Positions 1 through 64,000 of a stretch of DNA of 64,000 nt are shown piece by piece (within the stretch, counting starts at the first letter, position 1; each line of letters starts with the position of its first letter). The position numbers were made by a program, and so were the translations under genes. The stretch is from Ostreococcus lucimarinus (taxonomy: Eukaryota). The notes beneath the pieces are model-generated. The model was not told the DNA's origin. It did no database searches and saw only the letters and a list, made by a program, of their open reading frames with translations. The stretch lies in the NCBI GenBank assembly GCA_000092065.1, contig CP000596.1; one strand, 5' to 3'.

Positions 1-652
1 TCAATATTCTCTTCGCCGGCGTCTGCGACGCAAATCGACTCTTGCGCGCCGATTTCGTCGTCGATTTCGTCGCGGCTGAAGCCTCCGAGCCGTCCTTCTT
101 CTCGCTCGAACGCGCGAACATCAACGCCAAACGCGGCGACCGACGCACGGGCGTCTTCACATCCTCGCTCTTCGGCGTCTTTGCCGCACTTCTAACTTTC
201 TTATCCGTGCTCGAACCCGTCACCACCTCCCGTCTCGGCGCGCCCAAGCGTCTCGGCGTCCGTCCCGGCGTCTCGCCGCCGCGTCTCGCCGCGCTCTTCA
301 TCCCCTCCCTCGGCGACGTCCGATCGACGTCCCCTCCCACTCCTCGATTCGCCGGATCGCTCAAAAAAGCCTGCGTCGCATCCGTGATGGCGACGACCGC
401 GGGCGCACGCCACGAATTCGCCGGCGCCGCGGCCGTTTTGCCGCGCGGCGTCGTCAGTCGCGTCGGCGCCTCGCTCTCGAAGTACGCCTCGCTCCCTTCA
501 TCATCCGACGCGTCGGCGTCGAAGTCGAAATATTTCGGAGCCTCGAATTCCCACCTACGGCGCGTTTCGCGCGCGACGCGCGTCGTCAGTCATCGTTCGG
601 CGTGGCTGTCGTTGGTCACCGTTTGAAAATCACCGCGGAACAGAAACGGCAT
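1..652 (-). CDS. Partial CDS truncated by the window start: unknown K/E/S-rich, probably nuclear protein. Putative exon 1 is MPFLFRGDFQT (ATG at 652..650). A short intron of about 65-80 nt follows, then an open frame running to position 1.
   Basis: The minus-strand frame is open from about 560 down to 1 and has GC-rich third codon positions and a varied amino-acid mix (KYFDFDADASDDEGSEAYFESEAP...KSEDVKTPVRRSPRLA). An ATG at 652, then a GTGACC donor, a CTGACG branch and an AG, resemble the other introns in this window. The opposite-strand ORF 42..626 has an antisense-like S/A/R/L composition. Confidence 0.3.
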
Positions 653-948
653 CGCGAGCGCGCGAGGACGCGCGCGCGATCGAGAAACGAGCTTCGACGC
701 GCGATTTACGACCGGGCACGCACTTGGTCTCGTCTCGCATGTCCGGGACGGGCGTCGTGGTGTGCGGCGCGGCGCGCGCGAGCGAGCGGGACGCGTCGGC
801 GCGGCGAGACCGCGGCGAAGTCGACGGCGCGTCGGCGAATCGCGCGTTACGAGAGAGCTAATGATTGTTACTACAACAAAACCGAGCGAGACGCGCGCGC
901 GTCCACGAAACGGCGCGGTGAGGCCGCGACGCCGGGACTCGAAGACGC

Positions 949-1838
949 TCACAAGAGTTCCATCTCGGCTTGCAGCGCCTTGAGTTCGGCTTCTTCGTCC
1001 GCGGCGATCGCGGGCGCCGGCACGGACGGCAACGGCACGCTCGGCATCGCGGGTTCTTCCTCCAACTCCCGGGCGAGCTCGGAATCGAGTAATTTGTCTT
1101 CGACGTCCAACGCGTCCAACTCGGCCAACTCCTCCTCCAGCTCGTCCTCGTCCAACTCCGCCGCGAACCCCACCGGTTGTCCCAACGCCTCCTGCACCTG
1201 CCGCATCTGTTCCGTCTGTTCGCTGATCGCATCCATCGTCGCGTCGACGTCCTCGATCTTCGTCTCCTTGACCATCCTTCGCATCGCGTCCGCCCCGCTT
1301 CGCAGCGCTCCGTACGTCTCGCTCGTCGCCTTCGATCCCTCCAGCATGATCACCTGTTCCTGCAGCTTCAACTGCGACGTCGCCAGCGCGTCTAACTGCG
1401 CTTCGTACAATTTTTTCTTCTTCAGGTGCTGCAGCGCTCGTCGTTTGTTTCCCTGTCGATTCGCCTCGCGCGCGTTCGCCAGCTCCTCCGCGATCTTTCT
1501 CGCCATGAGCGACTCCTTCTTCTCCAGCATCTCGAGCGTCTGTTCGTCGTGCGCGCGCCGCGTCCGTCAGTCTCCCGCGTCGCGTCGCGAAACCGCGCTC
1601 GCCGCTCGCCGCTCGCCGCCGTCGTCGCGCGCGCGTTCGCGCCGCGCGGCGACGCGTTCGCGACGGGATCTCGTCGCGAATGCGAACGCGACGACTCGAC
1701 CGCGCGCGTTCCATCGCGACGCACCGTCTTGATCCTGTCGATGGCGTCCATCGGGCTGTGCGCGCGCGAGTCCGAGGACGCGTTGGACGCGCTCGTCGTC
1801 GGGCTCGCGCGACCGTGGCCGAATAACTTGCGAAACAT
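949..1838 (-). CDS. SNF7: ESCRT-III subunit Snf7/CHMP4 (Vps32), two exons: complement(join(949..1539,1725..1838)).
   Basis: Exon 2 is the ORF 949..1530, which has the Snf7 core (KRRALQHLKKKKLYEAQL; GQPVGFAAELDEDELEEELAELD; VPLPSVP). Exon 1 is MFRKLFGHG...PMDAIDRIKT, the canonical Snf7 N-terminus. It ends at a GTGCGT donor. The 185-nt intron carries a CTGACGG branch point about 25 nt before a CAG acceptor. Spliced together, the exons give ETLEMLEKKESL, matching CHMP4 ETEEMLEKKQEFL. Confidence 0.8.
1540..1724 (-). other. Inferred spliceosomal intron of the SNF7 gene (185 nt).
   Basis: GTGCGT donor; CTGACGG branch point 25 nt upstream of AACAG|ACG. The splice restores the conserved Snf7 N-terminus. 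Confidence 0.7.
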
Positions 1839-1948
1839 GACGCGAGGGACGAGGAGTGCGGCGCGGCGGTGGGCACCGACGAGACGGCGACGCGAGACGA
1901 CGGAGAGAGATGACGCGCACGAAGAGATCACACGGCGCTCGCGATGAG

Positions 1949-4040
1949 TTACGAATTCATGCTATCCGCGAGGGCGTCGAAGGCGTTGCGAGCGACGACG
2001 GGGGCGGGTTCGGCGAGCTTGGGCGCGGGCGCGGCGCGCTCGCGAGGCGCGGGCGCCGATTTCTCGGCGGCGGCGGGCTTGTCCTTGGGCGCGGGTGTGT
2101 CCTTGGACTTGCCGTCCTTGCCGTCCTTGGGCTCTGGTCTGCCTTTGGCGAAGCGAAATTTGTCGTCGAGCTCGAGGGAGAGCTTGGTGAGCTCGAGTTC
2201 GAGGTCTTTGACGTCGTCGCCGGCGTCCTTGGCGGCTTGAATCTTCTCCTTGAGTTCCTTCTCCTCTTTGAACTCCTTGCGCTTGACCGCGCCGACGGAG
2301 CGCTTGAGATCTTCGGCTTGCCAATCGCGACCGGCTTCCTTGAGCGCCTCTTCGCGCGGGCGAGCGCCGCCGAAGAGCGAGCTCTTCGCCGCGGCGCCGA
2401 CGGGGGCGTCGGTGGAACGCTTTTGCAAGTTCAGTTTGGGCCTCGCGGCGCGCTCCTCGGGAGTCGCTTCGCGGAGTTCTTCCTCTTTGCGCGGGGCGAA
2501 CGAAGACTTGCGGCCCCATCTGTCGCCATCGGAATCTTTCGGTTCGTCGTATTGCTTGCGCTCGGTACGTTCGGGGTTTTCTTCCGAGCGAATCGGAATC
2601 GCTTCGCGCGGCTTGTCCTCGACGTACTTGACGTCTACGGGCTTAGCGCCACCGAAGAGCGAGCTTGAGCCCGCGCTCGCGCTCGTAGGAGCGGCTTCCG
2701 AGCGTGGTTTGAGCTGAAGCTTCGGGCGATCGCCTCGCGGAGCGTAACCATCATCCGACGGCGGCTCGGCGGCGGCGGTGCGAGAACGCAAAGAGCCCCA
2801 GTCGCGGTCGCGTTCTTCGCGCGGAGGTCGATCGTCGTATCGCGAATCACGCTCCGGTAACTGTTTTCTGTCTCTACTCCAGCTGTCGCTTTCATCCGCG
2901 CGCGACGGTCCGAGATCCTCACGCGGCGGCCGGTCTGCGAAATCGCCAAATCCCGGTCTGCGCTCCTCGCGGTCGCCGTAGCGATCGTCGCCGCCGCCGT
3001 AACGGTCGCCACCTCTCTCGGCGTAACGGTCGCCAAATCCTGTTGCACGCCTGTCGCCGCCGTAACGATCATCTTGCGGCGGCGCGCGACGGTCCGCGCC
3101 CCAGTTAGAGCTCGTATCCGCGCGAGAAGGACCTTGCTCTTCGCGAACCTCTCTGTCGCCATATTCACCGTCGCGGCGGTCGTCTCGATCGTACCGACCC
3201 GGACGACGCTCATCACTGCGATCACCGCCGCCGTAACGATCACCACCGCCGTAACGATCACCACCGCCGTAACGATCACCGCCTTGGTTGAATCCACCAC
3301 CGAGACCGACGCCTCCGTCGTCGTCCGGTCGCGAGCTCGGCCCACTCGGCAGCACGACGTCGTCGCCGCGTCCTCGACCGAACGCCGATCCACCGACTCG
3401 TCCCGGAGGCGCGTACGACGACCCACCCGACGCACCCGCGAATTCTGCGAGCGAAAGTTTCACCCCTTTCGTCTTCTTCTTCGGTTCCTTCACCTTGGCC
3501 GCCGCCCCGAGCGACGGAAACGCTCCGCTCGCGTCCGCTTCCGCCGCCTCCCCGCCGAGCGACGGGAACGCCTGCGCCGGCACCGCTAACGATTCCACTC
3601 CATCGTTTCCTTCCTTCGTCTGCGTGAATCGCGAAAGCGCGCGTCGTTCCGTCAGTGCGCGCTCGTTTTCGTCGAGTTTAGCTTTTAAAAATCGAGCCCA
3701 CGTCCGAGCCGCGATCTCCGCGCGAACCGTCTCGACCGCGCCGCGCCCTCGATCGCGCGCCTCGTCGCCCCGGCGTCTCGCGAACGATGCGCGCGCAATT
3801 TCTCCATCATCTCGCGCGCGAATCGCGCGCGCGCGCGCGTCGCGCGCGTCGCGGGCGACGCGCACGCGTCGCCCCACGGCGCCGCCATCGGTCGGGCGTC
3901 GTTCGATGCATTTCGCGCCGCCGACGCGCGCGCGACGCGTCGCGCGCGTCCGCGACGCGCGACGCGCGTCGTGAGGATTTTTCAATCGCGCGCTACGATC
4001 GTACCTGTGCGCTCCACGCGCTGGTCGTGCCCCAAGCCAT
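1949..4040 (-). CDS. EIF4B: Plant-type translation initiation factor eIF4B, two exons: complement(join(1949..3619,4005..4040)).
   Basis: The large exon has twin FPSL motifs followed by KKKTKGVKLSLAEF (Arabidopsis eIF4B has SFPSLKEA...KKKKMTLSEF). It also has DRYGGG repeats and a K/E-rich C-terminus. The mini exon MAWGTTSAWSAQ resembles plant eIF4B MSKPWGGIGAWA. GTACGA donor; the 385-nt intron has a CTGACGG branch 30 nt before CACGCAG|ACG. Confidence 0.75.
3620..4004 (-). other. Inferred spliceosomal intron of EIF4B (385 nt).
   Basis: GTACGA donor directly after a 12-codon first exon. CTGACGG branch point, then a CAG acceptor that restores the ORF frame at TKEGNDGVESL. Confidence 0.6.
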
Positions 4041-4200
4041 GTTTCGTTGTGCGGGACGATCGGCGCTGGGTCTTTACGCCGATGCCGGGCCGAAGGAGAG
4101 GCGCGGCGGCGAGGCGAGGCGAGGCACGCGAACCGATGTCAAATGAAGGTTTATTATGACAACTGATTATGAAAGATGGATGCGTGATGCGCGTGCGCGT

Positions 4201-6306
4201 TTAGGCGGCGGCGAAACCGAGCGCTTGGGCGATGTCGCGCTCGCTGGCGCTCTCGGCGGCGGCGATGATGTCGGCGGCTTCGATCGAGTCGTCCTCGGCG
4301 GCGTCTTCGGAATAGATGAGAGAGACGGCGCTGGAGGATTTGGAGTGGCGGCGCGCGGGCGAAGGCGCGAAGGCGTCCGAAGCGTCGCTTTGATTGCGCT
4401 CCAACATTTGAGCATACGAGCCGCGAGTGGCGAAATTGACGGTATTCCAACTTGGGACTCGGCCGCGGGAACCCATGCGGCCGCGACCGCGGAGGTTTTT
4501 GCGGAGGGAGGCGACGCACTCGTCGAGGACGAGTTCGATCCCGCACGCGTGCTCGATGGCGGCGAGTTGCGGCCAGATTTCTTTCTCGCCCATCGTCGCG
4601 GTTTCGAACAAGAACTCGCGCGTGGGATTGCTGGCGATGTGTGAAAATTGCTTCCACGTGTACCACATCACCGCCGTGGCGTCGCCCTCCCACTGTTGAC
4701 CGAAGAGTTTGAAGACATCGAAGACGTCGACGCCCGGAATCAAATCCAACACTTGTCGACAGCGATGTTTCCACTCGCTCTCGATGAAGTACGCCCAGAG
4801 GGCCAGCGCGCTTCCGCGCGATGTAAACCACCTTTTCACTCGCAACAGAGGGACGATGTGCGGATTCGTCTGCGACACGATGAAGTAATTGCAGTTGAAG
4901 AGTTCGCGCAAGTTGTCCATGGGCAGATCCGCCTCGAGACTACCATCGCGCCAGCGTCGCGGTCCGAGTTTTCCTTCTGGGAGCCACGGCACGAAGGCGC
5001 CGCTGCGAGATTTTGCCAACAATGGCTGCGGCGGGAACAACGAGGGAAACGCGCACGACGCCGCGACGGCTGACCAAAGCACGACGTGCGGCGACGTGAG
5101 ATAGTTTAACAGTCTCGGTTTTTCCCCAGTCGTCGTTGCACACACACACACACTCAGTATTCTGCCTCCACTTCGATCGTATGCCTCTTGAAAAGTCAAG
5201 TCGCCGAGTAACGCGCGGAGACAGCGCTGGAAAAAGTCAATGTCGTGCAACGCCCCGGTGCGCAAGTAGTGCTTCATCGCGCTCATCGAATCGTTGCCGC
5301 TGAAGAACGTCAAGTCTGGGAGCAAATCCCAAAAGTGCTCTTCGCTGAAGAACTCATCGAGCTCTTCCTGCGTGCGACTGCCGATAATGGCGGCGATGAT
5401 GGAGCCGACAGACGATCCGGCGAGCACGCGCGGGAGCAAATGTTTCCGATTCAACGCGCGCGCGACGCCGACGTGAAACGTTCCGAGCGTCCCTCCTCCG
5501 CTCATCATCAGCGCCGTGCGCCCGAAACAATGTCTCGTCTCTTGCAAAAACACCAGCTTTTCCTGAATCGTCACCGTTTCGTCCTGAGCGATGCTAAACA
5601 GCTGACTTTTCAGCTCGGCCATGTACTGGCGCACCGCCCGAGGCACCGCCGGCGGCTCGGCGTTCGATTTCGAAAACCGCACCTTACAATCGCTCTGCAA
5701 CGATCCCAAATTCCTCAAAATATCAGCTCTGAGCAAGAACATCATCTCTTCCACGTTCCCACTCGCGCGCTGCGCCTGCAACTGCCTCAACTGTTCATCG
5801 ATTAACTCGACGTCGTACGACCTCGACCCGCTTCCCCAACCGTCGCTCCGCGTCGTCGCCCGACCTCCCGCCTCCGCTCGCGCTTCTTCTTCCGCATCCT
5901 CGCGTTCGAGTTCCAACGCCGCGTCTTCAAACGCATCGTACGACGTCGCATCTCGCATTCGCGCTAAGATTTCCTTTCGTTTGCGTCCGTGTCGCCGTCG
6001 CGCCGCCGTCGCCGCCGTCCCGTCGCCTCGCGCCGCGAGATACCCCGTCCTCGTCACCGCCACCGCCACCGCGACGCACGCGACGACGCGCGCGTACATT
6101 TCGTACTCTTGTCTCATCCATCTCCCGCGTCCGGCGCGGACGTACGCGCCGTACGGCGTCCGCGACGGCGTCGCGCGCGCGGCTGTCCCCGTCAGCATCA
6201 GCATCGGCGACGACGTTTTCACGCTTCGCACCGTCTGCGCCACCGCGCGCGCGACGTCGCGCGCCGCGGACGCCGCGTAGGACACCCCTTCGTCGAACGC
6301 GCCCAT
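4201..6306 (-). CDS. SDP1: Patatin-domain triacylglycerol lipase of the SDP1/Tgl4 family.
   Basis: Patatin GXSXG nucleophile elbow LAGSSVGSIIAAI, a DUF3336-like N-terminal region and SDP1-like overall architecture. Start set at MGAFDEG (6306); the ORF extends further upstream into the shared promoter. Confidence 0.8.
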   Translation of the reverse strand: MGAFDEGVSYAASAARDVARAVAQTVRSVKTSSPMLMLTGTAARATPSRTPYGAYVRAGRGRWMRQEYEMYARVVACVAVAVAVTRTGYLAARGDGTAATAARRRHGRKRKEILARMRDATSYDAFEDAALELEREDAEEEARAEAGGRATTRSDGWGSGSRSYDVELIDEQLRQLQAQRASGNVEEMMFLLRADILRNLGSLQSDCKVRFSKSNAEPPAVPRAVRQYMAELKSQLFSIAQDETVTIQEKLVFLQETRHCFGRTALMMSGGGTLGTFHVGVARALNRKHLLPRVLAGSSVGSIIAAIIGSRTQEELDEFFSEEHFWDLLPDLTFFSGNDSMSAMKHYLRTGALHDIDFFQRCLRALLGDLTFQEAYDRSGGRILSVCVCATTTGEKPRLLNYLTSPHVVLWSAVAASCAFPSLFPPQPLLAKSRSGAFVPWLPEGKLGPRRWRDGSLEADLPMDNLRELFNCNYFIVSQTNPHIVPLLRVKRWFTSRGSALALWAYFIESEWKHRCRQVLDLIPGVDVFDVFKLFGQQWEGDATAVMWYTWKQFSHIASNPTREFLFETATMGEKEIWPQLAAIEHACGIELVLDECVASLRKNLRGRGRMGSRGRVPSWNTVNFATRGSYAQMLERNQSDASDAFAPSPARRHSKSSSAVSLIYSEDAAEDDSIEAADIIAAAESASERDIAQALGFAAA

Positions 6307-6517
6307 CGCGCGCGCTCGATTCGCGTCGCGCGACGCGCACTGCGGCGTAATCGCGCCGACGCCGACCGAAAGTTCGTTACGCGTCGGCACCTCAGACGAC
6401 GACGCGACGTCGCGCGCCGTTCGCGCGCGCCCGAACGTCGCGCGGCGGTGAGAAGAGACTCGCGCGCGCGTCGCGAGCGCGCGCGCGACGTCGAACGCGC
6501 CGCACCGCGCTCGAACG

Positions 6518-8152
6518 ATGGGAGATTCGCGCGACGTGGCGAATCGGCGGCTGGGACAAATCAACGATCACGTCCGCGGCGACGCGAAACGCGCGAACGG
6601 AGGCGCGAGAGCGGGCGGTGGCGATGGGTCGGACGCGCGAGCGACGCCGTCGGGGGGCGCGGGGGCGCTGCACGTGCGAGACTCGCGGACGGGGAAGGAG
6701 TATGAAATCGCGGTGTCGAGCGACGGCGCGGTGGACGCGTCGGCGTTTAAACAAATCACCGCGGGCGGCGATGGACGAGGTTTGGTGATGTACGATCCCG
6801 GATACATGAATACGGCGCCGTGTAAGTCGAAGATATCGTACATCGACGGCGAACGGGGGATTTTGAGGTATCGCGGGTACGCCATCGAGAGCTTGGCGAA
6901 ATCGTCGACGTATCTGGAGACGGCGTTCGCGTTGGTGTACGGAGATATGCCGAATGCGAGTCAGTTGATGGAGTGGGAACGGACGATTGCGAGGCATAGT
7001 GCGTTGCCGGTGCAGGTGGTGCACGCGATCGAGGCGTTGCCGCACGACGCGCATCCGATGGCGGTGATGCTCGCGGGGTTGAACTCGTTGAGCGCGATGC
7101 ACCCGGAGCAGAATCCAGCCATCGCGGGTGGGGCGATTTACAACTCTCACACCGTGCAGGATAAACAAATCGTGCGCATCATCGGCAAAATGACCACGCT
7201 CGCCGCGCACGCATATCATCGAAACACCGGGCGCTCGCCGGCGGCGCCGAATACGCGCATGTCGTACGCGGAGAATTTCTTGTACATGCTCGACGCCGGT
7301 TTGGACGCGCGGCATCGACCGCATCCGAAGCTCGCGAAGGCGCTGGACGTGATGTTTTTACTACACGCGGAGCACGAGATGAACTGTAGCACGGCGGCGT
7401 GCAGACACTTGGCATCGAGCGGGGTGGACGTGTTTTGCGCCGTGGCGGGCGCGGTGGGCGCGCTTTACGGGCCTCTGCACGGCGGCGCCAACGAAGCAGT
7501 GCTCAAGATGCTCGAACGGATCGGAAGCGTCGATAACATCCCGAGCTTTTTGGCCGGGGTGAAGGAAAAGCGATACGTGATGTTTGGTTTCGGACACCGC
7601 GTTTACAAGAACTTTGATCCTCGCGCGAAGATTATTCGCGACATCGCGAACGACGTCTTCGAGCTCGTCGGACGCGACCCGTTGATCGACATCGCCATCG
7701 AGCTCGAGAAGGCGGCGCGGGCGGACGAATACTTCGTCAAGCGTAAGCTTTACCCGAATGTAGACTTCTACAGCGGGCTGGTGTATCGCGCCATGGGGTT
7801 TCCCCCCGAATTTTTCACCGTGCTCTTCGCCATCCCGCGCGCGACGGGTTATCTTGCGCACTGGCGCGAGAGCTTAACGGACGCCGACAAGAAAATCATG
7901 CGCCCGCAGCAAATTTACCAAGGCGAATGGTTGCGAGATTACGAACCGATCGCCGCGCGCTCGCGCTCGCTCACCGACGCCATGGAGGATATTCAACCAT
8001 CCAACGCGGCGCGGCGCCGCATGGCTGGAGACCCGCCATCCGGCACGGCGTGGGTCGGGAAAGGCGTGGAAATGTCCACGCCGGCGTGGCAGTCGGGCGC
8101 GTCAGTCGGCGACGCGACGAGCGGCGTGGAGAACTATCTCGGACGAAAATGA
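6518..8152 (+). CDS. CSY: Citrate synthase, peroxisomal/glyoxysomal type, with a PTS2-like N-terminal nonapeptide.
   Basis: Citrate synthase signatures ([41 protein letters not shown]). The N-terminus [10 protein letters not shown] fits R-L-x5-H-[LV], the PTS2 pattern used by plant peroxisomal CSY2/CSY3. Confidence 0.9.
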
Positions 8153-8200
8153 ATTTACTGTAAATACTACACACACACATTTCTCGCTTAAAAGTATCCG

Positions 8201-9256
8201 TCAACGGTGACCCCTATCGATGCACTCTCGAGTGCCGAAGATGTTCGTCCGCCACCTCAAGCACGGCGCCGTTCCTCCGTTGATGGCGACCGTCCTCGAC
8301 AGATACATTCGCTCGCGCGCCCGGCGCGGATCGCACAAACCGCTTTGCAGTTCGAACTCAGTGCAAAACTGATAGACTTCCTCGAGATCAGGCTGACAGT
8401 ACGGCCAAGACAGCGGCGCGTTCATTCTCGAAATTCTTTCGCGGTACCACGAACCTCGATTTTCGTAAGTGCATCGTCGGAGCACCTCCTCGACCGAACA
8501 CGGTCTCACGAGCGTCGCGCACCGCATGTAATCGTCCAGAGCGGTCGGATTCCCTGGAAAGATTGTGGAGAACCACGTGAGCTGCTGCATCAACCTACCA
8601 ATCTCTCCTTGCGGCTCGAACATCACGCGCGAACCGTCCGCGTCGTACACGACGTACGCCTCGTTCGTAAACGCGACGAAATCAACCGGCGGGTACGCCG
8701 CGTCACCGACCCACGTCATCTCCAGCGCTCGCGCGTTCGCGATCCTCTCGAGATCGCTCTGAATGTCGTACGCGATCTCATCGAGCGTCTCGCGCATCGC
8801 GCCCGCGTCGGACGCGCTCGCCGACTCGATCAGGCTCAGCTCGAGCTTCGCCACCTCGCGTTCGACGTACTCGTCGTAGGACATCGTTCGCGCGCCCGAG
8901 TCGACGCCATCGCTCGCGCGCGCGAACTCGTCGTACCATCCCTCTCGCGCGTACCGCGCCTCGCCGTCGCCGTCGCCGTCGCTGTCGTAGCCGTAATCGT
9001 AATCGTAATCGTCGTCGCCCTCGTTTTTGCGAACCGTCGGCGTCGTCGCCTCGGGCGGTTGTTCGAACACGCGCACCGTTCGCGACCGCGCGGCGACGGA
9101 ATCGAGCGCGGACGCCTCCGCGAGCTCGCGCCCCAGCTCGGCCGCGATCGCGAGCGCCGCGAGCGCGCGTCGCATCGGCGCGACGCCGAGTGCGGCGGAG
9201 GCGAAGCGGCGTTTCGCCTCGCCTCGCGTCGACGAACACACCAACAGACGAATCAT
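8201..9256 (-). CDS. Hypothetical secreted or signal-anchored Cys-containing protein; start may be Met-28 (9175).
   Basis: Signal-peptide-like MRRALAALAIAAELG. An acidic DYDYDYGYDSDGDGDG tract. The C-terminal region has several Cys and Trp. No family recognised. Confidence 0.4.
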   Translation of the reverse strand: MIRLLVCSSTRGEAKRRFASAALGVAPMRRALAALAIAAELGRELAEASALDSVAARSRTVRVFEQPPEATTPTVRKNEGDDDYDYDYGYDSDGDGDGEARYAREGWYDEFARASDGVDSGARTMSYDEYVEREVAKLELSLIESASASDAGAMRETLDEIAYDIQSDLERIANARALEMTWVGDAAYPPVDFVAFTNEAYVVYDADGSRVMFEPQGEIGRLMQQLTWFSTIFPGNPTALDDYMRCATLVRPCSVEEVLRRCTYENRGSWYRERISRMNAPLSWPYCQPDLEEVYQFCTEFELQSGLCDPRRARERMYLSRTVAINGGTAPCLRWRTNIFGTRECIDRGHR

Positions 9257-9458
9257 CCCTCTTCACTGTATGCACACACCCGCATGTCCGACCAAAAGCA
9301 ACATTTCGACGCACGCCTCTATTTCATATACCGCAAAATCGCGCTCGAATGCGATACACGCGCGCGATAAACCCGCGCCGCGCGGATAACGCGACGCCGC
9401 CGACCGGCGCCGACGGCGCGCACAACGCCGCGCCTCGGATACCGCCGCGCCCGCGACG

Positions 9459-10106
9459 ATGACGACGACGATGCGCGCGCCCGCTCGACCGCGCGCCGCG
9501 CCGACGCCGCGTCGCGACGCCGCGCGCGCGCCGCGCCGCGCGTCGCGCGCGCGCGCGGGCGACGTGAACAAGCGCCAGGAAGACCTCGGCGGACTCGGCG
9601 GCGACATCGGCGCCCGCGATCCCACCGCGGGCGAGCTCGAGAGCAATTTCGGGACGTCCACGCTCGGACACGCGGACACCGATCACATCCTGCAGGTGCC
9701 GACGGCGATGGCGGAGATGATCATGCTGAAGAATAAAAAGTGCGCGCCGGGGGCGCAGGCGGAAAAGTTGGACTTTCAGGGGCAGGAGGTGCTGCGGAAG
9801 CAGGTGTGGGACTGGAAGATTCGCCCGGGACGAGGGAACTTCGAGTGCCTGCGTCGGGAGTTTCCGACGGCGGAGGGCGAGGCGGGGAGGCTGTGCGAAT
9901 TGATCGCGGGGACGGCGACGGCGGAGGGATGGGCGCCGGCGACGTGCGAGGCGACGAGCGGGAGCAAGGTGCTCGTGGAACTCGGGAGCGATGCGCTCAA
10001 GGGCGTGTGCACGAATGATTTCATTCTCGCGGCGAAGATCGATGCGAACGAGGAGGCGATGGGGATGTTGGTGAAGGAGGCACCCAAGGCGCGCAACTGG
10101 TTTTGA
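9459..10106 (+). CDS. Hypothetical protein with an Arg/Ala-rich N-terminal presequence that looks organellar.
   Basis: R/A/P-rich N-terminus followed by a globular region (LDFQGQEVLRKQVWDWKIRPGRGNFECL). No family confidently recognised. Confidence 0.4.
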   Translation: MTTTMRAPARPRAAPTPRRDAARAPRRASRARAGDVNKRQEDLGGLGGDIGARDPTAGELESNFGTSTLGHADTDHILQVPTAMAEMIMLKNKKCAPGAQAEKLDFQGQEVLRKQVWDWKIRPGRGNFECLRREFPTAEGEAGRLCELIAGTATAEGWAPATCEATSGSKVLVELGSDALKGVCTNDFILAAKIDANEEAMGMLVKEAPKARNWF

Positions 10107-10318
10107 GAACCCCTCGGCGAGGGGGGCGTTTTTTCGTAGCGCGCGTCGTAGCCTGCGTCGTCTCGCGTAGCGCGCGCGCGCGCGTTCGCGCGTTCGCGCG
10201 ATCCATCAATCAATCTAGCGTTACGAATCGTCTTCTAACACTCAGATTAATTACACTAATTACTACACAACTCGTACCACACGCGCATTCACGGCGACGC
10301 GCAACGCGGTTTCAAAAA

Positions 10319-12664
10319 TTACTCGTCGTCGTCGCCGTCGATTTGTGCCTCGCGAGCGATTTCGTCGTCCGATTCGAACAACGAACGGACCGCGGGAAGG
10401 AGTTTGGGGAGCGACGATAATCCGGCAAAATCGACGCTCATCAAATCGAACGCCACGGCCGTGCGCTCGGTGTAAGTCCCGTCAAAGATTGGGATTTTAG
10501 GGTATCGCTGCGAAAAATGCGTGAGAATGGTGCGATAGGCGCCGGCGTCGATGCCGGTTTGCACAGCCTCCTTGGTCGTCGAATGCCGCTTCTTCACGGC
10601 TTCTTCCTCCATACCGTTCTCGAACGTCGCTTCGTGGACGAGGAGCGTGGCGTCGCGCGCGGCCGCGACGAGACTCGGACACGGGCGAGTGTCACCAGAA
10701 TACACCATCGTCCATCCTCGCTTGCCGACGAGCTTGGCGCCGTACGCGTGCGCGCAGTGATGCACGGGTACGGCGACAATTTCGTCCAAATCTGATCCCA
10801 TGAGCGCGGTGCGCAGTCGCGCCACCTGTGGGCTCATCGTCTCGCTCGACCATTTATCCTGCGTCGTCTCGCTCAAGTCGATGAAATCACAGTGTAAGCG
10901 TTCGAGATCCTCGTAGTAGTCCAAGAAGCGGCGCAGCGCGCGAGGACCGACGACGGGAATGATTGGCGGCTCCACGCCGTCTCGACGAAAGATCTCGGCG
11001 CGAGCGGTGAGAATGCGCGGTAAACCGACGTGATGGTCGGCGTGAATGTGCGAGATCCACACCATTCTCATCTCTCGCAACTTTTCATCCACCGCGCTCG
11101 CGCCGAAGCGACGAATCATTTGCGCCAGCGATCCTTCGCCGGTGTCGAGCATGATGTTCCCTCGGTACCCTTCGCCGCCGAACTGCATGGAAAATCCCGA
11201 GACGTTGCGATACTTTGCCGGCACCGCAGATCCAGTGCCTAAGAATACGAGCTCGACGTCACCAGGTTTGAGCTTTCGCAAATATTCAGGCTCTGGAAGT
11301 TCCGCGCCCGGACGCGCCTCGGCGGACGGCGACGGCGGCGGGGTCGGTTTCATCGCCTCGTTCGCCAAGTCTATCGTCCTTTGCTCGATATCTCTACGAT
11401 GTACGAAGCCAGGCACGTATCTGGGCACCGCGCTCATGTCCGCTCCGGCGTTCTTCGTCGGAATCAGCGTAAACTTGAACATATTTTTCCCCGCCAAAGC
11501 GTTCGGGACGTCTGCGGGCACCCCGTCGCGCCGCTTGTCATCTTTTGAAGGCGACGGCGGGGGCGATCTCGGCACATTATTCTCTGGAAACACGGTCGCA
11601 CTGACTGCGTGCAGCCTGGCTTGAATTCTCGCCGACGACGCGAACACGGGAACGTCGTCCATGGCGTCGGAGTTGGCGAAGACGTGCGCCGCGTCTTTCG
11701 GCGCGCCGCCGAAGACGGATTTCACGAGCGCGGCGTACTCCTTCGTGGACACAATCGCCGCGCTGGCCAAGTGCACGACGACGCTCAAGTCTGATAGTTC
11801 GCCGAAGAGCTCGCCGCCGCGAGTCGTCGCCTCGCGCACGTGCGCCGTCGTGGGCGCGTCGAACACGACGACGCGCGGTCCCGGTTGCTCCGGTCCGACG
11901 CACATCTCCGGCGACACCACCGAACCGTCGTCCAGCGTGATCGACTCCCCCCGCACCAACCGCCCGCGCTGCGGCCCGTTCGGCACGCCTAATTCCACCG
12001 CCGCCCGCATGTCAAATTTTCCCGGTATCGCCGCCAACTTGACGTCGTAACTCGCCACCTCATCGCTCGCGTCCTCGTCCGCTCTCGCGCGCTTCGCCGC
12101 GCGTCCCACCGCCGAATCCGTCCCGTCGTCCCTCGTCTCCCCCCCGAGCACGACGGCCGATATCGCCACCTTGCCGTCGTCCGCGACGACGCTCCGCGCG
12201 CGCCTCGCCGCGCCTCGCGTCGTCAGTTCCACCGCGCGTCCGCTCCCGAACAGCGTCCGCACCGCCCGCGTCAGCGCGCGCAACCGCCCGTCCGGTCCGC
12301 ACACCTCGACGCGCCTTCGCTCGACGCCCGCGTCGAGCCCCCGCCGCGTCTCCGCCTCGTCGCTCATCGTGAGCAGCGTCCCGACCAACCCGCCCGCCGC
12401 GCGCGAGTCCGCGCGCGTCAGCAGCACCCGCTCGCATCGTTTCAGCGCCTTGACGCGTCGCTCGACGCACAATCGCTGAAATCCCTCGCCGACGTTGAAG
12501 ACGACGCGCGCGTCATCCGTGCACAGCAGCACCGACGCGCACGTCGCGTCGCGCGCGTCCGCGCCGGGGTGCAGCACCTGGACGTACGCGCCGCCGACGC
12601 GTCGCGCGCGCGACGGACCCGACATGCGCCGCGCGAGCGTCTCGACGACGCGCCGCGTCGACAT
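10319..12664 (-). CDS. TRZ: tRNase Z long form (RNase ZL / ELAC2-like tRNA 3' endonuclease).
   Basis: The C-terminal metallo-beta-lactamase domain has the HxHxDH motif (WISHIHADHHVGL) and a tRNase Z C-terminal region (HFSQRYPKIPIF). The N-terminal half is a degenerate pseudo-MBL domain, typical of ELAC2. Confidence 0.85.
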   Translation of the reverse strand: MSTRRVVETLARRMSGPSRARRVGGAYVQVLHPGADARDATCASVLLCTDDARVVFNVGEGFQRLCVERRVKALKRCERVLLTRADSRAAGGLVGTLLTMSDEAETRRGLDAGVERRRVEVCGPDGRLRALTRAVRTLFGSGRAVELTTRGAARRARSVVADDGKVAISAVVLGGETRDDGTDSAVGRAAKRARADEDASDEVASYDVKLAAIPGKFDMRAAVELGVPNGPQRGRLVRGESITLDDGSVVSPEMCVGPEQPGPRVVVFDAPTTAHVREATTRGGELFGELSDLSVVVHLASAAIVSTKEYAALVKSVFGGAPKDAAHVFANSDAMDDVPVFASSARIQARLHAVSATVFPENNVPRSPPPSPSKDDKRRDGVPADVPNALAGKNMFKFTLIPTKNAGADMSAVPRYVPGFVHRRDIEQRTIDLANEAMKPTPPPSPSAEARPGAELPEPEYLRKLKPGDVELVFLGTGSAVPAKYRNVSGFSMQFGGEGYRGNIMLDTGEGSLAQMIRRFGASAVDEKLREMRMVWISHIHADHHVGLPRILTARAEIFRRDGVEPPIIPVVGPRALRRFLDYYEDLERLHCDFIDLSETTQDKWSSETMSPQVARLRTALMGSDLDEIVAVPVHHCAHAYGAKLVGKRGWTMVYSGDTRPCPSLVAAARDATLLVHEATFENGMEEEAVKKRHSTTKEAVQTGIDAGAYRTILTHFSQRYPKIPIFDGTYTERTAVAFDLMSVDFAGLSSLPKLLPAVRSLFESDDEIAREAQIDGDDDE

Positions 12665-12706
12665 GTGACGAAGACGCGCGCGTCGCGACGCATCGCGACG
12701 CGCGCG

Positions 12707-13711
12707 ATGCGGCGCGCGCTCAGCGCGCGACGCACGAAGGCGCGCGCGGTGACGCCGCGCTGCGACGCGTCGCGCGTCGCGCGACTCGCGACGGGACGCG
12801 TCGTGTCGCGCGTCGGATTCGGCACCGCGGCGTGGGGCGACGAGACGCGCGGGTTCGGGACGCGCTACCGCGAGCGCGACCTCGCGGCGGCGCTATCGCG
12901 CGCGCTCGAGCGAGGCGTCACGTTCGTCGACACCGCGGAGACGTACGGGGCAAGCGCGCGGGCGTTCGAACAGGGCGCGGAGGAGATGGTGAGACGCGCG
13001 AGGACGACGGCGAGGCGAGACGACGCGCGAGACGACGCGTTCGTCGGAACGAAAGTGTTGACGGTGCCGTGGACGAACGTGAGCGCGGGAGGGGACGTGC
13101 GATCGACGACGAAGAGCTTGGTGGACGCGATCGAGGCGTCGGTGGGGAGGAACGGGGGGGAGGCGTACGATTTGGTGTCGATTCATTTTCCGTTTCCGAC
13201 GTGGACGCAGAGCGCGCTGTGCGACGCGCTCGCGGAGGCGACGGAGCGAGGGCTGTGTCGGGCGGTGGGGGTGAGTAATTACGACGTAAGGCAGATGACG
13301 GAGGCGCATGGGTTGTTGGCGAAGCGTGGGATCGCGTTGGCGACGAATCAGGTGAAATATTCCGTGCTCGATCGAGGCGCCGAAAAGAGCGGGGTGCTCG
13401 CCGCGGCGCGGGATTTAGACGTCGCCGTCGTGGCGTATTCGCCCTTGAGCGGTGGGGCGCTGCGGACGAGCGCGGACCCGGAGATTCGCACGTTGGACAA
13501 GTTGCTCGAGTTCATCGGCGCCGTCAACGGTGGTTGGACGTCGGCGCAGGTGGCGTTGAACTATCTCGTCCGCAAGGGCGCGATTCCGATTCCGAGTTGT
13601 ACGAGCGTCGCGCGCGCCGACGCCATCGCGGACGTCCTCGAATTCGAGCTCGGCGTCGAAGACATCGAGACTATCGATGAAAAAATGGATTACATCGAAC
13701 GCAAGTCGTGA
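12707..13711 (+). CDS. Aldo/keto reductase family oxidoreductase, probably organelle-targeted.
   Basis: AKR signatures (GFGTAAWGD, VTFVDTAETYG, VGVSNY, AYSPLSGG). Start taken at MRRALSARR (12707). The ORF extends upstream but would overlap the tRNase Z start. Confidence 0.8.
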   Translation: MRRALSARRTKARAVTPRCDASRVARLATGRVVSRVGFGTAAWGDETRGFGTRYRERDLAAALSRALERGVTFVDTAETYGASARAFEQGAEEMVRRARTTARRDDARDDAFVGTKVLTVPWTNVSAGGDVRSTTKSLVDAIEASVGRNGGEAYDLVSIHFPFPTWTQSALCDALAEATERGLCRAVGVSNYDVRQMTEAHGLLAKRGIALATNQVKYSVLDRGAEKSGVLAAARDLDVAVVAYSPLSGGALRTSADPEIRTLDKLLEFIGAVNGGWTSAQVALNYLVRKGAIPIPSCTSVARADAIADVLEFELGVEDIETIDEKMDYIERKS

Positions 13712-13810
13712 CGGTGAATATTTTGCGCTCGTTCGTTTTTTAGCTTTTTAAATCGCGTTGTTTTTGTACATGAAATTTCGTCTCAATCGAATTCGTCGAC
13801 GACGCCTTCG

Positions 13811-15289
13811 TCACGCGCAGTGCATTCGCGACACCGCGGCGGATAACCCCGTGCTCGATTTCTCTAGGTCGCCCAACGGACTGCGTCGCTCGATGAGTTC
13901 GTCGAAACTCATCTCCACGGTTTCGCCGTCGAACGCGCGCGGCGAATTTCCTTCCGAGCCTTGGAGGTAATCGAGCAGCTTTGCGCCGCCGGTTTGCGCG
14001 TGAATCGCTTCGCGGCCGCCTTCGTCGAGCGCGAGCACACTCAGCACACTGAGCGCGTCGTCGCGCGACGTGGCGCACCCTTCGCGCGCGAGCGCCATCA
14101 GTCGCGCGGTGACTCGATTCGTCATGTGCTCGCGGTTGCTCGGTTGCCACGCGAGCGCCCACAGCGCGAGCGCCGCGTCCGCCGCGGCGGGCTCGAGACT
14201 GTGCCGAAGCTCCAGGAGCGAGCTCAAAAGATCAATCATATCGTGAAAAAAATTCAGCCCACCGAGCGAGGACGCGGTGCCGTTCGCGTTCGCGAGCTTT
14301 TCCGCCATCGTCAACTCTTCGCGATCGCGGCGCGCCGAGGCCGAGTCCGAGTCCGAGTACCACCCGTCGTTCTGCGTCGTTCCGTTCATCGCCGACGCGC
14401 CGGCGTCGACGCCCGCGACGCTTCGCAGCGCGGCGAGCGACGCGTTGCGCTGTCGCTCCCCGCCCAGCGCGGCGGTGACGAGCGGTAACACCGCGCCGCA
14501 TCGCGCCACCGCCCTTCGGCCCGTCGCGCCCGAGCTCGCGATTCTTCCGAGCGCCGCGCTCGCCTCCCCGTGCGCCACCGTCGCCTCGCTCATCAGCACC
14601 TCCACCACGCTTCGCACCGCGGACTCCGTCGTCAAATCTAGCGCGCTCGGATCGCTCGAGATCGGAAACAGCGCCCTCGAATCGTACGCATCGCTTCGTC
14701 CGCTCAACCGCCGCAGCGCGTCCGCCGCGAATCGCGCCGTCTCGCTCGCCTCTCCCGTCTCCTCGCTCGCCGCTCGCGCGCACGCCTCGCTCAAATTTCC
14801 CAACACTCCGGACCTTATCATCATCTGGCACACGTCCGACGAGCTCGCCATCGCGCCCAGCGCTCTCGCCGCGTCCGCGCTCGTCCGTCCCGCGCCGTCT
14901 TCGTCCCGCAGCCTTTGCGCCAGCGCCGGGACGGCGCCCGCGCGCGCCGCGCGCCGCAGCGCGTCGTCGTTCGCCTTCAGCAGCGACAGCGCTCGAAGCG
15001 CGCCGACCTTGTCTTGCAACCCGACGTTTCGGACGACGACGGAGATGAGCGCGACGAGCATGGCGCCGCGCGGCGTCTTCGTGAACGGCGCGGCGGGACC
15101 TTCGGCGTCGACGCACAGGTTTCGGAGTTGGCGCACGGCGTCGGCGCCGTCCGGCGTCGACGCGCGCGCGCGCTGGACGAGGGCGTCGAGCGCGCGCGCG
15201 TCGTCCGTCATGTCGAGTCGACCCCGTCGACGCGCCGCGGTGACGTCGCGGGCGTCGAGGAGTGACGCGTCCACGCGAGTGGCGAGCAA
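13811..15289 (-). CDS. Hypothetical armadillo/HEAT-repeat-like protein.
   Basis: Repeated helical A/L-rich units (e.g. GAVPALAQRLRDED, GVLGNLSEACARAA). No catalytic motif. Confidence 0.4.
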   Translation of the reverse strand: MLATRVDASLLDARDVTAARRRGRLDMTDDARALDALVQRARASTPDGADAVRQLRNLCVDAEGPAAPFTKTPRGAMLVALISVVVRNVGLQDKVGALRALSLLKANDDALRRAARAGAVPALAQRLRDEDGAGRTSADAARALGAMASSSDVCQMMIRSGVLGNLSEACARAASEETGEASETARFAADALRRLSGRSDAYDSRALFPISSDPSALDLTTESAVRSVVEVLMSEATVAHGEASAALGRIASSGATGRRAVARCGAVLPLVTAALGGERQRNASLAALRSVAGVDAGASAMNGTTQNDGWYSDSDSASARRDREELTMAEKLANANGTASSLGGLNFFHDMIDLLSSLLELRHSLEPAAADAALALWALAWQPSNREHMTNRVTARLMALAREGCATSRDDALSVLSVLALDEGGREAIHAQTGGAKLLDYLQGSEGNSPRAFDGETVEMSFDELIERRSPLGDLEKSSTGLSAAVSRMHCA

Positions 15290-15404
15290 GGGCGACTCGG
15301 CGACTCATATTTTACAAAAGAATTGCGCTACGCTCGCGACGAGCGATGCGGGCGTCGTCGCGGTGCGTCGTCCAGATCGACCGCGCGCGGTTGACCTTCG
15401 TTAT

Positions 15405-16377
15405 TTACGTCTCGTCCGCGGTCAAGTTGGCGTTCTTGTAGTTGACGGCGTATTCGCGAATGTTGCCGACGATGAAAAACGCGCCGCAGATGCGCACGGT
15501 GCGCGCGAAACCACCCTTGTATAACGCGCGAATACCGCCCGTTTTGTACGTTTCAGACAGAGCGTGCGTGGCGGAGGTGAATTTGGAGCCGCTCAAATCG
15601 CTCTGCATGAGCGTCTTCGACGTGTCGATCGGGTGCGTGAGGCCCGCGGCGAAGGTGCCCGCGAGCGACGCGCCCAGGACGCTCGAGGCGAAATCGCCCA
15701 AATTCGGTTGCGCTTCCTTGATCTTGTTCGTCAGCACCGGTCCGAGACCGAGGTATCCCGCGGTGTAGATGCTCTCGCGCGCCGCGCACGACACCGTCCC
15801 TCGCCACATCTTCGCGAGACCTCCTTGTTTCACGACGGCGGCCACCGTCCCCCCCGGACCGAGGCCCATCTTTTGCTGTTGAATCACCGTCAAATCCACC
15901 GGCGAGTACAGCGCGCTCGACACCGCCCCCGCCGCCATGGCGCATCCAATTTGCTCCGCGTCGCTCATTCCTCGCTCACCGTTCGTGATGACGCGCTCGA
16001 TCGCCCCATTCACCGCCACCTGCGCCGCGGTGATGGGCGCCAGCGACGCCGCGTTCGCGAAGACGCCGCGGTACCATCCCGCGATCGACCGCGGCAGCGC
16101 TCTCGAGTCCTGCACGCAGATCTTAAACGTGATCAGCGGCACTGCGCGCGATTCGATCGCGGTCCCGTCAGTCTCCGCGCCGTCGTCGTCATCCGTCACA
16201 TCGCGCGACCGCCGTTATCCATTACATTAATCACATCGCGTCACTCGACCATCATCGCGCGTCTCGCGCCGTCGCCTCGCCTCGATCGTCGCACGCACTC
16301 TGCACGCACGTCTCCACGATCCCCCCGAACGCGCCCACGGCGAGATTCTCCGCGTCCGACAGCGGGACGCGCGCCAT
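15405..16377 (-). CDS. Mitochondrial carrier family (SLC25) protein, two exons: complement(join(15405..16141,16299..16377)).
   Basis: Three Px[DE]xx[KR] carrier signatures (PLITFKICVQ, PVDLTVIQQQ, PIDTSKTLMQ). Exon 1 MARVPLSDAENLAVGAFGGIVETCVQ supplies the missing first transmembrane helix. GTGCGT donor; the 157-nt intron has a CTGACGG branch 25 nt before CGCGCAG. Confidence 0.75.
16142..16298 (-). other. Inferred spliceosomal intron of the mitochondrial carrier gene (157 nt).
   Basis: GTGCGT donor, CTGACGG branch, CAG acceptor. The splice joins GIVETCVQ to MPLITFKICVQ, recreating the carrier helix 1 plus signature. Confidence 0.65.
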
Positions 16378-16635
16378 GACGACCGCGCGACGCGTTTTCG
16401 CGCGTCTCCCCGTCGCGCGCAAGGCCCCTTGCCGCGACGCGATGGTCGATCGCGATGTTCGATCGATCGAGCGCGACGTCGACGCGAACCTCGATCGAGG
16501 TTCGCGTCGCGGCCGTCGATCGACGCGGTGAGGTTCGCGCGATCGACGGCGTGGGCGTCGATCGACGCCGGCGTCGACCGACGGCGGCGGCGGCGCGCGC
16601 GCGGCGACAGTGCGCGCGCGCGAATCCCGATCGCG

Positions 16636-18270
16636 ATGTCGACGACGACGACGACGACGCGCGCGAGGGAGGGAAAGGCGCGGAAGCGCGACGCGGCGCG
16701 GGAGACGGAGACGGACGAGGCGCGCGCGCGACGTCGCGCGGCGAAGAAGGCGAAGAAGGCGAAGAGGGCGACGTCGGCGGCGACCGACGCGAGGGCGACG
16801 GCGGGGTCGGAGAGCGCGTCGATCGAGGCGCCGAAGACGCCGACGCTGAAACGAATCGCGTCCAAGGAAGACTTTCGAAGGGAACACGCGATCGAGATTC
16901 GGAACGCGTGCGAGAGGACGCGGGATTTGGAACCGTTTACGACGTTCGACGAGGCGGCGTTTCCGAAACCGCTGCGAGCGGCGCTGAAAGCGCAGGGATA
17001 CGACGCGCCGACGCCGATTCAGGCGGAAGCGTGGCCGATATTGCTGAAGGGGAAGGATGTGGTGGCGATCGCGAAGACGGGGTCGGGGAAGACGTGTGGG
17101 TTTTTGTTGCCGGCGCTGGCGAGCATCGTGGCGAGAGGATCGCAAAAGGCGCCGGAGATGCAGTTGCTCGATGGACGATGGCGTCCGGGGGCGGTGACGC
17201 CGACGGTCATCGTGTTAGCGCCAACGCGGGAGTTGGCGATTCAAATCCACGACGAGTGCGCGAAGTTTTGCCCCGCCGCGGGGTGCCGCTCGGCGGTGCT
17301 CTACGGCGGCGCCGCCAAGGGCGATCAGTTGCGCGCGTTGCGTTCGGGCGCCGACGTCGTCGTCGCCACGCCCGGGCGATTGAACGATTTTCTTGAACCA
17401 CCCCCGGGATTCACCGCGCCCGTGAGCGCGGTGAAGGCGTCGTACGTCGTCCTCGACGAGGCGGATCGAATGTTGGACATGGGATTTGAGCCGCAGATTA
17501 AAAAGATTTTCAAGCTCTGCCCGTCGGCGCGTCAGACGGTGATGTTCACCGCGACGTGGCCGAAAGCGGTGCAAAAGATTGCAGACTCTTTCACGACGAA
17601 GCCGATTCACATTCAAATCGGTAGCGGCGGCGATAAACTCACGGCGAATAAGTCGATTACGCAAACCGTCGAAGTACTCGAGGAGGAGGAAAAGTTTGAC
17701 CGTTGCGTCGCCATCCTGAAGAAGGAGCTCGGTAAGGACGACACGTGCATTATGTTTGCCGGCACAAAGCGTCGATGCGATTTTTTGGACCGCAGATTGA
17801 AGCAGTCTGGGTTTTCCTCCGCCGGCGCTATTCACGGCGACAAGGACCAATACGAGCGCGAGATGGTCCTCGACAACTTTCGTCGCGGTCGTGGCAATAT
17901 TCTCGTCGCCACTGACGTCGCTGCGCGTGGTTTAGACATTCCTGGCGTCGCAGCGGTTCTCGTGTACGATTTTCCGCTCCAAGTGGAGGATTACGTGCAC
18001 AGAATCGGTCGCACCGGACGCGCCGGGAAGGAGGGCAAGGCGTTCACCTTCTTCACTAAAGATAACCGTGGCGCCGCAAACGAGCTCATCGATATCCTCC
18101 AAGGAGCCGGACAAACCGTACCTTTGGCGCTCCAAGCGATGCAGCGCAAGGGCGGCGGCGGCGGAGGCGGCCGCGGTTGGTCGGGCGGCCGAGGCCGAGG
18201 CGGCGGCCGAGGCCGAGGCGGCGGTCGAGGAGGCGGCGGCAGATTCTCGCGCGGCAACAAAAAGTGGTGA
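16636..18270 (+). CDS. DBP2: DEAD-box ATP-dependent RNA helicase (DDX5/Dbp2-like) with a C-terminal RGG/GAR tail.
   Basis: Q motif and motif I (PTPIQAEAWPILLKGKDVVAIAKTGSGKT), DEAD (VLDEADRM), SAT (TATWP) and HRIGRTGRAG. The terminal GGGRGRGGGRGRGGGRGGGG tract is typical of the p68/Dbp2 subfamily. Start at MSTTTTTT (16636). Confidence 0.9.
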   Translation: MSTTTTTTRAREGKARKRDAARETETDEARARRRAAKKAKKAKRATSAATDARATAGSESASIEAPKTPTLKRIASKEDFRREHAIEIRNACERTRDLEPFTTFDEAAFPKPLRAALKAQGYDAPTPIQAEAWPILLKGKDVVAIAKTGSGKTCGFLLPALASIVARGSQKAPEMQLLDGRWRPGAVTPTVIVLAPTRELAIQIHDECAKFCPAAGCRSAVLYGGAAKGDQLRALRSGADVVVATPGRLNDFLEPPPGFTAPVSAVKASYVVLDEADRMLDMGFEPQIKKIFKLCPSARQTVMFTATWPKAVQKIADSFTTKPIHIQIGSGGDKLTANKSITQTVEVLEEEEKFDRCVAILKKELGKDDTCIMFAGTKRRCDFLDRRLKQSGFSSAGAIHGDKDQYEREMVLDNFRRGRGNILVATDVAARGLDIPGVAAVLVYDFPLQVEDYVHRIGRTGRAGKEGKAFTFFTKDNRGAANELIDILQGAGQTVPLALQAMQRKGGGGGGGRGWSGGRGRGGGRGRGGGRGGGGRFSRGNKKW

Positions 18271-18416
18271 TCGTCTTCGCGTCCCATTCATTCCGCATTA
18301 TTATATTCGTGTATTGAAATCGTAGTGTATTCGTTCCGCTCGAGAAACGGCGTCGCTCTTCGGCCGCTTCGACCTCGCCCCGGCGCCGTCCCCACAATCG
18401 GACGCGTCGGTCCGTC

Positions 18417-21400
18417 ATGCGCGCCGAAGCCGCGTCGCACGCGACAGCGCGAGAGCACATCGTGCGCGCGCGTCCACACCGCGCGCGTCGAGCGCCGGCG
18501 CGCACAGCTGCGCCATCGTCGTCGCGAATTCGTTCCGTGCGCGAGCCCAACTTGGATAGCGCAGACCGCGAAGAAATCGCCTCAAACGACGCGCTCAGGC
18601 GCGCTCGCGGCGAGACGAGCACGTCGAACGATGACGAGTCAACGATCGCGTCGTTTGTCGCGAGCGCAGGGGCTCGAGAGACGATAGATTTAGGCGCGCG
18701 CGCGTCGTTGGCTGCTGGATGGGACGCTCTGGCGAGACGAGTGCGAGACGCGCGGCGAGACGCCGATCGAATGCCGGCGTGCAAGTTTGACAGCGGGTGC
18801 TTGCGGTTCGTGATCGATGTGCCGCGAGACGCGCGGGCGCTGCGATGGGTGAGCGAGGTGAGCGGGAAGGTGAGGAGTGGAACGCCGGCGTTTTATTGGT
18901 CGCCACGAGCGAAGACGGCGAGCGGAAGCGCGGTGGGCAAGGGCGGATCAGCGTCGAAGGAGACGGCGATGGAAACGACGAGGAGTGATAAGTTGGATTT
19001 TGACGCCGCACGCGGGTCGCGCGCGGGTTTTGGGTCGTGCGCGACGTGGACGGACGCAGGGAACGAGGACGAGACGTCATTTCGGCGGCGCATCGCTTCG
19101 ATGCGGAGGTTTCTAAGCGAGCATAAAGACGCTCGTGCGGGGTCTCGAGTGTATGGCGCCGGAAGGTTCGATCCTGGTCGCGCGCCCGAGGAGGAGTGGG
19201 CGTCGTTCGGGACGCATTATTTCTTTTTGCCCACGCTCGAAGTCGTGGAGGGCGTCAAGAGCGCCACGTTGACGGTTTCCGTGGCGTGGGACGCGCGCGG
19301 TGAAGAAAACTGCGGTCCATCGGCCAAGTCACTCGTCCAAGCGCTTGATGATGCGTGCGAGACGCTCAAGCGCTCAATGGGTGTCGAAAAGAGTTCAAAC
19401 AAGGCGTTACCCCCGGGCGCGGCGCACGTCGTCGACCGTGCGCTGGTGCCCGATCAAGACGGATGGTCCAAAGACGTGTCCTCCGTCATCAGCCGCATTA
19501 GAGTATCGCGAGCATCCGTGAGCGCTAGCGTGCGGGACAAAGAGGATGCCTGGATCGACTTAGGGAGCAGCTTTGACGAATCAGATTCGCCAGATGTGCG
19601 AACGGCGTTAGAATCGCTTGGTCGCGCGGCTGGAGTCGAAGCCCCGAGCGCGGTTCTCGATCAATTCGAAGCGATGACGATGGCCATGGATGGCGGACTG
19701 TACAAAGATGACTCAACAATGGAGGGCATGGTCGACGCTTTGCTTCTCGGCGGTGAAACCGTCGATCCGTTACGAAAAGTCGTCTTGGCGCGGAGAAGCA
19801 AGCTCAACCTGAACACGCCTGTGGATACTTTTGCCTTGGTCTCGAGGCTGCAATCTCGAGATCCAGATGCGTATCAATTCGTTTTAAGACACCCCAACGG
19901 TGAGACCTTCCTAGGTTCGACGCCTGAGCGCTTGTTCTTATGTCAAGGGGGTCGCGCGGTGAGTGAAGCCGTGGCTGGCACGCGCGCCAGAGGCGCCGAC
20001 GACGGTGAAGACGCGGCTTTGGCGTATGACATGCTTCTGTCGCCCAAGGAGCACGAAGAGTTTGCAATCGTGCGTGAAGAAGTTCGTCGTGCACTGGGCG
20101 ATGTCGCCGACGGTGGAAATGATGGCGTGGAAGTTGAGCTTGAAAAAGGTATCTTGCGCAACGTTACCGTGCAACATTTATACTCGCGTCTCTCTGCGCC
20201 CTTGGCCAGCGGCAAGACAGAGGCTGATTTACTCGATGCGCTGCATCCCACGCCCGCGGTGTGTGGATACCCGCGCAAAGCTGCGCTAGACACGCTTCGT
20301 GCGGTGGAGTCGTTCGATCGCGGACTTTACTCGGGACCGCTCGGGTGGATAAGCGCGGATGGCGCTGAATTCGCCGTCGCCATTCGTTCAGCGCTGGTGC
20401 ACCCCGACGGTGATGAGGTGTCTTTGTACGCGGGCGTCGGTGTCGTCGGTTCCGCCAACGCGCAATCCGAATGGCACGAATTGAACTTGAAGACAAAACC
20501 CCTCGAGTCACTTCTTGCGCCGGTGACACCGCTCGCGAGCTTGCCAAATCCCAACGCAGCGTGGGCAACGATATTGATCGGTGAGCTCGTACGCGGCGGC
20601 GTGACGACATTCTGTATCGCTCCTGGAAGTCGTTCGACGCCTCTCGCACTTGCGGCTGAGAAACACGTCGAAGCAAACGTGGTCGTGTGTATTGACGAAC
20701 GTTCTCTTGGGTTTTATGCATTGGGATACGCAAAAGGCGCGGCCCAGCCCGCTGCGGTGATTTGCAGCAGCGGCACGGCTGTGGCTAATTTACTGCCATC
20801 CGTCGTCGAAGCGTCAGAAAGCTCAACCCCGTTATTATTACTCACCGCAGATCGACCGTATGAGTTGCGCCACACTGGTGCGAATCAAACGATTGACCAG
20901 GTGAAAATTTTTGGTTCGTACGCTCGATTCAACGCCGACTTGGCTCCACCCGGAGACGGCGCGCCTGCGCGCGCCTGCGCCACCATGGCTGCGACGGCGC
21001 TTCGATATTTGAGAGGAACGAACCCTGGACCGGTGCACCTAAACTGTGCTTTTCGCGAACCGCTCGGTCCGCAACGTGTGGACTGGGACTCAGCGGCTGC
21101 GCTTAAGGGGTTGGAGAAATGGGAAGAGTCGTCGACGCAGTTCACCATTGGCAATGCCACCGCAGGAACGATGCACGACGGCGGCGCCTGGCAAGCAGCG
21201 CTATCTCAAATCGCAAACGCTAAGCGCGGATTGCTAGTAGTTGGAAGTGGCTCGTCTGCAGCGGACTCAATCGCGGCGACTGCGATCGCTAAAACGCTGG
21301 GCTGGGCTGTCGCCGCCGACGCCACGAGCGGTATTCGCGTGGGCGCGGGTGAGGATGAATCCGTGCGTAAGATTCCTATGATCGATTACGTATTGGTGGA

Positions 21401-24400
21401 ACCGAGTGCGCATGATGCGTTGAGACCGGATGTTATCCTGCAAATTGGTGCCCGTTTGACGTCCAAGAGGCTATGCCAGTTCCTTGAAGCGAGCGCGATT
21501 GAGAATAATGCTGAGTGGATCGTCGTTGAGCCGACTCCGAACCGAGTGGATCCGGCGCATTGTGTGAGTGTTCGAGTTGAATCGTCCATCGGATACGCTT
21601 TGGAAGTTTTGGAGAGCGCGCTAAGTCACGAGAGCGGTTACGACACGAGTGACTCAAAAACATCATGCATCGCCTTTGCCGAGCGCGCCGTCGCTGTCGG
21701 CGCCGCAGTCGCACGCGAAGCCGCGATGGCCCTCAACGACATCACCGCCAACGAAGGTATGTCCGAGATGGCTGTCGCGATCGCCATCAGCGAGGGTCTA
21801 CCTGATTCTATGGGTTTCTTCTTGGGTAACTCCATGCCCATCCGCGATGTCGACGCATTCAGTGGAATCAAAGAATTCTCCGAAGGTTTAAATTTTGATC
21901 GTGAAGACTGCGCGACGTCGGCGTACGGAATTCCCGTCACGGCGAATCGAGGCGCGAGTGGTATTGACGGTGTGATATCTTCAGCCGCGGGATATGCTGC
22001 AGGCCTTGGACATCCGGTTACACTCATCATCGGCGATGTGTCGTTTCAGCATGATTCCAATGGACTACTGTTCCTTCGCGAGCGTCCCGGTCAACCACCG
22101 GTGACGGTCGTCGTCGTCAATAATGGCGGCGGTGGAATTTTCAATTTTTTACCCGTCGCCTCGCAGGTTGACGATAAGTCGTTCAATCGTTTGTTTGCCA
22201 CACCGCCGGATGTGTCCAGAAGAGGACTGTGCGAGGCTCATCGCGTCGCCTATGCGCATCCAACGTCGGTTAGTGAGTTCGGTGAGGCGCTCAGCGCTGC
22301 GTGGAACGAAAATCGTCACAGCGTCATCGAAGTGACCACGTCCCGCGCTCGAAATTTGATTCAGCACAAGTTAGTGCAGCGGCGATGTGCACGAGCCGCA
22401 CGACAAGCCCTTGAGCTAACGACTACGTCGACGTCAAAGACGATTCAGAGTATTGAAGTGGCTTCGTTCTCACTTCCTCTGAAGAAACCCACTACAGCGA
22501 ATGCGTCATCGACGACACGGGACGGATGGCTTCTGAAGGTCACCCTGAGCGATGGTGTCGTCGGTTACGGTGAGTGTTCTCCTCTGGATGGACTTCATCG
22601 CGAATCGTACGAAGAGAGCGGCGCGCAACTTTCCGTCGTCGCTTCGCTCATGAACAGCATGGAAGTTCCTACGAATGTTGCTCTGCTCAACGGCGCCTTT
22701 GCAGCCTGGATTGAAGATTGCGTCGGCGTGCGCTCGACGAGCGAGTTGTTTCCCACTGTTCGATTTGCGTTGGAGTCAGCAATTGCGAACGCGCTCGCCG
22801 CAAGCGAAGGCAAGACGCTTTCTCGCGTCATGACTGGCGACGAGGTGATGAACTCCGTCTCTGTGAATGGACTCGTTGACGCGACGACTGATGTCGCCGC
22901 TGCGCGCCGCGAAGCGCGCGCGCTCGTGGACGCCGGTTATACCTGTTTAAAAGTCAAAGTGGCTCGGGGTCTTGGTAGTGATGGCGCTCGAGCAGACGCG
23001 GAACGACTCGCTCAGATTCGAGACGAAGTCGGTCCCAGCGTCGCGCTCCGTGCTGATGCGAACAGGCGTTGGGATTTGACGGAAGCGCTCGATTTCGGCG
23101 CGCGAGCGCAAGAACTCAACGTGGGTTTGCAGTACGTCGAAGAACCCACTCGTGCGGCACATGAAGTCGCGGCGTTCCATTTCACCACCGGCATAGCCGT
23201 GGCTTTGGACGAGACCATCGACGACATTCTTTGCGAGTCTTCAAGCTTGGCCGAGGCAAGCGCAGCGATTTCACGCGTTGCGGATCAGTCCACAGGTATC
23301 GTAGCTGTGGTGCTCAAACCATCCGTCATTGGAGGTTTAGAAGCGACGTCTTTAATTGCGCGCATCGCAATGTCTCGAGGTGTCCGGCCCGTGATTTCTA
23401 GCGCGTTCGAAAGTGGCATTGGATTAAACGTCAGCGCTCACCTCGCGGCGACGCTCGACGATGTTTTGGCTCGTGAGATTCAAGCAGCCAGAGACTCTTT
23501 GGTGACGGGCGACGACACCGAGCGTCCGAACACGCTGGATATAAAACCTTTGATTTTGGCTTTAGACGCGCAACCAACATCGCACGGCCTAGGAACGGCG
23601 TCCTGGTTTGACGGCGACGTGATGTTCCCCGAAGTCGTCCCCGTCCGGAAAGGAAGCGACGGGATGTCCATACACTTACTCGAAGATACCGACAAGACTA
23701 AACGTCAGACATCAGTGGTATCCATGTTCCAGGATGTTTCGAAGCGTTGGGGTGAAGATTCCACAATCACGGTTGAAACATCGAATGGAATTTACGAGGT
23801 ACAGTGCGTCGAGCGCACTCCAAGCGGAGGCAACTCGAGCGGCGAAACGATCGTACTATTGCATGGATTCATGGGATCGAGCGAAGATTGGGATATCGTT
23901 GCCCGCGGTCTGACCGTTCGTAATAACGCTCGAGTGATCGCAATCGATTTGCCCGCTCACGGACGAACGACGTGTACGCCGCATCGAGGGAAATCCATGC
24001 GCGATTGCCTGCGCGTGGAAGCCATGCGAGATGTAGTCGCCGCAGCGATGACCAAGCTCGGATGTCCCAACGAATGTACGCACGTTGTCGCTTATAGCAT
24101 GGGTGCACGCATTGCACTTACTCTCGACGAATCAAGTCTGAAGTCTATCGTCTCCATCGGCGGTTCTCCGGGATTGTGCGGGGAAGACGCGCGAGTCGCG
24201 CGGGTCGCTCAGGACGACGACTTAGCCGCCGCTTTACTCAAGGGTGATGATGCGCGTGAGTTCGCCAAAGTTTGGTATCGACGAGGTTTGTTCTCTACTC
24301 TCGTCGCTCATCCACGATTCGGTGGCGTCAATGGGCTCGCCGAACGTCGCGGATCAGTCATTGGGACGAACGCAGAGGCGCTCGCTGCGTGCCTCGCCGC

Positions 24401-24656
24401 CGCCTCACCCGGACGTCAAATCGAGGGTTGGTCGACGCTTTGTCGTCTTCGCGGTAAGCTCACGATGATCGTGGGCGACAAGGATGAAAAGTTCAAATCG
24501 ATATCGCGCAAGATGCAAGACGCCATGAGTGAAGGGGTGGTAGACGCGGCGCCGTGCAAAGTATTTATCGTTCCTCGATGCGGACACGCGGCGCATTTGG
24601 AAGCGCCTGAGTCCGTCGTCGCGCGCGTTCTCGAGGCAATCGACGCGCAGCAGTAG
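18417..24656 (+). CDS. PHYLLO: PHYLLO tetramodular phylloquinone-biosynthesis protein: MenF (isochorismate synthase), MenD (SEPHCHC synthase), MenC (o-succinylbenzoate synthase) and MenH (alpha/beta hydrolase) in one 2079-aa ORF.
   Basis: The N-terminal chorismate-binding domain appears complete (PERLF, GTRARG, HPTPAVCGYP, GLYSGPLGW, AGVGVVGSANAQSEW). A TPP-dependent MenD core follows (WATILIGELVRGGVTTFCIAPGSRSTPL, GDVSFQHD). Then an enolase-superfamily MenC (KVKVARG, LDETI), and an alpha/beta hydrolase module with VLLHGFMGS. The module order matches the plant/algal PHYLLO locus. Confidence 0.9.
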   Translation: MRAEAASHATAREHIVRARPHRARRAPARTAAPSSSRIRSVREPNLDSADREEIASNDALRRARGETSTSNDDESTIASFVASAGARETIDLGARASLAAGWDALARRVRDARRDADRMPACKFDSGCLRFVIDVPRDARALRWVSEVSGKVRSGTPAFYWSPRAKTASGSAVGKGGSASKETAMETTRSDKLDFDAARGSRAGFGSCATWTDAGNEDETSFRRRIASMRRFLSEHKDARAGSRVYGAGRFDPGRAPEEEWASFGTHYFFLPTLEVVEGVKSATLTVSVAWDARGEENCGPSAKSLVQALDDACETLKRSMGVEKSSNKALPPGAAHVVDRALVPDQDGWSKDVSSVISRIRVSRASVSASVRDKEDAWIDLGSSFDESDSPDVRTALESLGRAAGVEAPSAVLDQFEAMTMAMDGGLYKDDSTMEGMVDALLLGGETVDPLRKVVLARRSKLNLNTPVDTFALVSRLQSRDPDAYQFVLRHPNGETFLGSTPERLFLCQGGRAVSEAVAGTRARGADDGEDAALAYDMLLSPKEHEEFAIVREEVRRALGDVADGGNDGVEVELEKGILRNVTVQHLYSRLSAPLASGKTEADLLDALHPTPAVCGYPRKAALDTLRAVESFDRGLYSGPLGWISADGAEFAVAIRSALVHPDGDEVSLYAGVGVVGSANAQSEWHELNLKTKPLESLLAPVTPLASLPNPNAAWATILIGELVRGGVTTFCIAPGSRSTPLALAAEKHVEANVVVCIDERSLGFYALGYAKGAAQPAAVICSSGTAVANLLPSVVEASESSTPLLLLTADRPYELRHTGANQTIDQVKIFGSYARFNADLAPPGDGAPARACATMAATALRYLRGTNPGPVHLNCAFREPLGPQRVDWDSAAALKGLEKWEESSTQFTIGNATAGTMHDGGAWQAALSQIANAKRGLLVVGSGSSAADSIAATAIAKTLGWAVAADATSGIRVGAGEDESVRKIPMIDYVLVEPSAHDALRPDVILQIGARLTSKRLCQFLEASAIENNAEWIVVEPTPNRVDPAHCVSVRVESSIGYALEVLESALSHESGYDTSDSKTSCIAFAERAVAVGAAVAREAAMALNDITANEGMSEMAVAIAISEGLPDSMGFFLGNSMPIRDVDAFSGIKEFSEGLNFDREDCATSAYGIPVTANRGASGIDGVISSAAGYAAGLGHPVTLIIGDVSFQHDSNGLLFLRERPGQPPVTVVVVNNGGGGIFNFLPVASQVDDKSFNRLFATPPDVSRRGLCEAHRVAYAHPTSVSEFGEALSAAWNENRHSVIEVTTSRARNLIQHKLVQRRCARAARQALELTTTSTSKTIQSIEVASFSLPLKKPTTANASSTTRDGWLLKVTLSDGVVGYGECSPLDGLHRESYEESGAQLSVVASLMNSMEVPTNVALLNGAFAAWIEDCVGVRSTSELFPTVRFALESAIANALAASEGKTLSRVMTGDEVMNSVSVNGLVDATTDVAAARREARALVDAGYTCLKVKVARGLGSDGARADAERLAQIRDEVGPSVALRADANRRWDLTEALDFGARAQELNVGLQYVEEPTRAAHEVAAFHFTTGIAVALDETIDDILCESSSLAEASAAISRVADQSTGIVAVVLKPSVIGGLEATSLIARIAMSRGVRPVISSAFESGIGLNVSAHLAATLDDVLAREIQAARDSLVTGDDTERPNTLDIKPLILALDAQPTSHGLGTASWFDGDVMFPEVVPVRKGSDGMSIHLLEDTDKTKRQTSVVSMFQDVSKRWGEDSTITVETSNGIYEVQCVERTPSGGNSSGETIVLLHGFMGSSEDWDIVARGLTVRNNARVIAIDLPAHGRTTCTPHRGKSMRDCLRVEAMRDVVAAAMTKLGCPNECTHVVAYSMGARIALTLDESSLKSIVSIGGSPGLCGEDARVARVAQDDDLAAALLKGDDAREFAKVWYRRGLFSTLVAHPRFGGVNGLAERRGSVIGTNAEALAACLAAASPGRQIEGWSTLCRLRGKLTMIVGDKDEKFKSISRKMQDAMSEGVVDAAPCKVFIVPRCGHAAHLEAPESVVARVLEAIDAQQ

Positions 24657-24746
24657 AAATTAGCTCATAGTTGGGATTTGAATTAAGTGATGACCATTAA
24701 ATCACGGTCGGTAAAGTAATGAATCGACTCGGCGCGCGAGCGATTT

Positions 24747-25470
24747 TTAATCCTTCTTCCCGAACAAGGAGAACGGGTTGAATTTCTTGCCCTCGAGCGG
24801 ATCCTTCATCTTAACAGGGCCCTTGGACATAGACTTCGCGAAGCGGCTCGTGCCGCCCACCGTCTTGTTCAACGCCGCGGTCTTCTTCGCCATCTCCTTG
24901 CGCTTCGCCTCGGCCTTCACCGCCGCCGCCTTCTTCGCTTCAGCCGCCTTCGCCGCCGCCGCCTTGCTCTTCTCCGCGAGCGCCTTGGACTTGGCCTTCG
25001 CGTCCTCGGCCTTCTTGCGCGCGGCTTCTTGGTTCTTCTTCATCATCTCACGGCGGTTGGACGTGTCGATGGTCTTACCAGCCTGTGGTTATCTCGCGAA
25101 TCGTTCGCGTCAGTCAGTCCTCGGCTCGCGCTCGAAAAGATCTTCCCCAGGGTGTCCCGCGCGGGACTGATCTTGACCATATCCAGGGCGCCCGCGTCGC
25201 CGCGCGAGCCCTTCGCGGCGGTCTCGTGCAAATACGCGAGGCGGCACGAAACCTTCGCGCCGTGCGCGCGCGCGTGAGCGACGCTGACACCGCGATCGCG
25301 CGCGCGCGTCGCACGAATTCCGCTCGACGCGTCGAGTGGATAAAGAGCGCGCGAGAGACCAGACGACGCGCGCCGCGCACCTTGACGACGAGACCGCGGC
25401 GCTGCGACTTGGCGGGCTTAGTCGCCGTGAGCGCGCGGGGGGCGGTGATCTTGGACGACAGGGCGAACAT
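24747..25470 (-). CDS. Small Lys/Ala-rich protein with a transit-peptide-like N-terminus, two exons: complement(join(24747..25082,25381..25470)).
   Basis: Exon 1 is MFALSSKITAPRALTATKPAKSQRRGLVVK and ends at a GTGCGC donor. The 298-nt intron has a CTGACTGACG branch 25 nt before CCACAG. Exon 2 AGKTIDTSNRREMMKKNQEAARKKAEDAKAKSK... is K/A-rich and ends KFNPFSLFGKKD. The identity is not recognised; the intron assignment is moderate confidence. Confidence 0.4.
25083..25380 (-). other. Inferred spliceosomal intron of the K/A-rich protein gene (298 nt).
   Basis: GTGCGC donor after codon 30. CTGACTGACG branch, CCACAG acceptor. Confidence 0.45.
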
Positions 25471-25482
25471 AGCGATGACGAG

Positions 25483-25540
25483 GGTGGGAGAGTGCGGCTC
25501 CAGGGACGAGGTGGGAGAGTGCGGCTCCAGGGACGAGATG
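25483..25540. repeat. Tandem duplication of a 27-28 bp unit (GGTGGGAGAGTGCGGCTCCAGGGACGAG x2).
   Basis: Read directly from the sequence. It lies in the short spacer between the CTNNBL1 3' end and the downstream gene's 5' end. Confidence 0.9.
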
Positions 25541-25570
25541 GTTGAGCCATCGGGCTCGAGCGCGTAGATA

Positions 25571-27337
25571 TTAACTTTGCTCGCGTTCGCCGGGGGCGTA
25601 CGGTAAGACGCTGAGAATGGCGCGCACGGTGCCTTCACGCGCAGAATCGCCGGCGGAATCGCCGACGTGATGCGCGTGTTGGCGGAGGATGTCGCGCAAA
25701 TCAGATAACGCGATGGCGTTTTGCGAGGCGTCGAGGTAGAGCCGGCGCATGATCGGCGCGTGGTCGGTTGCCCAGAGGTGGGCGAAGACCAACGTGAGGT
25801 GCTCGAGGGTGGCCAAACCGGCGTCAAGCTTTTGAAGATACTCTTCCTCTTCGGTGAGATCGATGCCGAGATCTTCGTCGACGTTTTCCAGACGCGCTTG
25901 CTCCGCGCTCACGCGTTTGGCGAATTCCACCCAAAGCTCTACGAGTCGGTCACACTTGGCGTAGTCTTGTTCGACGAATTTCGCGCAAAGCCTGTCGCGG
26001 CGATCGGTGTTGTCGACGTGCTTGAACAGCGAGCAGATGACGCTGCTCGAACGCGTTTGTTGCTCGAGCGCGGCTTCGTTACCGAACGTCTTGCGAACCG
26101 CTTTCGCGTTGCGTCCCATAAAGATGGAGAACAAACTCTTCAACCCGAGACCGTCTATGAAGCGATTACACGCGTCTTTGTTCCCGCTCAACACGTAATC
26201 CAAACACTTCAGCGCAGGAAGTGACGCAAAGCTCGTCTTTTTTGCGTCCCCGCGCGTTCCATTAAGCAATATTAACATGAGTTCAACGCCCTCAAACTCG
26301 ACAAATTGCGCCTTGTTCTCGGGAACCATGGCGACGGCGCATATAGCATCAAATAAATTTTCAACGAGCTCCTTTTCGCCGTCGTCCTCGGGCTCACGCT
26401 TCTTATACGCCGATGCCGCTTGTAATAGGCTCTCTAAACCATTCATATCCACGCACTGCTTGCGACATTTCGCGCTGCTTTGTAAAATGATGGCTAAAAT
26501 TTCCGAAGCGTACAGCTTGTTTTGATCGACGTCACGCTTCTTCTCAACGCGTTTCAAAAGCCATTTCAACAGGTCGGTTTCCTCGCAAAACCCTTCTAGC
26601 GCCTTATTACTAGACTCTCCGCTCGCATCATCGACTTGAGTGCCCATGATTTCGCCTAAGTTCTCCACGATGCCCAACACCGACGACACCGCGTTCGACG
26701 TCTCGCTCGACGTCGCCTTTAGTTTACCACTCGCGTCCTCAAACCGTGTCAACGCCGCGTACAGCGCTTGATACCCACCGCTCTCACGCAGTGCAGTCGC
26801 CAGCGCCTTTCCTCCGTTTTCATCGCTCTCTACTGCGTCCGAATCCGTGAGTTCTCTCAAAACCTCCAACGCGTCGGCGACGACGTCCTCATTTTCGTGT
26901 CCCAACACCGCCACCATGCTAGGCACTGCGTTCAACTTCACCAACTCTTCGTACAACTCGGGCGCGCTCGCGAGTGTCCCCAATCGTTTCACTTCGCAAT
27001 CCAGCTCGATCTCGCTCTCTGCGAATTTTCGAGGTTCGTTTCCGTATTTCGCCCGCGCCTTGACGTTCTCCGCGTACGCGCGCTCAAACGCCAACACCAA
27101 CCTTCGCACGTGTTTCGCGTCGATCGCGCCCGCGGAGCCGTCACCATCGTTAGTGACGTCGTCGTTCGTCACTCCGGCGCGCGTTTCGGCCTGCGCGAGC
27201 AAGTCCTCGGCAGTGCGCGACGTCGGTTCACTCGGACGGTCGAAGAATGACTCGTCGAGGATTGGACGCCGCGAAGCGCGCTCGTCCTCTTCTGCGGCTT
27301 CGTCTCCGCCGTGGTCCCGGGAACGCTTGTTCGACAT
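25571..27337 (-). CDS. CTNNBL1: Beta-catenin-like protein 1 (CTNNBL1/NAP, DUF1716), a Prp19-complex-associated splicing factor.
   Basis: Close matches to human CTNNBL1 blocks: KLYASEILAIILQ, LKWLLKRV, FIDGLGLKSLFSIFM, LQKLDAGLATLEHL. Start set at MSNKRSRDH (27337). The ORF extends to 27484. Confidence 0.8.
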   Translation of the reverse strand: MSNKRSRDHGGDEAAEEDERASRRPILDESFFDRPSEPTSRTAEDLLAQAETRAGVTNDDVTNDGDGSAGAIDAKHVRRLVLAFERAYAENVKARAKYGNEPRKFAESEIELDCEVKRLGTLASAPELYEELVKLNAVPSMVAVLGHENEDVVADALEVLRELTDSDAVESDENGGKALATALRESGGYQALYAALTRFEDASGKLKATSSETSNAVSSVLGIVENLGEIMGTQVDDASGESSNKALEGFCEETDLLKWLLKRVEKKRDVDQNKLYASEILAIILQSSAKCRKQCVDMNGLESLLQAASAYKKREPEDDGEKELVENLFDAICAVAMVPENKAQFVEFEGVELMLILLNGTRGDAKKTSFASLPALKCLDYVLSGNKDACNRFIDGLGLKSLFSIFMGRNAKAVRKTFGNEAALEQQTRSSSVICSLFKHVDNTDRRDRLCAKFVEQDYAKCDRLVELWVEFAKRVSAEQARLENVDEDLGIDLTEEEEYLQKLDAGLATLEHLTLVFAHLWATDHAPIMRRLYLDASQNAIALSDLRDILRQHAHHVGDSAGDSAREGTVRAILSVLPYAPGEREQS

Positions 27338-27509
27338 CGTGGGTGTGCCGATTAAAGCGGCGCGAAACGGATCCACGGTCGAGGACGCGCGTCGGGTTCT
27401 GCGGCGGCGGCGGCTCGGGCGCGGGCGCGGGCGCCGGCTACGGCACCGGCAAACGAAATGTTTCAGTGCTGTTTTTGATATCACGATGGTTTAAAAAAAT
27501 GAATGCTAC

Positions 27510-29852
27510 TTAGAATACACGCGAGTGCGCCGTGGCGACGCGAGCGAAAGCTGAGGGCGCGCGAGGAGATTTGCTGAAATTTCGACGCTTGCTGCCTGCG
27601 CCGCCTGGGCGCGGTTTAGGAGCGCGGTTCGGTGCCAAAGACGACGCCGCGCCGTTGGCATCGTTCGTTTTGATGCTGATATCGCTCGTAGATTTCGCGT
27701 CATCTACACGACCAACGCCACGACGCTCGCTACGCCACTTTTGCAGTCGCTCGTCCAACGCGCTTCGAGTCTTGCCGACGGTGTGCTGTCGCGAGTGAGT
27801 TCGTCCTTCGGCGATCTCGCTGTCGAATCGCGCGAACGCGTCGTTATCGCAACCCCAGCGCCGCATAACATCACCGACGTCACCATCAAACTTTCTGAGC
27901 TCGTAAACGCTGCGCTTGTCGAGAATCTCGAATTGAGAGTCAGGGATGGTTTTCGAGCGCCACTCGGTGAGCTCTTCTTCACTCGCGAAGTCGCGCGTGT
28001 CCAAATCCTTAGGGTCGTACACGGCGTGACGCCAAAACAATACAGGGGAAGCCAACGTCCGCAGCATCTCTTCGTCTTCGGTGAGCAGATTGTCCGCGCT
28101 CGCTCGCGCCACCGCCGCTTCGAGCGTGGGCAAGCAAATGGGATCCGTGTGCACGTGTTGCTTGGCGGTGTGCAAGTGATGCAAATGCATGCGATTGAGC
28201 TCCTTCACCTCTTGACGCATTTCATCCATGGACATATACTCTCCAGTGTCGGGGTGAATGATGTATCCTTCGTCGTCAGTGTATCTAGAGTACTTTGAAA
28301 ATTGTGCGTTGGATGGCACTACCTCGGCGAAGCCGGGATCCGCAGCCGTGAGCGAGTTTTGCAACGCGTTCTCCATCGGGGAGACGTGAATGCGATGATT
28401 GATGCACTGCGGACAGTAGTCCAGCGCAAACAGTTCCCGTATGGGCGATCCAGGGTCGACGAGCTGGCGAACATTTTTCGATATCTGCGCCCTACCGCCT
28501 CGGGGAATCACGGCGAGCGAGTACGCCAAGGGCGTGATCGGTCGCAAATTGTAAAAACTCGCCTCCGCGCGCTTGAGATCGCGGAGCGGGTCGCATGAGA
28601 CGTCATACTCGTCACCAATTGACGCAAAATCCATCATATCCGGTCCTTGCGTATACGTGTAAAAGCTAAAGTCGGTACATTCTCCTTGGTAGTACATGTT
28701 GAGCATCCACTCGATGCCGTACAAGTAGTCGTACACGCGCTTCTTCTTGACGTCATTCTGAGCGGGGTTAGAAGAACTTGCCAGCGCATTACTTGCCGAT
28801 TTTGCCGCATACGATGTATCGGCAAGTTTCAAGGACAGTTGCTTTAAGAACGCCCAATTCACCGAAGTTTGAATTCCCGTCGCGCTCTTTTGCTTCTTTT
28901 TATATCCGGCGCCATCCGGCTTTGCTTGTGCGCTTAGCTCTTGATTTGCAGGCATCGGAAAGAGCGGATCATCGCGATAGAGATAAGTACCTCGCATTTC
29001 CAAGTATGCTTTCCAGCTCGTCTTCGCCCCGAGCTTGCTGCCGGTGATGTAATCGTTCCCCATCATCGCCGACAACCCGATGAAGTCGCGTCTGGCGCTG
29101 TCGAGCGACGCACCCTTCGGTAACGATTGCAGCAGCAACTGATCAAACAGCCGCGCGCTGAAAACTACGTTTCCACTCAAAACGTACACCTGAAACTCCT
29201 CGTTTGACGCGTATCGCGTCTTTTGACCTTGCCCGAAGAGCGTCATCGCGAGCAACAACGCGTCGCTGTCCTCCGTCACGATGCAGTGCGAGTGCCCTTG
29301 AAACCGTGGGTTCTGCAATCGCTGTTGAATCGACTTGACGAGTTTAATCTCCCCCTCTCCCGCCACGCGCATACTCGATATCTCGTACAGCACGTTATCA
29401 GCCGGCGAACCCGCGTGATCGCGTCGCAACATCCTCCGCGCCACGTAATACTCCAACGCCCTGTCAATTTTCAGCGCCAACACGCTCCCCGGCGTGATTC
29501 CAATCTTCAACAGCTTGCTCATATCATCGCTCAGCGGCGTCGCCGCCCCCGCACTCAGTCGAATCCTCCGTCGTCTCTGCGTGATCGTCTTCGCCATCGG
29601 TGCCGGTCCATCCAGCGCCAACGTCACGCTGTGCCTCGGGTTCGTCTTCGTCAACCTGTTATCCAGCAGCGTGAACAACTTTTTAAAAAACGACCGCTCG
29701 CTGTTCGTGTTGTGCGCCGCGACGTGCAGAAGATTGTTCACGTCCACGTACACGTGATCGTACCGCTTCGGCCGCCGTTTGTGTCGTCCTCCGCGCAGGA
29801 ACGCGCCGTTGAATTCGCGTTGGAGGTATTTGTTATACCCAGTGATGCCCAT
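27510..29852 (-). CDS. Divergent XRN-family 5'-3' exoribonuclease-like protein.
   Basis: N-terminus MGITGYNKYL (compare XRN MGVPAFYRWL). YVDVNNLLHVAAH corresponds to XRN DMNGIIH. LALDGPAPMAKTITQRRRR matches ALDGVAPRAKMNQQRSRR. The GEGEIKL motif and HCIVTEDSDALLLAM are also present. It is shorter and more divergent than canonical XRN2/3/4. Start at MGITG (29852). Confidence 0.65.
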   Translation of the reverse strand: MGITGYNKYLQREFNGAFLRGGRHKRRPKRYDHVYVDVNNLLHVAAHNTNSERSFFKKLFTLLDNRLTKTNPRHSVTLALDGPAPMAKTITQRRRRIRLSAGAATPLSDDMSKLLKIGITPGSVLALKIDRALEYYVARRMLRRDHAGSPADNVLYEISSMRVAGEGEIKLVKSIQQRLQNPRFQGHSHCIVTEDSDALLLAMTLFGQGQKTRYASNEEFQVYVLSGNVVFSARLFDQLLLQSLPKGASLDSARRDFIGLSAMMGNDYITGSKLGAKTSWKAYLEMRGTYLYRDDPLFPMPANQELSAQAKPDGAGYKKKQKSATGIQTSVNWAFLKQLSLKLADTSYAAKSASNALASSSNPAQNDVKKKRVYDYLYGIEWMLNMYYQGECTDFSFYTYTQGPDMMDFASIGDEYDVSCDPLRDLKRAEASFYNLRPITPLAYSLAVIPRGGRAQISKNVRQLVDPGSPIRELFALDYCPQCINHRIHVSPMENALQNSLTAADPGFAEVVPSNAQFSKYSRYTDDEGYIIHPDTGEYMSMDEMRQEVKELNRMHLHHLHTAKQHVHTDPICLPTLEAAVARASADNLLTEDEEMLRTLASPVLFWRHAVYDPKDLDTRDFASEEELTEWRSKTIPDSQFEILDKRSVYELRKFDGDVGDVMRRWGCDNDAFARFDSEIAEGRTHSRQHTVGKTRSALDERLQKWRSERRGVGRVDDAKSTSDISIKTNDANGAASSLAPNRAPKPRPGGAGSKRRNFSKSPRAPSAFARVATAHSRVF

Positions 29853-30059
29853 GATTCTTCGCAAACGTTCGAGCGCGCGCGCGCGTCCGCGTCGTCGCGC
29901 GTCGACGCGCCGACCCTTCACGCGCGTCGCGTTCGCATGCGATTCGAGAGCCTCCGACGGCGCGCGGCGCGGTGACGCGGCGCGCGCGAGTGTGACGGCC
30001 CGCCTCGGTCTCGGCCCGACGAACGCCTCGGCCCGACAAAACGTCGCGCGGCGCGCGCG

Positions 30060-30923
30060 ATGCGCGCGCGCGCGGACGTCGCGCGCGTCCGCGCGCACCG
30101 CGCGAGCGCGCGAGCGCGGACGACGACGACGGCGACGACGAGGCGGCCGTCGCGCGCGCGCGCGGCGGCGAAAACCTCCGGTGCGGCGACGGCCAAGGCT
30201 GAGCGCCTGGACGCGCTGCTGTCGCGACTCGGGCTGACGTCGCGCGCCGACGCGGCGAGATTCATCGCCGAACGCGTCGTCACGACGGACGGCGCGCGGG
30301 CGACGGAACGCGCGACGAGCGGGAAACTCAAGGCGCGGGCGGCGGACGTGCGCGTCGACGGCGAGACGCTCGAAGACGTCGACGGATTGCTAATCGTGAT
30401 GCACAAGGCGCGAGGGGTGGTGTGCTCGCACGATGTCAGAGAAGGGACGAGCGTGTACGATGCGCTGCCGGAGCGCTGGCGCCGCCGGAAGCCGTCGATC
30501 GAGAGCGTCGGACGGTTGGACAAAGATACGAGCGGGTTGTTGTTGCTCACCGACGACGGCGCGCTCGTACACGCGCTCACGACGCCGAAGAAGGAGATTG
30601 GCAAGTGGTACAGGGTGAAAACTGACAGACCGATACCGCGAGACGCCGTCGAGGTGTTCGCGAGCGGCGAGTTGACGCTCGACGGCGAGACGAGGGCGTG
30701 CAAGCCCGCAGTCTGTGAATTAATGGACGACGAAACAGAAGCGCGCTTACGGTTGACTGAGGGCAAGTTTCATCAGGTGAAGAGAATGTTTGCGTTTTTC
30801 GGGTGCACGGTGATAGGGCTGCATCGAGAATCGTTCGGGTCGCTGACGCTCGAGAGAGCTGGAGTCTCGGAGCCGGGAGACTTCAAGACGCTTCCGTTAG
30901 ATTTCGACTTTAGCGAAGAGTGA
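30060..30923 (+). CDS. RsuA/RluB-family pseudouridine synthase with an S4 domain and an organellar-type presequence.
   Basis: S4-like LDALLSRLGLTSRADAARFI. Catalytic GRLDKDTSGLLLLTDDG. The C-terminal FHQVKRM is typical of RsuA-family enzymes. Confidence 0.75.
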   Translation: MRARADVARVRAHRASARARTTTTATTRRPSRARAAAKTSGAATAKAERLDALLSRLGLTSRADAARFIAERVVTTDGARATERATSGKLKARAADVRVDGETLEDVDGLLIVMHKARGVVCSHDVREGTSVYDALPERWRRRKPSIESVGRLDKDTSGLLLLTDDGALVHALTTPKKEIGKWYRVKTDRPIPRDAVEVFASGELTLDGETRACKPAVCELMDDETEARLRLTEGKFHQVKRMFAFFGCTVIGLHRESFGSLTLERAGVSEPGDFKTLPLDFDFSEE

Positions 30924-31018
30924 TGACGCAAACGATGTTCTCTAGTTCAGATGTGTGTATTGTAAAACCGTGTTGTTAATAGTAGTGTAAAACAGTAGTA
31001 CGACGTATCGGTAACGCC

Positions 31019-32485
31019 TTAAATGACCGGGCCTCCCGGCATGTGGAACTCATCGGCGAAGGCTTCAACCTCTGCTCTGAGCGCGGCGATGGCCGGGACG
31101 TCGTTTTCGTCCAAGTACGCCTTGAAGTCCTTCAACTTACCACCCTCCGTCTTCTTCTTGATATCGATCGCGATTTGGACGCCTTGGTCGATAAGATTGG
31201 CGACGCGAACGAAGTCAGCCTCCGTCATGCCGCGCGTCGTCATCGCAGGGCTTCCAATACGAATGCCACCAGGAATCAGCGCCGAGGTGTCGCCCGGAAC
31301 TGAGTTCTTATTGAGGGTGATGTGAGACAAGTCAAGGATCTTCTCCACGCGCGCACCATCCACGCCCTTCGGGCGCAAGTCGCACAAGATCAAGTGGTTG
31401 TCCGTGCCGCCGGAGACGAGCGTGTAGCCGAGTTCCATCAAGCGGTTGGCCATGGCGGCGCAGTTCTTGATGACTTGCTCTTGATACTTCACGAAGCCCG
31501 GAGTTTGAGCTTGCTTCAACGCCACGGCCAACGCGCCGATAGTGTGGTTGTGCGGACCACCTTGGAGACCAGGGAAAACCGCCGAGTTGATGGCTTGCTC
31601 GTACTCTTTCTTGTAAAAGATCATACCCCCACGCGGACCTCGAAGAGACTTGTGCGTGGTCGTGGTGACGATGTCAGCGTACTCGAACGGATCGTCCGCG
31701 AGTTTCGCGGCGACCAGACCAGAGATGTGCGCCATGTCAGCCATCAGGTACGCGCCGACATTGTCGCAAATCTCGCGCATGCGCTTGTAATCAAAATTAC
31801 GAGCGTACGCCGAGGCGCCGGCGATGATCATCTTCGGTCGGAACAACATCGCATTCTCCTCGAGCTTGTCGTAATCGACCAATCCAGTGGCTTCGTTCAA
31901 ACGGTACGGCATGGATTCAAAGTACACGGACGTGGCGGAGATCTTCTTCTTCGGCGTGTAAAACCCGTGCGTGAGGTGACCGCCGTGCGGCAAGTCCAAA
32001 CCCATGATGCGTTCATGCGGTTGCAACATCGCCGTGTACACGCAAAAGTTCGCCGGAGAACCAGAAAGCACTTGCACATTCACACCCCATTCCGCCGGGT
32101 TCAATCGATACGCGCTCAACGCACGGTTTTGGCACAAGCGCTCCGTCTCGTCGATGAACTCGTTCCCACCGTAATACCGCTGTCCCGGCAAGCCTTCCGA
32201 GTATTTGTTCGTCAAGCACGACCCATTGACCTCCATCACCGCCTTGGACGTAAAGTTTTCGCTCGCGATGAGCTCCAATCCAAGTCTTTGTCGCTTCTTT
32301 TCCTTCAACAGAATCGAGTACAGTTCCGCGTCCAGCGTCTCCACGCCTTCGTCCTCGAACGGCGCCGGCTTGGCGCTTCGCGTCATCCGCGCCGCTCGGT
32401 TTCGTCGCGTCTTCCCGGACGTTGTCGACGACGAAGACGTCCATCGCGCATTCGTCAGCGTCGTTCGAGGCGCGACGGCGTACAT
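31019..32485 (-). CDS. SHMT: Serine hydroxymethyltransferase with an N-terminal presequence.
   Basis: SHMT blocks [38 protein letters not shown] and [17 protein letters not shown] (PLP-Lys region). Confidence 0.9.
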
Positions 32486-32831
32486 CTTGCGCTGAAGCGA
32501 GTGCGTTCAAGTCGCACGGCGGCGAATTTCAAATTCGAACTCGACGACGACGACGACGACTGCGCGGCGCGCGGGACGAAGCGAGCGCGCGGGACGACTC
32601 GAGCGCGTTTCGATCGGTTGGCGTCGTTCGCGTGCGTGCGCGCGAGGACGACTCAGCGACGTGGAACGCGCGAGGAAGTGCGGCGCGGCGGCACACTTGG
32701 GGTTTTTTGAATCACGCGACTATACTAGTCTAAGCGACGACGACACGATGTGAGCTAAGATCGCCACGAATGCTAACGGGGAGGGCGGGGATGGGCGTGT
32801 GATAAATGTGCGCGATTACGCGCGCACGACC

Positions 32832-35423
32832 TCACGCACGCATAGCTTTGAGCTGGTTGTAACGGATGAGAATGGCGTCGAGCGAGCGTCCCTCGCATGC
32901 GGCGCCGGGCTTGAGGAGACTTTCGAACGGTTCGTTGAAAGCAGCGCAGGCAATGAGGGCGTTATCCTGAACTTGGGTGAAAGGGTTGCGAACGACCGGA
33001 TCGTCCTCGCATTCCGAATCGGATAGGTCGTCGCGTTCCATGCCGAATCGCCGCCGCAACGGGACGTCGTCGGCGTCGGAATCCGATGCGGAGTCCGCGA
33101 TTTCTTCTCGCACGACGGTATTTTTACGTTTGCCGCGCGCAGTCGCGGCTGATTTAGGCCCGCGATTTACGGTCTGAGACGTTCGACCGGAGCTTGCGTT
33201 CTCGTGATCTCGCCAACGCTTGTGCACAGCAAACGGAACGCGGTCTTTCAAGCGCGAACACACAAAATCCCACAATTTTTTGTCATACTTGCCCAGATCT
33301 CTCGCGTTTGCGCTCTTCCATTCGACTTCGTTCAACGCTCGCTCGATGATATTGATCTCGTTTTCATCCAGCGCTCGCGTGGCGTGGTCGTACTCTCTCC
33401 GCACAGCGATTCCAATTTCCGTGTTCGCGTACATTTGCGCCTTTCGCAGTTGCAGCGCTCGCTCGCGTATGTTGGTTGGCTTGGCGTTCACGAGGAGCTG
33501 CGTCGCGATCGTGCGCCAGTCAGAACTGTAGCGGCGGATGCCCAATACTATCAACCACTCCTCGGCAGGAGTGAAGATGTCGTGTTTCGATCTCGCCTTC
33601 AACTTGTGCCGAACCAGCGGCGACAGCGGCGCAGCCCCGATGAGAAGGCTCGGATCAGGAGATATTTCCGGTAAGAACCGCTTCGTCAACTCGAAGACTT
33701 CGCGTGGCACCGGTTGCCACACGTAAAGATCACGTTCGAGTTCAGCTCGATTTCGCCCAAGCCTCACTGGTATAATGCGTTTCGTCACAGGATCTTTAAT
33801 GTGCTTGTCCGCTTCAAGTTTGTCGTACATGTCCATCACTTCAGTCCACGTCTTCGCGTGCGGTCTAAACAAATCATCCACTCGTACGTGTTGCTCTGAA
33901 TTCGGTGCGAAAGCTGCGTTTGATGTCGCGTCGTGGGTCATCTCAAACATTTGCACCGGATTTCTCCACAACCTCGGCGGCGGCGCGAAAGCGAGTCTGC
34001 TCATTGCGTGCACGAAATTGAACGCACATCGAAGAGGTGCGCAATCAAGAACAGTTTGCACGCCTCGCTTTTCCGTGCACACGTGCCAAGGCGCGTCATC
34101 GCCGCCGTATAGCGATTTAGCGTGCCTCTTTCTTTTCACGTCGCGCAGGCGCCTATCTTGCAACACTCCCGCGCGTTGCAAAATTGTGATGTTCACGAGT
34201 GTCGCGCTAGTCACTTCCACGAGATCTTCTCTCGTGGCACACACGCTATACGTTTGGAACAATAGTTGCGTGTGTTGGTGTATCTGTTTCGCGAGCGTCT
34301 TAAACTGCGCTGATGTCATCGACGACAATTTTTCGATCACCTTGTGATTTTTTTGAAGCAACTGTCGGCTCCTTTTTCGCTTCTCTCGCAGCGTTTTACC
34401 ATCGCCCGTGCGATCGCTTGGTTCGCTGATTCGGTCAGATCGTCGCACGATTGACGGTGGTGCGCTCGCATCGCCTCGTCTGATCGCATCTAAGCGTTCT
34501 CTACGCAGAATGTACTCGTATTCTGCAGCTCTGGGATTTTCGTCGGCGTAATCGTCGTCGTTCTCATCGTCTTCGTCCTCGTCTTCGTTCGCGTTCGTCC
34601 CGCGCCCCGAGGCTGATTGCTGGTGTAAATCGCCAAATTCAACACTCGCATCATTCAGTGTCGCCAGAAAACGATCGTACTCGGCCCCATCATCGAGCCA
34701 ATCGTACTCTGGCTCGGCGTCTGGCAACGCGAGCTCGAGCTCAGCCAACTCGCGCTCCTCTATCGTCCCCGTCTTCGCCCGCGTACGCCGCGCGATGGCG
34801 TTCAACAACATCTCCTCGTCGTCGTCGTCGTCGAAGAATCCATCGAACCCTAAATCTACTGCCGCCCCCGCCGCGCGCTTCGCCGGCGAGTTCCCCAACG
34901 ACGCCGCGCCCCTGGAATCGTCGTCGAAAACCGACGCAAACGCCGCGTTCGCCGCCCCTCCCCGTCGCCGTCTACCACCACCAGGCGCCCACTGCGCCGC
35001 GCGCGCGGCATCTGTGCCACTGAAACGCATCATCTGCATCGTGCCCATCCCCCTGCGCGGCGATCCCGCGTCAACCTCGCTCGCCGCTTCCACCACGGCG
35101 TCGAAGTCTTCGTCCTCCAGCGACACATCACTATCGCTCTCCGTGTCCTCTAAATACTCGCGCACCGGTCGCGCCAGCGCGCGCGCGTCGTCGTCGTCAT
35201 CGACTCCGTCGCTCTCGTCGCTCTCGTCGCCTAAAGACCCGTCCTCGCTCGCGCTCTCGTCGTTGAATTCCCAATCCAAACTCCCGAGCGCGGGACCGGG
35301 TCGGTAGTCTTCGTCGTCTAAATCGTCGTCGGAATCGATCGCCAGCGCGTCGAGGGTCGGATTGACGCGCGTCGTGTTCGTCGTCTTCGATTTCCCGCGC
35401 GGCGAGCGCGCGGGAGAGTCCAT
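32832..35423 (-). CDS. Large acidic nuclear protein with SANT/Myb-like domain(s). Function unknown.
   Basis: Myb/SANT-like tryptophan spacing in FTPAEEWLIVLGIRRYSSDWRTIATQLLVNAKPTNIRERALQL, with a second weaker unit. Long D/E-rich tracts. Start guessed at MDSPARSPRGK (35423). The ORF extends to 35525. Confidence 0.4.
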   Translation of the reverse strand: MDSPARSPRGKSKTTNTTRVNPTLDALAIDSDDDLDDEDYRPGPALGSLDWEFNDESASEDGSLGDESDESDGVDDDDDARALARPVREYLEDTESDSDVSLEDEDFDAVVEAASEVDAGSPRRGMGTMQMMRFSGTDAARAAQWAPGGGRRRRGGAANAAFASVFDDDSRGAASLGNSPAKRAAGAAVDLGFDGFFDDDDDEEMLLNAIARRTRAKTGTIEERELAELELALPDAEPEYDWLDDGAEYDRFLATLNDASVEFGDLHQQSASGRGTNANEDEDEDDENDDDYADENPRAAEYEYILRRERLDAIRRGDASAPPSIVRRSDRISEPSDRTGDGKTLREKRKRSRQLLQKNHKVIEKLSSMTSAQFKTLAKQIHQHTQLLFQTYSVCATREDLVEVTSATLVNITILQRAGVLQDRRLRDVKRKRHAKSLYGGDDAPWHVCTEKRGVQTVLDCAPLRCAFNFVHAMSRLAFAPPPRLWRNPVQMFEMTHDATSNAAFAPNSEQHVRVDDLFRPHAKTWTEVMDMYDKLEADKHIKDPVTKRIIPVRLGRNRAELERDLYVWQPVPREVFELTKRFLPEISPDPSLLIGAAPLSPLVRHKLKARSKHDIFTPAEEWLIVLGIRRYSSDWRTIATQLLVNAKPTNIRERALQLRKAQMYANTEIGIAVRREYDHATRALDENEINIIERALNEVEWKSANARDLGKYDKKLWDFVCSRLKDRVPFAVHKRWRDHENASSGRTSQTVNRGPKSAATARGKRKNTVVREEIADSASDSDADDVPLRRRFGMERDDLSDSECEDDPVVRNPFTQVQDNALIACAAFNEPFESLLKPGAACEGRSLDAILIRYNQLKAMRA

Positions 35424-35553
35424 CGCGACGACGAGTGCGGATGAGCGCGAGCGGCGAGCTGTCGCGTTTGAATTCGACTCAACAAGAGGCGCCGCGTCGA
35501 CGTGGGAATGATTGATGTGATACAACTACATACAGCGCAACGCGTACGAGGGA

Positions 35554-36336
35554 CTAAACTAATAGCACGCCGTTGACGCAACCGTCGTTCTCGGGGTTGT
35601 TCGTGATTTGTGCGTACTTCCCCCAGACGACTTTGCCTCCCGGCGTGACGAGACCGAGCTCGCTCACGTTGACCTCGATAATCGTCCCTTTGGTGAGCAC
35701 ACCCAAAGACGAATACATCGGGCCGTTCGGGTTCTTCTTGACGCCTAAAATTTCCAGCTGAAACGTCGCCTTGAGCTCGGGATGGGTGATGTGTGCCTTG
35801 GTGAAACGCAAACCGCTCGGTCGAATGAAGCGTTCGTACTTCGGCGGCTTTCTCGTGAATCCCGGACCGACGAACGTGGCCTTTGTGATCATGCGCTTCC
35901 ACGACTTTTTCATTCGTTTCCCGCTTCGCATGACTTTGAACATCTCGTCCTCCGCCACCGGTCGCACCTTGGGCAAAGGCACCTCCCACTTCCCCGCCTT
36001 TTCCTTTCGCTTTTGCTTCACCGTGTTCGACAGCACCTTCGCCCTGGACGTCTGCTCGCGATCCATCAAATACGCCGGTATCGCCCCCGGTTGCGCCTTT
36101 TCTTCCACCTTGTGCTTATTATTCCGTTCACTGTGCGAATTAATCGTCTTCTTCATCTCCACCTTCTCCTTGTGTCGCTTCTTCGCGTACAGCTTCGCCT
36201 TGAGTCCTATCAACTTCTTCGCCACCTGGCTCCGTTTATGCGGCTCGCGCGCCTCCTTCTTCCGCGTCCGCTCCTCATGATCCAATCGCTTCCCGTACCG
36301 TTTCTGGAACAGCTCGATGTGTTCATTCTGCGGCAT
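35554..36336 (-). CDS. NSA2: Ribosome biogenesis protein NSA2 (TINP1).
   Basis: Full-length, highly conserved NSA2: [31 protein letters not shown]...[24 protein letters not shown]...[63 protein letters not shown]. Confidence 0.92.
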
Positions 36337-36371
36337 CTCGCGTCGCGCTCGACGCGATTCGCGTCCTCGTT

Positions 36372-36412
36372 CCTCGTCGAATCAATCGAATCCAATCCAA
36401 TCAAATCCAATC
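36372..36412. repeat. Imperfect (A)ATC(C) microsatellite (gaatcaatcgaatccaatccaatcaaatccaatc).
   Basis: Read directly. It lies just upstream of the NSA2 start codon. Confidence 0.8.
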
Positions 36413-36693
36413 GACGCCGTCCCGTCGCCTCGCCGCCGCCGCCGAATCCCGTCCTCTTCACCGTCCGTCCTCGTCGTTCACGCGTCGCGTCGGTCGTTCG
36501 CGCGCCGGTCGCGCGCGCGTCGATCGCGGTCGACGCCTTCTCGCCGGACCCGCCCGCGTCTTCGCCCCGCGCGCCGTCGCGGTCGCGTCGTCGTCGTCGT
36601 CGTCGTCGCGTCGCGCACTGAAGGCGCGGCGACGGCGACGACGCCCGCGTCGTCGATGTCGTGTGGGTAAACAGTGCGAGATCGGCGGTCGGT

Positions 36694-36870
36694 CGCGAGG
36701 GCGTCGGCGCGGCCCCGATGTCGCCTCGCGAGGGCGTCGGCGTGTAAACCCTCGTTCTTTTTGTTCCTTCACTTCGTATCTTTTATTATACACAGTGTAC
36801 CTGAAACTTTCTACTCGGCGCGGCCCCGATTTCGCCTCGCGAGGGCGTCGGCGCGGCCCCGATCGACGCG
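36694..36870. repeat. GC-rich 33-bp tandem repeat (about 3.5 units of CGCGAGGGCGTCGGCGCGGCCCCGATNTCGCCT). A 64-bp AT-rich island (36743..36806) containing TATTATA interrupts one unit.
   Basis: Read directly. The AT-rich insert splits a repeat unit precisely between CGCGAGGGCGTCGGCG and CGCGGCCCCGAT. Confidence 0.85.
36743..36806. promoter_or_regulatory. AT-rich island with a TATA-like element (ttttattatacacag) in the NSA2 / RER-like divergent intergenic region. Candidate core promoter, or an insertion footprint.
   Basis: It is the only AT-rich stretch in a ~700-bp GC-rich divergent intergenic region. TATTATA at about 36783. The orientation is ambiguous. Confidence 0.3.
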
Positions 36871-37101
36871 CGACGATCGACGCCCGACGACGACGACGGC
36901 GCATCGCGACGCGCGCGCGCGCGAGCGCTCGAGACCGTCGAAAGGCGCGGCGACCGATCGCGTCCCGACCGAGGGCGACGCGCGAGACGCGCGCGCGACT
37001 GCACGCGACCGCGACCGCGATCGCGCCGAGTCCGAGGACCGACGCGTTGACGCGCGCGCGAGGAGCGCGCGAGGGCGAGGAGGGCGCGCGCGCGAGGCGC
37101 G

Positions 37102-38460
37102 ATGGAGCGAGCGATGACGCGCGCGACGGCGAGCGGGCGCGCGACGGCGTCGCGAACGATGATGGATCGCGGGACGCGCGGGACGCGAACGCGAACGCGA
37201 ACGCGAACGCGAACGCGAGCGACGCTCGGAGGGACGCGCGGACGCGAACGGGGACGGGCGATGGGCGTCGAGCGAGGATACGAGCGCGAGTGGGGATGGA
37301 CGCGGGTCGTCGAGCGCGCGAGCGAAAGAGGGAGGAGGACGACGCGAACGGCGCGAGCCGCCGCGCTCGGGGACGACGGCGGGTCGAGCGGCGCGGGATC
37401 GAGCGGGAACGGCGGGAAAGGCGGTGATGGCGACGGCGGAGGCGAGGATGGGGGGGAGAACGATGATGACGACGACGACGACGACGTCGTCGCGCGCGAT
37501 CTCGATCAGCGGAGCAGCGCGGAGGAGGTGAAGTCGACGTGCGAGCGAAACGGGTTGGAAGTGCCGCGGGATTTGCTGGACGCGGACGGGGGGACGATGC
37601 GGTCGGACACGCTCAATTTGTACGTCAAGTACTCCAAGGTTAGTGTTTTAGCGTTCTTGATGAACACGTTTCCCGCGGTGCGGGATCGCATGTTGGCTGA
37701 TCCTCGGTTCGCGTTTAAGCTCTTCGTGGAAACCGGGGCGGACGCGGCGATGAATACGGCGATGGAGATTAAACAGCGGGGCGAAACGTTTTGGGATGAG
37801 TTTGAGTTCTTCGCGTGCGATCAAATCGCCGCGTTCGCGGTGAACACGGCGATTTTGACGATTTGTTCGCCCGCCATCGTGCTCGGGAACACCACTCGAT
37901 CGATGCGCAAGCTCGGCGAGCTGAGCGCCAAAGCCAACGGCGCGACCAAGTTGTGGTACCAGACTCGCAAATACATCGGCAAGCTGCCGCCGAACGTGTT
38001 CATGCTCGATCCCAAGCTCGGGTTGATGGCGAAACTCGCGCGCGGTGGCGCCACAATCGTCGCGAGGGGGGGACAGATCTTCTTCGTATCCACCCTGTGC
38101 GGCACCGTCGGTCAGGCGACGGCGAACAGTTTGATGATGTTGCGCCGAGCCGCGGGCAAGGACAAGTACAGCAAGGCGTACGCCGAGTCCATCGACGATT
38201 CCGTGGACCCGCCCGTGTTGGACACGGGCTTGCTCTGGGGACGCTTCATGTGCTTTTCGGCCAACATTCGTCAGCAGCTCGTCATCGGCGGCGAACGCGC
38301 GGTGGAGCAATTCGCGCGCGGAAATCGCCGCCTGACGAACGGCGCCACGATCGCGTTTCGAGTGTTCAACAACATCAAGAGTGGGAGTGATTTCAACGAT
38401 TTCGTCATAGGGCAGGCGATCGCTGAGGCGGCGCGTAGAAACGGAGGCATACCGAGCTAA
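37102..38460 (+). CDS. RER: RETICULATA-related (RER, DUF3411) chloroplast envelope protein.
   Basis: Strong matches to Arabidopsis RER-family blocks. RMLADPRFAFKLFVE matches MLADPSFLFKVGTE. KQRGETFWDEFEFFACD matches VQKRGEDFWSEFELYAAD. LWGRFMCFSANIRQQLVIGGERAVEQ matches ALWGVFLGLSSNARYQIINGLERVVE. The N-terminus has a (GCGAAC)n-encoded TRTRTR tract and a poly-Asp tract. Confidence 0.8.
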   Translation: MERAMTRATASGRATASRTMMDRGTRGTRTRTRTRTRTRATLGGTRGRERGRAMGVERGYEREWGWTRVVERASERGRRTTRTARAAALGDDGGSSGAGSSGNGGKGGDGDGGGEDGGENDDDDDDDDVVARDLDQRSSAEEVKSTCERNGLEVPRDLLDADGGTMRSDTLNLYVKYSKVSVLAFLMNTFPAVRDRMLADPRFAFKLFVETGADAAMNTAMEIKQRGETFWDEFEFFACDQIAAFAVNTAILTICSPAIVLGNTTRSMRKLGELSAKANGATKLWYQTRKYIGKLPPNVFMLDPKLGLMAKLARGGATIVARGGQIFFVSTLCGTVGQATANSLMMLRRAAGKDKYSKAYAESIDDSVDPPVLDTGLLWGRFMCFSANIRQQLVIGGERAVEQFARGNRRLTNGATIAFRVFNNIKSGSDFNDFVIGQAIAEAARRNGGIPS

Positions 38461-38513
38461 TATTATTTTTAGGACGCCGTTGTAACATCGATATTGATTG
38501 ATATCGCGCTTCT

Positions 38514-39641
38514 TCACGAGTCGGCCTCCAAGGGCGCCGGCGCGGGCAAAGTTCCTTCGCGATCGATGAATGGACGAATCTTCGGCGGCGCTCGCGCGGG
38601 CTTGGGCAAGCCGCGCGGAAATTTCTCCGGCTGCAACAACGCGCGCAACCCGAGGCGATTGTAATGCACTCGCGTCACGCTCCCGCCCGCGCGTTCGATG
38701 ATTTCCTTCGCCTTGGCGCTCGCGCGCGACACCTCCAATCGCACCTTTATGAACGCATCATCCGCGCCCTCGGCGTCGTCTCCGAGCGCGCCCGCTAAAA
38801 TTTTCACCCCATGCTTAATTTTCCTGTTCGACAACCCCGCGTCGACGAAATCCTTCATCGTCAACACGCGCGGATTTTCGTAGTCGTACTCCCCGAATCG
38901 TCCCGCCTCGACGTGCGCTCGCAGCGCGTTCAAATTCACCACATCAAACGTCATCGCGTGCGGATTATGCGCGCCGCGTTTCGGCAGCGTCAATCGCAGC
39001 GGCGTTTGTCCGCCCTCAAACCCGAGCCTCGGCCCCCCTCCGCTTCGCGCCTTCTGTCCCTTGTGCCCTCGCCCGCTCGTCTTCCCCTTCCCGCTCCCGA
39101 CGCCTCGCCCCACGCGTTTACGATTTTTCCTCGCCCCGTCCACGTCTCGCAGCGCGTTCAGCGCCAGCACGCCCCCGGTGTCGTGTTCGATCACAGTTCC
39201 CGGTCCCCGGACGACGCCCACGTCCGCGGCGTCGTAGAAATCAAATCCTCGCGTCTCGTCGTCCCGCGGCGGCGCCGCGCCGCCCTCGGCGAACCCTCGC
39301 GCGCGCGTCGGCGTCGTCGCCGCGCGCGTCGATCGCGCGCCGCGGTCGCGCGAACCATCGCGCGAATACCGCGTCGCCGTCGTCGCGTTCGACGACGCCG
39401 CGCGGTGCGTCGCGCGGTGCGTCGCGTCGTCGACGCGCGCCGTCGTCGTCGTCGTCGTCGTCGTCGTCTCGCGCGCGATCGACGCGCGCGCGACGCGCGA
39501 CGCCGCGAGCGCGCGTCGCGTCGTCGCGCGAAGCATCGTCGTCGAGCGCGACGCGCGCGCCGTTCGTCGCGCGTCGCCCGGCGCGCGTCGTCGAGTGGCG
39601 CCGACGTCGCGGCGCGTCACATCGCGGCGTCGCGGCGTCAT
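38514..39641 (-). CDS. RPL15: Organellar ribosomal protein uL15 (bacterial-type L15) with a long N-terminal extension.
   Basis: Conserved uL15 core [52 protein letters not shown]. The N-terminal extension has a (ACG)n-encoded poly-Thr run. The true start may be [10 protein letters not shown] (about 39536). Confidence 0.8.
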
Positions 39642-40935
39642 GGCGACGGCGCCGCGCGCGCGTCTCGCCGCGCGCGTCGATCGCGCGACGACGCGTCGCG
39701 CGGTGACGCCGCGACGTCGGCGACGCGCGCCGCGGCGTCGCGCGCGCGCGCTCGCGCCCGCGGCGTCGGCGTTCGCCGTGCCGTTCGCCGTGCTCGCGGC
39801 GGCGTCGCTCGGACGCGTCGTCGCGTCGCGAACGCGCGTCGGACGCGCGGCGACCGCGCCCGTGTGCGCGATGGCGTTCGGCGCCGCGTTCGCCGCGATC
39901 GGCGCGCTGCCGAGCGACGGCGCGCGCGGCGTCGCGGAGGCGCAAAAGATGTGCGCGTTCGCCGCGACGCCGATGACGCTCCTGCGAGCGAACGCGCGCG
40001 CGGGAGGGACGAGAAGAAGGACGCGCGCGATGGCGCGAGCGTTCGTCGTCGCGGCGATCGGGAGCGCTTTCGGCGCGGTGTTCGGGGCGCGCGGCGCGAG
40101 CGCGGCGTTCGGGGGGGCGTTTAGTTGGAAACTCGCCGCGGCGCTGGCGGCGAAAAACGTCGGCGGTGGATTGAATTACGTCGCCGTGGCGACGACGCTG
40201 GGGATGGATGGCGAAGAATTCGTCGCGGGACTGTGCGTCGATAACGCGATGGCGCTGGCGTACTTTCCGTTCATTTCGTGGTTGGCGCGACGCGAGGGCG
40301 AGCGAGGAAGCGGCGACGCGGCGGACGACGAGGACGACGCCGAGCGCGAGCGCGAGGCGACGACGGAGCGCGAGGCCGAGGACGCGGACGGCGCGGCGGC
40401 GCGCTCGGGCGCGGACGACGCGTTGTCGGCGTTCTTCGTCGCCGTCGGCTTCCTCGCCGCGGGCGAGCTCGTCGCTCGCCTCGTGGGCCAACCCGACGCC
40501 GTGCTCCCGATGGCGACGGTTTTCACCGTCGTTTTCGCGACTTTGGCGCCGAAACGCGCGGCGTCGCTCGCCGTCGCCGCGGAACCGCTCGCGAACGCGA
40601 TGCTCTTCGTGTTCTTCGTCGCCGCCGGCGCCGCGGGCGGCGTTTTGAGCGCTTCCACGTTTGCGCGATACGCCAACGTCTTCGTCTTCTCATTCATCCT
40701 GTACGCCGTCCATCTCGCCTTTGTATTCGTCGGCATTCGCGTCGACGCCGATCGCCGTCGCGAGTACGTCCTCGCGAGCAACGCCAGCATCGGCGGTCCC
40801 GCCACCGTGGCTTCGCTCGCCGACGCCGTCGGTTGGCGTTCGTTACGCGCGCCGGCAGTTTTAATCGCCACGCTCGCGAATTCCATCGCGACATTTCTAG
40901 GCTTAGCGCTCGCCGCAGTCCTTCGTAGTTCGTAG
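39595..40935 (+). CDS. DUF819-family multi-pass membrane protein (plastid envelope type). Start probably MATAPRAR (about 39640).
   Basis: Hydrophobic multi-helix protein with DUF819-like blocks ([40 protein letters not shown]; [19 protein letters not shown]). R/A-rich presequence. Confidence 0.65.
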
Positions 40936-41120
40936 TCCGTAGTCGCCGTAGTCCTTTTTTCCCGCAATATCCACAAATTCCACAGGTGCGGGCACAATTT
41001 TCTCCGTCTCAGAAATGTTTGCGAGGACGTCCAGTCACCACCGCCACGCCCCGCCATCGTCACTCGGCGTCGCGCGCCATGGACTCTCCCGCGCGCGCGA
41101 ACGCGTACGGGAACACCGGG

Positions 41121-41547
41121 ATGGAGACCGAAGTGAGACAGTTAAAGGTACGGCGCGAACGCGACGCGACGCGACGCGACGCGACGCGACACGACGACGA
41201 CGATCGCGACGAAGACGTCGAAATCAAAATCGAAATCAAATCGCGCACTGACGCCGAAACATCGCCGACTCGCGTCCGCGCAGGATCATCAACAAACGCG
41301 CGAAGAGTTGCTCAATCGCGTGCACGCGCTGAAGACAGAACTTCAGGATTGGCGGTATAAGATGGATAATCAGGTGAAGAATTACAAGGGCGAGTTGGCG
41401 AGTCTCAAGGAGACGTTGTCGAGCGAAGTGCAAGCGCTGAGGAAAGAATTAGAAGAGACGAGCGATCGGTTGAAGCGGTCGATCGTGAGCACAAGTAGCG
41501 TGAGTACCGGACATTCACCGGGATTGCATCGATTACCGCCGCCGTGA
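41121..41547 (+). CDS. Small coiled-coil protein, two exons: join(41121..41147,41284..41547). Function unknown.
   Basis: Exon 1 METEVRQLK ends at a GTACGG donor. The 136-nt intron has a CTGACG branch about 33 nt before CGCGCAG. Exon 2 continues the frame: DHQQTREELLNRVHALKTELQDWRYKMDNQVKNYKGELASLKETL... Third-position GC is lower than in neighbouring genes, so confidence is moderate. Confidence 0.45.
41148..41283 (+). other. Inferred spliceosomal intron (136 nt) of the small coiled-coil gene.
   Basis: GTACGG donor, CTGACG branch, CAG acceptor. The splice joins two ORF fragments that lie in different frames. Confidence 0.45.
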
Positions 41548-41673
41548 GCGCGCGGCGCCGGCGGAGCGCAAGTCGCGCGTTTGTATTATCATCGACAGAT
41601 GTGTTAGTTTTCGGAGAGTTGAAGTTTTTTTTGGCCGAGTCAACGCGAGGATGGAACGGCAGAGGGCGACGCG

Positions 41674-41988
41674 ATGGCGGTGGCGCAACGAGTGTCGGTG
41701 GACGAAGCGCTGAAACGCGTCGTGTCGCACGCAGATGTGGTCGGCGCGGGTATCATGACGTCGCGCGGCGCGCTCGTCGAGCGGCGCGGCGCCTTCTCCG
41801 ACGCGGACGCGCGCACGAGTTGCCGCCTAGTCGCAGTCGCGTCGCACGCGATCATCTCAGGAAGCGGTGGCGGTATCGATGATAATGACGATGGGATCGA
41901 GATGGTTCGCGCGCGGCGAGGCGCGTGCGAGCTCGTCGTCGCGAGGTGCGGCGGCGTCGTCATCGCCGCGCGAGCGGCGTCCACGTGA
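41674..41988 (+). CDS. Roadblock/LC7 (Robl) domain protein (dynein light chain roadblock / LAMTOR2-like).
   Basis: About 100 aa with the Robl_LC7 pattern: N-terminal MAVAQRVSVDEALKRVVSHADVVGAGIMTSRG and C-terminal IEMVRARRGACELVVARCGGVVIAA. The latter matches the roadblock motif [27 protein letters not shown]. Confidence 0.55.
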   Translation: MAVAQRVSVDEALKRVVSHADVVGAGIMTSRGALVERRGAFSDADARTSCRLVAVASHAIISGSGGGIDDNDDGIEMVRARRGACELVVARCGGVVIAARAAST

Positions 41989-42011
41989 CATCACAACGCG
42001 ACTCGCTCCAC

Positions 42012-42587
42012 ATGATATCACTCACGTGCAAGCATCACAAACCGCACTCGCAACAATCGCAACGCCACCGACGCTCGAAAAGCCATCGATCGCGCACTTC
42101 GCGGGCGTCGTCGTCCACCCCTGGACCGACGCCCCACAGCGACGCAACGTCTTCCGGCGAGCACTTCGGCGCGTTGAGTCACGACGAACGCGTCAGCATC
42201 TTGGGCGAAGCCATCATCGATTCTGGCGCGCTCGTGTTCACGAAGAGTCACAGTGGAAGGTACACGTGCGTTGACAATGCGTTTCTCAAAGCGTTTGGGT
42301 TCGAAAAGTCCGAAGATGTCGTCGGACTCACCGACGACGAGGTGATCGAGAAGATTCTTGCGAGCGGGAAAACATTTCACCACTCGTACCGAGGCGAGTC
42401 GGTGACCGATCTTCCGCGAATTTGGAAAGAGAACGACGATCTCGTGCAGCACAACAACCGAACGATGTGGTTCAAGGAGCGCGCGTTGTTGAGCGGTGGC
42501 GAAGACACCAAGCTTCACGAATTTGTCGTGATGAAATCGCCCTTCGCGGGTGGAGTCCTCGGCGTCGCGGTGCCCGCTGGAATTTGA
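42012..42587 (+). CDS. Small PAS-domain protein; N-terminus uncertain.
   Basis: PAS-fold pattern (ILGEAIIDSGALVFTKSHSGRYTCVDNAFLKAFGFEKSEDVVGLTDDEV...NRTMWFKERALL). The first ATG lies only 24 bp after the Roadblock stop, so the gene structure is uncertain. Confidence 0.45.
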   Translation: MISLTCKHHKPHSQQSQRHRRSKSHRSRTSRASSSTPGPTPHSDATSSGEHFGALSHDERVSILGEAIIDSGALVFTKSHSGRYTCVDNAFLKAFGFEKSEDVVGLTDDEVIEKILASGKTFHHSYRGESVTDLPRIWKENDDLVQHNNRTMWFKERALLSGGEDTKLHEFVVMKSPFAGGVLGVAVPAGI

Positions 42588-42611
42588 TAGACGACGCGCC
42601 GCCGATCTCGA

Positions 42612-42695
42612 TCAAGACCACAATGACTTAGACCAAGACCACGATGATTTAGACCAAGACCACAATGACTTAGACCAAGACCACGATGATTTAGC
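42612..42695. repeat. 21-bp minisatellite, 4 units (GACCAAGACCAC[A/G]ATGA[C/T]TTA).
   Basis: Read directly. It sits in the convergent 3' region between the PAS gene and the ChaC gene. Confidence 0.9.
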
Positions 42696-42886
42696 GTTCT
42701 TCGATGCGCGCGCGCTCTTGTTAGAATTACTTTCTTTACCTAATCTATTGTTTCATCACGCGCTTCTTCCCGTCCCGCGTTTCGACTAACGCGAAATGGG
42801 AAATAACCAAAGTTTTATCGCTCGCATAAGGATCGACGGGTCTTCCCTGTGTCTCCACCGCTGTCCTGGCGACTGTCGCCAACAAT

Positions 42887-43468
42887 CTAGTCCCCGCGAA
42901 TCGCGCGCACGCTCGCCTCAAGCGCGTACAACTCTTCGTCTTCGATACCTAACCCCCGCAAAGCCTCGCACAGGTTGTATAAATATTCGGAATTTTCTCC
43001 AGACGGACCGCGCGCTGCAGCGATTTGCTCGGCTACATCGCTCGCGTCTCCGAGCCAGTTCAAGTTAGTCGTCGCCGGCGTCGCGATATACGTTACCGCG
43101 TTTCTTATCACCGGCACCGCGTTCGCGTCATCGACGTCGTATAAATCCATCTCAATCCTCTCGTCGTACTGTTTTTCTCGTATTTCCAGGTTCTCCAGCA
43201 CCGCCTCTCGGTCCTCTGCGCGAACTTCGTACGCGACGCCCCAGCACGCGACGTCCTCCGAGCAACGCTCTAACGTCGCCGTGCGCCCGGGCGCCGCGGG
43301 CGTTCCTCGATGGTCGGTGCTTCCTTGATAAAACCGTCGCCGAAACCCTCGCGCGCACACGGGCGCGATCGAGCGCGCGTACTCGAAGCCCGTGCGCCAC
43401 ACTATCGAACCGTATCCGAAGACCCATAACGATTCGTTCGCGCGCGTCGACAGCGGCGCGCGAGGCAT
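42887..43468 (-). CDS. CHAC: ChaC-family gamma-glutamyl cyclotransferase (glutathione-specific).
   Basis: Only the C-terminal 193 codons of the 561-aa ORF are genic: MPRAPLSTRANESLWVFGYGSIVWRTGF (ChaC signature LWVFGYGSLMW) ...YLYNLCEALRGLG. The rest of that ORF is antisense to the neighbouring rpiA-like gene. Confidence 0.8.
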   Translation of the reverse strand: MPRAPLSTRANESLWVFGYGSIVWRTGFEYARSIAPVCARGFRRRFYQGSTDHRGTPAAPGRTATLERCSEDVACWGVAYEVRAEDREAVLENLEIREKQYDERIEMDLYDVDDANAVPVIRNAVTYIATPATTNLNWLGDASDVAEQIAAARGPSGENSEYLYNLCEALRGLGIEDEELYALEASVRAIRGD

Positions 43469-43628
43469 GATGCCCACGTCGTGGTCTCGCGGCACGCGTT
43501 TCGCGCTCGAGCTCGCGCTGGCGACAGATCGGGCGCGATGCGCGTTCGACGCGCGCATCGCGAGCGAAGAAGCGAGGCGAACACTGGCGCGGCAGACGAC
43601 GACGCGTCGACGCTCGGCCACGCTCGCG

Positions 43629-44645
43629 ATGGCGCGCGCGACGGCGACGGCGCGCGCGACGGCGACGCGGAACGGCGCGCCGCGCGTCGTCGCGCGCGCG
43701 CGAGCGACGGCGCGCGCGGGCGCGGTGACGCGGCGCGCGAACGACGCTCGGGCGGCGAGGGCGGCGACGCTGAGGACGCGCGCGCGACGCGAGCGAACGC
43801 GCGCGCGCGCGAGCGACGCGCGCGTGGATGAATCCGACGATAGCTTCGCGTCCGCGAGCCTGTCGGCGGCGATCGCGCAGCGGGCGCTGATGATGATCGA
43901 ATCCAACGCCGTCGTGGGGTTGTCGCGGGGCGAACACGCGAGCGAGCTGGCGCGACGGTTGGCGGAGGCGCTGGAAAGCGGTGCGCTGGAGAACGTGAAA
44001 GTGGTGGCGCTCGAACCGTTGGCGGCGAAGGAATGCGCGGTGAACGGGCTAGAGATGCGATCGATCGATGAGGTGCGAGCGATCGACGTGACGTTCGCGC
44101 AGCCGAGCGAGTGCGCGGTGGTGGTGACGAACGGGCAGAAATCCATCGCGAGCGTGTTCGGACGAGAGACGACGCCGGTACAACCAGATATCGAACGCGC
44201 GAAGGCGGCAATGAAAAAGAGCGTCAAGGTGGTGCTGTTGAAGGAGCTTTTCGTGGATAAGATTGGCGGGTCCATCCCCATCGTTGTCGAGGCGGAAAAT
44301 TGGGAAGAACACGCGGAGGAGTTGGATGATTTATTTTTGGGCGACGCCGAGGTGTGGAGGCGAGGTGCGACGTTTGACGCGAACCCAAGAGGAGGGAAGA
44401 ACCCGTACGTCAGCGCCGACGGCTCGCACACGCTGTTAGACTTGCGATTTGAAGATCCCATCAACAGCGGTCGCTGGGAGTGCGGTTTGATGCTCGACGG
44501 CAAACCGTGCGGGCCGTACGAGTTACAATACGCGTTGGAAAACGATGTCGAAGGCGTGTTGGCGCATGGCATCTACACCCAAGCCGATGTCGTGATAACG
44601 TTGAATCCGGACACGTTAGAAGCGGTGACGATCGAACGCGATTAA
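43629..44645 (+). CDS. Ribose-5-phosphate isomerase A-like protein with substituted active-site/phosphate-binding motifs and a plastid-type presequence.
   Basis: RpiA-like fold. The C-terminus TFDANPRGGKNPYVSADGSHTLLDLRFEDPI...GVLAHGIYTQADVVI resembles RpiA ...PFVTDNGNYILDCHF..IEDP...GVVETGLF...ADVVIV. The canonical GLGTGST loop reads GLSRGEHAS. The DGADE region reads DVTFAQPSE. Confidence 0.6.
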   Translation: MARATATARATATRNGAPRVVARARATARAGAVTRRANDARAARAATLRTRARRERTRARASDARVDESDDSFASASLSAAIAQRALMMIESNAVVGLSRGEHASELARRLAEALESGALENVKVVALEPLAAKECAVNGLEMRSIDEVRAIDVTFAQPSECAVVVTNGQKSIASVFGRETTPVQPDIERAKAAMKKSVKVVLLKELFVDKIGGSIPIVVEAENWEEHAEELDDLFLGDAEVWRRGATFDANPRGGKNPYVSADGSHTLLDLRFEDPINSGRWECGLMLDGKPCGPYELQYALENDVEGVLAHGIYTQADVVITLNPDTLEAVTIERD

Positions 44646-44743
44646 CGCTTTAGACACTAGACGCCGAATAATTTGACTGCATTCATTCATCAAATCGCTA
44701 TTACTAAGCTAGCTAACGCAACGCATTTTCATCGATGCGCTGT

Positions 44744-47005
44744 TCAATCTCTCGCCAATACCTCGTCGCAATACGTCGAGAACATCTGAGTCTCCGCAAA
44801 CGCTCGCATGAACGATCTGTCTTGGCCTTGAAACGTGGCGAGGAACGAATCCTTGAGCAAAATTGTCACCTTTCCTTCGCCTCCTTCGTTCACGTCTGTG
44901 ATGGAATGATAACGTATGCTCGCGACGAGCGAGTTTAAATACGCACGCCACGCGTTGAGGAACTCGCGCGCCGCGTTGATCGCCTCTTGAGACGGGTCGA
45001 TGACTGGTCGCTTCTTGTGATTGACGGACGCCTCCACGATGGCTTCGTGAAGGGGGTGAAGATTGCGCACGAGATCCTTCATTCTCGGCAAACGCAACGG
45101 CTTACCCTCCCACTGTACCTTTACGTCGTCTTTGTACACGTTGATTCGAGTCAGATGATTCGTTCTGTTACGCAAATCGCTCGTTTTGTGCTGAACGCCG
45201 CACACAAACGGCACCGGCGCGTCGAGAAAATCAACCATGTGTTGCGGCAAGATTGGCAGAAAGAGCGACTGCCACCCGAATGGACGAAGCATTGGAATGA
45301 GCGCAAGAGAAACAGCGCTCAACTCGCCCAAGTTGTTACTAAACACCACGACTTGCTTTTCGAGCAAGACCGCGGTGAGAAGAGAGATGACATTTTCCAA
45401 ACTCAAACTGCAGCACAAGCTCACGACGGCCCATCCCTGAAGGTGAAATGCTTCTTCGGCTGGAGATATTCGCGCACTCTCCGGTAAGCCGACGATATTC
45501 GTATCTAACTGCGATGAAGCGCGCTCGGAAGGCACCGGTCGTCGAAATCGAATCGGTTTCACGCCGACGCTCGGAACGAACTCGCCGCTCGCGTCGCCCA
45601 AATCCGGGACGCGACACTGACTGTAATTTTCTAAAATTTTCATCGCTTCGTTCCCATCGCTTGATGACGGTGGTGATCGCACCCACTGGTCGCCATCGTT
45701 TCCTTCGTCGTCTGGCATCAAGTCGTGCATGTTCTGTTTGATTCGTTCGACCCGTTCCATGCCCAGGACGTGCGACAACACCTCGTAGTGCGTTTCAAAA
45801 AACGGCACCTTGCTCAAGATACAGTAACATCGCGGCGCGACTTCGATGTAGCGATGCTTCAAAGGTCGCGCCTCTCGTGAAGGCGAATCTTTCGCGCCGT
45901 ACGCATCCACCGCCGGCGCTCCCCGAAGATGCTGCACGATGGGCGGCGGTTGATGTAAGACTTCTGTGACGTACGCGCACACTCCGTACATGGGCGTGTT
46001 GTCGCTGGTTTGGACTTGAAAAACGAAAACCTGATCGTCGCCGTCGGTGTACGTCGTGCCGCACATGATTTCTTGCAACTTGCTCATACTCGGCGTGCGT
46101 TCGAGCAAACGCGGCTCGACGCCGTGCGGGAAACAAAACGCCGCCACTTCGTCCACGGCGAAATTCGGCGACGCTTCGCCGCCAGGATAATGAAACAACA
46201 CCGATGCTTTGTACGTTTCCCCAGCTGTACCTCGATACGCGCGCAGTTTGCGCGGATCGGTGATGGCGACGTCATCTGCCACACCGCTCGATCGCGCCTC
46301 TCGCGCCGCCGAAGCCGAGTCCGCCACCACGCGCACCTCCGCGCTCGGCTCCAATCCGCACACTAAAAACGCCTCCATCGTTTTCAACTTTTCCGGCACC
46401 CCACTCGCGGGCGTTCCCGACACACTCAACTTCCCCATCACGTCTAAATCTGCGCTCGAGCTCGCCGCGCGCTGGTCGCGCAACCACCGCCGTTTCTCCG
46501 CGGTCAGCTGTTCGGGATTGAACCACGCCGCGTGCGTGACGAACGCGTCGGGCGTCGTGTCGACGAACTCGTCCTCGTCCTCGTCCTCGTCCGAGGACGA
46601 CGAGCAAGCCGTACTCATCGCCGTCGGCGTCGCGCGCGACGCGTCGTCCATCACTAAATCATCGCTCGAACGGTCGCTCGTCGTCGCGTCCGCCTCGCCT
46701 CGCGCCGCGGTTCCCGAAAACGTCCGGTGCAGCGCATCGGCGAACCATCCCCCTCGACGCCACGTTGATCCTGATTCTGCGTCCGCGGGCGCGCTCTGCG
46801 CCCGCGCGAGTCTGCCTTCGACGTCGTCGCTCGTGATTTCTCGCGGCGCATCCTTTGCGTCGAGAGACGAGCTCGAGCGGTGATGATTGGCGACTATTTG
46901 TATGCCATCGACGACGAGCACGCCGCCCGTCGCGCGCGCGCGCGCGGCGTTCGCGTCGAACGCGTCGCGCGCGTCGTCCGCGTCGCCGGACGCGGGCCGC
47001 GGCAT
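44744..47005 (-). CDS. DENN-domain protein (Rab GEF-like; uDENN-DENN-dDENN).
   Basis: uDENN/DENN blocks FLVCGLEP, RCYCILSKVPFFETHYEVL and LSLENVISLLTAVLLEKQVVVFSNNLGELS, plus an LIPMLRPFGWQ-type segment. Confidence 0.8.
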   Translation of the reverse strand: MPRPASGDADDARDAFDANAARARATGGVLVVDGIQIVANHHRSSSSLDAKDAPREITSDDVEGRLARAQSAPADAESGSTWRRGGWFADALHRTFSGTAARGEADATTSDRSSDDLVMDDASRATPTAMSTACSSSSDEDEDEDEFVDTTPDAFVTHAAWFNPEQLTAEKRRWLRDQRAASSSADLDVMGKLSVSGTPASGVPEKLKTMEAFLVCGLEPSAEVRVVADSASAAREARSSGVADDVAITDPRKLRAYRGTAGETYKASVLFHYPGGEASPNFAVDEVAAFCFPHGVEPRLLERTPSMSKLQEIMCGTTYTDGDDQVFVFQVQTSDNTPMYGVCAYVTEVLHQPPPIVQHLRGAPAVDAYGAKDSPSREARPLKHRYIEVAPRCYCILSKVPFFETHYEVLSHVLGMERVERIKQNMHDLMPDDEGNDGDQWVRSPPSSSDGNEAMKILENYSQCRVPDLGDASGEFVPSVGVKPIRFRRPVPSERASSQLDTNIVGLPESARISPAEEAFHLQGWAVVSLCCSLSLENVISLLTAVLLEKQVVVFSNNLGELSAVSLALIPMLRPFGWQSLFLPILPQHMVDFLDAPVPFVCGVQHKTSDLRNRTNHLTRINVYKDDVKVQWEGKPLRLPRMKDLVRNLHPLHEAIVEASVNHKKRPVIDPSQEAINAAREFLNAWRAYLNSLVASIRYHSITDVNEGGEGKVTILLKDSFLATFQGQDRSFMRAFAETQMFSTYCDEVLARD

Positions 47006-47154
47006 CGCGCGCGTCCGCGAGTGACGCCGAACGCGAACGCGCGTCGGACATTCGTCGCGGCGACGCGCGAGGTGACGCGCGCGCGCGCGCGCTCAAACTT
47101 TAAATTTTTTCATTCGTATTTCATGTCAACGCGCGTCGCGATGCGGGCGAGAAA

Positions 47155-47780
47155 TCACGCGCTCGCGTCCGCGGACGGCGCGGCGTCCTTGGCGACGCCC
47201 GTGGAACCGAATCCGCCGGCGCCGCGCGCCGTGTCGTCCAAGTCGTCGCATTCGACGACTTCCGGCGTGAGAATTTGTTCGAGGATCAACTGCGCCACGC
47301 GATCGCCCTTCTTCACCTCGAAGTCTTCGTCGCCGTGGTTGAACAAAATCACCCCGACGTTGCCGCGGTAGTCGTAATCCACCACCCCCGCGCCGACGTC
47401 GATGAACTTTTTCCACGCCAAGCCCGATCGCGGGGCGACGCGCGCGTACGTCCCGAGCGGAATCGCGATCGACAGGTCTGTCTTCACCAATTCTTTCCCA
47501 CGCGCCGGCACGACGCAATCGTGCGCGCTGCGACATTCGCGATCGCGTCGTCTCGTCAGTCGCCGAAAATTCAAATTTCCCTCACCCTTCGCGCGCGCGC
47601 GCGTCGGCGTTCCCTTCGTCGCTCGTCCAACGACGCGGGCGGCCTTTCGCCCGCGCGAGACGCGGGAAAAATCGCGCTTTCGCACCTCGCCAGATCGTAT
47701 CCCGCCGCGCCTTCGCTCCCTCGCGTCGGCATCGTCGCGTCGTCGCTCAGTCGCTTCACGCGCAGCGCCGCGGACGCCAT
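47155..47780 (-). CDS. DUT: dUTP pyrophosphatase (dUTPase), two exons: complement(join(47155..47527,47686..47780)).
   Basis: Exon 1 is [31 protein letters not shown] (dUTPase motifs 1-2) and ends AG|GTGCGA. The 158-nt intron has a CTGACG branch 26 nt before TGTCGCAG. Exon 2 is [38 protein letters not shown]...[17 protein letters not shown]...GDRVAQLI...[10 protein letters not shown] (motifs 3-5). Confidence 0.85.
47528..47685 (-). other. Inferred spliceosomal intron of DUT (158 nt).
   Basis: The two halves of a complete dUTPase lie in different frames. They are joined exactly by GTGCGA...CTGACG...CAG. Confidence 0.75.
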
Positions 47781-47982
47781 CGTTCGCGCGCGTTTTCGTT
47801 CGTGCGTCGTCGCGCGCGTCGTCGTCGCGCTTCGGCGTGCGAGGCGCGCGAGGATGCGATGCGTCGCGCGCGTCGTCGCGCGAAGCGGTCGCGTCGCGTC
47901 GAGTCGCGTCGCGCGATGGCGACGCCGATCGGTCGTCGCTCGACCGTCCGCACTCGGTCGCGCGACGCGAGCGACGACGCGG

Positions 47983-50139
47983 ATGACGACGACGACGACG
48001 ACGACGGGGTCCGCGCCCGCGGGGTTCGCGCGACGCGTCAAGCGCGCGCTCGGCGTGCGCCTGAGCGACGTCGTGGGGACGACGACGACGACGCGCGACG
48101 GCGAAGACGACGCGGGCGGCGACGGCGACGAGGGCGATGGCGAGGGCGGGACGACGCGCGCGCGATCGGTGGACCTGGCGACGTGCGCGCGAGCGCTGAG
48201 CGAGATACTGCCGCTCGGCGCGCACGGAGCGACGACGTCGTCGGTGAACCTGCGGGCGACGGTGGAACGGCGCGGGTTGGCGCTCAACGAAAGATTTCTC
48301 GACGAATCCATGCGAGCGCGAACGAAACTGAGTCAAGTGGAGGCGACGTTAGAGGCGTTGGACGGCGCGCGAGAACGCATGCGAACGGCGCTGGAGACTT
48401 CGAAACAAAAGACGTCGTCGCTGTTGAGAGAAACCGCGCGGGCGAAGGAGGAGTTGAGCGTCATCGAATCGAGACGCGAGCTCGTGAACTCGTTCGCCGT
48501 CGATTTTCAGTTGACCAAGGCGCACGTGGACGCGCTGACGACGGTGGAGAACGCGAGCGGGGAGAACACCGAGGGCGCATCCACCGCGGCGACGGCGGCG
48601 CCGACGCTTCCGTCGGTGTTTTTTCAAGCGCTCGAGCGCGTCAAGGTGATTCAAGGCAACTGCGCAAAGTTGGCCAACACCGATCAACAGCGCGCCGGTT
48701 TAGAACTGATGGACGTCATGACGTCGTACATGGAAACGGCGCACGAAAAAATGCGTCGCTGGGTCGTCGCGAAGTGTCGCTTACTCGCCGAAGAAGACGA
48801 TTTCGTCACCGAGGGCGACGAGCGCGCCCTGCGCAAAGCGATGAGCGCGTTGCGCTTACGTCCGACGTTATTCAAGGCTTGCGTGGAAGAGGTGACGCGT
48901 ACGCGTCACAACGCGCTGTTTCGTCGATTCATCACCGCTCTCACGCGCGGTGGCGCGGGGACGAAACCGATAGAAGTGCACGCGCACGACCCGTTGCGGT
49001 ACGCGGGCGACATGTTGAGCTGGGTGCATCAAGCCGTCGCAGGAGAAAAGGAATTTTGCGGTGTGATTTTCACGGACGAAGCGATTGAAGGCGACCAAGA
49101 CGCGTTCGATCCGTCGAAGGAGATGCTGTCGAAAGTTTTCGACGCCATCTGTAGACCTCTAAAGGTTCGAGTTGAGCAGATTCTCGCGAGCGCGAGCGCG
49201 CTGGAGGGCGGCGTGATGACGGCGTACAAGTTGGCAAACTTGTTGCCGTTTTATCGCAATCTACTCGGAGAATTGCTCGAACGCGACGCAACGATCACAA
49301 AAACCGTGAGCGATTTGTGCGAGAGCGCGAAGACGTCGTTCGCGGACGCGGTGGCGCAACACGGCGCTAAATATAGGAAACTTTCGCTCGCGCCGAACGC
49401 GCTCGCGGGCGAAGACGCGTTCTCGCCTCCTGCGGTATTGCGCGAGGGCGTGGCGAGCGCGATCGAGCTTCTCGAATCCGTCGCAACTTCGTCGAGCACG
49501 GCGAGCGGCTCGGACGCCGAAGCGCGCGAACTTTTGGCGTTGGGCGTGAACGGAGTCATCGATCCAATCGTCGGCGCCGTCGAAGCCGCGGCGTCTCGCG
49601 CGACGGAACAAGCGCGAAGCGTCATAGGCTCGAGCGGACCGAAGTGGTCGGGACACGCGTTCGCGCTCAACTGCTTGCACGCCATACGTGAGCCTCTGCG
49701 TTCGCACGCCGTGGCTGCGGCGAAAGTGGACGAACTCTCTCGCGCCATCGCGAAGAGGGTGAGCGACGTCGCCGACGGCGAAGCTGGAACGTTGCTCGCG
49801 TCGTGCGGTCTGAACGACGCGCTCGAATTGGTGGTTTTGTATCAAGAGCAACACGGCGCGGGTGACTCCGTCATGGCGAAAGATCCCGCGTTGCAGATTG
49901 ACAAGCTCGCCTCGGCGCTCTCGACGCTCGTCGATTCGGCGGGAACGAACGCTCCGGAGTTTAACGAGATTCAAGCTCCTTCGATGCGAGGCGACGTCGT
50001 TTCGCGATACAACGACAAGTTGATCGAAGCGTACACGCGAGTGTACGCCGCGATTTTGAACCCGTCTTCAGGATACGGCTCGGACGCGCGTTCAAAGGTT
50101 CGCCACGGCCCCGCCGCGTTGAGCACCGTACTCGGTTAA
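47983..50139 (+). CDS. COG6: Conserved oligomeric Golgi complex subunit 6 (COG6).
   Basis: Multiple blocks align to human COG6. [34 protein letters not shown] matches [75 protein letters not shown] matches [53 protein letters not shown] matches VCRPLKVRIEQVI. Start at MTTTTTTT (47983) or MRCV (47854). Confidence 0.85.
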
Positions 50140-50248
50140 ATGCGTGCGAAACGGGAGAGCGGCGACAAGCATCGCGTGCGTTCGTTTCTTCAATTCTTAG
50201 TACTGTATAATACATCGCTATCGACCTCATCTCACTCTCGCCCGACGA

Positions 50249-51889
50249 TCACCTCGGTCCTCCGCGTTCCGCGTCCTCGTCAAACGTCGCGGGGATCAAG
50301 TCTTCTTGAAACGCGCCGCGAAAATTGCCGCTCAAAAACTCACTGAACCAATTTCTCGAAGCACCGGTGCGCGTTCGGCTCGATGTGCCGAATTCACCTT
50401 CGAATCCATCTCGAAACGCTTCGCTGAAAGCGTCTTCGGCGCCGTCGCTCGGCCAACTTTGCTCATCTTCAACCTCGAAAAAGTCATCGGCGCGCGCCGA
50501 AGCGTTCGACGACGACGCACTTGTCGTCCCCAGCCACTCGTCAAACGATACGTCCGCTGAGTAAGGTTTCTCCTGGACTTTTGCCGTCGTCGCTGTCGTC
50601 GTCGTCGAATCCACGTCCTTCGTCAAGGCATCAACATCGATGATTCGCACGAGACCCCCGCCCTCGTCCTCCGCAGACGGCGGGCGGTTCGACGCGCGCG
50701 TTTGCGAGAAGTCGACCTCGGCGACGTCGTCTTCGAAATCAAAGTCACCAGCGTTGAGATTGAATGCTTTTTTGAACTCATCCAACGCTTCGTCGCCCCA
50801 CTGGCGAACTTCGACGGTGACATCTTGCGCCGCGCGAAACGCCTCCTTCGCCTTTAAACGATCTCCAAACGCCTCACTAAAAACTTCCGCACCGCGCTCG
50901 AACGCCTTGGCGTCGAATGCGTCGAACGCGCCGTCGCCATAGATGTCTTCGTACTCAAAATCCGCCGATCGTCGTTTCCGCTCGCGCGCCGCCGCGCGCC
51001 GTCGCTCGTCGAAATCTTCTCGCCGCCGACGCCCTCGCGGCGTCGAATCCGTGGCGTACTCGTACATTCCAGCCGCTCGACCCTTCGCGTCGGCTCCGTC
51101 GTCGTTCCCTAGAGCCACGGCCAAGCACAGCACAGCACCGATGACGACAACGCCGTAAATCAATCGACTCGCCGACAACAGCGCGAAGGCACCCCATCCG
51201 CACGCCACGATGAAACGTATGACGTACATCGGCACCGAGCGCGGCAGTAACACATCCAGCGCGCGCGTGAACGCCTCGCTCACGTTCGTCAGCGCCACAT
51301 ACGCGAGTTTCAGTATGTTTGCGCTCATCTCAAAACCTGACCCACGATCGCGCGCGTCTCTCGTCCTCGACGGCTCGTATTCGTCGCGTTCGTCGAACTC
51401 GTCGCCGCCGCGTCTCCCTCGCGCGCGTCCCGAAAAGTCAAAGTCACCTCGCTCGCGTCCTTCGCCGAATCGTCCGCGCGGTGCGCGCTCGAACACGTCG
51501 AAGTCGCCTTCGTCCCACGACGCGTACGAACTGCTCGTCCCCGTCGACGACGACGCTCTCGCGCGCGCGTTCTCTTTCCGAATGGGCGCGCGCGTTGACA
51601 ACGGGCGCATGACGACGACGCGGGTCGTCGCTCGCGCGACGCCGCGCGCGACGCCGCGCGCGGGCGCGCGCGCGCGGTGTCGCGACGCCGATAACATCGT
51701 CGTCGCGCGCGCGGTCGACATGACGCGACACGCGTCGCAGAGTCGCGTCGGCTCGGCGCGCGTCGCAGAGTCGGCGCGGACGACGTCGCCAGACGACGGC
51801 GCGCGACGCGACGATCGCGAGGAGCCGTGGAATCGAGACCGCGTCCATCGCGCGCGTCGACGGTGATGTCCGAACGCGTCGACGCGCAC
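50249..51889 (-). CDS. Hypothetical acidic protein with one or two transmembrane segments and an R/A-rich N-terminus.
   Basis: Hydrophobic block MYVIRFIVACGWGAFALLSASRLIYGVVVIGAVLCLAVAL, followed by a D/E/F-rich region (DFDFEDDVAEVDF). No family recognised. Confidence 0.4.
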   Translation of the reverse strand: MRVDAFGHHRRRARWTRSRFHGSSRSSRRAPSSGDVVRADSATRAEPTRLCDACRVMSTARATTMLSASRHRARAPARGVARGVARATTRVVVMRPLSTRAPIRKENARARASSSTGTSSSYASWDEGDFDVFERAPRGRFGEGRERGDFDFSGRARGRRGGDEFDERDEYEPSRTRDARDRGSGFEMSANILKLAYVALTNVSEAFTRALDVLLPRSVPMYVIRFIVACGWGAFALLSASRLIYGVVVIGAVLCLAVALGNDDGADAKGRAAGMYEYATDSTPRGRRRREDFDERRRAAARERKRRSADFEYEDIYGDGAFDAFDAKAFERGAEVFSEAFGDRLKAKEAFRAAQDVTVEVRQWGDEALDEFKKAFNLNAGDFDFEDDVAEVDFSQTRASNRPPSAEDEGGGLVRIIDVDALTKDVDSTTTTATTAKVQEKPYSADVSFDEWLGTTSASSSNASARADDFFEVEDEQSWPSDGAEDAFSEAFRDGFEGEFGTSSRTRTGASRNWFSEFLSGNFRGAFQEDLIPATFDEDAERGGPR

Positions 51890-52066
51890 GCGCGCGCGAC
51901 GACGACGACGGGCGGCGCGGACGCGAGCGGCGGCGGCTTTTCGAAGAAGATTCTCGGGTTAAAGGTGCGCGCGACGCGACGAGACGGGACTCGGGGAACG
52001 GCGAACGCGTCGAAGACTCGCGCCGACGCGTTGACTGACGGCGCGGGCGACGTCGGGGCGTAGTTT

Positions 52067-52510
52067 ATGCAAAGAGCGAAGGAGAAGGAACGACGCGAGG
52101 ACGACGCGAGCGCGAGCGCGGCGCTGATACCGGCGAATAAAAACGCGGTGGACGATCGACCGGAACCGGCGATATTCGCCAAGAATAGAGCGTTGATTAA
52201 TTTGCCGAAAATTCGCAAGAAGGAGGACGCCGCGGCGGAGGTGCCGTTCAACGGTTTAGGGCGCATTTCGTTTGGCGGCGCAAATCCAGAGGTGGAACTC
52301 GCGCACGAGAAGTTGAAGGAGCAACGAAGACAGTTGAAGGCGTTGAAACAGGCGCGCGCGAGTAACGATGCAGATGTGGCGGATGATGAGATGGCTGCGG
52401 CGGCGTTCGCGGCGAAGAAATCGAAAAAGAAGCGAACGGCGGGGAGCGATTTTGGCTTCGTCAAGCCGCCCGCGCTCGATTCGAAAAAGCAAAAGAAAGG
52501 ACAACATTAG
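52067..52510 (+). CDS. MPP6: Small basic protein resembling the exosome cofactor MPP6 (M-phase phosphoprotein 6).
   Basis: GRISFGGANPEVELAHEKL parallels human MPP6 GRMSFRGFNPEVEKL. A K/R-rich C-terminus and an MQR..-type N-terminus also fit. The match is weak but specific. Confidence 0.45.
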   Translation: MQRAKEKERREDDASASAALIPANKNAVDDRPEPAIFAKNRALINLPKIRKKEDAAAEVPFNGLGRISFGGANPEVELAHEKLKEQRRQLKALKQARASNDADVADDEMAAAAFAAKKSKKKRTAGSDFGFVKPPALDSKKQKKGQH

Positions 52511-52599
52511 CGACGCGCAGTCAGTCTTGTAGCAAGAGATCCATTCATATTTGAACTCAATTTCATTCGTTCGTTTACAACACAAAGACGTCGCCGCTG

Positions 52600-54309
52600 T
52601 TAATCAAACATGCGAGAGTCGGAGGGCGGTTGGAGCTGCACGATGCTCGGCATTTCGGTGCCAAAGTACCTGTCGCCGAACTCACCGACGCCAGGAAGAA
52701 CCTTGTTATCATCGCTCAATCCTGCATCGACCTCTGACGTGATGACCTTCATGCGCGGGTATCTCGTGCACAGGTGGTGCACGCCTTGAGTGGACGCGAT
52801 GACGGTGAGGAAGAGAATTTTCTCCTCTTGCACGCCGCGCTCGAGGAGCAAATCGATCGCCGATTGTGCGCTCACGCCCGTGGCTAAAATAGGGTCCAGC
52901 AACAGCACATAGCGATCGGCGATGTCGTGCGGAAGTTTTTCGTAATGGATTCGCGAGTTGTACATCACCGGAGAAGACAAGTCACCCGAGGCGCTCGCTT
53001 GGCGCGCTATCATCCCATCCTTGTCGCGACGCTCGATGAGCAATTTCCCAATTTTGATCCCTTTGCAACACGCGCGCAAAGCATTCTCCATAGCCTCTCC
53101 CGATCGAATGATGGAAACCCCGCAAAGCTTGCTGCAAAACGTGACGCCCTTGTACTGGTCGCCCGTCGGCGTGAGGACGACTTGCTCGCTAAACGGCAAG
53201 TGTCCCAACCCATGTTCGACGACGAGACGAATGATGCGGTCGCTGTAAAAGACGAAATCGCTTCTATTTACCCGGCGATCGCGTATGATGGTGTGCATGC
53301 CTCTGATTTGGAACTGCGGCGGCAAAACCACCAAGTTGCGATAAATGCGCCGCAAATCATTTTGGCCGAGCTTTGTTCGAATGTGCTGGACGATGAGATC
53401 GATGGCCACCGTGTTCTCTCCTTGCGCCCACGGAATGATGACATCGGCATATTTCTTGCTCGGCGACACAAAGGTGTCGAACATCGGCTTCACGAACGTC
53501 GTGTATTGTGTGATGACGCCATCGACGCTTCGTCCTCTATCCACGGTGTCTCGCTTCAACCGCCTCGCCAATCTCAAATCATCGTCCGTGTCCACGAACA
53601 CTTTCATGTGGCACATCGCTCGAATCTCTTCCATCGCCAACACTAGAATGCCCTCGATGATGATCACATCGCCGCTCTCGATGTGAATCTTTTCGTCGCT
53701 TCGCGAGTGCGTCACGAAGTCGTACACCGGAATGTCCACCGACTGTCGAAGCATCAACTTTTGCAGCACTTCCACCAAGTACTTCGTGTCGATCGCATCT
53801 GGGTGATCGAAATTATACGCCCCCACATTTTCGTGCTCGTACGCCGTGAGCGGGCGATAAAACGAATCCTGCGCTATCAACACCACGCGTTGCTCTTGCA
53901 AGTTTTGCATGATGAGATCACACACCGTCGTCTTCCCACTCGCCGTCCCACCGGCGACGCCGATCAGAAACGGTTCGCGATTACCGCCGCATCGACTGAC
54001 GCGTTCATCGAACTCGGTGACGTACTTGCCATTCGTTCCCCGTCTCGCCTTGCCAGCGCTGCAGTTGTTTTCGAGCATCTTCGTGAAATACTTGGTCGGG
54101 CTCCCGACCTCGGGCGAGTGTTCGAAGTGCGCGGGTGAGTGCGCACCGTTCCCGCCGTTCGGGTTCAGCTTGCTCACCGCCGCGTGAGGCGGCGAGGACG
54201 GCTCGGGGAGACGCGTCGGAGGAAGATTTTGATTTCGAGTCGACACGTTATCGTCGCTCGCGATCACGAGCCGGTCGAGAGCGCCGGAGACGGCGCCGGT
54301 GGAAGGCAT
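52600..54309 (-). CDS. UKL: Uridine kinase-like protein: uridine/cytidine kinase domain fused to a uracil phosphoribosyltransferase domain (UKL).
   Basis: P-loop EPFLIGVAGGTASGKTTVCDLI with the downstream uridine kinase fold, plus a C-terminal UPRT domain. This is the plant UKL architecture. Start at MPSTGAV (54309). Confidence 0.85.
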   Translation of the reverse strand: MPSTGAVSGALDRLVIASDDNVSTRNQNLPPTRLPEPSSPPHAAVSKLNPNGGNGAHSPAHFEHSPEVGSPTKYFTKMLENNCSAGKARRGTNGKYVTEFDERVSRCGGNREPFLIGVAGGTASGKTTVCDLIMQNLQEQRVVLIAQDSFYRPLTAYEHENVGAYNFDHPDAIDTKYLVEVLQKLMLRQSVDIPVYDFVTHSRSDEKIHIESGDVIIIEGILVLAMEEIRAMCHMKVFVDTDDDLRLARRLKRDTVDRGRSVDGVITQYTTFVKPMFDTFVSPSKKYADVIIPWAQGENTVAIDLIVQHIRTKLGQNDLRRIYRNLVVLPPQFQIRGMHTIIRDRRVNRSDFVFYSDRIIRLVVEHGLGHLPFSEQVVLTPTGDQYKGVTFCSKLCGVSIIRSGEAMENALRACCKGIKIGKLLIERRDKDGMIARQASASGDLSSPVMYNSRIHYEKLPHDIADRYVLLLDPILATGVSAQSAIDLLLERGVQEEKILFLTVIASTQGVHHLCTRYPRMKVITSEVDAGLSDDNKVLPGVGEFGDRYFGTEMPSIVQLQPPSDSRMFD

Positions 54310-54523
54310 CCGTGCGCTCACGGCTTCCGTTCGCGCGCGCGGGCGGCGTGTGAGTCGGGCGTCGGTAACGGCGTTGGTGACGGCGCGTTCGAGAGGCGAG
54401 CTCTGCGGTGTCGCTTCGCGTTCGCGCGTTCGGAAAACTAAAACTACCTGACTACGTGCTACCTCGCTAACGCGCCCGCCGCGGCGCCGCCTATGTGTTA
54501 TGTGATATCGCGTCGCGCGTCCG

Positions 54524-55501
54524 TTAATCGAATTCAATCTTCGCAGCGACTGGAAGATGGTCGCTCGGGTGTCCGGTGTTCGGCAAGCCTTCGCCGAGAG
54601 TGTCTCGCGCGGGCTGTTCATCCACGGCGACGACACGAACACCGGATGACAGAAACACATAATCAATGCACGCAGTGAAACTCGGCGTGACGTTCGTGAA
54701 CTGTGGTTCTCGTCCATTCGAGACAGACGTGAAAGCCGCGTTCATCGCGCCGTACACGTCGCTTTGCGGATCCGAGTTGAAATCGCCGCCGATGATGACG
54801 TGCACGGGACGCCCTTCGGCTCGAATTAGCGCCTCGTCGCGAAACTTGACGCACTCGGCGATCAACATTTTCGCCTGCGCGAGCTTTACGTCGGCACATT
54901 CCGGATCCCAGTACAGGTGAGTCGACGCGAAGACGACGAGCGCGCCGTCTTTGATTCGCCGAAGCAGCGTTAAATTCCCCACGCAGTCTCGCAAGTACCG
55001 TCGACGCGCCTCGTTTTCGTTCGTTTCGTCGTTCGCATCGTCTCGGCCGTACAAATCGTAGCCGATATCGTTGTATTCCAAATTCCGCGAATCTTCCAAA
55101 GCGAACGTCGACGCGCGCCACGCCACGCAGCTTCCATCCTTTTTCGCGTTACTCTTCTTCGTCCGCTGCACGTACCGCGACTCGTACCCGTGTTCGCGCA
55201 ACCAAGACTTCCATCGCGCGTCGTTCTCTTCGCTCGGCTCGTACCCATCGAGCTCTTGAAGCGCCATTAAGTCGGCGTCGAGCGCGAGTAGTTTTTTCTG
55301 TACATTCGCGCGGCGCGCTTTCGACTTCATCAGCGCGCGCGGCGTCCACGGAAACCACGCGCTCTTGGCGTATACTTGCGCGAGGATGTTGTATGTGACG
55401 ACTCGAACGCTCGTCGCCGCGGCGGCGTTTTGCGCCATTTTTGTCGCGCACGCGCGCGCGCCTTCAAGTGTCGTTGGTGCTGTTTCGCGCTTCGCTCGCA
55501 A
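54524..55501 (-). CDS. Endonuclease/exonuclease/phosphatase (EEP) family protein, CCR4/nocturnin/angel-like deadenylase.
   Basis: VRVVTYNILAQVYAK...LMALQELD N-terminal EEP motifs and a C-terminal SDHLPV motif. Confidence 0.7.
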   Translation of the reverse strand: MRAKRETAPTTLEGARACATKMAQNAAAATSVRVVTYNILAQVYAKSAWFPWTPRALMKSKARRANVQKKLLALDADLMALQELDGYEPSEENDARWKSWLREHGYESRYVQRTKKSNAKKDGSCVAWRASTFALEDSRNLEYNDIGYDLYGRDDANDETNENEARRRYLRDCVGNLTLLRRIKDGALVVFASTHLYWDPECADVKLAQAKMLIAECVKFRDEALIRAEGRPVHVIIGGDFNSDPQSDVYGAMNAAFTSVSNGREPQFTNVTPSFTACIDYVFLSSGVRVVAVDEQPARDTLGEGLPNTGHPSDHLPVAAKIEFD

Positions 55502-55550
55502 TCATTCACTATTGTTTACAATGCTACTGTACCGTGTAGGCGATCTATCG

Positions 55551-57083
55551 TTATCGCACGCACTTCTCTTCGAATAATTCCTGCACTCGGTGCTGCAACG
55601 CGCGGTCGATGTCCAACTTTGCTTGCGTCGTGATGGATGGGTGCACGAGCCACGCCGAGTCTACGTTTTGTAAGACGTAGTGGTCGATGATGGTGTCGTC
55701 CGTTCCAGTGAACAACACGGAGATCAACTCATCGTACGCTGTGTTATGCAGCAAATACATGTCGCTCGACCTCAAATCGCACCCACCGGCGTTTAGGCGA
55801 CACAGTTGCCCCTCGGCGCGCGTGTTGACGCAGTGACACTGCGTCGGGCACACCAAATCGTCGCGAGTGGCTGTGGTGACTTCCACCATCCCACCAGTCG
55901 ATGACTTTTTAATCTCAAACTTTTCAAATAAGTGCGGCCGCACCGACGGACGAATCAATTTCCACGCCGGCGGTCCTCCGCCACCCGAGCCGAGCTTCAC
56001 GCGCCCCAAACTCGCCGACTCGCCTTCGAATTCGCCGCCGATGAGCGTCAAGAGGTCAGCTTCGGTCTCGGAATGTACCTCGACGTCGGCGTTGACTACA
56101 GCATCCTCCTCCATGACGGTAATATGCTCAAATCCGTTTTCCTTCGCGTGCTTCGCGATCATCCCGTGCGACATGGACACGCGGGTGTAATGAGATTTGT
56201 ACCAAACGCCCGTCGACGCAGCCGTGCACCTGTCCAGCACCTTGCCGCTCACGCATGTCGCCTTGCCTTCAAATTCTTTCGGCACGCGAATCGTGGTGTT
56301 TACGGACGCGCAATTCTGCGTCGTCAATATATAAATTTGATCCGTGGCGGCGATGACGCGATTGATAGGGGTGTCATTCGATGCTTCCGCGATCGCGGGG
56401 GTGAACGCCACTTCGCACAGCATGTCTGAGAGCGAGCTCAGATGTATGTGTCGTCTCGCGCGCGCCTGTGGCGTCTCACCAGCAAACATCAGTGCGGCCA
56501 CGCACGCACACGCACACATGACCATCGTTATTGCGCTCCATCTCGCGCGTTTCAGTGGCTGAACCCATCGCCGAGACTCGCGCCCCAGCGTTTCGCTTGG
56601 CGCGGCTTCGGCGCCTCCTCGCGCCTCCTCGCGCCGCGACGTGGTCGCGAACGACGTCGCGGCGACGTATCGCTCGCCACCAGCGAACAAAGAAGCCACG
56701 CTCATCGCTCGTTCGCCCTCTGTGGTTCGTTTCGTCGTCCCGAGCAGCGACTCGGTCTCGTCCAACTCTCGAGCCAACGCTTCGAGCATCTCTTGCCTGG
56801 ACACGTCCACCTTACCAGTCGGCGTCGGACGGCGAACAATCGCCGCGGACGCCTCGCGCGCGCTCTCACGCTCGTGTTCTTTCGTTTCTCTCGCCCGCAC
56901 GTCGCTCACATCGCGCGAGTTCACGATCGACGCCTCCGCGAACGCGGTAACACCATCGGACGTCGTCGCGACGGCGTCGCGCGCACTTTCGAGCGTCGCC
57001 TCGAGCGCGCGTGCGCGGGACGTGCCGGCGTCAACATCGCGCGCTTTCGCGTTCGCGATCGCGTTCGCGTTCGCGCGTGACAT
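55551..57083 (-). CDS. Hypothetical type II membrane protein with a C-terminal globular domain, possibly a glycosyltransferase-like fold.
   Basis: Single hydrophobic anchor ITMVMCACACVAALMFA after an acidic N-terminal region. The C-terminal domain has conserved Cys and an EEDAV-type acidic motif. No confident family. Confidence 0.35.
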   Translation of the reverse strand: MSRANANAIANAKARDVDAGTSRARALEATLESARDAVATTSDGVTAFAEASIVNSRDVSDVRARETKEHERESAREASAAIVRRPTPTGKVDVSRQEMLEALARELDETESLLGTTKRTTEGERAMSVASLFAGGERYVAATSFATTSRREEARGGAEAAPSETLGRESRRWVQPLKRARWSAITMVMCACACVAALMFAGETPQARARRHIHLSSLSDMLCEVAFTPAIAEASNDTPINRVIAATDQIYILTTQNCASVNTTIRVPKEFEGKATCVSGKVLDRCTAASTGVWYKSHYTRVSMSHGMIAKHAKENGFEHITVMEEDAVVNADVEVHSETEADLLTLIGGEFEGESASLGRVKLGSGGGGPPAWKLIRPSVRPHLFEKFEIKKSSTGGMVEVTTATRDDLVCPTQCHCVNTRAEGQLCRLNAGGCDLRSSDMYLLHNTAYDELISVLFTGTDDTIIDHYVLQNVDSAWLVHPSITTQAKLDIDRALQHRVQELFEEKCVR

Positions 57084-57231
57084 CGAGAGCCGTCGACGCG
57101 GTCTGCCGAATCTGGGTGTTCACTGCGCCGAATCACGGTGTTCACTGCCCTGCGGGTGTTCGCGCCTAGGGTTGGGGCGCGTCTTGAGCGGTGCGTACGC
57201 ATAGTTACATGTGTAAAGAATTCATAAATGA

Positions 57232-58059
57232 TCACTTCCCGTCGATCGGGGCGATGACGGAGTCGTCGAAGACGGGTAAATCTGGGAGTCGGATCGTCGG
57301 CACGACGGCTTCGTCTTCGTCCGCGGGCAACGCGTACGGCGTCTCTTCGGCGCACATGTCGACGAAGAGTTTGTGCCAACGCGCGTCGGCGGTGATTTCG
57401 GGATGGAACGACGTCGCGAGTAACTTTCCTTGTCTCACCGCGACGACGACTTCGTTCAAGCCCTCGTCCGCGGTCCCGACGAGTTTTTGTTTCTTCGCCT
57501 CCGGGAGCGCGTACTTCGCGAGCACCTCGACGTCGGGCCCGCACGACGTGATGGCGGGCGCGCGAATGAACACCGCCCGGAACGGCGCGTCGTCGTCGCC
57601 GTTCGACGTCGTCGCCGTCCACGGAATCATGCATTCAAACGAATCGATCTGTGACCCGAAAAAGTTTCTATTCACCCCGACGTCCAAGCCGCCGAGAAGC
57701 TCTTGTCCGCCTTCCTTGCCCCCTCGCTCGAGGCGTTCGGCTAAGAAAATCAACCCCGCGCACGTCCCCCACACGCACCTCCCGCTCGCCTGGAACGCTC
57801 GCAACGGTTCGAACAGCCCGAACCTTCGCGCGATGTTCGCCATCGTCGTCGACTCCCCCCCCGGAATGATTAAACCTCGCACGTCGCGCAGGTGACACCC
57901 CTTGCGCACCTCCACCGCGCGCGCGCGCGGGTGCGCCTTGCGCACGAGCGCGGCGTGCTCGCGGAACGAGCCCTGAATCGCGAGCACGCCGATCAAGACG
58001 TCGCGCGCGTCGTCGTCGTCGGCATCCGTCATGGCGATGTGCTCCCACGACCCGCTCAT
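57232..58059 (-). CDS. PDX2: Pyridoxal 5'-phosphate synthase glutaminase subunit PdxT/PDX2.
   Basis: Class I glutamine amidotransferase with the PdxT-specific motifs GVLAIQGSFREH and IIPGGESTTM, catalytic Cys in GTCAG, and FHPE. Confidence 0.85.
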   Translation of the reverse strand: MSGSWEHIAMTDADDDDARDVLIGVLAIQGSFREHAALVRKAHPRARAVEVRKGCHLRDVRGLIIPGGESTTMANIARRFGLFEPLRAFQASGRCVWGTCAGLIFLAERLERGGKEGGQELLGGLDVGVNRNFFGSQIDSFECMIPWTATTSNGDDDAPFRAVFIRAPAITSCGPDVEVLAKYALPEAKKQKLVGTADEGLNEVVVAVRQGKLLATSFHPEITADARWHKLFVDMCAEETPYALPADEDEAVVPTIRLPDLPVFDDSVIAPIDGK

Positions 58060-58194
58060 GCGCGACGCGCGATGCCGGCGTCGAGGGCGGCGGTTCGACG
58101 TCACGCGCGACGCGGGCTCGATCGGCGAGACCGCGACGACACGGACACGGATTTTTTGTACGCTCTGGACGCCGGAAGCGCGATGGAGTGATGG

Positions 58195-60297
58195 ATGGAT
58201 GTCGTCGCGGTGTTGCGCGCGTCCGCGTCACACCGCCGCGTTCGAGCGCCGCGTCGCGCGCGTCGTCGTCGCAGACGTCGTCGTCGTCGTCGCATGCCGT
58301 GGCGCGCCGGCGCGCCGCGGTGCTTCGGCCGCCGCGCGCGCGCGTCGTCGAGAGATATCTTCGGCGATGTCGACGCGAACGGGACGTCGCGCAAATCGTC
58401 GACGTCGACGTCGACGGGATCGGGGGGAACGGTGATCGTGTACGGGCTCAGCGCGGATCCACCGACGGACGTCGGCGGCCACGGGAGCGTGGTGCGGGCG
58501 TTACGGGCGTGCGAAGGCGTGGACGAGGTGCGCGTGACGCCGGTGTACGCGCACGCGTACGCGGAGAAGAGACTCGCGACGACGTCGTACGAGGCGCGAG
58601 TGGAGATGTGCGCGCTGGCGTTCGAGGGAGCGGTGATGGACAGCGACGCTGACGTCGGTAAACACGCGACGCTGGCGCCCGCGGGATCGAGAGGCGTCTC
58701 CGCGAGCGACGACGACGCGGGCGAGACGAGCGCGGCGGGGACGAAGGCGGCGCGCTTGGTCGTGTCTCGGGCAGAATACAGAGCTTCGCTCGAGCACAGA
58801 GGAGGCTTGGCGAACACCAAACCTGGATCCACGGCGGCATTGATGGACGTGCTTCGGCGCGAGCAACCGGATACGACTTTCATTATTTGCGTCGGCGAGG
58901 ACGCGTTTGACGATTTAATCAGCGGGAAGTGGTTCAGAGGTGAAGACTTGTTGCGCGACTACGCGTTCATTGTCGCACCACGACACGGATATGAATCGCG
59001 TCGTGAGCGAAATTTTGGCGCGAGTGGACACGTCACGCGAGACATTCGCAGCGTCTCCTGGTTGGAGGCGCACGTCACCGCGCCGGCGGGCGCGCCGGTG
59101 TCCTCGACCATGATTCGACGCGCGTTAGAGCAGAGGCAAGAGTGCGAGACTGCGGAGCAATTGTTGCAAGATTGCGCTCCCACTCGAGCGCTTCATCCCG
59201 ACGTTTTGCAGTACATCGTCGACAAAGAGCTCTACGTCGCCGATGAGTTCCAAGACGCCGTCGGCGACGACCTGGACTCAGATGCGGACGCCGACGCGCC
59301 GTCCACGCCGACGAAAGATTTGGGGTATTTAGGTCGAAAGTTTGCGGGCATGACAACGGAGCCGAGTGCGTATTTTAGCCGAGACAAGTCGTTCACCGAC
59401 GCAAAGGACAGGCACGGCTTGCTCACCGAATCGCGCCCGCTCATCGGCAAGGAAGTCGACGTACACGAGCACATCAAAGCCGCGGTTCCTCGCGACGAAT
59501 TTACGTCGTTCAAGGCGTTGCCGTACGAGCTCTTCGATCGCGCGATACGCACCGAGCTTCAGAACCATCCGCCCGGCAAATGGAATGCTGATAAAGCAAA
59601 AAAGTACGCGTTCATGTCGGCGGAACGCGTGCGCGTCGTGTTGCAGTGGCGCAAGGACAACAAGGTTGACGAATTGCTCACTGGTGGCATATTGCCATAT
59701 TCAGACTGCATGTACACGAATTGGCCCGCGTTCGTGCACGGTCAAGACTCGTACGGACACCCCGTGTTGTGTGAGCATCCGAGCGCCGTGAAGCCAGACG
59801 CTTTGAAGGCGCGCATGACCGTCGACGAAATAATGCGGCACAGGATTCAAGTGATGGAGACGTTGGAGTTCATGAAATCGACCTCCCAGCGCGCGCACAC
59901 GGTCTACAAGCACATCTGCGTGATTGACTTGGAAGGGGTCACGATGTCGCTGTTCACGGGTGACGTGAAATCGTTTCTGACCGAGTTTGTCAAGCTTTTG
60001 ACGCATCGCTACACCGATTCGTTGCACCTGATGTATCTCGTGAACACGCCGGTGGTCTTCCGCGTCATGTGGGCGATGCTAATGCCGTTACTGTCGACGA
60101 CGACAAAGTCGAAAATTTTCATGTTTGGCGTAGGACCCAACCAAAGTAAGAAACTCGCAAAGCAGCTCGCACGACACGGGATAGGGCAGGAATGCGTTCC
60201 GCCGTGCGCGGGTGGAACGCACAAAGGAACGAGGATGGACGAATACATTCGAGAAGCTGTTACGCTGCACAAGCGTTTGAACGAGCACGTCAAGTAG
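58195..60297 (+). CDS. Single 700-aa ORF: NadD-like nicotinate/nicotinamide mononucleotide adenylyltransferase domain fused to a C-terminal CRAL-TRIO (Sec14-like) lipid-binding domain.
   Basis: The N-terminal half has a nucleotidyltransferase signature region (IVYGLSADPPTDVGGH) and the NadD C-terminal motif SSTMIRRAL...LQYIVDKELY. An acidic linker of about 70 aa follows. Then a CRAL-TRIO N-domain (KALPYELFDRAIRTEL...KAKKYAFMSAERVRVVLQWRKDNKVDELL) and a lipid-binding domain. There is no in-frame stop between the halves. Confidence 0.65.
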   Translation: MDVVAVLRASASHRRVRAPRRARRRRRRRRRRRMPWRAGAPRCFGRRARASSRDIFGDVDANGTSRKSSTSTSTGSGGTVIVYGLSADPPTDVGGHGSVVRALRACEGVDEVRVTPVYAHAYAEKRLATTSYEARVEMCALAFEGAVMDSDADVGKHATLAPAGSRGVSASDDDAGETSAAGTKAARLVVSRAEYRASLEHRGGLANTKPGSTAALMDVLRREQPDTTFIICVGEDAFDDLISGKWFRGEDLLRDYAFIVAPRHGYESRRERNFGASGHVTRDIRSVSWLEAHVTAPAGAPVSSTMIRRALEQRQECETAEQLLQDCAPTRALHPDVLQYIVDKELYVADEFQDAVGDDLDSDADADAPSTPTKDLGYLGRKFAGMTTEPSAYFSRDKSFTDAKDRHGLLTESRPLIGKEVDVHEHIKAAVPRDEFTSFKALPYELFDRAIRTELQNHPPGKWNADKAKKYAFMSAERVRVVLQWRKDNKVDELLTGGILPYSDCMYTNWPAFVHGQDSYGHPVLCEHPSAVKPDALKARMTVDEIMRHRIQVMETLEFMKSTSQRAHTVYKHICVIDLEGVTMSLFTGDVKSFLTEFVKLLTHRYTDSLHLMYLVNTPVVFRVMWAMLMPLLSTTTKSKIFMFGVGPNQSKKLAKQLARHGIGQECVPPCAGGTHKGTRMDEYIREAVTLHKRLNEHVK

Positions 60298-60391
60298 TAC
60301 TAGCGACGTAGCGCCGAATCACGTAATCGTGATTCGGTTGTAACAACAACATCGGGACACATGAGCACAAATCATCTCATCAGTTTCACCG

Positions 60392-61588
60392 CTATGTTCC
60401 TATTCGCCTACGCACTAAATCGGGACCGCGAGCGCGCAATTCGTGTACGTCCTTCACGCCGAGCAAACCCATCGCGCGTTTCGTCTCGCTCGTGAGTATT
60501 TCAAACGCTTTGTTTACGCCCGCGCCTTCGCCCGCGGCGAGACCGTACAAGTACGCCTTACCCACCCCCACGGCATTCGCTCCGAGAGCGAGAGCCTTGA
60601 CGACATCGACGCCACGCATGATGCCACCGTCGTAAATCACCTCCGCTTCCTCGCCGACGGCTTCGCGGATGGACGACAAGACGTCAATGGGCGCGACGGC
60701 GCTCTCCAACTGTCGAGCGCCGTGCGACGTCACCCACACCGCGTCGTACCCAATATCTCGAGCGCGCACCGCGTCGTCGGGACGCAGAATCCCTTTCATC
60801 GCCATCGGACCATCCCACTGCGCGCGAAACCACTCGGCGTCTTTCCAATCAAACGCAGCGTCGAACTGTTTTGTCGCAAATTCTGCGATTGGCAGCGCGT
60901 CTCTGAGCAAACCGTCGCGCTTCAAATCGCGAATGAGCGCGTACTCGATGCGCTGTGATATGAGATATTCAAGCGTCCACCTCGGCGCCGCGAGAGCTGC
61001 GAGAGTTGTCCGTAAAGAGTGTTTGGGCGGTACACTGAATGAGTTTCGCACGTCTCGCTCCCGATTTCCGAACCACGTCAAGTCCGTCGTCAACGCGACT
61101 GACGAGAATCCAGCCTCCTTGGCGCTCGCCAAGACGTCTCGCATCAGCTCTCGATCTTTCCACACGTACACCTGGAACATTTTCCGATCGGCTTTCAACG
61201 TCGCGACGCCCTCCGCGATGTCTCGCGGAGAGCGGGTGCCGAGAGTGCTCAACGCAAATACTCTGTTGCTCGTCGAGCACGCCTCGGCGGTCGCCAACTC
61301 GCCGCGCCGCGGTGCCCATAACGCGTGACCGGCGGTCGGCGATGGGAAAATGCACTCCGTGTTCGTGTGTCCTAAAAACGACGTCTCGAGCGACACGTCG
61401 TCGACGCCGCGACACGTCGACGGGTGAAACTCTAATTCATCGAACGCCGCGCTCGCGCGACGCAGCGCCTTCTCATCGTCCGCACCGCCATCTAAATAGT
61501 CGAACGCGAACGAAGGTTGGACCTTGCGCGCGAGCGCGCGCAAGTCTCGCGCGTTCAAGCACGCGCGCAGCGCTTTGGACGACGCCAT
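60392..61588 (-). CDS. GOX: FMN-dependent (S)-2-hydroxy-acid oxidase/dehydrogenase (glycolate oxidase / L-lactate dehydrogenase LldD family).
   Basis: FAFDYLDGGADDE substrate-entry motif, catalytic TSHGARQLE (SNHGARQLD) and the C-terminal GANAVGVGKAYLYGLA. Start at MASSKAL (61588). The ORF extends to 61909. Confidence 0.85.
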   Translation of the reverse strand: MASSKALRACLNARDLRALARKVQPSFAFDYLDGGADDEKALRRASAAFDELEFHPSTCRGVDDVSLETSFLGHTNTECIFPSPTAGHALWAPRRGELATAEACSTSNRVFALSTLGTRSPRDIAEGVATLKADRKMFQVYVWKDRELMRDVLASAKEAGFSSVALTTDLTWFGNRERDVRNSFSVPPKHSLRTTLAALAAPRWTLEYLISQRIEYALIRDLKRDGLLRDALPIAEFATKQFDAAFDWKDAEWFRAQWDGPMAMKGILRPDDAVRARDIGYDAVWVTSHGARQLESAVAPIDVLSSIREAVGEEAEVIYDGGIMRGVDVVKALALGANAVGVGKAYLYGLAAGEGAGVNKAFEILTSETKRAMGLLGVKDVHELRARGPDLVRRRIGT

Positions 61589-61632
61589 GCGACGGCGTGT
61601 GTCGCCAGTGTTCGCCTCGCTTCGAGCGACGC

Positions 61633-63564
61633 ATGCGCGCCGACGCCCGCGACGCCGGCGACGACGACGCGTCGGCGACGTCTTCCAAAGGTGCGGGGGG
61701 CGAACTCGAGCTCGATGGCGCGGGAGGAGCACTGGAAGACTTGAGAACGAAGCTGCACGAGGCCGAACGCGCGGCGCGCGAGAGCGAGCTCGTGGCTCGG
61801 TCGAAGGTTTCAAAGGCGTTCGAGCGGTTGAAGGACGCCGACGCCGCGGCGAACGAGGAACGCGAGCGAGCGGCAAAGCTCGAGCGCGAGCTCGAGCGAG
61901 TGAAGGCATCGTGCGAAGAAACGAGCGAAGCGCTTCAAGCGGCGAACATAAAGGTGAGCGTACTCACCGCTCAAGTCGCGGCTCTCGCCGACGAACCGAC
62001 GTCGCCGTCCAACGCCAAGGCGAAGAAAGGAAAGGCCAAGACAAAGTCGAAGCCTTCAGACGCGACTGTTGATGTGGCGATGGTGAATTCAATGCTCACC
62101 TCGGCGAATGAAAAGCTGAAGCACGAAACCGAAGCGCACGAAGCGTCAAAGCGCGCGACGGCGTCGCTCGAAGAAGAAATCAAGCGTCTGAAACCGCTCG
62201 CGCAGATGACGGAGACGATGAGAGCAGATCTTACGTGTGCAGTCGCGGAAGCGAATGAGGCGAAATCAAACGCTGAAAATTGGAAAAAGCTGGTAGACTC
62301 TAAAGAACAATCGTCGGGTGTGAACGAAAGAAAGCTTCGCGAGGCGTTGACGCGACTCAACACGGAATTGCACGAGGCGAAGGAAAAAGTTCGCGCGCTC
62401 GAAGTCGCCAACGAAGACGCTATGCGCACCGGCACGATGTTGCAGCAGCAAGCCGTGGAAGCTGGCGAGCGCATCACTCGAAGTCTCCGAAGTCGTCTCG
62501 ACGAGGTAAACGATGAAATGAGCGAACTGAAGAGGAGAGAAGCCGTAGCCGCGGCTGAAGGCCACGCGGCGTCCGAGGCGATTCGCCGAGCCGCAAAATT
62601 TGAAGAGGAACTCAAGCGTGCGAAACATCGCCTCGCGGACGCAGAAATGGCTCTCGTAGACAGTGAGTCAGCTGTCAAGGCGTTACAGTTTCAGCTCGAT
62701 TTGAGCGGAGAATCCACGTATCGCGACGACTCGAGCGTGCGACGCGAAACGCGTTTGCGAAACGAGCTCGAGGAGACGATCGCTCACGCCGCAAAATCGA
62801 GCGCTGAGATTGAACGCCTCGGCGATATCGTTAAAAAGTTAGATGACGAGCTCACGACGGCTCGCGAAGTCGTAAAACGGCTCACTGAAGAAAACAACTC
62901 GCTCATCAATCGCGTCGACGCGGCGGAAAAGAAGAACGAGATTCATTCCCTCCTCGGCGCGACGAGCGCGAAGCACGAAGACTTGGAATTGCTCCAAACG
63001 ACGGCGAGTAAAGTGGACTTGATCGTGGCTGAAAATCAGCGATTAGCGTCTGAATGTAAGGCGGCGCACACCGCGCTGAAGACCGCAGAGGACACGGCGA
63101 GGACGGCGAAGTCGGCGCTGGCGAGCGAACGCGAAGAATTCGAAGTGTGGAGGCGCAAGGCGAGGGAAATAATCGATTCCAAAGACCGCGAGATTGATCG
63201 TATACGCGCCCGCGGAGATGATAAGCAACCGCCTCCCAAGTCGACGCCGACAGCAATGCTCAAGCGCAAAGGCGGCGCCGAGGACGACGCTTCGTACATC
63301 AAGGCGGTGTTACTGCAATTCCTCGGCGAAGAGGAATGGGAGGTGCAGCAAAACTTGCTCCCCACCGTTATCGCGCTGTGTGGCGGTACATCGGAAGATT
63401 TGCGGAAAATTCAAGCGAATCGCGCTAATTTAGAACCGACGTTCGTGCACTCGACCGAAGTAGCAATCTCGAAATCTCTGGAGCAGGGCGCGATGACTGT
63501 CGCGTCGACGGCGAATTCTTTCACCGAGAGCATCGGTTTGGGGCGATTTTTTTCGAGCGCGTGA
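61633..63564 (+). CDS. Coiled-coil golgin with a C-terminal GRIP domain.
   Basis: About 600 aa of heptad-rich coiled coil. It ends in a GRIP-domain consensus YIKAVLLQFLGEEEWEVQQNLLPTV (compare [FY]LKNVLLQF[LM]). It is the last gene before the telomere. Confidence 0.7.
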   Translation: MRADARDAGDDDASATSSKGAGGELELDGAGGALEDLRTKLHEAERAARESELVARSKVSKAFERLKDADAAANEERERAAKLERELERVKASCEETSEALQAANIKVSVLTAQVAALADEPTSPSNAKAKKGKAKTKSKPSDATVDVAMVNSMLTSANEKLKHETEAHEASKRATASLEEEIKRLKPLAQMTETMRADLTCAVAEANEAKSNAENWKKLVDSKEQSSGVNERKLREALTRLNTELHEAKEKVRALEVANEDAMRTGTMLQQQAVEAGERITRSLRSRLDEVNDEMSELKRREAVAAAEGHAASEAIRRAAKFEEELKRAKHRLADAEMALVDSESAVKALQFQLDLSGESTYRDDSSVRRETRLRNELEETIAHAAKSSAEIERLGDIVKKLDDELTTAREVVKRLTEENNSLINRVDAAEKKNEIHSLLGATSAKHEDLELLQTTASKVDLIVAENQRLASECKAAHTALKTAEDTARTAKSALASEREEFEVWRRKAREIIDSKDREIDRIRARGDDKQPPPKSTPTAMLKRKGGAEDDASYIKAVLLQFLGEEEWEVQQNLLPTVIALCGGTSEDLRKIQANRANLEPTFVHSTEVAISKSLEQGAMTVASTANSFTESIGLGRFFSSA

Positions 63565-63595
63565 CGAAACAATAGATTAGGTAGAAGATGGCAAG

Positions 63596-63750
63596 AAATA
63601 GAAGATGTAAAATGCAAAGCGACCCACACGCACGCATCGCCGTCGCCGTCCCTGGTAAACCACACGGGGATCGCAAATGCGACCGCGGGCTAAAAATAGA
63701 AGAAACAGGAATGCAAAGCGATTCACTTACGTCGCCGTCGCCGTCCCCGC
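63596..63750. repeat. Subtelomeric imperfect direct repeat: two copies of about 57 bp (AAATAGAAGA...AATGCAAAGCGA...CGCCGTCGCCGTCCC) spaced about 97 bp apart.
   Basis: Read directly: 63596..63653 and 63693..63750. Confidence 0.8.
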
Positions 63751-63803
63751 GTCGTCTCCCAGCGCGCGTCGCCGCACTCGCCTCCCTGAAAATACGGTTA
63801 GAA

Positions 63804-64000
63804 TTTAGGGTTTTGGGTTTAGGGTTTTTGGGTTTAGGGTTTAGGGTTTAGGGTTTAGGGTTTAGGGTTTAGGGTTTAGGGTTTAGGGTTTAGGGTTTAG
63901 GGTTTAGGGTTTAGGGTTTAGGGTTTAGGGTTTAGGGTTTAGGGTTTAGGGTTTAGGGTTTAGGGTTTAGGGTTTAGGGTTTAGGGTTTAGGGTTTAGGG
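63804..64000 (+). repeat. Telomere: (TTTAGGG)n running to the window end. The proximal units are degenerate (TTTTGGG, TTTTTGGG).
   Basis: About 27 perfect heptamers from about 63832 onward. The G-rich strand is 5'->3' toward the terminus, as expected for a right chromosome end. Arabidopsis-type repeat, as in green algae. Confidence 0.95.

Follow-up and report, generated by a model that had tools for sequence, protein, structure and literature searches.

A predicted single-gene fusion of a NadD-type nucleotidyltransferase with a Sec14/CRAL-TRIO domain in Ostreococcus lucimarinus

Introduction

The analyzed window, a stretch of 64,000 nucleotides of contig CP000596.1 of Ostreococcus lucimarinus, contains a long open reading frame at 58195..60297 that raises two questions: (i) whether it encodes one protein in which a NadD-type NaMN/NMN adenylyltransferase is joined to a Sec14/CRAL-TRIO lipid-binding domain, and (ii) what such a protein would do. 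The intracellular site of NAD synthesis is an active question, and in mammals it is settled by three NMNAT isoforms, of which one carries a lipid anchor. The reading that we favor, with a probability of about 0.6, is that a NadD-type enzyme and a Sec14 module are combined here for localized NAD synthesis. All features described below lie on the plus strand, except for one unstranded hairpin.

Conservation of the fusion gene

The maximal open reading frame (58195..60297) comprises 700 codons with a single, terminal stop (TAG, 60295-60297); given the base composition, a stop-free run of this length is expected by chance with P ~3e-11. The identical fusion protein is encoded on two independent assemblies. 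Throughout the NadD/Sec14 junction, the in-frame GC3 remains at 0.65-0.90, and stops occur there in both other forward frames. A sequence-only reading of this DNA had proposed the fusion and had pointed to the open linker between the domains as a sign of it. The linker indeed has no in-frame stop, but ~71 open codons are not significant in GC-rich DNA (P ~0.09), so the evidence for the fusion lies in its conservation.

Each of the 12 homologue clusters (99-44% identity) extends over the N-terminal and the C-terminal half of the protein, and Ostreococcus tauri (OUS45525.1) is among them. The proposed comparison of fused and split genes at orthologous loci gave the same picture: at all 12 related loci left intact by contig ends, a single open frame carries the two NadD motifs together with the two Sec14 motifs. 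The length of the linker varies among orthologues by whole codons, and the degree of conservation is similar in the two halves (0.69-0.81). An MMETSP transcript ORF marked as complete (P0081), from a relative with 43% identity, runs through both of them. The NCBI gene models of O. tauri are partial and overlap each other (206 and 534 aa), and the 534-aa model crosses the junction. These observations bear out the proposed architecture, and 58195..60297 is well supported as a genuine single-gene NadD-type/Sec14 fusion.

In the searches for homologues and related loci, this Sec14 subtype never occurred as a free-standing protein. A word-indexed search with the C-terminal half returned only one protein, P0287, which is cut by a contig end. 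The locus L019 was considered as a split gene and rejected, as it carries only a 95-aa C-terminal Sec14 fragment beside an unrelated gene; this fragment is interpreted as a relic or the product of a chimeric contig. The word-indexed search with the N-half profile returned only fragments and two free-standing proteins of 461 aa. These word-indexed searches say little about taxonomic range, for which the exhaustive HMMER search is the informative one. The fusion occurs in Ostreococcus and in marine green algae close to it. The related fusion loci have a GC content of 0.53-0.62.

Linker and gene boundaries

The two modules are connected by two distinct elements. The first is a variable acidic linker of 29 residues (aa 348-376, 59236..59322; conservation 0.36) with 10 D/E versus 1 K/R, and the second is a pre-Sec14 segment of 42 residues (aa 377-418, 59323..59448; conservation 0.78). 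The earlier description of about 70 acidic residues thus holds only for the first of them. The second is as conserved as the folded domains, yet predicted to be disordered (pLDDT ~25-35 in both models described below). An FFAT-like motif in this segment, AYFSRD, was inspected by eye and dropped, being unlike the FFAT consensus.

The same segment contains Met386 (MTTEPS, 59350-59352), which had been suggested as a separate start of the Sec14 module and described as its single internal Met. Neither suggestion held: the Sec14 module itself contains many Mets, Met386 being the sole one only between aa 307 and 473, and its position is occupied by L, V, A or S in more distant orthologues; therefore, a separate Sec14 start at this codon is unlikely. 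That the open reading frame merely reads through two adjacent genes for separate proteins, owing to an internal promoter with a start at Met386, internal polyadenylation or an unrecognized intron, would agree with the location of this Met just upstream of the Sec14 module, the unsurprising openness of the linker and the partial O. tauri models, but is very improbable in view of the non-conserved Met amid 42 highly conserved in-frame residues, the single frame with whole-codon indels at the 12 uncut loci, the transcript ORF and the 534-aa model that cross the junction, the lack of TGTAA within the frame, and the lack of a free-standing Sec14 copy other than the contig-cut P0287 and the L019 fragment.

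The true start of the fusion protein is probably Met34 (58294..58296), which would yield a 667-aa product, because (i) codons 1-33 have an atypical composition with GC3 below GC1 and GC2, (ii) the first ATG comes directly after a two-codon uORF (58181, ATG-GAG-TGA) and an ATG in another frame (58191), and (iii) other gene calls for the same cluster begin at MPWRAG (member P0013), which corresponds to Met34. The Arg/Ser-rich N-terminal extension (aa 1-77, 58195..58425), including an 11-Arg tract, is not conserved (0.19), has a pLDDT below 50, and is absent or short in most orthologues. An organelle transit peptide was considered for this extension and dropped, the region being non-conserved among orthologues.

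Downstream, the 94-bp gap before the convergent FMN_dh gene contains a perfect 10-bp hairpin (CCGAATCACG/CGTGATTCGG) followed by TGTAA (60314..60343, sequence scan). This is the sole TGTAA within 57901-60500; it occurs 42 nt past the fusion stop. UGUAA serves as a poly(A) signal in chlorophytes, and the hairpin with TGTAA may represent the 3'-end signal of the fusion gene. The predicted arrangement is one intronless gene whose product, about 667-700 aa long, would consist of two modules.

The NadD-type nucleotidyltransferase domain

The first module is a NadD-type nucleotidyltransferase domain (aa 78-347, 58426..59235) according to Pfam, NCBIfam, Foldseek and a profile of its own family. The Pfam model CTP_transf_like (PF01467) passes marginally (aa 109-309; 22 bits versus a cutoff of 21), and the best NCBIfam match, the NadD model TIGR00482, scores 48.1 bits and does not reach its cutoff of 112.45. 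When the family profile was compared with PDB sequences, all 26 matches were NaMN/NMN adenylyltransferases (E-values from 1e-9 to 2.8e-13), among them Plasmodium falciparum NMNAT (PfNMNAT, 2.8e-13), Enterococcus faecium NadD (9.8e-12) and Bacillus subtilis NadD (1e-10). Because the equivalog cutoff is missed while the subfamily profile reaches solved NadD and NMNAT proteins, the N-terminal half is classified as a divergent NadD relative rather than an equivalog.

The AlphaFold models of the two halves were built from shallow alignments (13 and 8 sequences; pLDDT 52.5 and 60.5) and support the fold assignment only, not the pocket, interface or interdomain contacts. For the N-terminal model, whose core has a pLDDT of 70-88, the best 50 Foldseek matches in PDB are all NadD or PfNMNAT (target TM 0.63-0.80; E-values from 1.6e-6 to 6e-4). 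Neither the PDB sequence matches nor these best 50 fold matches include a PPAT, cytidylyltransferase or FMNAT. The domain contains a variable low-confidence insert (aa 151-186, 58645..58752; conservation 0.29, pLDDT below 50).

Two ATP-binding motifs can be compared with those of characterized enzymes, as the sequence-only reading had suggested. The T/HxxH motif of NMNATs binds ATP (PMC13191266). Its variant in the fusion protein, GLSADPPTDVGGH (aa 84-96, 58444..58482), reads T91-D-V-G-G-H96, in which four residues rather than two separate the Thr from the second His. Residues G84, S86, P89, T91, G95 and H96 are invariant among 19 aligned members of a family of 1228 representatives, and T91 aligns to the Thr in the TYAH motif of PfNMNAT, which was crystallized with NaAD. 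The earlier reading of TDVGGH was correct, but the replacement of the first His, to which it had attached a doubt about catalysis, is by itself no sign of lost activity: T/HxxH admits Thr as its first residue, and the Thr is invariant in the 19-member alignment and matches that of PfNMNAT. The real oddity of the motif, judged from the alignment, is its family-wide insertion of two residues, which is absent from the aligned sequences of solved NadD proteins and PfNMNAT. The second motif, SxxxxR, is intact (S303-S-T-M-I-R308, 59101..59118): S303, S304, T305 and R308 are invariant among the fusion orthologues and align to VSSTMIRE of B. subtilis NadD. The Trp of G.D..KW, which in NadD stacks on the pyridine ring, is also conserved, and a NadD-like C-terminal P.VL.YI...LY is present.

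Thus characterized, the first module would be a divergent NadD-fold member of a large and mostly free-standing subfamily with the signature G-x-S-x-[ND]-P-P-T-x-x-G-G-H, and it most likely moves AMP from ATP onto NaMN or NMN to form NaAD or NAD. Enzymatic activity of the fusion protein is likely.

A different possibility is that the nucleotidyltransferase half has been repurposed, so that it does not act in NAD synthesis and either uses a substrate other than NaMN/NMN, possibly one presented by the Sec14 domain, or serves only as an ATP- or NAD-binding regulatory or chaperone module. The two-residue insertion in T/HxxH and the score far under the NadD equivalog cutoff are consistent with this proposal. 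NadD carries a PPHK motif, and the spacing from His to Lys in the corresponding PVY.H.[FY]..K of the algal protein appears unlike it. Members of the family are fused to such unrelated partners as TGT, thioredoxin and GNAT, which suggests versatile use, and NMNATs are known to moonlight, Pof1 being low in catalytic activity with non-canonical roles (PMC13191266, PMC12470169). However, the exclusive match to NaMN/NMN adenylyltransferases in both sequence and fold comparisons and the conserved Trp and SxxxxR speak against it, and the invariance of the motif residues across more than 1000 family representatives implies a conserved catalytic function. We consider repurposing somewhat unlikely, and a NadD-type enzyme remains the preferred interpretation of the first module.

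The Sec14/CRAL-TRIO domain

The C-terminal half contains a Sec14/CRAL-TRIO domain (approximately aa 419-658) that consists of a helical N-lobe (aa 419-508, 59449..59718; helices with pLDDT 72-93 in the C-half model) and a CRAL-TRIO lipid-binding lobe (aa 509-658, 59719..60168). The later part of the N-lobe, from aa 476, aligns to the N-lobe of Sec14p. The Pfam model CRAL_TRIO (PF00650) matches with E=1.4e-20 (74.1 bits versus a cutoff of 22.6), AtSFH5-Sec14 and Sec14p are matched among PDB sequences with E-values from 5e-13 to 1e-11, and the best 37 Foldseek matches of the C-half model all belong to the Sec14 family. Beyond the domain, the protein continues in a conserved C-terminal tail (aa 659-700, 60169..60294; conservation 0.62), in which P669, G673, G674, G678, R680 and D682 are invariant and which ends in a predicted helix (pLDDT 66-85). 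Pfam detects no nodulin or GOLD domain, only CRAL_TRIO and the N-terminal partner CTP_transf_like.

The lipid-binding residues of Sec14 have been described as two barcodes, R65, K66, T236 and K239 for PtdIns and Y111, Y122, Y151, S173 and T175 for PtdCho (PMC4945147). None of the five PtdCho positions is retained, the corresponding residues being V514, L525, M554, H573 and C575. Two PtdIns positions, T236 and K239, are retained as the invariant T637 and K640; R65 and K66 fall outside the HMMER alignment, and an ungapped extension places them at the non-conserved A468 and K469. D233 of Sec14p is replaced by Ser, and the TKSKI motif is kept. The second module is best described as a whole Sec14/CRAL-TRIO lipid-binding domain whose pocket is non-canonical, which makes phosphatidylcholine an improbable ligand. 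Both PtdIns and PtdCho transfer assays were negative for algal Sec14-like proteins that have degenerate barcodes (PMC4945147).

Possible role of the fusion

In the proposed mechanism, the Sec14 module most likely directs the enzyme to one membrane in particular or couples its activity to a lipophilic ligand, resulting in localized NAD synthesis. Of the functional readings considered, membrane-associated NAD synthesis is the leading candidate; a role of the Sec14 module in membrane or lipid coupling is itself put forward tentatively, at somewhat less than even odds. The family of the first module lends the idea of a membrane tether some support. A strongly hydrophobic 19-mer is found in 22 of 148 family representatives (~15%; a count for this one enzyme family), and in 14 of these 22 it lies within 25 residues of the C-terminus. 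In two thioredoxin fusions of the family, a TM-like segment directly follows the catalytic domain. The closest free-standing relatives (P0093-P0100) have no hydrophobic anchor.

Alternatively, the Sec14 module may be mainly an allosteric sensor rather than a targeting device, in which a lipophilic metabolite bound in the pocket would switch the adenylyltransferase, possibly via the 42-aa segment. The domain-level conservation of this predictedly disordered segment fits a regulatory or docking element, the pocket is non-canonical, and 'sensing' of a second ligand by Sec14 is an established concept (PMC4945147). Nevertheless, the low-confidence models provide no evidence of interdomain contact, simple tethering predicts the same present data, and the tail-anchor-like relatives favor localization as the selected trait. 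Pure sensing is accordingly rated as quite unlikely, and localized NAD synthesis is retained as the preferred reading.

A more elaborate version of localized synthesis is unlikely but would have wider consequences: the protein would be a lipid-gated or membrane-addressed NAD synthase, in which a Sec14 pocket with a specific non-PtdCho ligand or membrane controls the NadD-like domain in place or time via the 42-aa segment, and these minimal genomes may have no other NMNAT. If true, a domain of the lipid-transfer type would for the first time be linked physically and directly to NAD biosynthesis, and tail anchors in other protists may solve the same logic. If the fusion merely localizes a housekeeping enzyme, the wider impact would be modest.

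Comparison with known systems

The N-terminal half shares with bacterial NadD (TIGR00482/PF01467) and PfNMNAT (PDB 5LLT) the fold, the exclusive profile similarity, SxxxxR, the Trp of G.D..KW and the C-terminal P.VL.YI...LY, and with PfNMNAT also the Thr as first residue of the motif. It is ~15-20% identical to the solved structures and, unlike them, has the T-x4-H spacing, the acidic variable insert at aa 151-186 and the fusion to Sec14. The C-terminal half has in common with yeast Sec14p and Arabidopsis SFH5 the PF00650 domain, the fold, the equivalents of T236 and K239, and TKSKI, whereas the preceding nucleotidyltransferase domain and conserved 42-aa segment distinguish it from them.

Combination of Sec14 with a second module in one polypeptide is also a feature of the Sec14-nodulin and Sec14-GOLD (patellin) proteins of plants. 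Further multi-domain cases are macro-Sec14 (GDAP2), Sec14-PTP (PTPN9) and Sec14-RhoGEF/GAP. Where the role of Sec14 in such multi-domain proteins is documented, it provides membrane binding (PMC7674337). In contrast to the plant proteins, the algal partner is an enzyme of the NAD-biosynthesis type and is N-terminal to Sec14; the fusion adds a further class of partner to those of the multi-domain Sec14 proteins. The main green-lineage survey of Sec14, in which Chlamydomonas and Volvox were the only chlorophytes, reported that their proteins are Sec14-only (PMC7674337), and the fusion contradicts the generalization that green algae hold such proteins alone. Our literature searches found no publication on an NMNAT or NadD joined to Sec14/CRAL-TRIO, or on one in Ostreococcus, in agreement with the earlier remark that no description of such a fusion was known. 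A paper on NadD-iojap fusions (PMC3351149) deals solely with bacteria.

Mammalian NMNAT2 is palmitoylated and membrane-anchored via an isoform-specific non-catalytic element (PMC12470169). In functional terms, this Golgi- and vesicle-associated enzyme is analogous to what is proposed here, the membrane association of the algal protein being only proposed. NMNAT2 belongs to the eukaryotic-type lineage and has a lipid anchor on two cysteines, whereas the algal protein is of the NadD type and has a lipid-binding domain. If confirmed, the fusion would give a compact and tractable case of membrane-addressed or lipid-coupled NAD synthesis in algae that are among the smallest free-living eukaryotes; O. 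tauri is transformable.

Free-standing NadD-like proteins of other protists carry the same PPT..GGH signature and are ~30-34% identical to the algal N-terminal half; one of them, from Entomoneis paludosa (A0A7S3DQZ2), is named 'Nicotinamide-nucleotide adenylyltransferase' in UniRef. The fusion draws attention to this large uncharacterized subfamily, whose free-standing members are 200-350 aa long and lack Sec14, some of them having tail-anchor-like ends or a TGT, thioredoxin or GNAT partner.

Conservation of the fused gene

A comparison of the product of the fusion gene (58195..60297, plus strand) with 5.8 billion proteins revealed 12 clusters with 99% to 44% identity, each of which spans ~86-100% of the query, so that all 12 include both the NadD-like half (aa 78-347) and the Sec14/CRAL-TRIO half (aa 419-658). 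One of these clusters represents Ostreococcus tauri, in which OUS45525.1 (638 aa) carries the entire fusion, and XP_022840505.1 (534 aa) is partial, yet crosses the domain junction. Within the most divergent of the 12 clusters, a 733-aa ORF from the MMETSP transcriptomes is flagged as complete and aligns with the window protein over both halves at 43% identity; this relative offers transcript-level evidence that the mRNA is fused. The DNA of L001, the locus of a 44%-identical relative, and of 14 loci from a metagenome scan with the Sec14 half as query was scored for the NadD-type motifs S.[ND]PPT...GH and SST.[IVM]R, and for LQN.PPGK and TKSKI as markers of the Sec14 half. A single uninterrupted frame holds both pairs of motifs in 12/12 loci without a contig-end cut, and two other loci are cut short by the contig start. 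The length of the linker varies among the orthologues in whole-codon steps. Thus, the single-ORF NadD-Sec14 fusion proposed in the sequence-only reading is borne out by the clusters, the transcript and the uncut orthologous loci, which are fused rather than split, and we assign a probability of about 0.95 to a single fused gene at this locus.

The remaining locus, L019 (2953-3300 of a metagenome contig), retains only a C-terminal fragment of 95 residues that shares 73% identity with aa 601-695 of the fusion and lies directly 3' of an unrelated ORF of 386 aa; the fragment is either the remnant of a decayed gene or the product of a chimeric assembly.

The NCBI gene models of the O. tauri orthologue (P0044, P0045 and P0046) conflict and obscure the fusion architecture: XP_003084028.2 (206 aa) and XP_022840505.1 are partial, overlapping models on one contig, and the full model OUS45525.1 comes from a second O. 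tauri strain.

The fusion gene is flanked by two genes on the minus strand, a divergent upstream gene for an SNO/Pdx2-type glutaminase (57232..58104) and a convergent downstream gene for an FMN-dependent dehydrogenase, FMN_dh (60392..61909). Both are also found, in rearranged order, near the fusion gene of L001 (2888-4846), which identifies the loci as orthologous and constitutes partial microsynteny across the clade.

The NadD-like half

Both domains of the fusion belong to well-known superfamilies. By curated thresholds, the N-terminal half is a divergent NadD relative and not an equivalog: the Pfam match to CTP_transf_like (aa 109-309) is marginal (22 bits vs. a cutoff of 21), and the best NCBIfam match, the NadD equivalog TIGR00482, scores 48 bits vs. 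a cutoff of 112. An exhaustive HMMER search of 1.84 billion representative proteins with an N-half profile yielded 1228 matches at E≤1e-3, of which 296 reach E≤1e-10. These relatives are nearly all free-standing proteins of 200-350 aa, and one of them, a diatom protein, has the UniRef name nicotinamide-nucleotide adenylyltransferase. In an alignment of 19 family members, the residues G, S, P, T, G and H of G-x-S-x-[ND]-P-P-T-x-x-G-G-H are invariant, as is SS in the SxxxxR region, and G.D...GKW and a C-terminal V..Y....Y are conserved. The profile of this alignment had 26 matches at E≤0.1 among PDB sequences, and all 26 are NaMN or NMN adenylyltransferases, including P. falciparum NMNAT (PfNMNAT; 2.8e-13), NadD of E. 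faecium (9.8e-12), B. subtilis (1e-10) and P. aeruginosa (9e-10), and human NMNAT1 and NMNAT3 (1e-4 to 5e-3). In a Foldseek search with the AlphaFold model of this half, the top 50 matches were all NadD or PfNMNAT (target TM 0.63-0.80).

The defining features of NMNATs are the ATP motifs T/HxxH and SxxxxR (PMC13191266). The second is perfect in the fusion protein (S303-S-T-M-I-R308; cf. VSSTMIRE in B. subtilis). The first reads T91-D-V-G-G-H96, and the replacement of its first His had raised doubts about catalytic competence. Thr indeed occupies this position; however, in the HMMER alignment T91 pairs with Thr in the TYAH motif of PfNMNAT, an enzyme crystallized with NaAD, and therefore the substitution does not by itself signify a loss of catalysis. 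What is unusual about this motif, as judged from the family alignment, is a two-residue insertion common to all 19 members. Based on these sequence and model comparisons, the N-terminal half is probably an active NaMN/NMN adenylyltransferase that differs from NadD in its score below the equivalog threshold and its variant first ATP motif. These same two differences would suit a repurposed or non-catalytic domain, which we consider unlikely given the intact SxxxxR motif and the exclusive PDB matches to NaMN/NMN adenylyltransferases.

The Sec14 half

The C-terminal half matches Pfam CRAL_TRIO (aa 509-658, E=1.4e-20), AtSFH5-Sec14 (5e-13) and yeast Sec14p (1e-11), and its top 37 fold matches all belong to the Sec14 family (Sec14p, AtSFH5 with phosphatidic acid, alpha-TTP and SPF). 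These sequence and model matches establish a complete Sec14 domain, including the helical N-lobe. Lipid-binding barcodes (PMC4945147) were mapped by HMMER alignment to Sec14p. None of the five residues of the PtdCho barcode is retained (Y111, Y122, Y151, S173 and T175 are replaced by V514, L525, M554, H573 and C575), a difference from Sec14p. From the PtdIns barcode, T236 and K239 are retained as the invariant T637 and K640, and R65 and K66 lie beyond the alignment, without a conserved counterpart. Degenerate barcodes were described in algal Sec14-like proteins, and a Chlamydomonas example had no PtdIns or PtdCho transfer activity (PMC4945147). Given the lost barcode and this algal precedent, PtdCho is an unlikely ligand.

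Conservation of the segments

Conservation across the non-redundant fusion orthologues is comparable in the two domains: 0.73 and 0.69 in the NadD-like core (aa 78-150 and 187-347), 0.72 in the helical N-lobe (aa 419-508) and 0.81 in the CRAL-TRIO lobe (aa 509-658). Values are 0.19 for the N-terminal extension (aa 1-77), 0.29 for an internal variable insert (aa 151-186) and 0.62 for the C-terminal tail (aa 659-700). The linker, initially taken as an acidic stretch of ~70 aa, is variable and acidic over only 29 residues (aa 348-376, conservation 0.36; 10 D/E, 1 K/R). The next 42 residues (aa 377-418; 59323-59448) match the folded domains in conservation (0.78) and have the consensus GY.G..RKF...EPSAYFSRDKSF.D.KD..GLL.ESRPL.GKEV and invariant Y393, F394, S395, D402, D405, L409, L410, E412, S413 and R414. 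This pre-Sec14 segment is predicted to be disordered in both AlphaFold models (pLDDT ~25-35), and no known motif was recognized in it; it may serve in docking or regulation.

Distribution and possible membrane attachment in the family

All Sec14 fusions among the N-half matches fall in one 50%-identity representative (P0011), and no Sec14 domain was found in the other long matches scanned with Pfam, whose partners are TGT, GNAT or, behind a TM-like segment, thioredoxin. Thus, the fusion seems confined to a single tight clade formed by Ostreococcus and close relatives. The other fusions, which occur in other lineages, include P0104 (731 aa, 13 cluster members), with a queuine tRNA-ribosyltransferase, and P0157, with a GNAT acetyltransferase; in P0131 and P0217, the NadD-like domain is followed by a TM-like segment and thioredoxin.

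A strongly hydrophobic 19-residue window (Kyte-Doolittle mean ≥1.8) was observed in 22 of 148 representative free-standing relatives (P0093-P0240), the one family surveyed for such segments. In 14 of these 22, it lies behind the catalytic domain and ≤25 residues from the C-terminus, resembling a tail anchor (e.g., P0136, P0177, P0184, P0192 and P0234), and in five it is N-terminal. In both thioredoxin fusions, the TM-like segment directly follows the catalytic domain. Taken together, these tails and segments suggest that membrane attachment seems to recur in the family. The closest free-standing relatives of the fusion N-half have no hydrophobic tail.

Proposed role and novelty

The fusion is a conserved covalent pair of an NMNAT-type catalytic domain and a lipid-binding domain, both similarly constrained; it is real and testable, and its function in this clade is inferred. 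The Sec14 domain could be the clade's own route to a membrane, and synthesis of NaAD or NAD would be membrane-addressed and possibly ligand-gated. We tentatively favor this role, at somewhat less than even odds, given the seemingly recurrent membrane attachment in the family and the likeness to mammalian NMNAT2, which is anchored to the membrane via palmitoylation (PMC12470169). A sub-variant, in which the Sec14 domain would serve mainly as an allosteric sensor and not as a tether, appears improbable.

Public databases name the fusion proteins 'hypothetical', 'Rossmann-like fold' or, automatically, NaMN adenylyltransferase; thus, the sequences are not new, and the architecture appears to be so far unremarked. 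Outside plants, multi-domain Sec14 classes have GEF/GAP, phosphatase or macro domains as partners. The plant classes have nodulin or GOLD partners, and no multi-domain Sec14 class is known to be paired with a NAD-biosynthetic enzyme. A green-lineage survey, in which Chlamydomonas and Volvox were the only chlorophytes, reported Sec14-only proteins in them (PMC7674337). Full-text literature searches found no NadD/NMNAT-Sec14 combination, in agreement with the sequence-only reading.

ORF, translation start and 3' end

The ORF (2103 nt, 700 aa) has one terminal stop. At the local base composition, 700 codons in a row would lack a stop with P ~3e-11. For the ~71 inter-domain codons, the corresponding P is ~0.09, so the openness of the linker alone is no proof of fusion. 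In-frame GC3 is 0.65-0.90 along the entire ORF, including the junction, where the other two forward frames contain stops. Two separate products from this locus are highly improbable: Met386, once considered as the Sec14 domain's own start, is not conserved, and more distant orthologues have L, V, A or S at this position.

The true translation start is probably Met34 (58294). Codons 1-33 resemble non-coding sequence in composition, and alternative gene calls within the same 90% cluster start at MPWRAG. A two-codon uORF (ATG GAG TGA, 58181) and an out-of-frame ATG (58191) directly precede ATG1 (58195), and a tract of 11 Arg (CGN/AGA codons, codons 23-33) lies just ahead of Met34; these features (58181-58293) suggest that the annotated start is too far upstream.

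TGTAA is a chlorophyte poly(A) signal. Its only copy in 57901-60500 is located 42 nt past the fusion-gene stop and gives weak support for a single gene. It immediately follows a perfect 10-bp inverted repeat (CCGAATCACG TAAT CGTGATTCGG; 60314-60343 with TGTAA) in the 94-bp gap before FMN_dh, and the hairpin with TGTAA may be a 3'-end element common to the two convergent genes.

Follow-up and report, generated by a model that had tools for sequence, protein, structure and literature searches.

The stretch of DNA analysed here, 64,000 nt from Ostreococcus lucimarinus and referred to below as the window, runs out in TTTAGGG repeats shortly after its last gene. The initial annotation took this for a true chromosome end with almost no buffer between coding sequence and telomere, and the locus thus raises two questions: is the window terminus really the end of a chromosome, and if so, how did its subtelomere come to be so small? 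We consider it quite probable that the window terminus is the right-hand end of a ~428 kb chromosome of O. lucimarinus, or of a near-identical strain, capped by (TTTAGGG)n. On this reading the end has kept the proximal part of a subtelomeric element that is shared with other chromosome ends, and has lost the distal part by terminal break or erosion followed by telomere re-addition.

The last gene and the telomere array

An FMN-dependent dehydrogenase encoded on the minus strand at 60392-61588 (398 aa) is identical to XP_001422069.1 of O. lucimarinus CCE9901, and the ~60% G+C content, intronless genes and ~100-nt intergenic gaps of the window are consistent with this species. An extended 505-aa reading frame for the dehydrogenase has no exact-protein match, and the real gene is the 398-aa version. 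The last 6 kb of the window consist of ordinary genes, namely those for a CRAL/TRIO protein, the dehydrogenase and the last gene, so that conserved genes are found right up to the end.

The last gene lies on the plus strand at 61633-63564 and encodes a 643-aa coiled-coil protein, its limits being given by the open reading frame together with gene calls in two Logan assemblies with exactly this product. It is closed by a TGA at 63562-63564, the stop codon given in the initial annotation. The longest listed frame of this gene starts upstream at 61039 and would encode 841 aa, but its first 198 codons (61039-61632) overlap the minus-strand dehydrogenase gene and calls elsewhere start at 61633; this longer version was therefore rejected. 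The earlier designation of the product as a GRIP-golgin can be kept only in a qualified form. The protein is mostly coiled coil and carries a conserved C-terminal GRIP-like motif, YIKAVLLQFL, but the Pfam GRIP family (PF01465) matches it weakly, at 21.3 bits (E=2.4e-4), which is below the 24.4-bit cut-off. Orthologues are found at 45-90% identity, one of them from O. tauri, and GRIP is matched in orthologues likewise weakly, at E<=0.01 in 8 out of 10. A PDB sequence search with the GRIP region, both as a single sequence and as a profile, returned no meaningful match. We refer to the gene below as a putative "GRIP-like golgin", which appears a reasonable name.

The pentamer TGTAA, placed earlier at about 63608, lies exactly at 63606-63610 on the plus strand, 42 nt past the golgin stop. 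TGTAA is a polyadenylation signal in other green algae. Among the long open reading frames of the window, it occurs within 150 nt downstream in 11 of 30 cases in the sense orientation as against 4 of 30 in the antisense orientation (background 0.05 per 150 nt), a bias which suggests that TGTAA may act as a poly(A) signal in this genome as well; that the copy at 63606-63610 is the candidate signal of the golgin is plausible.

The spacer from the golgin stop to the telomere measures 239 nt, close to the ~240 bp at which the gene had been said to approach an Arabidopsis-type telomere. The telomere starts with four proximal units on the plus strand at 63804-63832 (TTTAGGG, TTTTGGG, TTTAGGG and TTTTTGGG, read unit by unit) and continues as a perfect array of 24 TTTAGGG units at 63833-64000; TRF reports the whole of 63804-64000 as 28 copies of period 7. 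With two variant units among the first four and perfect units thereafter, the earlier picture of degenerate units grading into perfect (TTTAGGG)n was accurate. No second TTTAGGG dimer occurs elsewhere in the 64 kb, where 0.01 would be expected by chance, and the G-rich strand runs 5' to 3' outward, which is the orientation expected at a right-hand chromosome end. The window edge at 64000 lies inside the array, and neither the array length nor the terminal position can be read from the window alone. In the last 4 kb, TRF and a repeat search found no large subtelomeric repeat block of the Sultan or Y' type (units of hundreds of bases), TRF returning only tiny arrays, in agreement with the initial annotation.

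Other assemblies extend the view past this edge. A look-up of contigs that encode the identical dehydrogenase gave ten environmental contigs with the gene order of the window. Contigs L009-L012, of which L010 is 427,940 bp long, enter TTTAGGG arrays ~570 nt past the golgin stop, and a contig recovered in a metagenome scan (L032; the scan is described below) is also TTTAGGG-terminated past the golgin, with a spacer shorter than that of L009-L012. Once the array has begun, L010-L012 and L032 consist of the repeat only, and in L009 ~68 nt of degenerate telomere-like sequence follow the array before the contig ends. The chromosome-end interpretation is therefore well supported, both by these independent contigs, which share the gene order and likewise terminate in TTTAGGG arrays past the golgin, and by the outward direction of the G-rich strand. 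It holds for this strain and for several populations, but not for all relatives, since L003-L006 run on into further genes. Two Logan contigs from different runs (L001 and L002) match the window without a difference up to 63713, where each of them stops, near the passage from end-specific to multi-copy sequence and before the junction with the telomere is reached. Such a common stop is what one expects where an assembly graph branches at a repeat, and it says nothing on the junction itself. The O. lucimarinus genome was reportedly finished to its telomeres by Palenik et al. in 2007.

A subtelomeric element shared among chromosome ends

The 239-nt spacer is made of two layers. The inner layer is a ~90-nt 3' flank specific to this end, with the TGTAA and the first copy of a direct repeat, and the outer layer (63658-63803, plus strand) is the proximal part, ~147 nt long, of a shared element whose telomere side is truncated. 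The subtelomere is therefore as tiny as was claimed when it was called minimal, with almost no buffer, but its last ~147 nt are not anonymous sequence: they belong to a truncated element common to many ends.

The most conserved part of the element is its core, the 21-mer CCCGCGTCGTCTCCCAGCGCG at 63746-63766 on the plus strand, which is identical in every aligned copy and occurs a single time in the window. A scan of JGI metagenome contigs with this 21-mer gave 60 loci. Together with the other loci collected, these yielded 47 Ostreococcus-type copies of the element behind 19 clusters of differing upstream sequence; in most copies no more than a few hundred bases separate the element from the end of the contig, and most point outward. 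Homologous sequence is thus found at many extremities in environmental Ostreococcus contigs from marine metagenomes.

In alignment A1, the homology of the window to other ends starts at AACCACACGGGG. The proximal part of the element reads, in order, AACCACACGGGGATCGCAAA… (63658 in the window), AATGCAAAGCGATTCAC…TCGCCGTCGTCGT, the core 21-mer and …CCTCCCTGAAA, and the distal part is composed of three to five telomere-like units, CTAGGGTTAGAAA, and a ~330-nt module (CAGTGTCTCTGGAACATGACGC … GGGCGTAGGCCGCGGTTTGGG … AAACTAGGGTTTGGAGGACTAGGGTTC), after which the telomere begins. The full-length element is ~500 nt long, with 387-414 nt from core to telomere in nine full-length ends. The window matches the element over 63658-63791 and then reads ATACGGTTAGAA followed directly by TTTAGGG TTTTGGG…, the ~330-nt distal module being absent. 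The segment ATACGGTTAGAA (63792-63803, plus strand; columns 248-276 of A1) is the remnant of the first telomere-like unit of 13-14 nt, which is CTAGGGTTAGAA in full-length copies, and the shared part abuts the first telomere unit at 63804 without any intervening sequence. An Rfam search with the window tail and one full-length element found no credible RNA family; its sole match, to a bacterial sRNA at E=0.21, was dismissed.

The two 57-bp direct repeats described earlier are both there, but they are imperfect and of slightly different length. Copy 1 (63 nt, 63590-63652) and copy 2 (60 nt, 63688-63747), both on the plus strand, can be aligned locally with 49 of 64 columns identical and three small indels. 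The score of this alignment is 31, as against 9.5 +/- 1.8 with a maximum of 19 in 500 shuffles, which rules out a chance match. When other chromosome ends are compared for the repeat, as the initial annotation had proposed, copy 2 is recovered within the element common to many ends (alignment A1), but copy 1 is specific to this end, where it is unchanged in all assemblies. Copy 1 looks like an older, incomplete fossil of the element's proximal part, one that would have been truncated at an earlier time.

Probable loss of the distal module and re-addition of the telomere

Longer alleles exist at the very same end. The full element with its distal module is present there in L009-L012, L058 and L067, and the ~330-nt module found in L010 and L011 is missing from the window, where the telomere is joined directly: the core lies 58 nt from the first telomere unit and 87 nt from the perfect array. 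One altered telomere-like unit is kept, and the window telomere begins where full-length copies have the ACTAGGG of their second 14-nt unit. Relative to the consensus, the remnant unit has C changed to A at 63792 and G changed to C at 63795, and the ACTAGGG of the second unit reads TTTAGGG. Because of these two private substitutions, and because ACTAGGG reads TTTAGGG, the exact break point is ambiguous between 63803 and 63811. The ACTAGGG position is compatible with a seed for telomere addition at the window junction, two base changes being needed.

Other truncations have occurred independently. L032 shares its allele of copy 2 (TTCACTTACG...GCCGTCCCC) with the window but has a different junction, in which …AAAGGGGTCA is followed by TTTAGGG; its remnant of the element is longer than that of the window, and the junction shows no obvious telomere-like seed. 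At another end, L049 passes from …CCTGAACTAGGG into TTTAGGG by a seamless transition from CTAGGG to TTTAGGG, and at yet another, L050 has a seamless junction after the third unit (...CTAGGGTTAG, then GG TTTAGGG). Truncation on the telomere side, in variable phase, is thus seen in the window, L032, L049 and L050, as against nine full-length copies. Three of these four junctions fall within the block of telomere-like units, which occupies ~40-70 nt of roughly 390 nt (~13%). With n=4 truncations, this is only a hint that the telomere-like units may favour telomere re-addition.

We infer that the direction of change at this end was a deletion rather than a gain. A terminal break or erosion would have removed ~330-400 nt, and telomerase would then have added new repeats at the CTAGGG/TTAG motifs within the first units or immediately beside them (63803-63811), with a few variant repeats left at the junction after the addition; the telomere-like units would in this process have served as seeds. 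An excess of mutations has been described within 1 kb of Mamiellophyceae telomeres (PMC5455958), and the variant units at the base of the array fit with this excess, as do both private substitutions of the remnant.

The reverse order of events, in which the short form is the older and the long forms arose later as the distal module was copied from another end (by gene conversion or break-induced replication, either of them primed by the proximal part that the ends share), appears unlikely to us. The element is common to many ends and kept similar, which implies exchange between ends, and L005 and L007 carry sequence of other ends attached at this very spot. Nevertheless, a diverged full-length homologue of ~590 nt with the same terminal motif, …AAACTAGGGTTTGGAGGACTAGGGTTC, is present in an 88%-identical relative (L074 and L075), so that the long form is older than the short form of the window and predates the split. 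In addition, the fragment of the first 14-nt unit in the window is easier to explain as a remnant, and L032, which has the window's allele, retains a longer one. As a separate observation on this relative, L074 contains, ~590-1055 nt after the golgin stop, a ~120-nt TTTAGGG array and then, separated from it by ~370 nt of other sequence, a second such array that fills the contig to its end; its sister contig L075 terminates in the first array.

It is very unlikely, in our estimation, that the short subtelomere is an artefact of assembly, the real end being full-length and its 14-nt telomere-like units having been collapsed onto the telomere. The junction does lie exactly in telomere-like repeat, where mis-joins are easiest; it is reproduced by no independent contig, being absent in its exact form from all other assemblies compared; and the stop of the two window-identical short-read assemblies at 63713 falls short of it. 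A protein look-up with the 87-aa open reading frame that spans the junction (63588-63851) returned no record of the same junction elsewhere. However, the window has variant units of its own (TTTTGGG and TTTTTGGG) along with the two private substitutions, which a simple collapse would not produce, and comparable truncated junctions are present in three independent assemblies from other samples as well as published for this genome (PMC8287924).

Least probable of all is that the array is interstitial or sub-terminal, with the chromosome continuing beyond 64000, perhaps by some hundreds of bases that lead to another array: the window edge does fall within the array, the two arrays of L074 are separated by other sequence, and in L006 a fossil telomere (…GGACTAGGGTTAGGGTTTGGGTTTAGGGTTTTCATTCG…) is succeeded by 660 nt of different sequence, but pure TTTAGGG continues from array start to contig end in twelve contigs, four of them from this same end, none of the fossil arrays seen is as long or as pure as the 24 perfect units of the window, the G-rich strand is oriented as at a terminus, and O. 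lucimarinus ends have been analysed as telomere-terminated (PMC8287924).

Variation and history of the end

In a number of other assemblies the sequence departs from that of the window within these same 240 nt, and further structures are seen. In L005, a long-read contig, copies 1 and 2 of the direct repeat are merged into a single hybrid copy at the common TCGCCGTCGCCGTCCC; past this copy and distal to the golgin, ~6.3 kb (L005:1-6450) match another chromosome end (L056, L033), and then a telomere follows. L007 contains the core with its flanking sequence (roughly 63710-63770) twice, and beyond the second core lies sequence matching yet another end. Three assemblies at k=141 (L003, L004 and L006) leave the window sequence at 63706 and run into further genes. 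In L003 and L004 (1-8025), these extra distal genes encode a 2OG-Fe(II) oxygenase-like protein, an 831-aa protein, a peptidase M16 and an aldose epimerase. A chimera is unlikely as the cause of the continuations in L003, L004 and L006 at k=141, with only 143 nt shared.

On the reverse strand of L006, ~1040-1100 nt past the golgin stop, the end of a distal module and three telomere-like units (…GGACTAGGGTTAGGGTTTGGGTTTAGGGTTTTC…) precede 660 nt of non-telomeric sequence; this block of units is a fossil chromosome end or telomere inside the contig. A 427-kb JGI contig, L008, departs from the window at 63677, and its first 852 nt (L008:1-852) are an inverted copy of 59259-60000 in the window, part of the CRAL/TRIO gene, so that its continuation is probably a fold-back assembly artefact. 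In L022 (12929-13080), the core of another end is joined to the 3' coding part of the golgin (from 63347 of the window onward, 119 of 120 positions identical), which means either that the golgin 3' end and subtelomere were duplicated onto another end or that the contig is chimeric. The states seen at this locus are full-length; truncated and healed; extended with extra genes; and layered with fossil elements or telomeres. If these structures are real, the end would be polymorphic in natural populations, with the proximal element as the point of exchange.

The gene next to the telomere also has a history of its own. The orthologue of the golgin has an internal position in O. tauri (KZ155790.1, L073) and in a third lineage (L076), whose golgin is 51-57% identical to the O. 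tauri and window proteins alike. In both L073 and L076 the order of genes is ribose-5-phosphate-isomerase-like, golgin, a 178-aa gene, DUF819, ribosomal L27A, RETICULATA-like and ribosomal S8e. In the window, these neighbours of the golgin are adjacent to one another (43878-44642 and 42153-42581 down to 35569), and the golgin itself is found 17 kb from them, at the chromosome end and in the opposite relative orientation. The slot that it occupies elsewhere is filled in the window by a ChaC-like gene (43226-43595). In the 88%-identical relative (L075), the adjacency of isomerase and golgin is intact and the telomere comes next after the golgin. The break in synteny falls within ~90 nt of the golgin stop codon. 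There is an accepted phylogeny of Ostreococcus by which the position of the golgin can be polarized; given this phylogeny and the internal orthologues in O. tauri and L076, the telomere-adjacent position is the derived one. We therefore suspect, from the gene orders compared, that this end is an evolutionary breakpoint and that the golgin may have become telomere-adjacent in the O. lucimarinus lineage by a lineage-specific rearrangement, for which two nested inversions could account.

Much of this picture agrees with what has been published on the chromosome ends of green algae. The telomere repeat of Ostreococcus is TTTAGGG (PMC3318450), and the window does not differ in its repeat from an Arabidopsis-type plant telomere, which likewise has proximal variant units grading into a perfect array. 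O. lucimarinus has been described as lacking subtelomeric repeat arrays and as having shared sequences placed directly against the telomere, of Type-I (up to 411 nt, 21 ends) and Type-II (up to 844 nt, 15 ends), with truncations "in various phases" (PMC8287924; Chaux-Jukic et al. 2021, Nucleic Acids Res.). With the same organism, no arrays and a short shared sequence at the telomere, the segment at 63658-63803 behaves like a truncated copy of such a sequence; that it is of Type-I rather than Type-II is a guess from length only (387-414 nt from core to telomere, ~500 nt overall). The finding as stated, that of TTTAGGG ends with a short, shared and sometimes truncated subtelomere, is thus essentially already known for O. 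lucimarinus. The published work analysed one O. lucimarinus genome assembly, whereas here one end is compared across natural populations, and the population polymorphism of this end, the apparent clustering of truncations in the telomere-like units and the derived position of the golgin would, if borne out at the level of reads, be modest additions, the first and the last of them possibly new.

In Chlamydomonas reinhardtii, a telomere-like seed in each subtelomeric unit has been proposed to prime healing after fork collapse, in connection with variable terminal deletions and seamless junctions (PMC8287924). The seed logic of these Sultan arrays is the same as that of the passage from CTAGGG to TTTAGGG in L049, L050 and probably the window. 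The architecture is different: in C. reinhardtii the units are large and stand in long tandem arrays, and the telomere is of TTTTAGGG, whereas here three to five seed-like units of 13-14 nt lie in a subtelomere of ~0.5 kb. Terminal loss has also been seen in O. mediterraneus, where a small outlier chromosome undergoes terminal deletions and the resulting assemblies are again telomere-to-telomere (PMC13390643). That case is likewise one of terminal loss in Ostreococcus with telomere-to-telomere assembly, but the deletions amount to 145-470 kb, involve virus resistance and affect a special chromosome, whereas ~0.33 kb of non-coding sequence on an ordinary chromosome is concerned here.

One tentative possibility, which we hold to be less likely true than false, is that the short Ostreococcus subtelomere is a renewable cap. 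Its three to five internal units (CTAGGGTTAGAAA) would be preferred sites for re-seeding by telomerase, its proximal part would offer the homology for copying from other ends, and a single end would cycle between states. Taken at face value, the contigs compared show one chromosome end in no fewer than five structural states in the wild. In a genome so nearly free of repeats the locus is simple to assay and, if confirmed with long reads, it could provide a compact natural system for the study of telomere healing and of exchange between chromosome ends.
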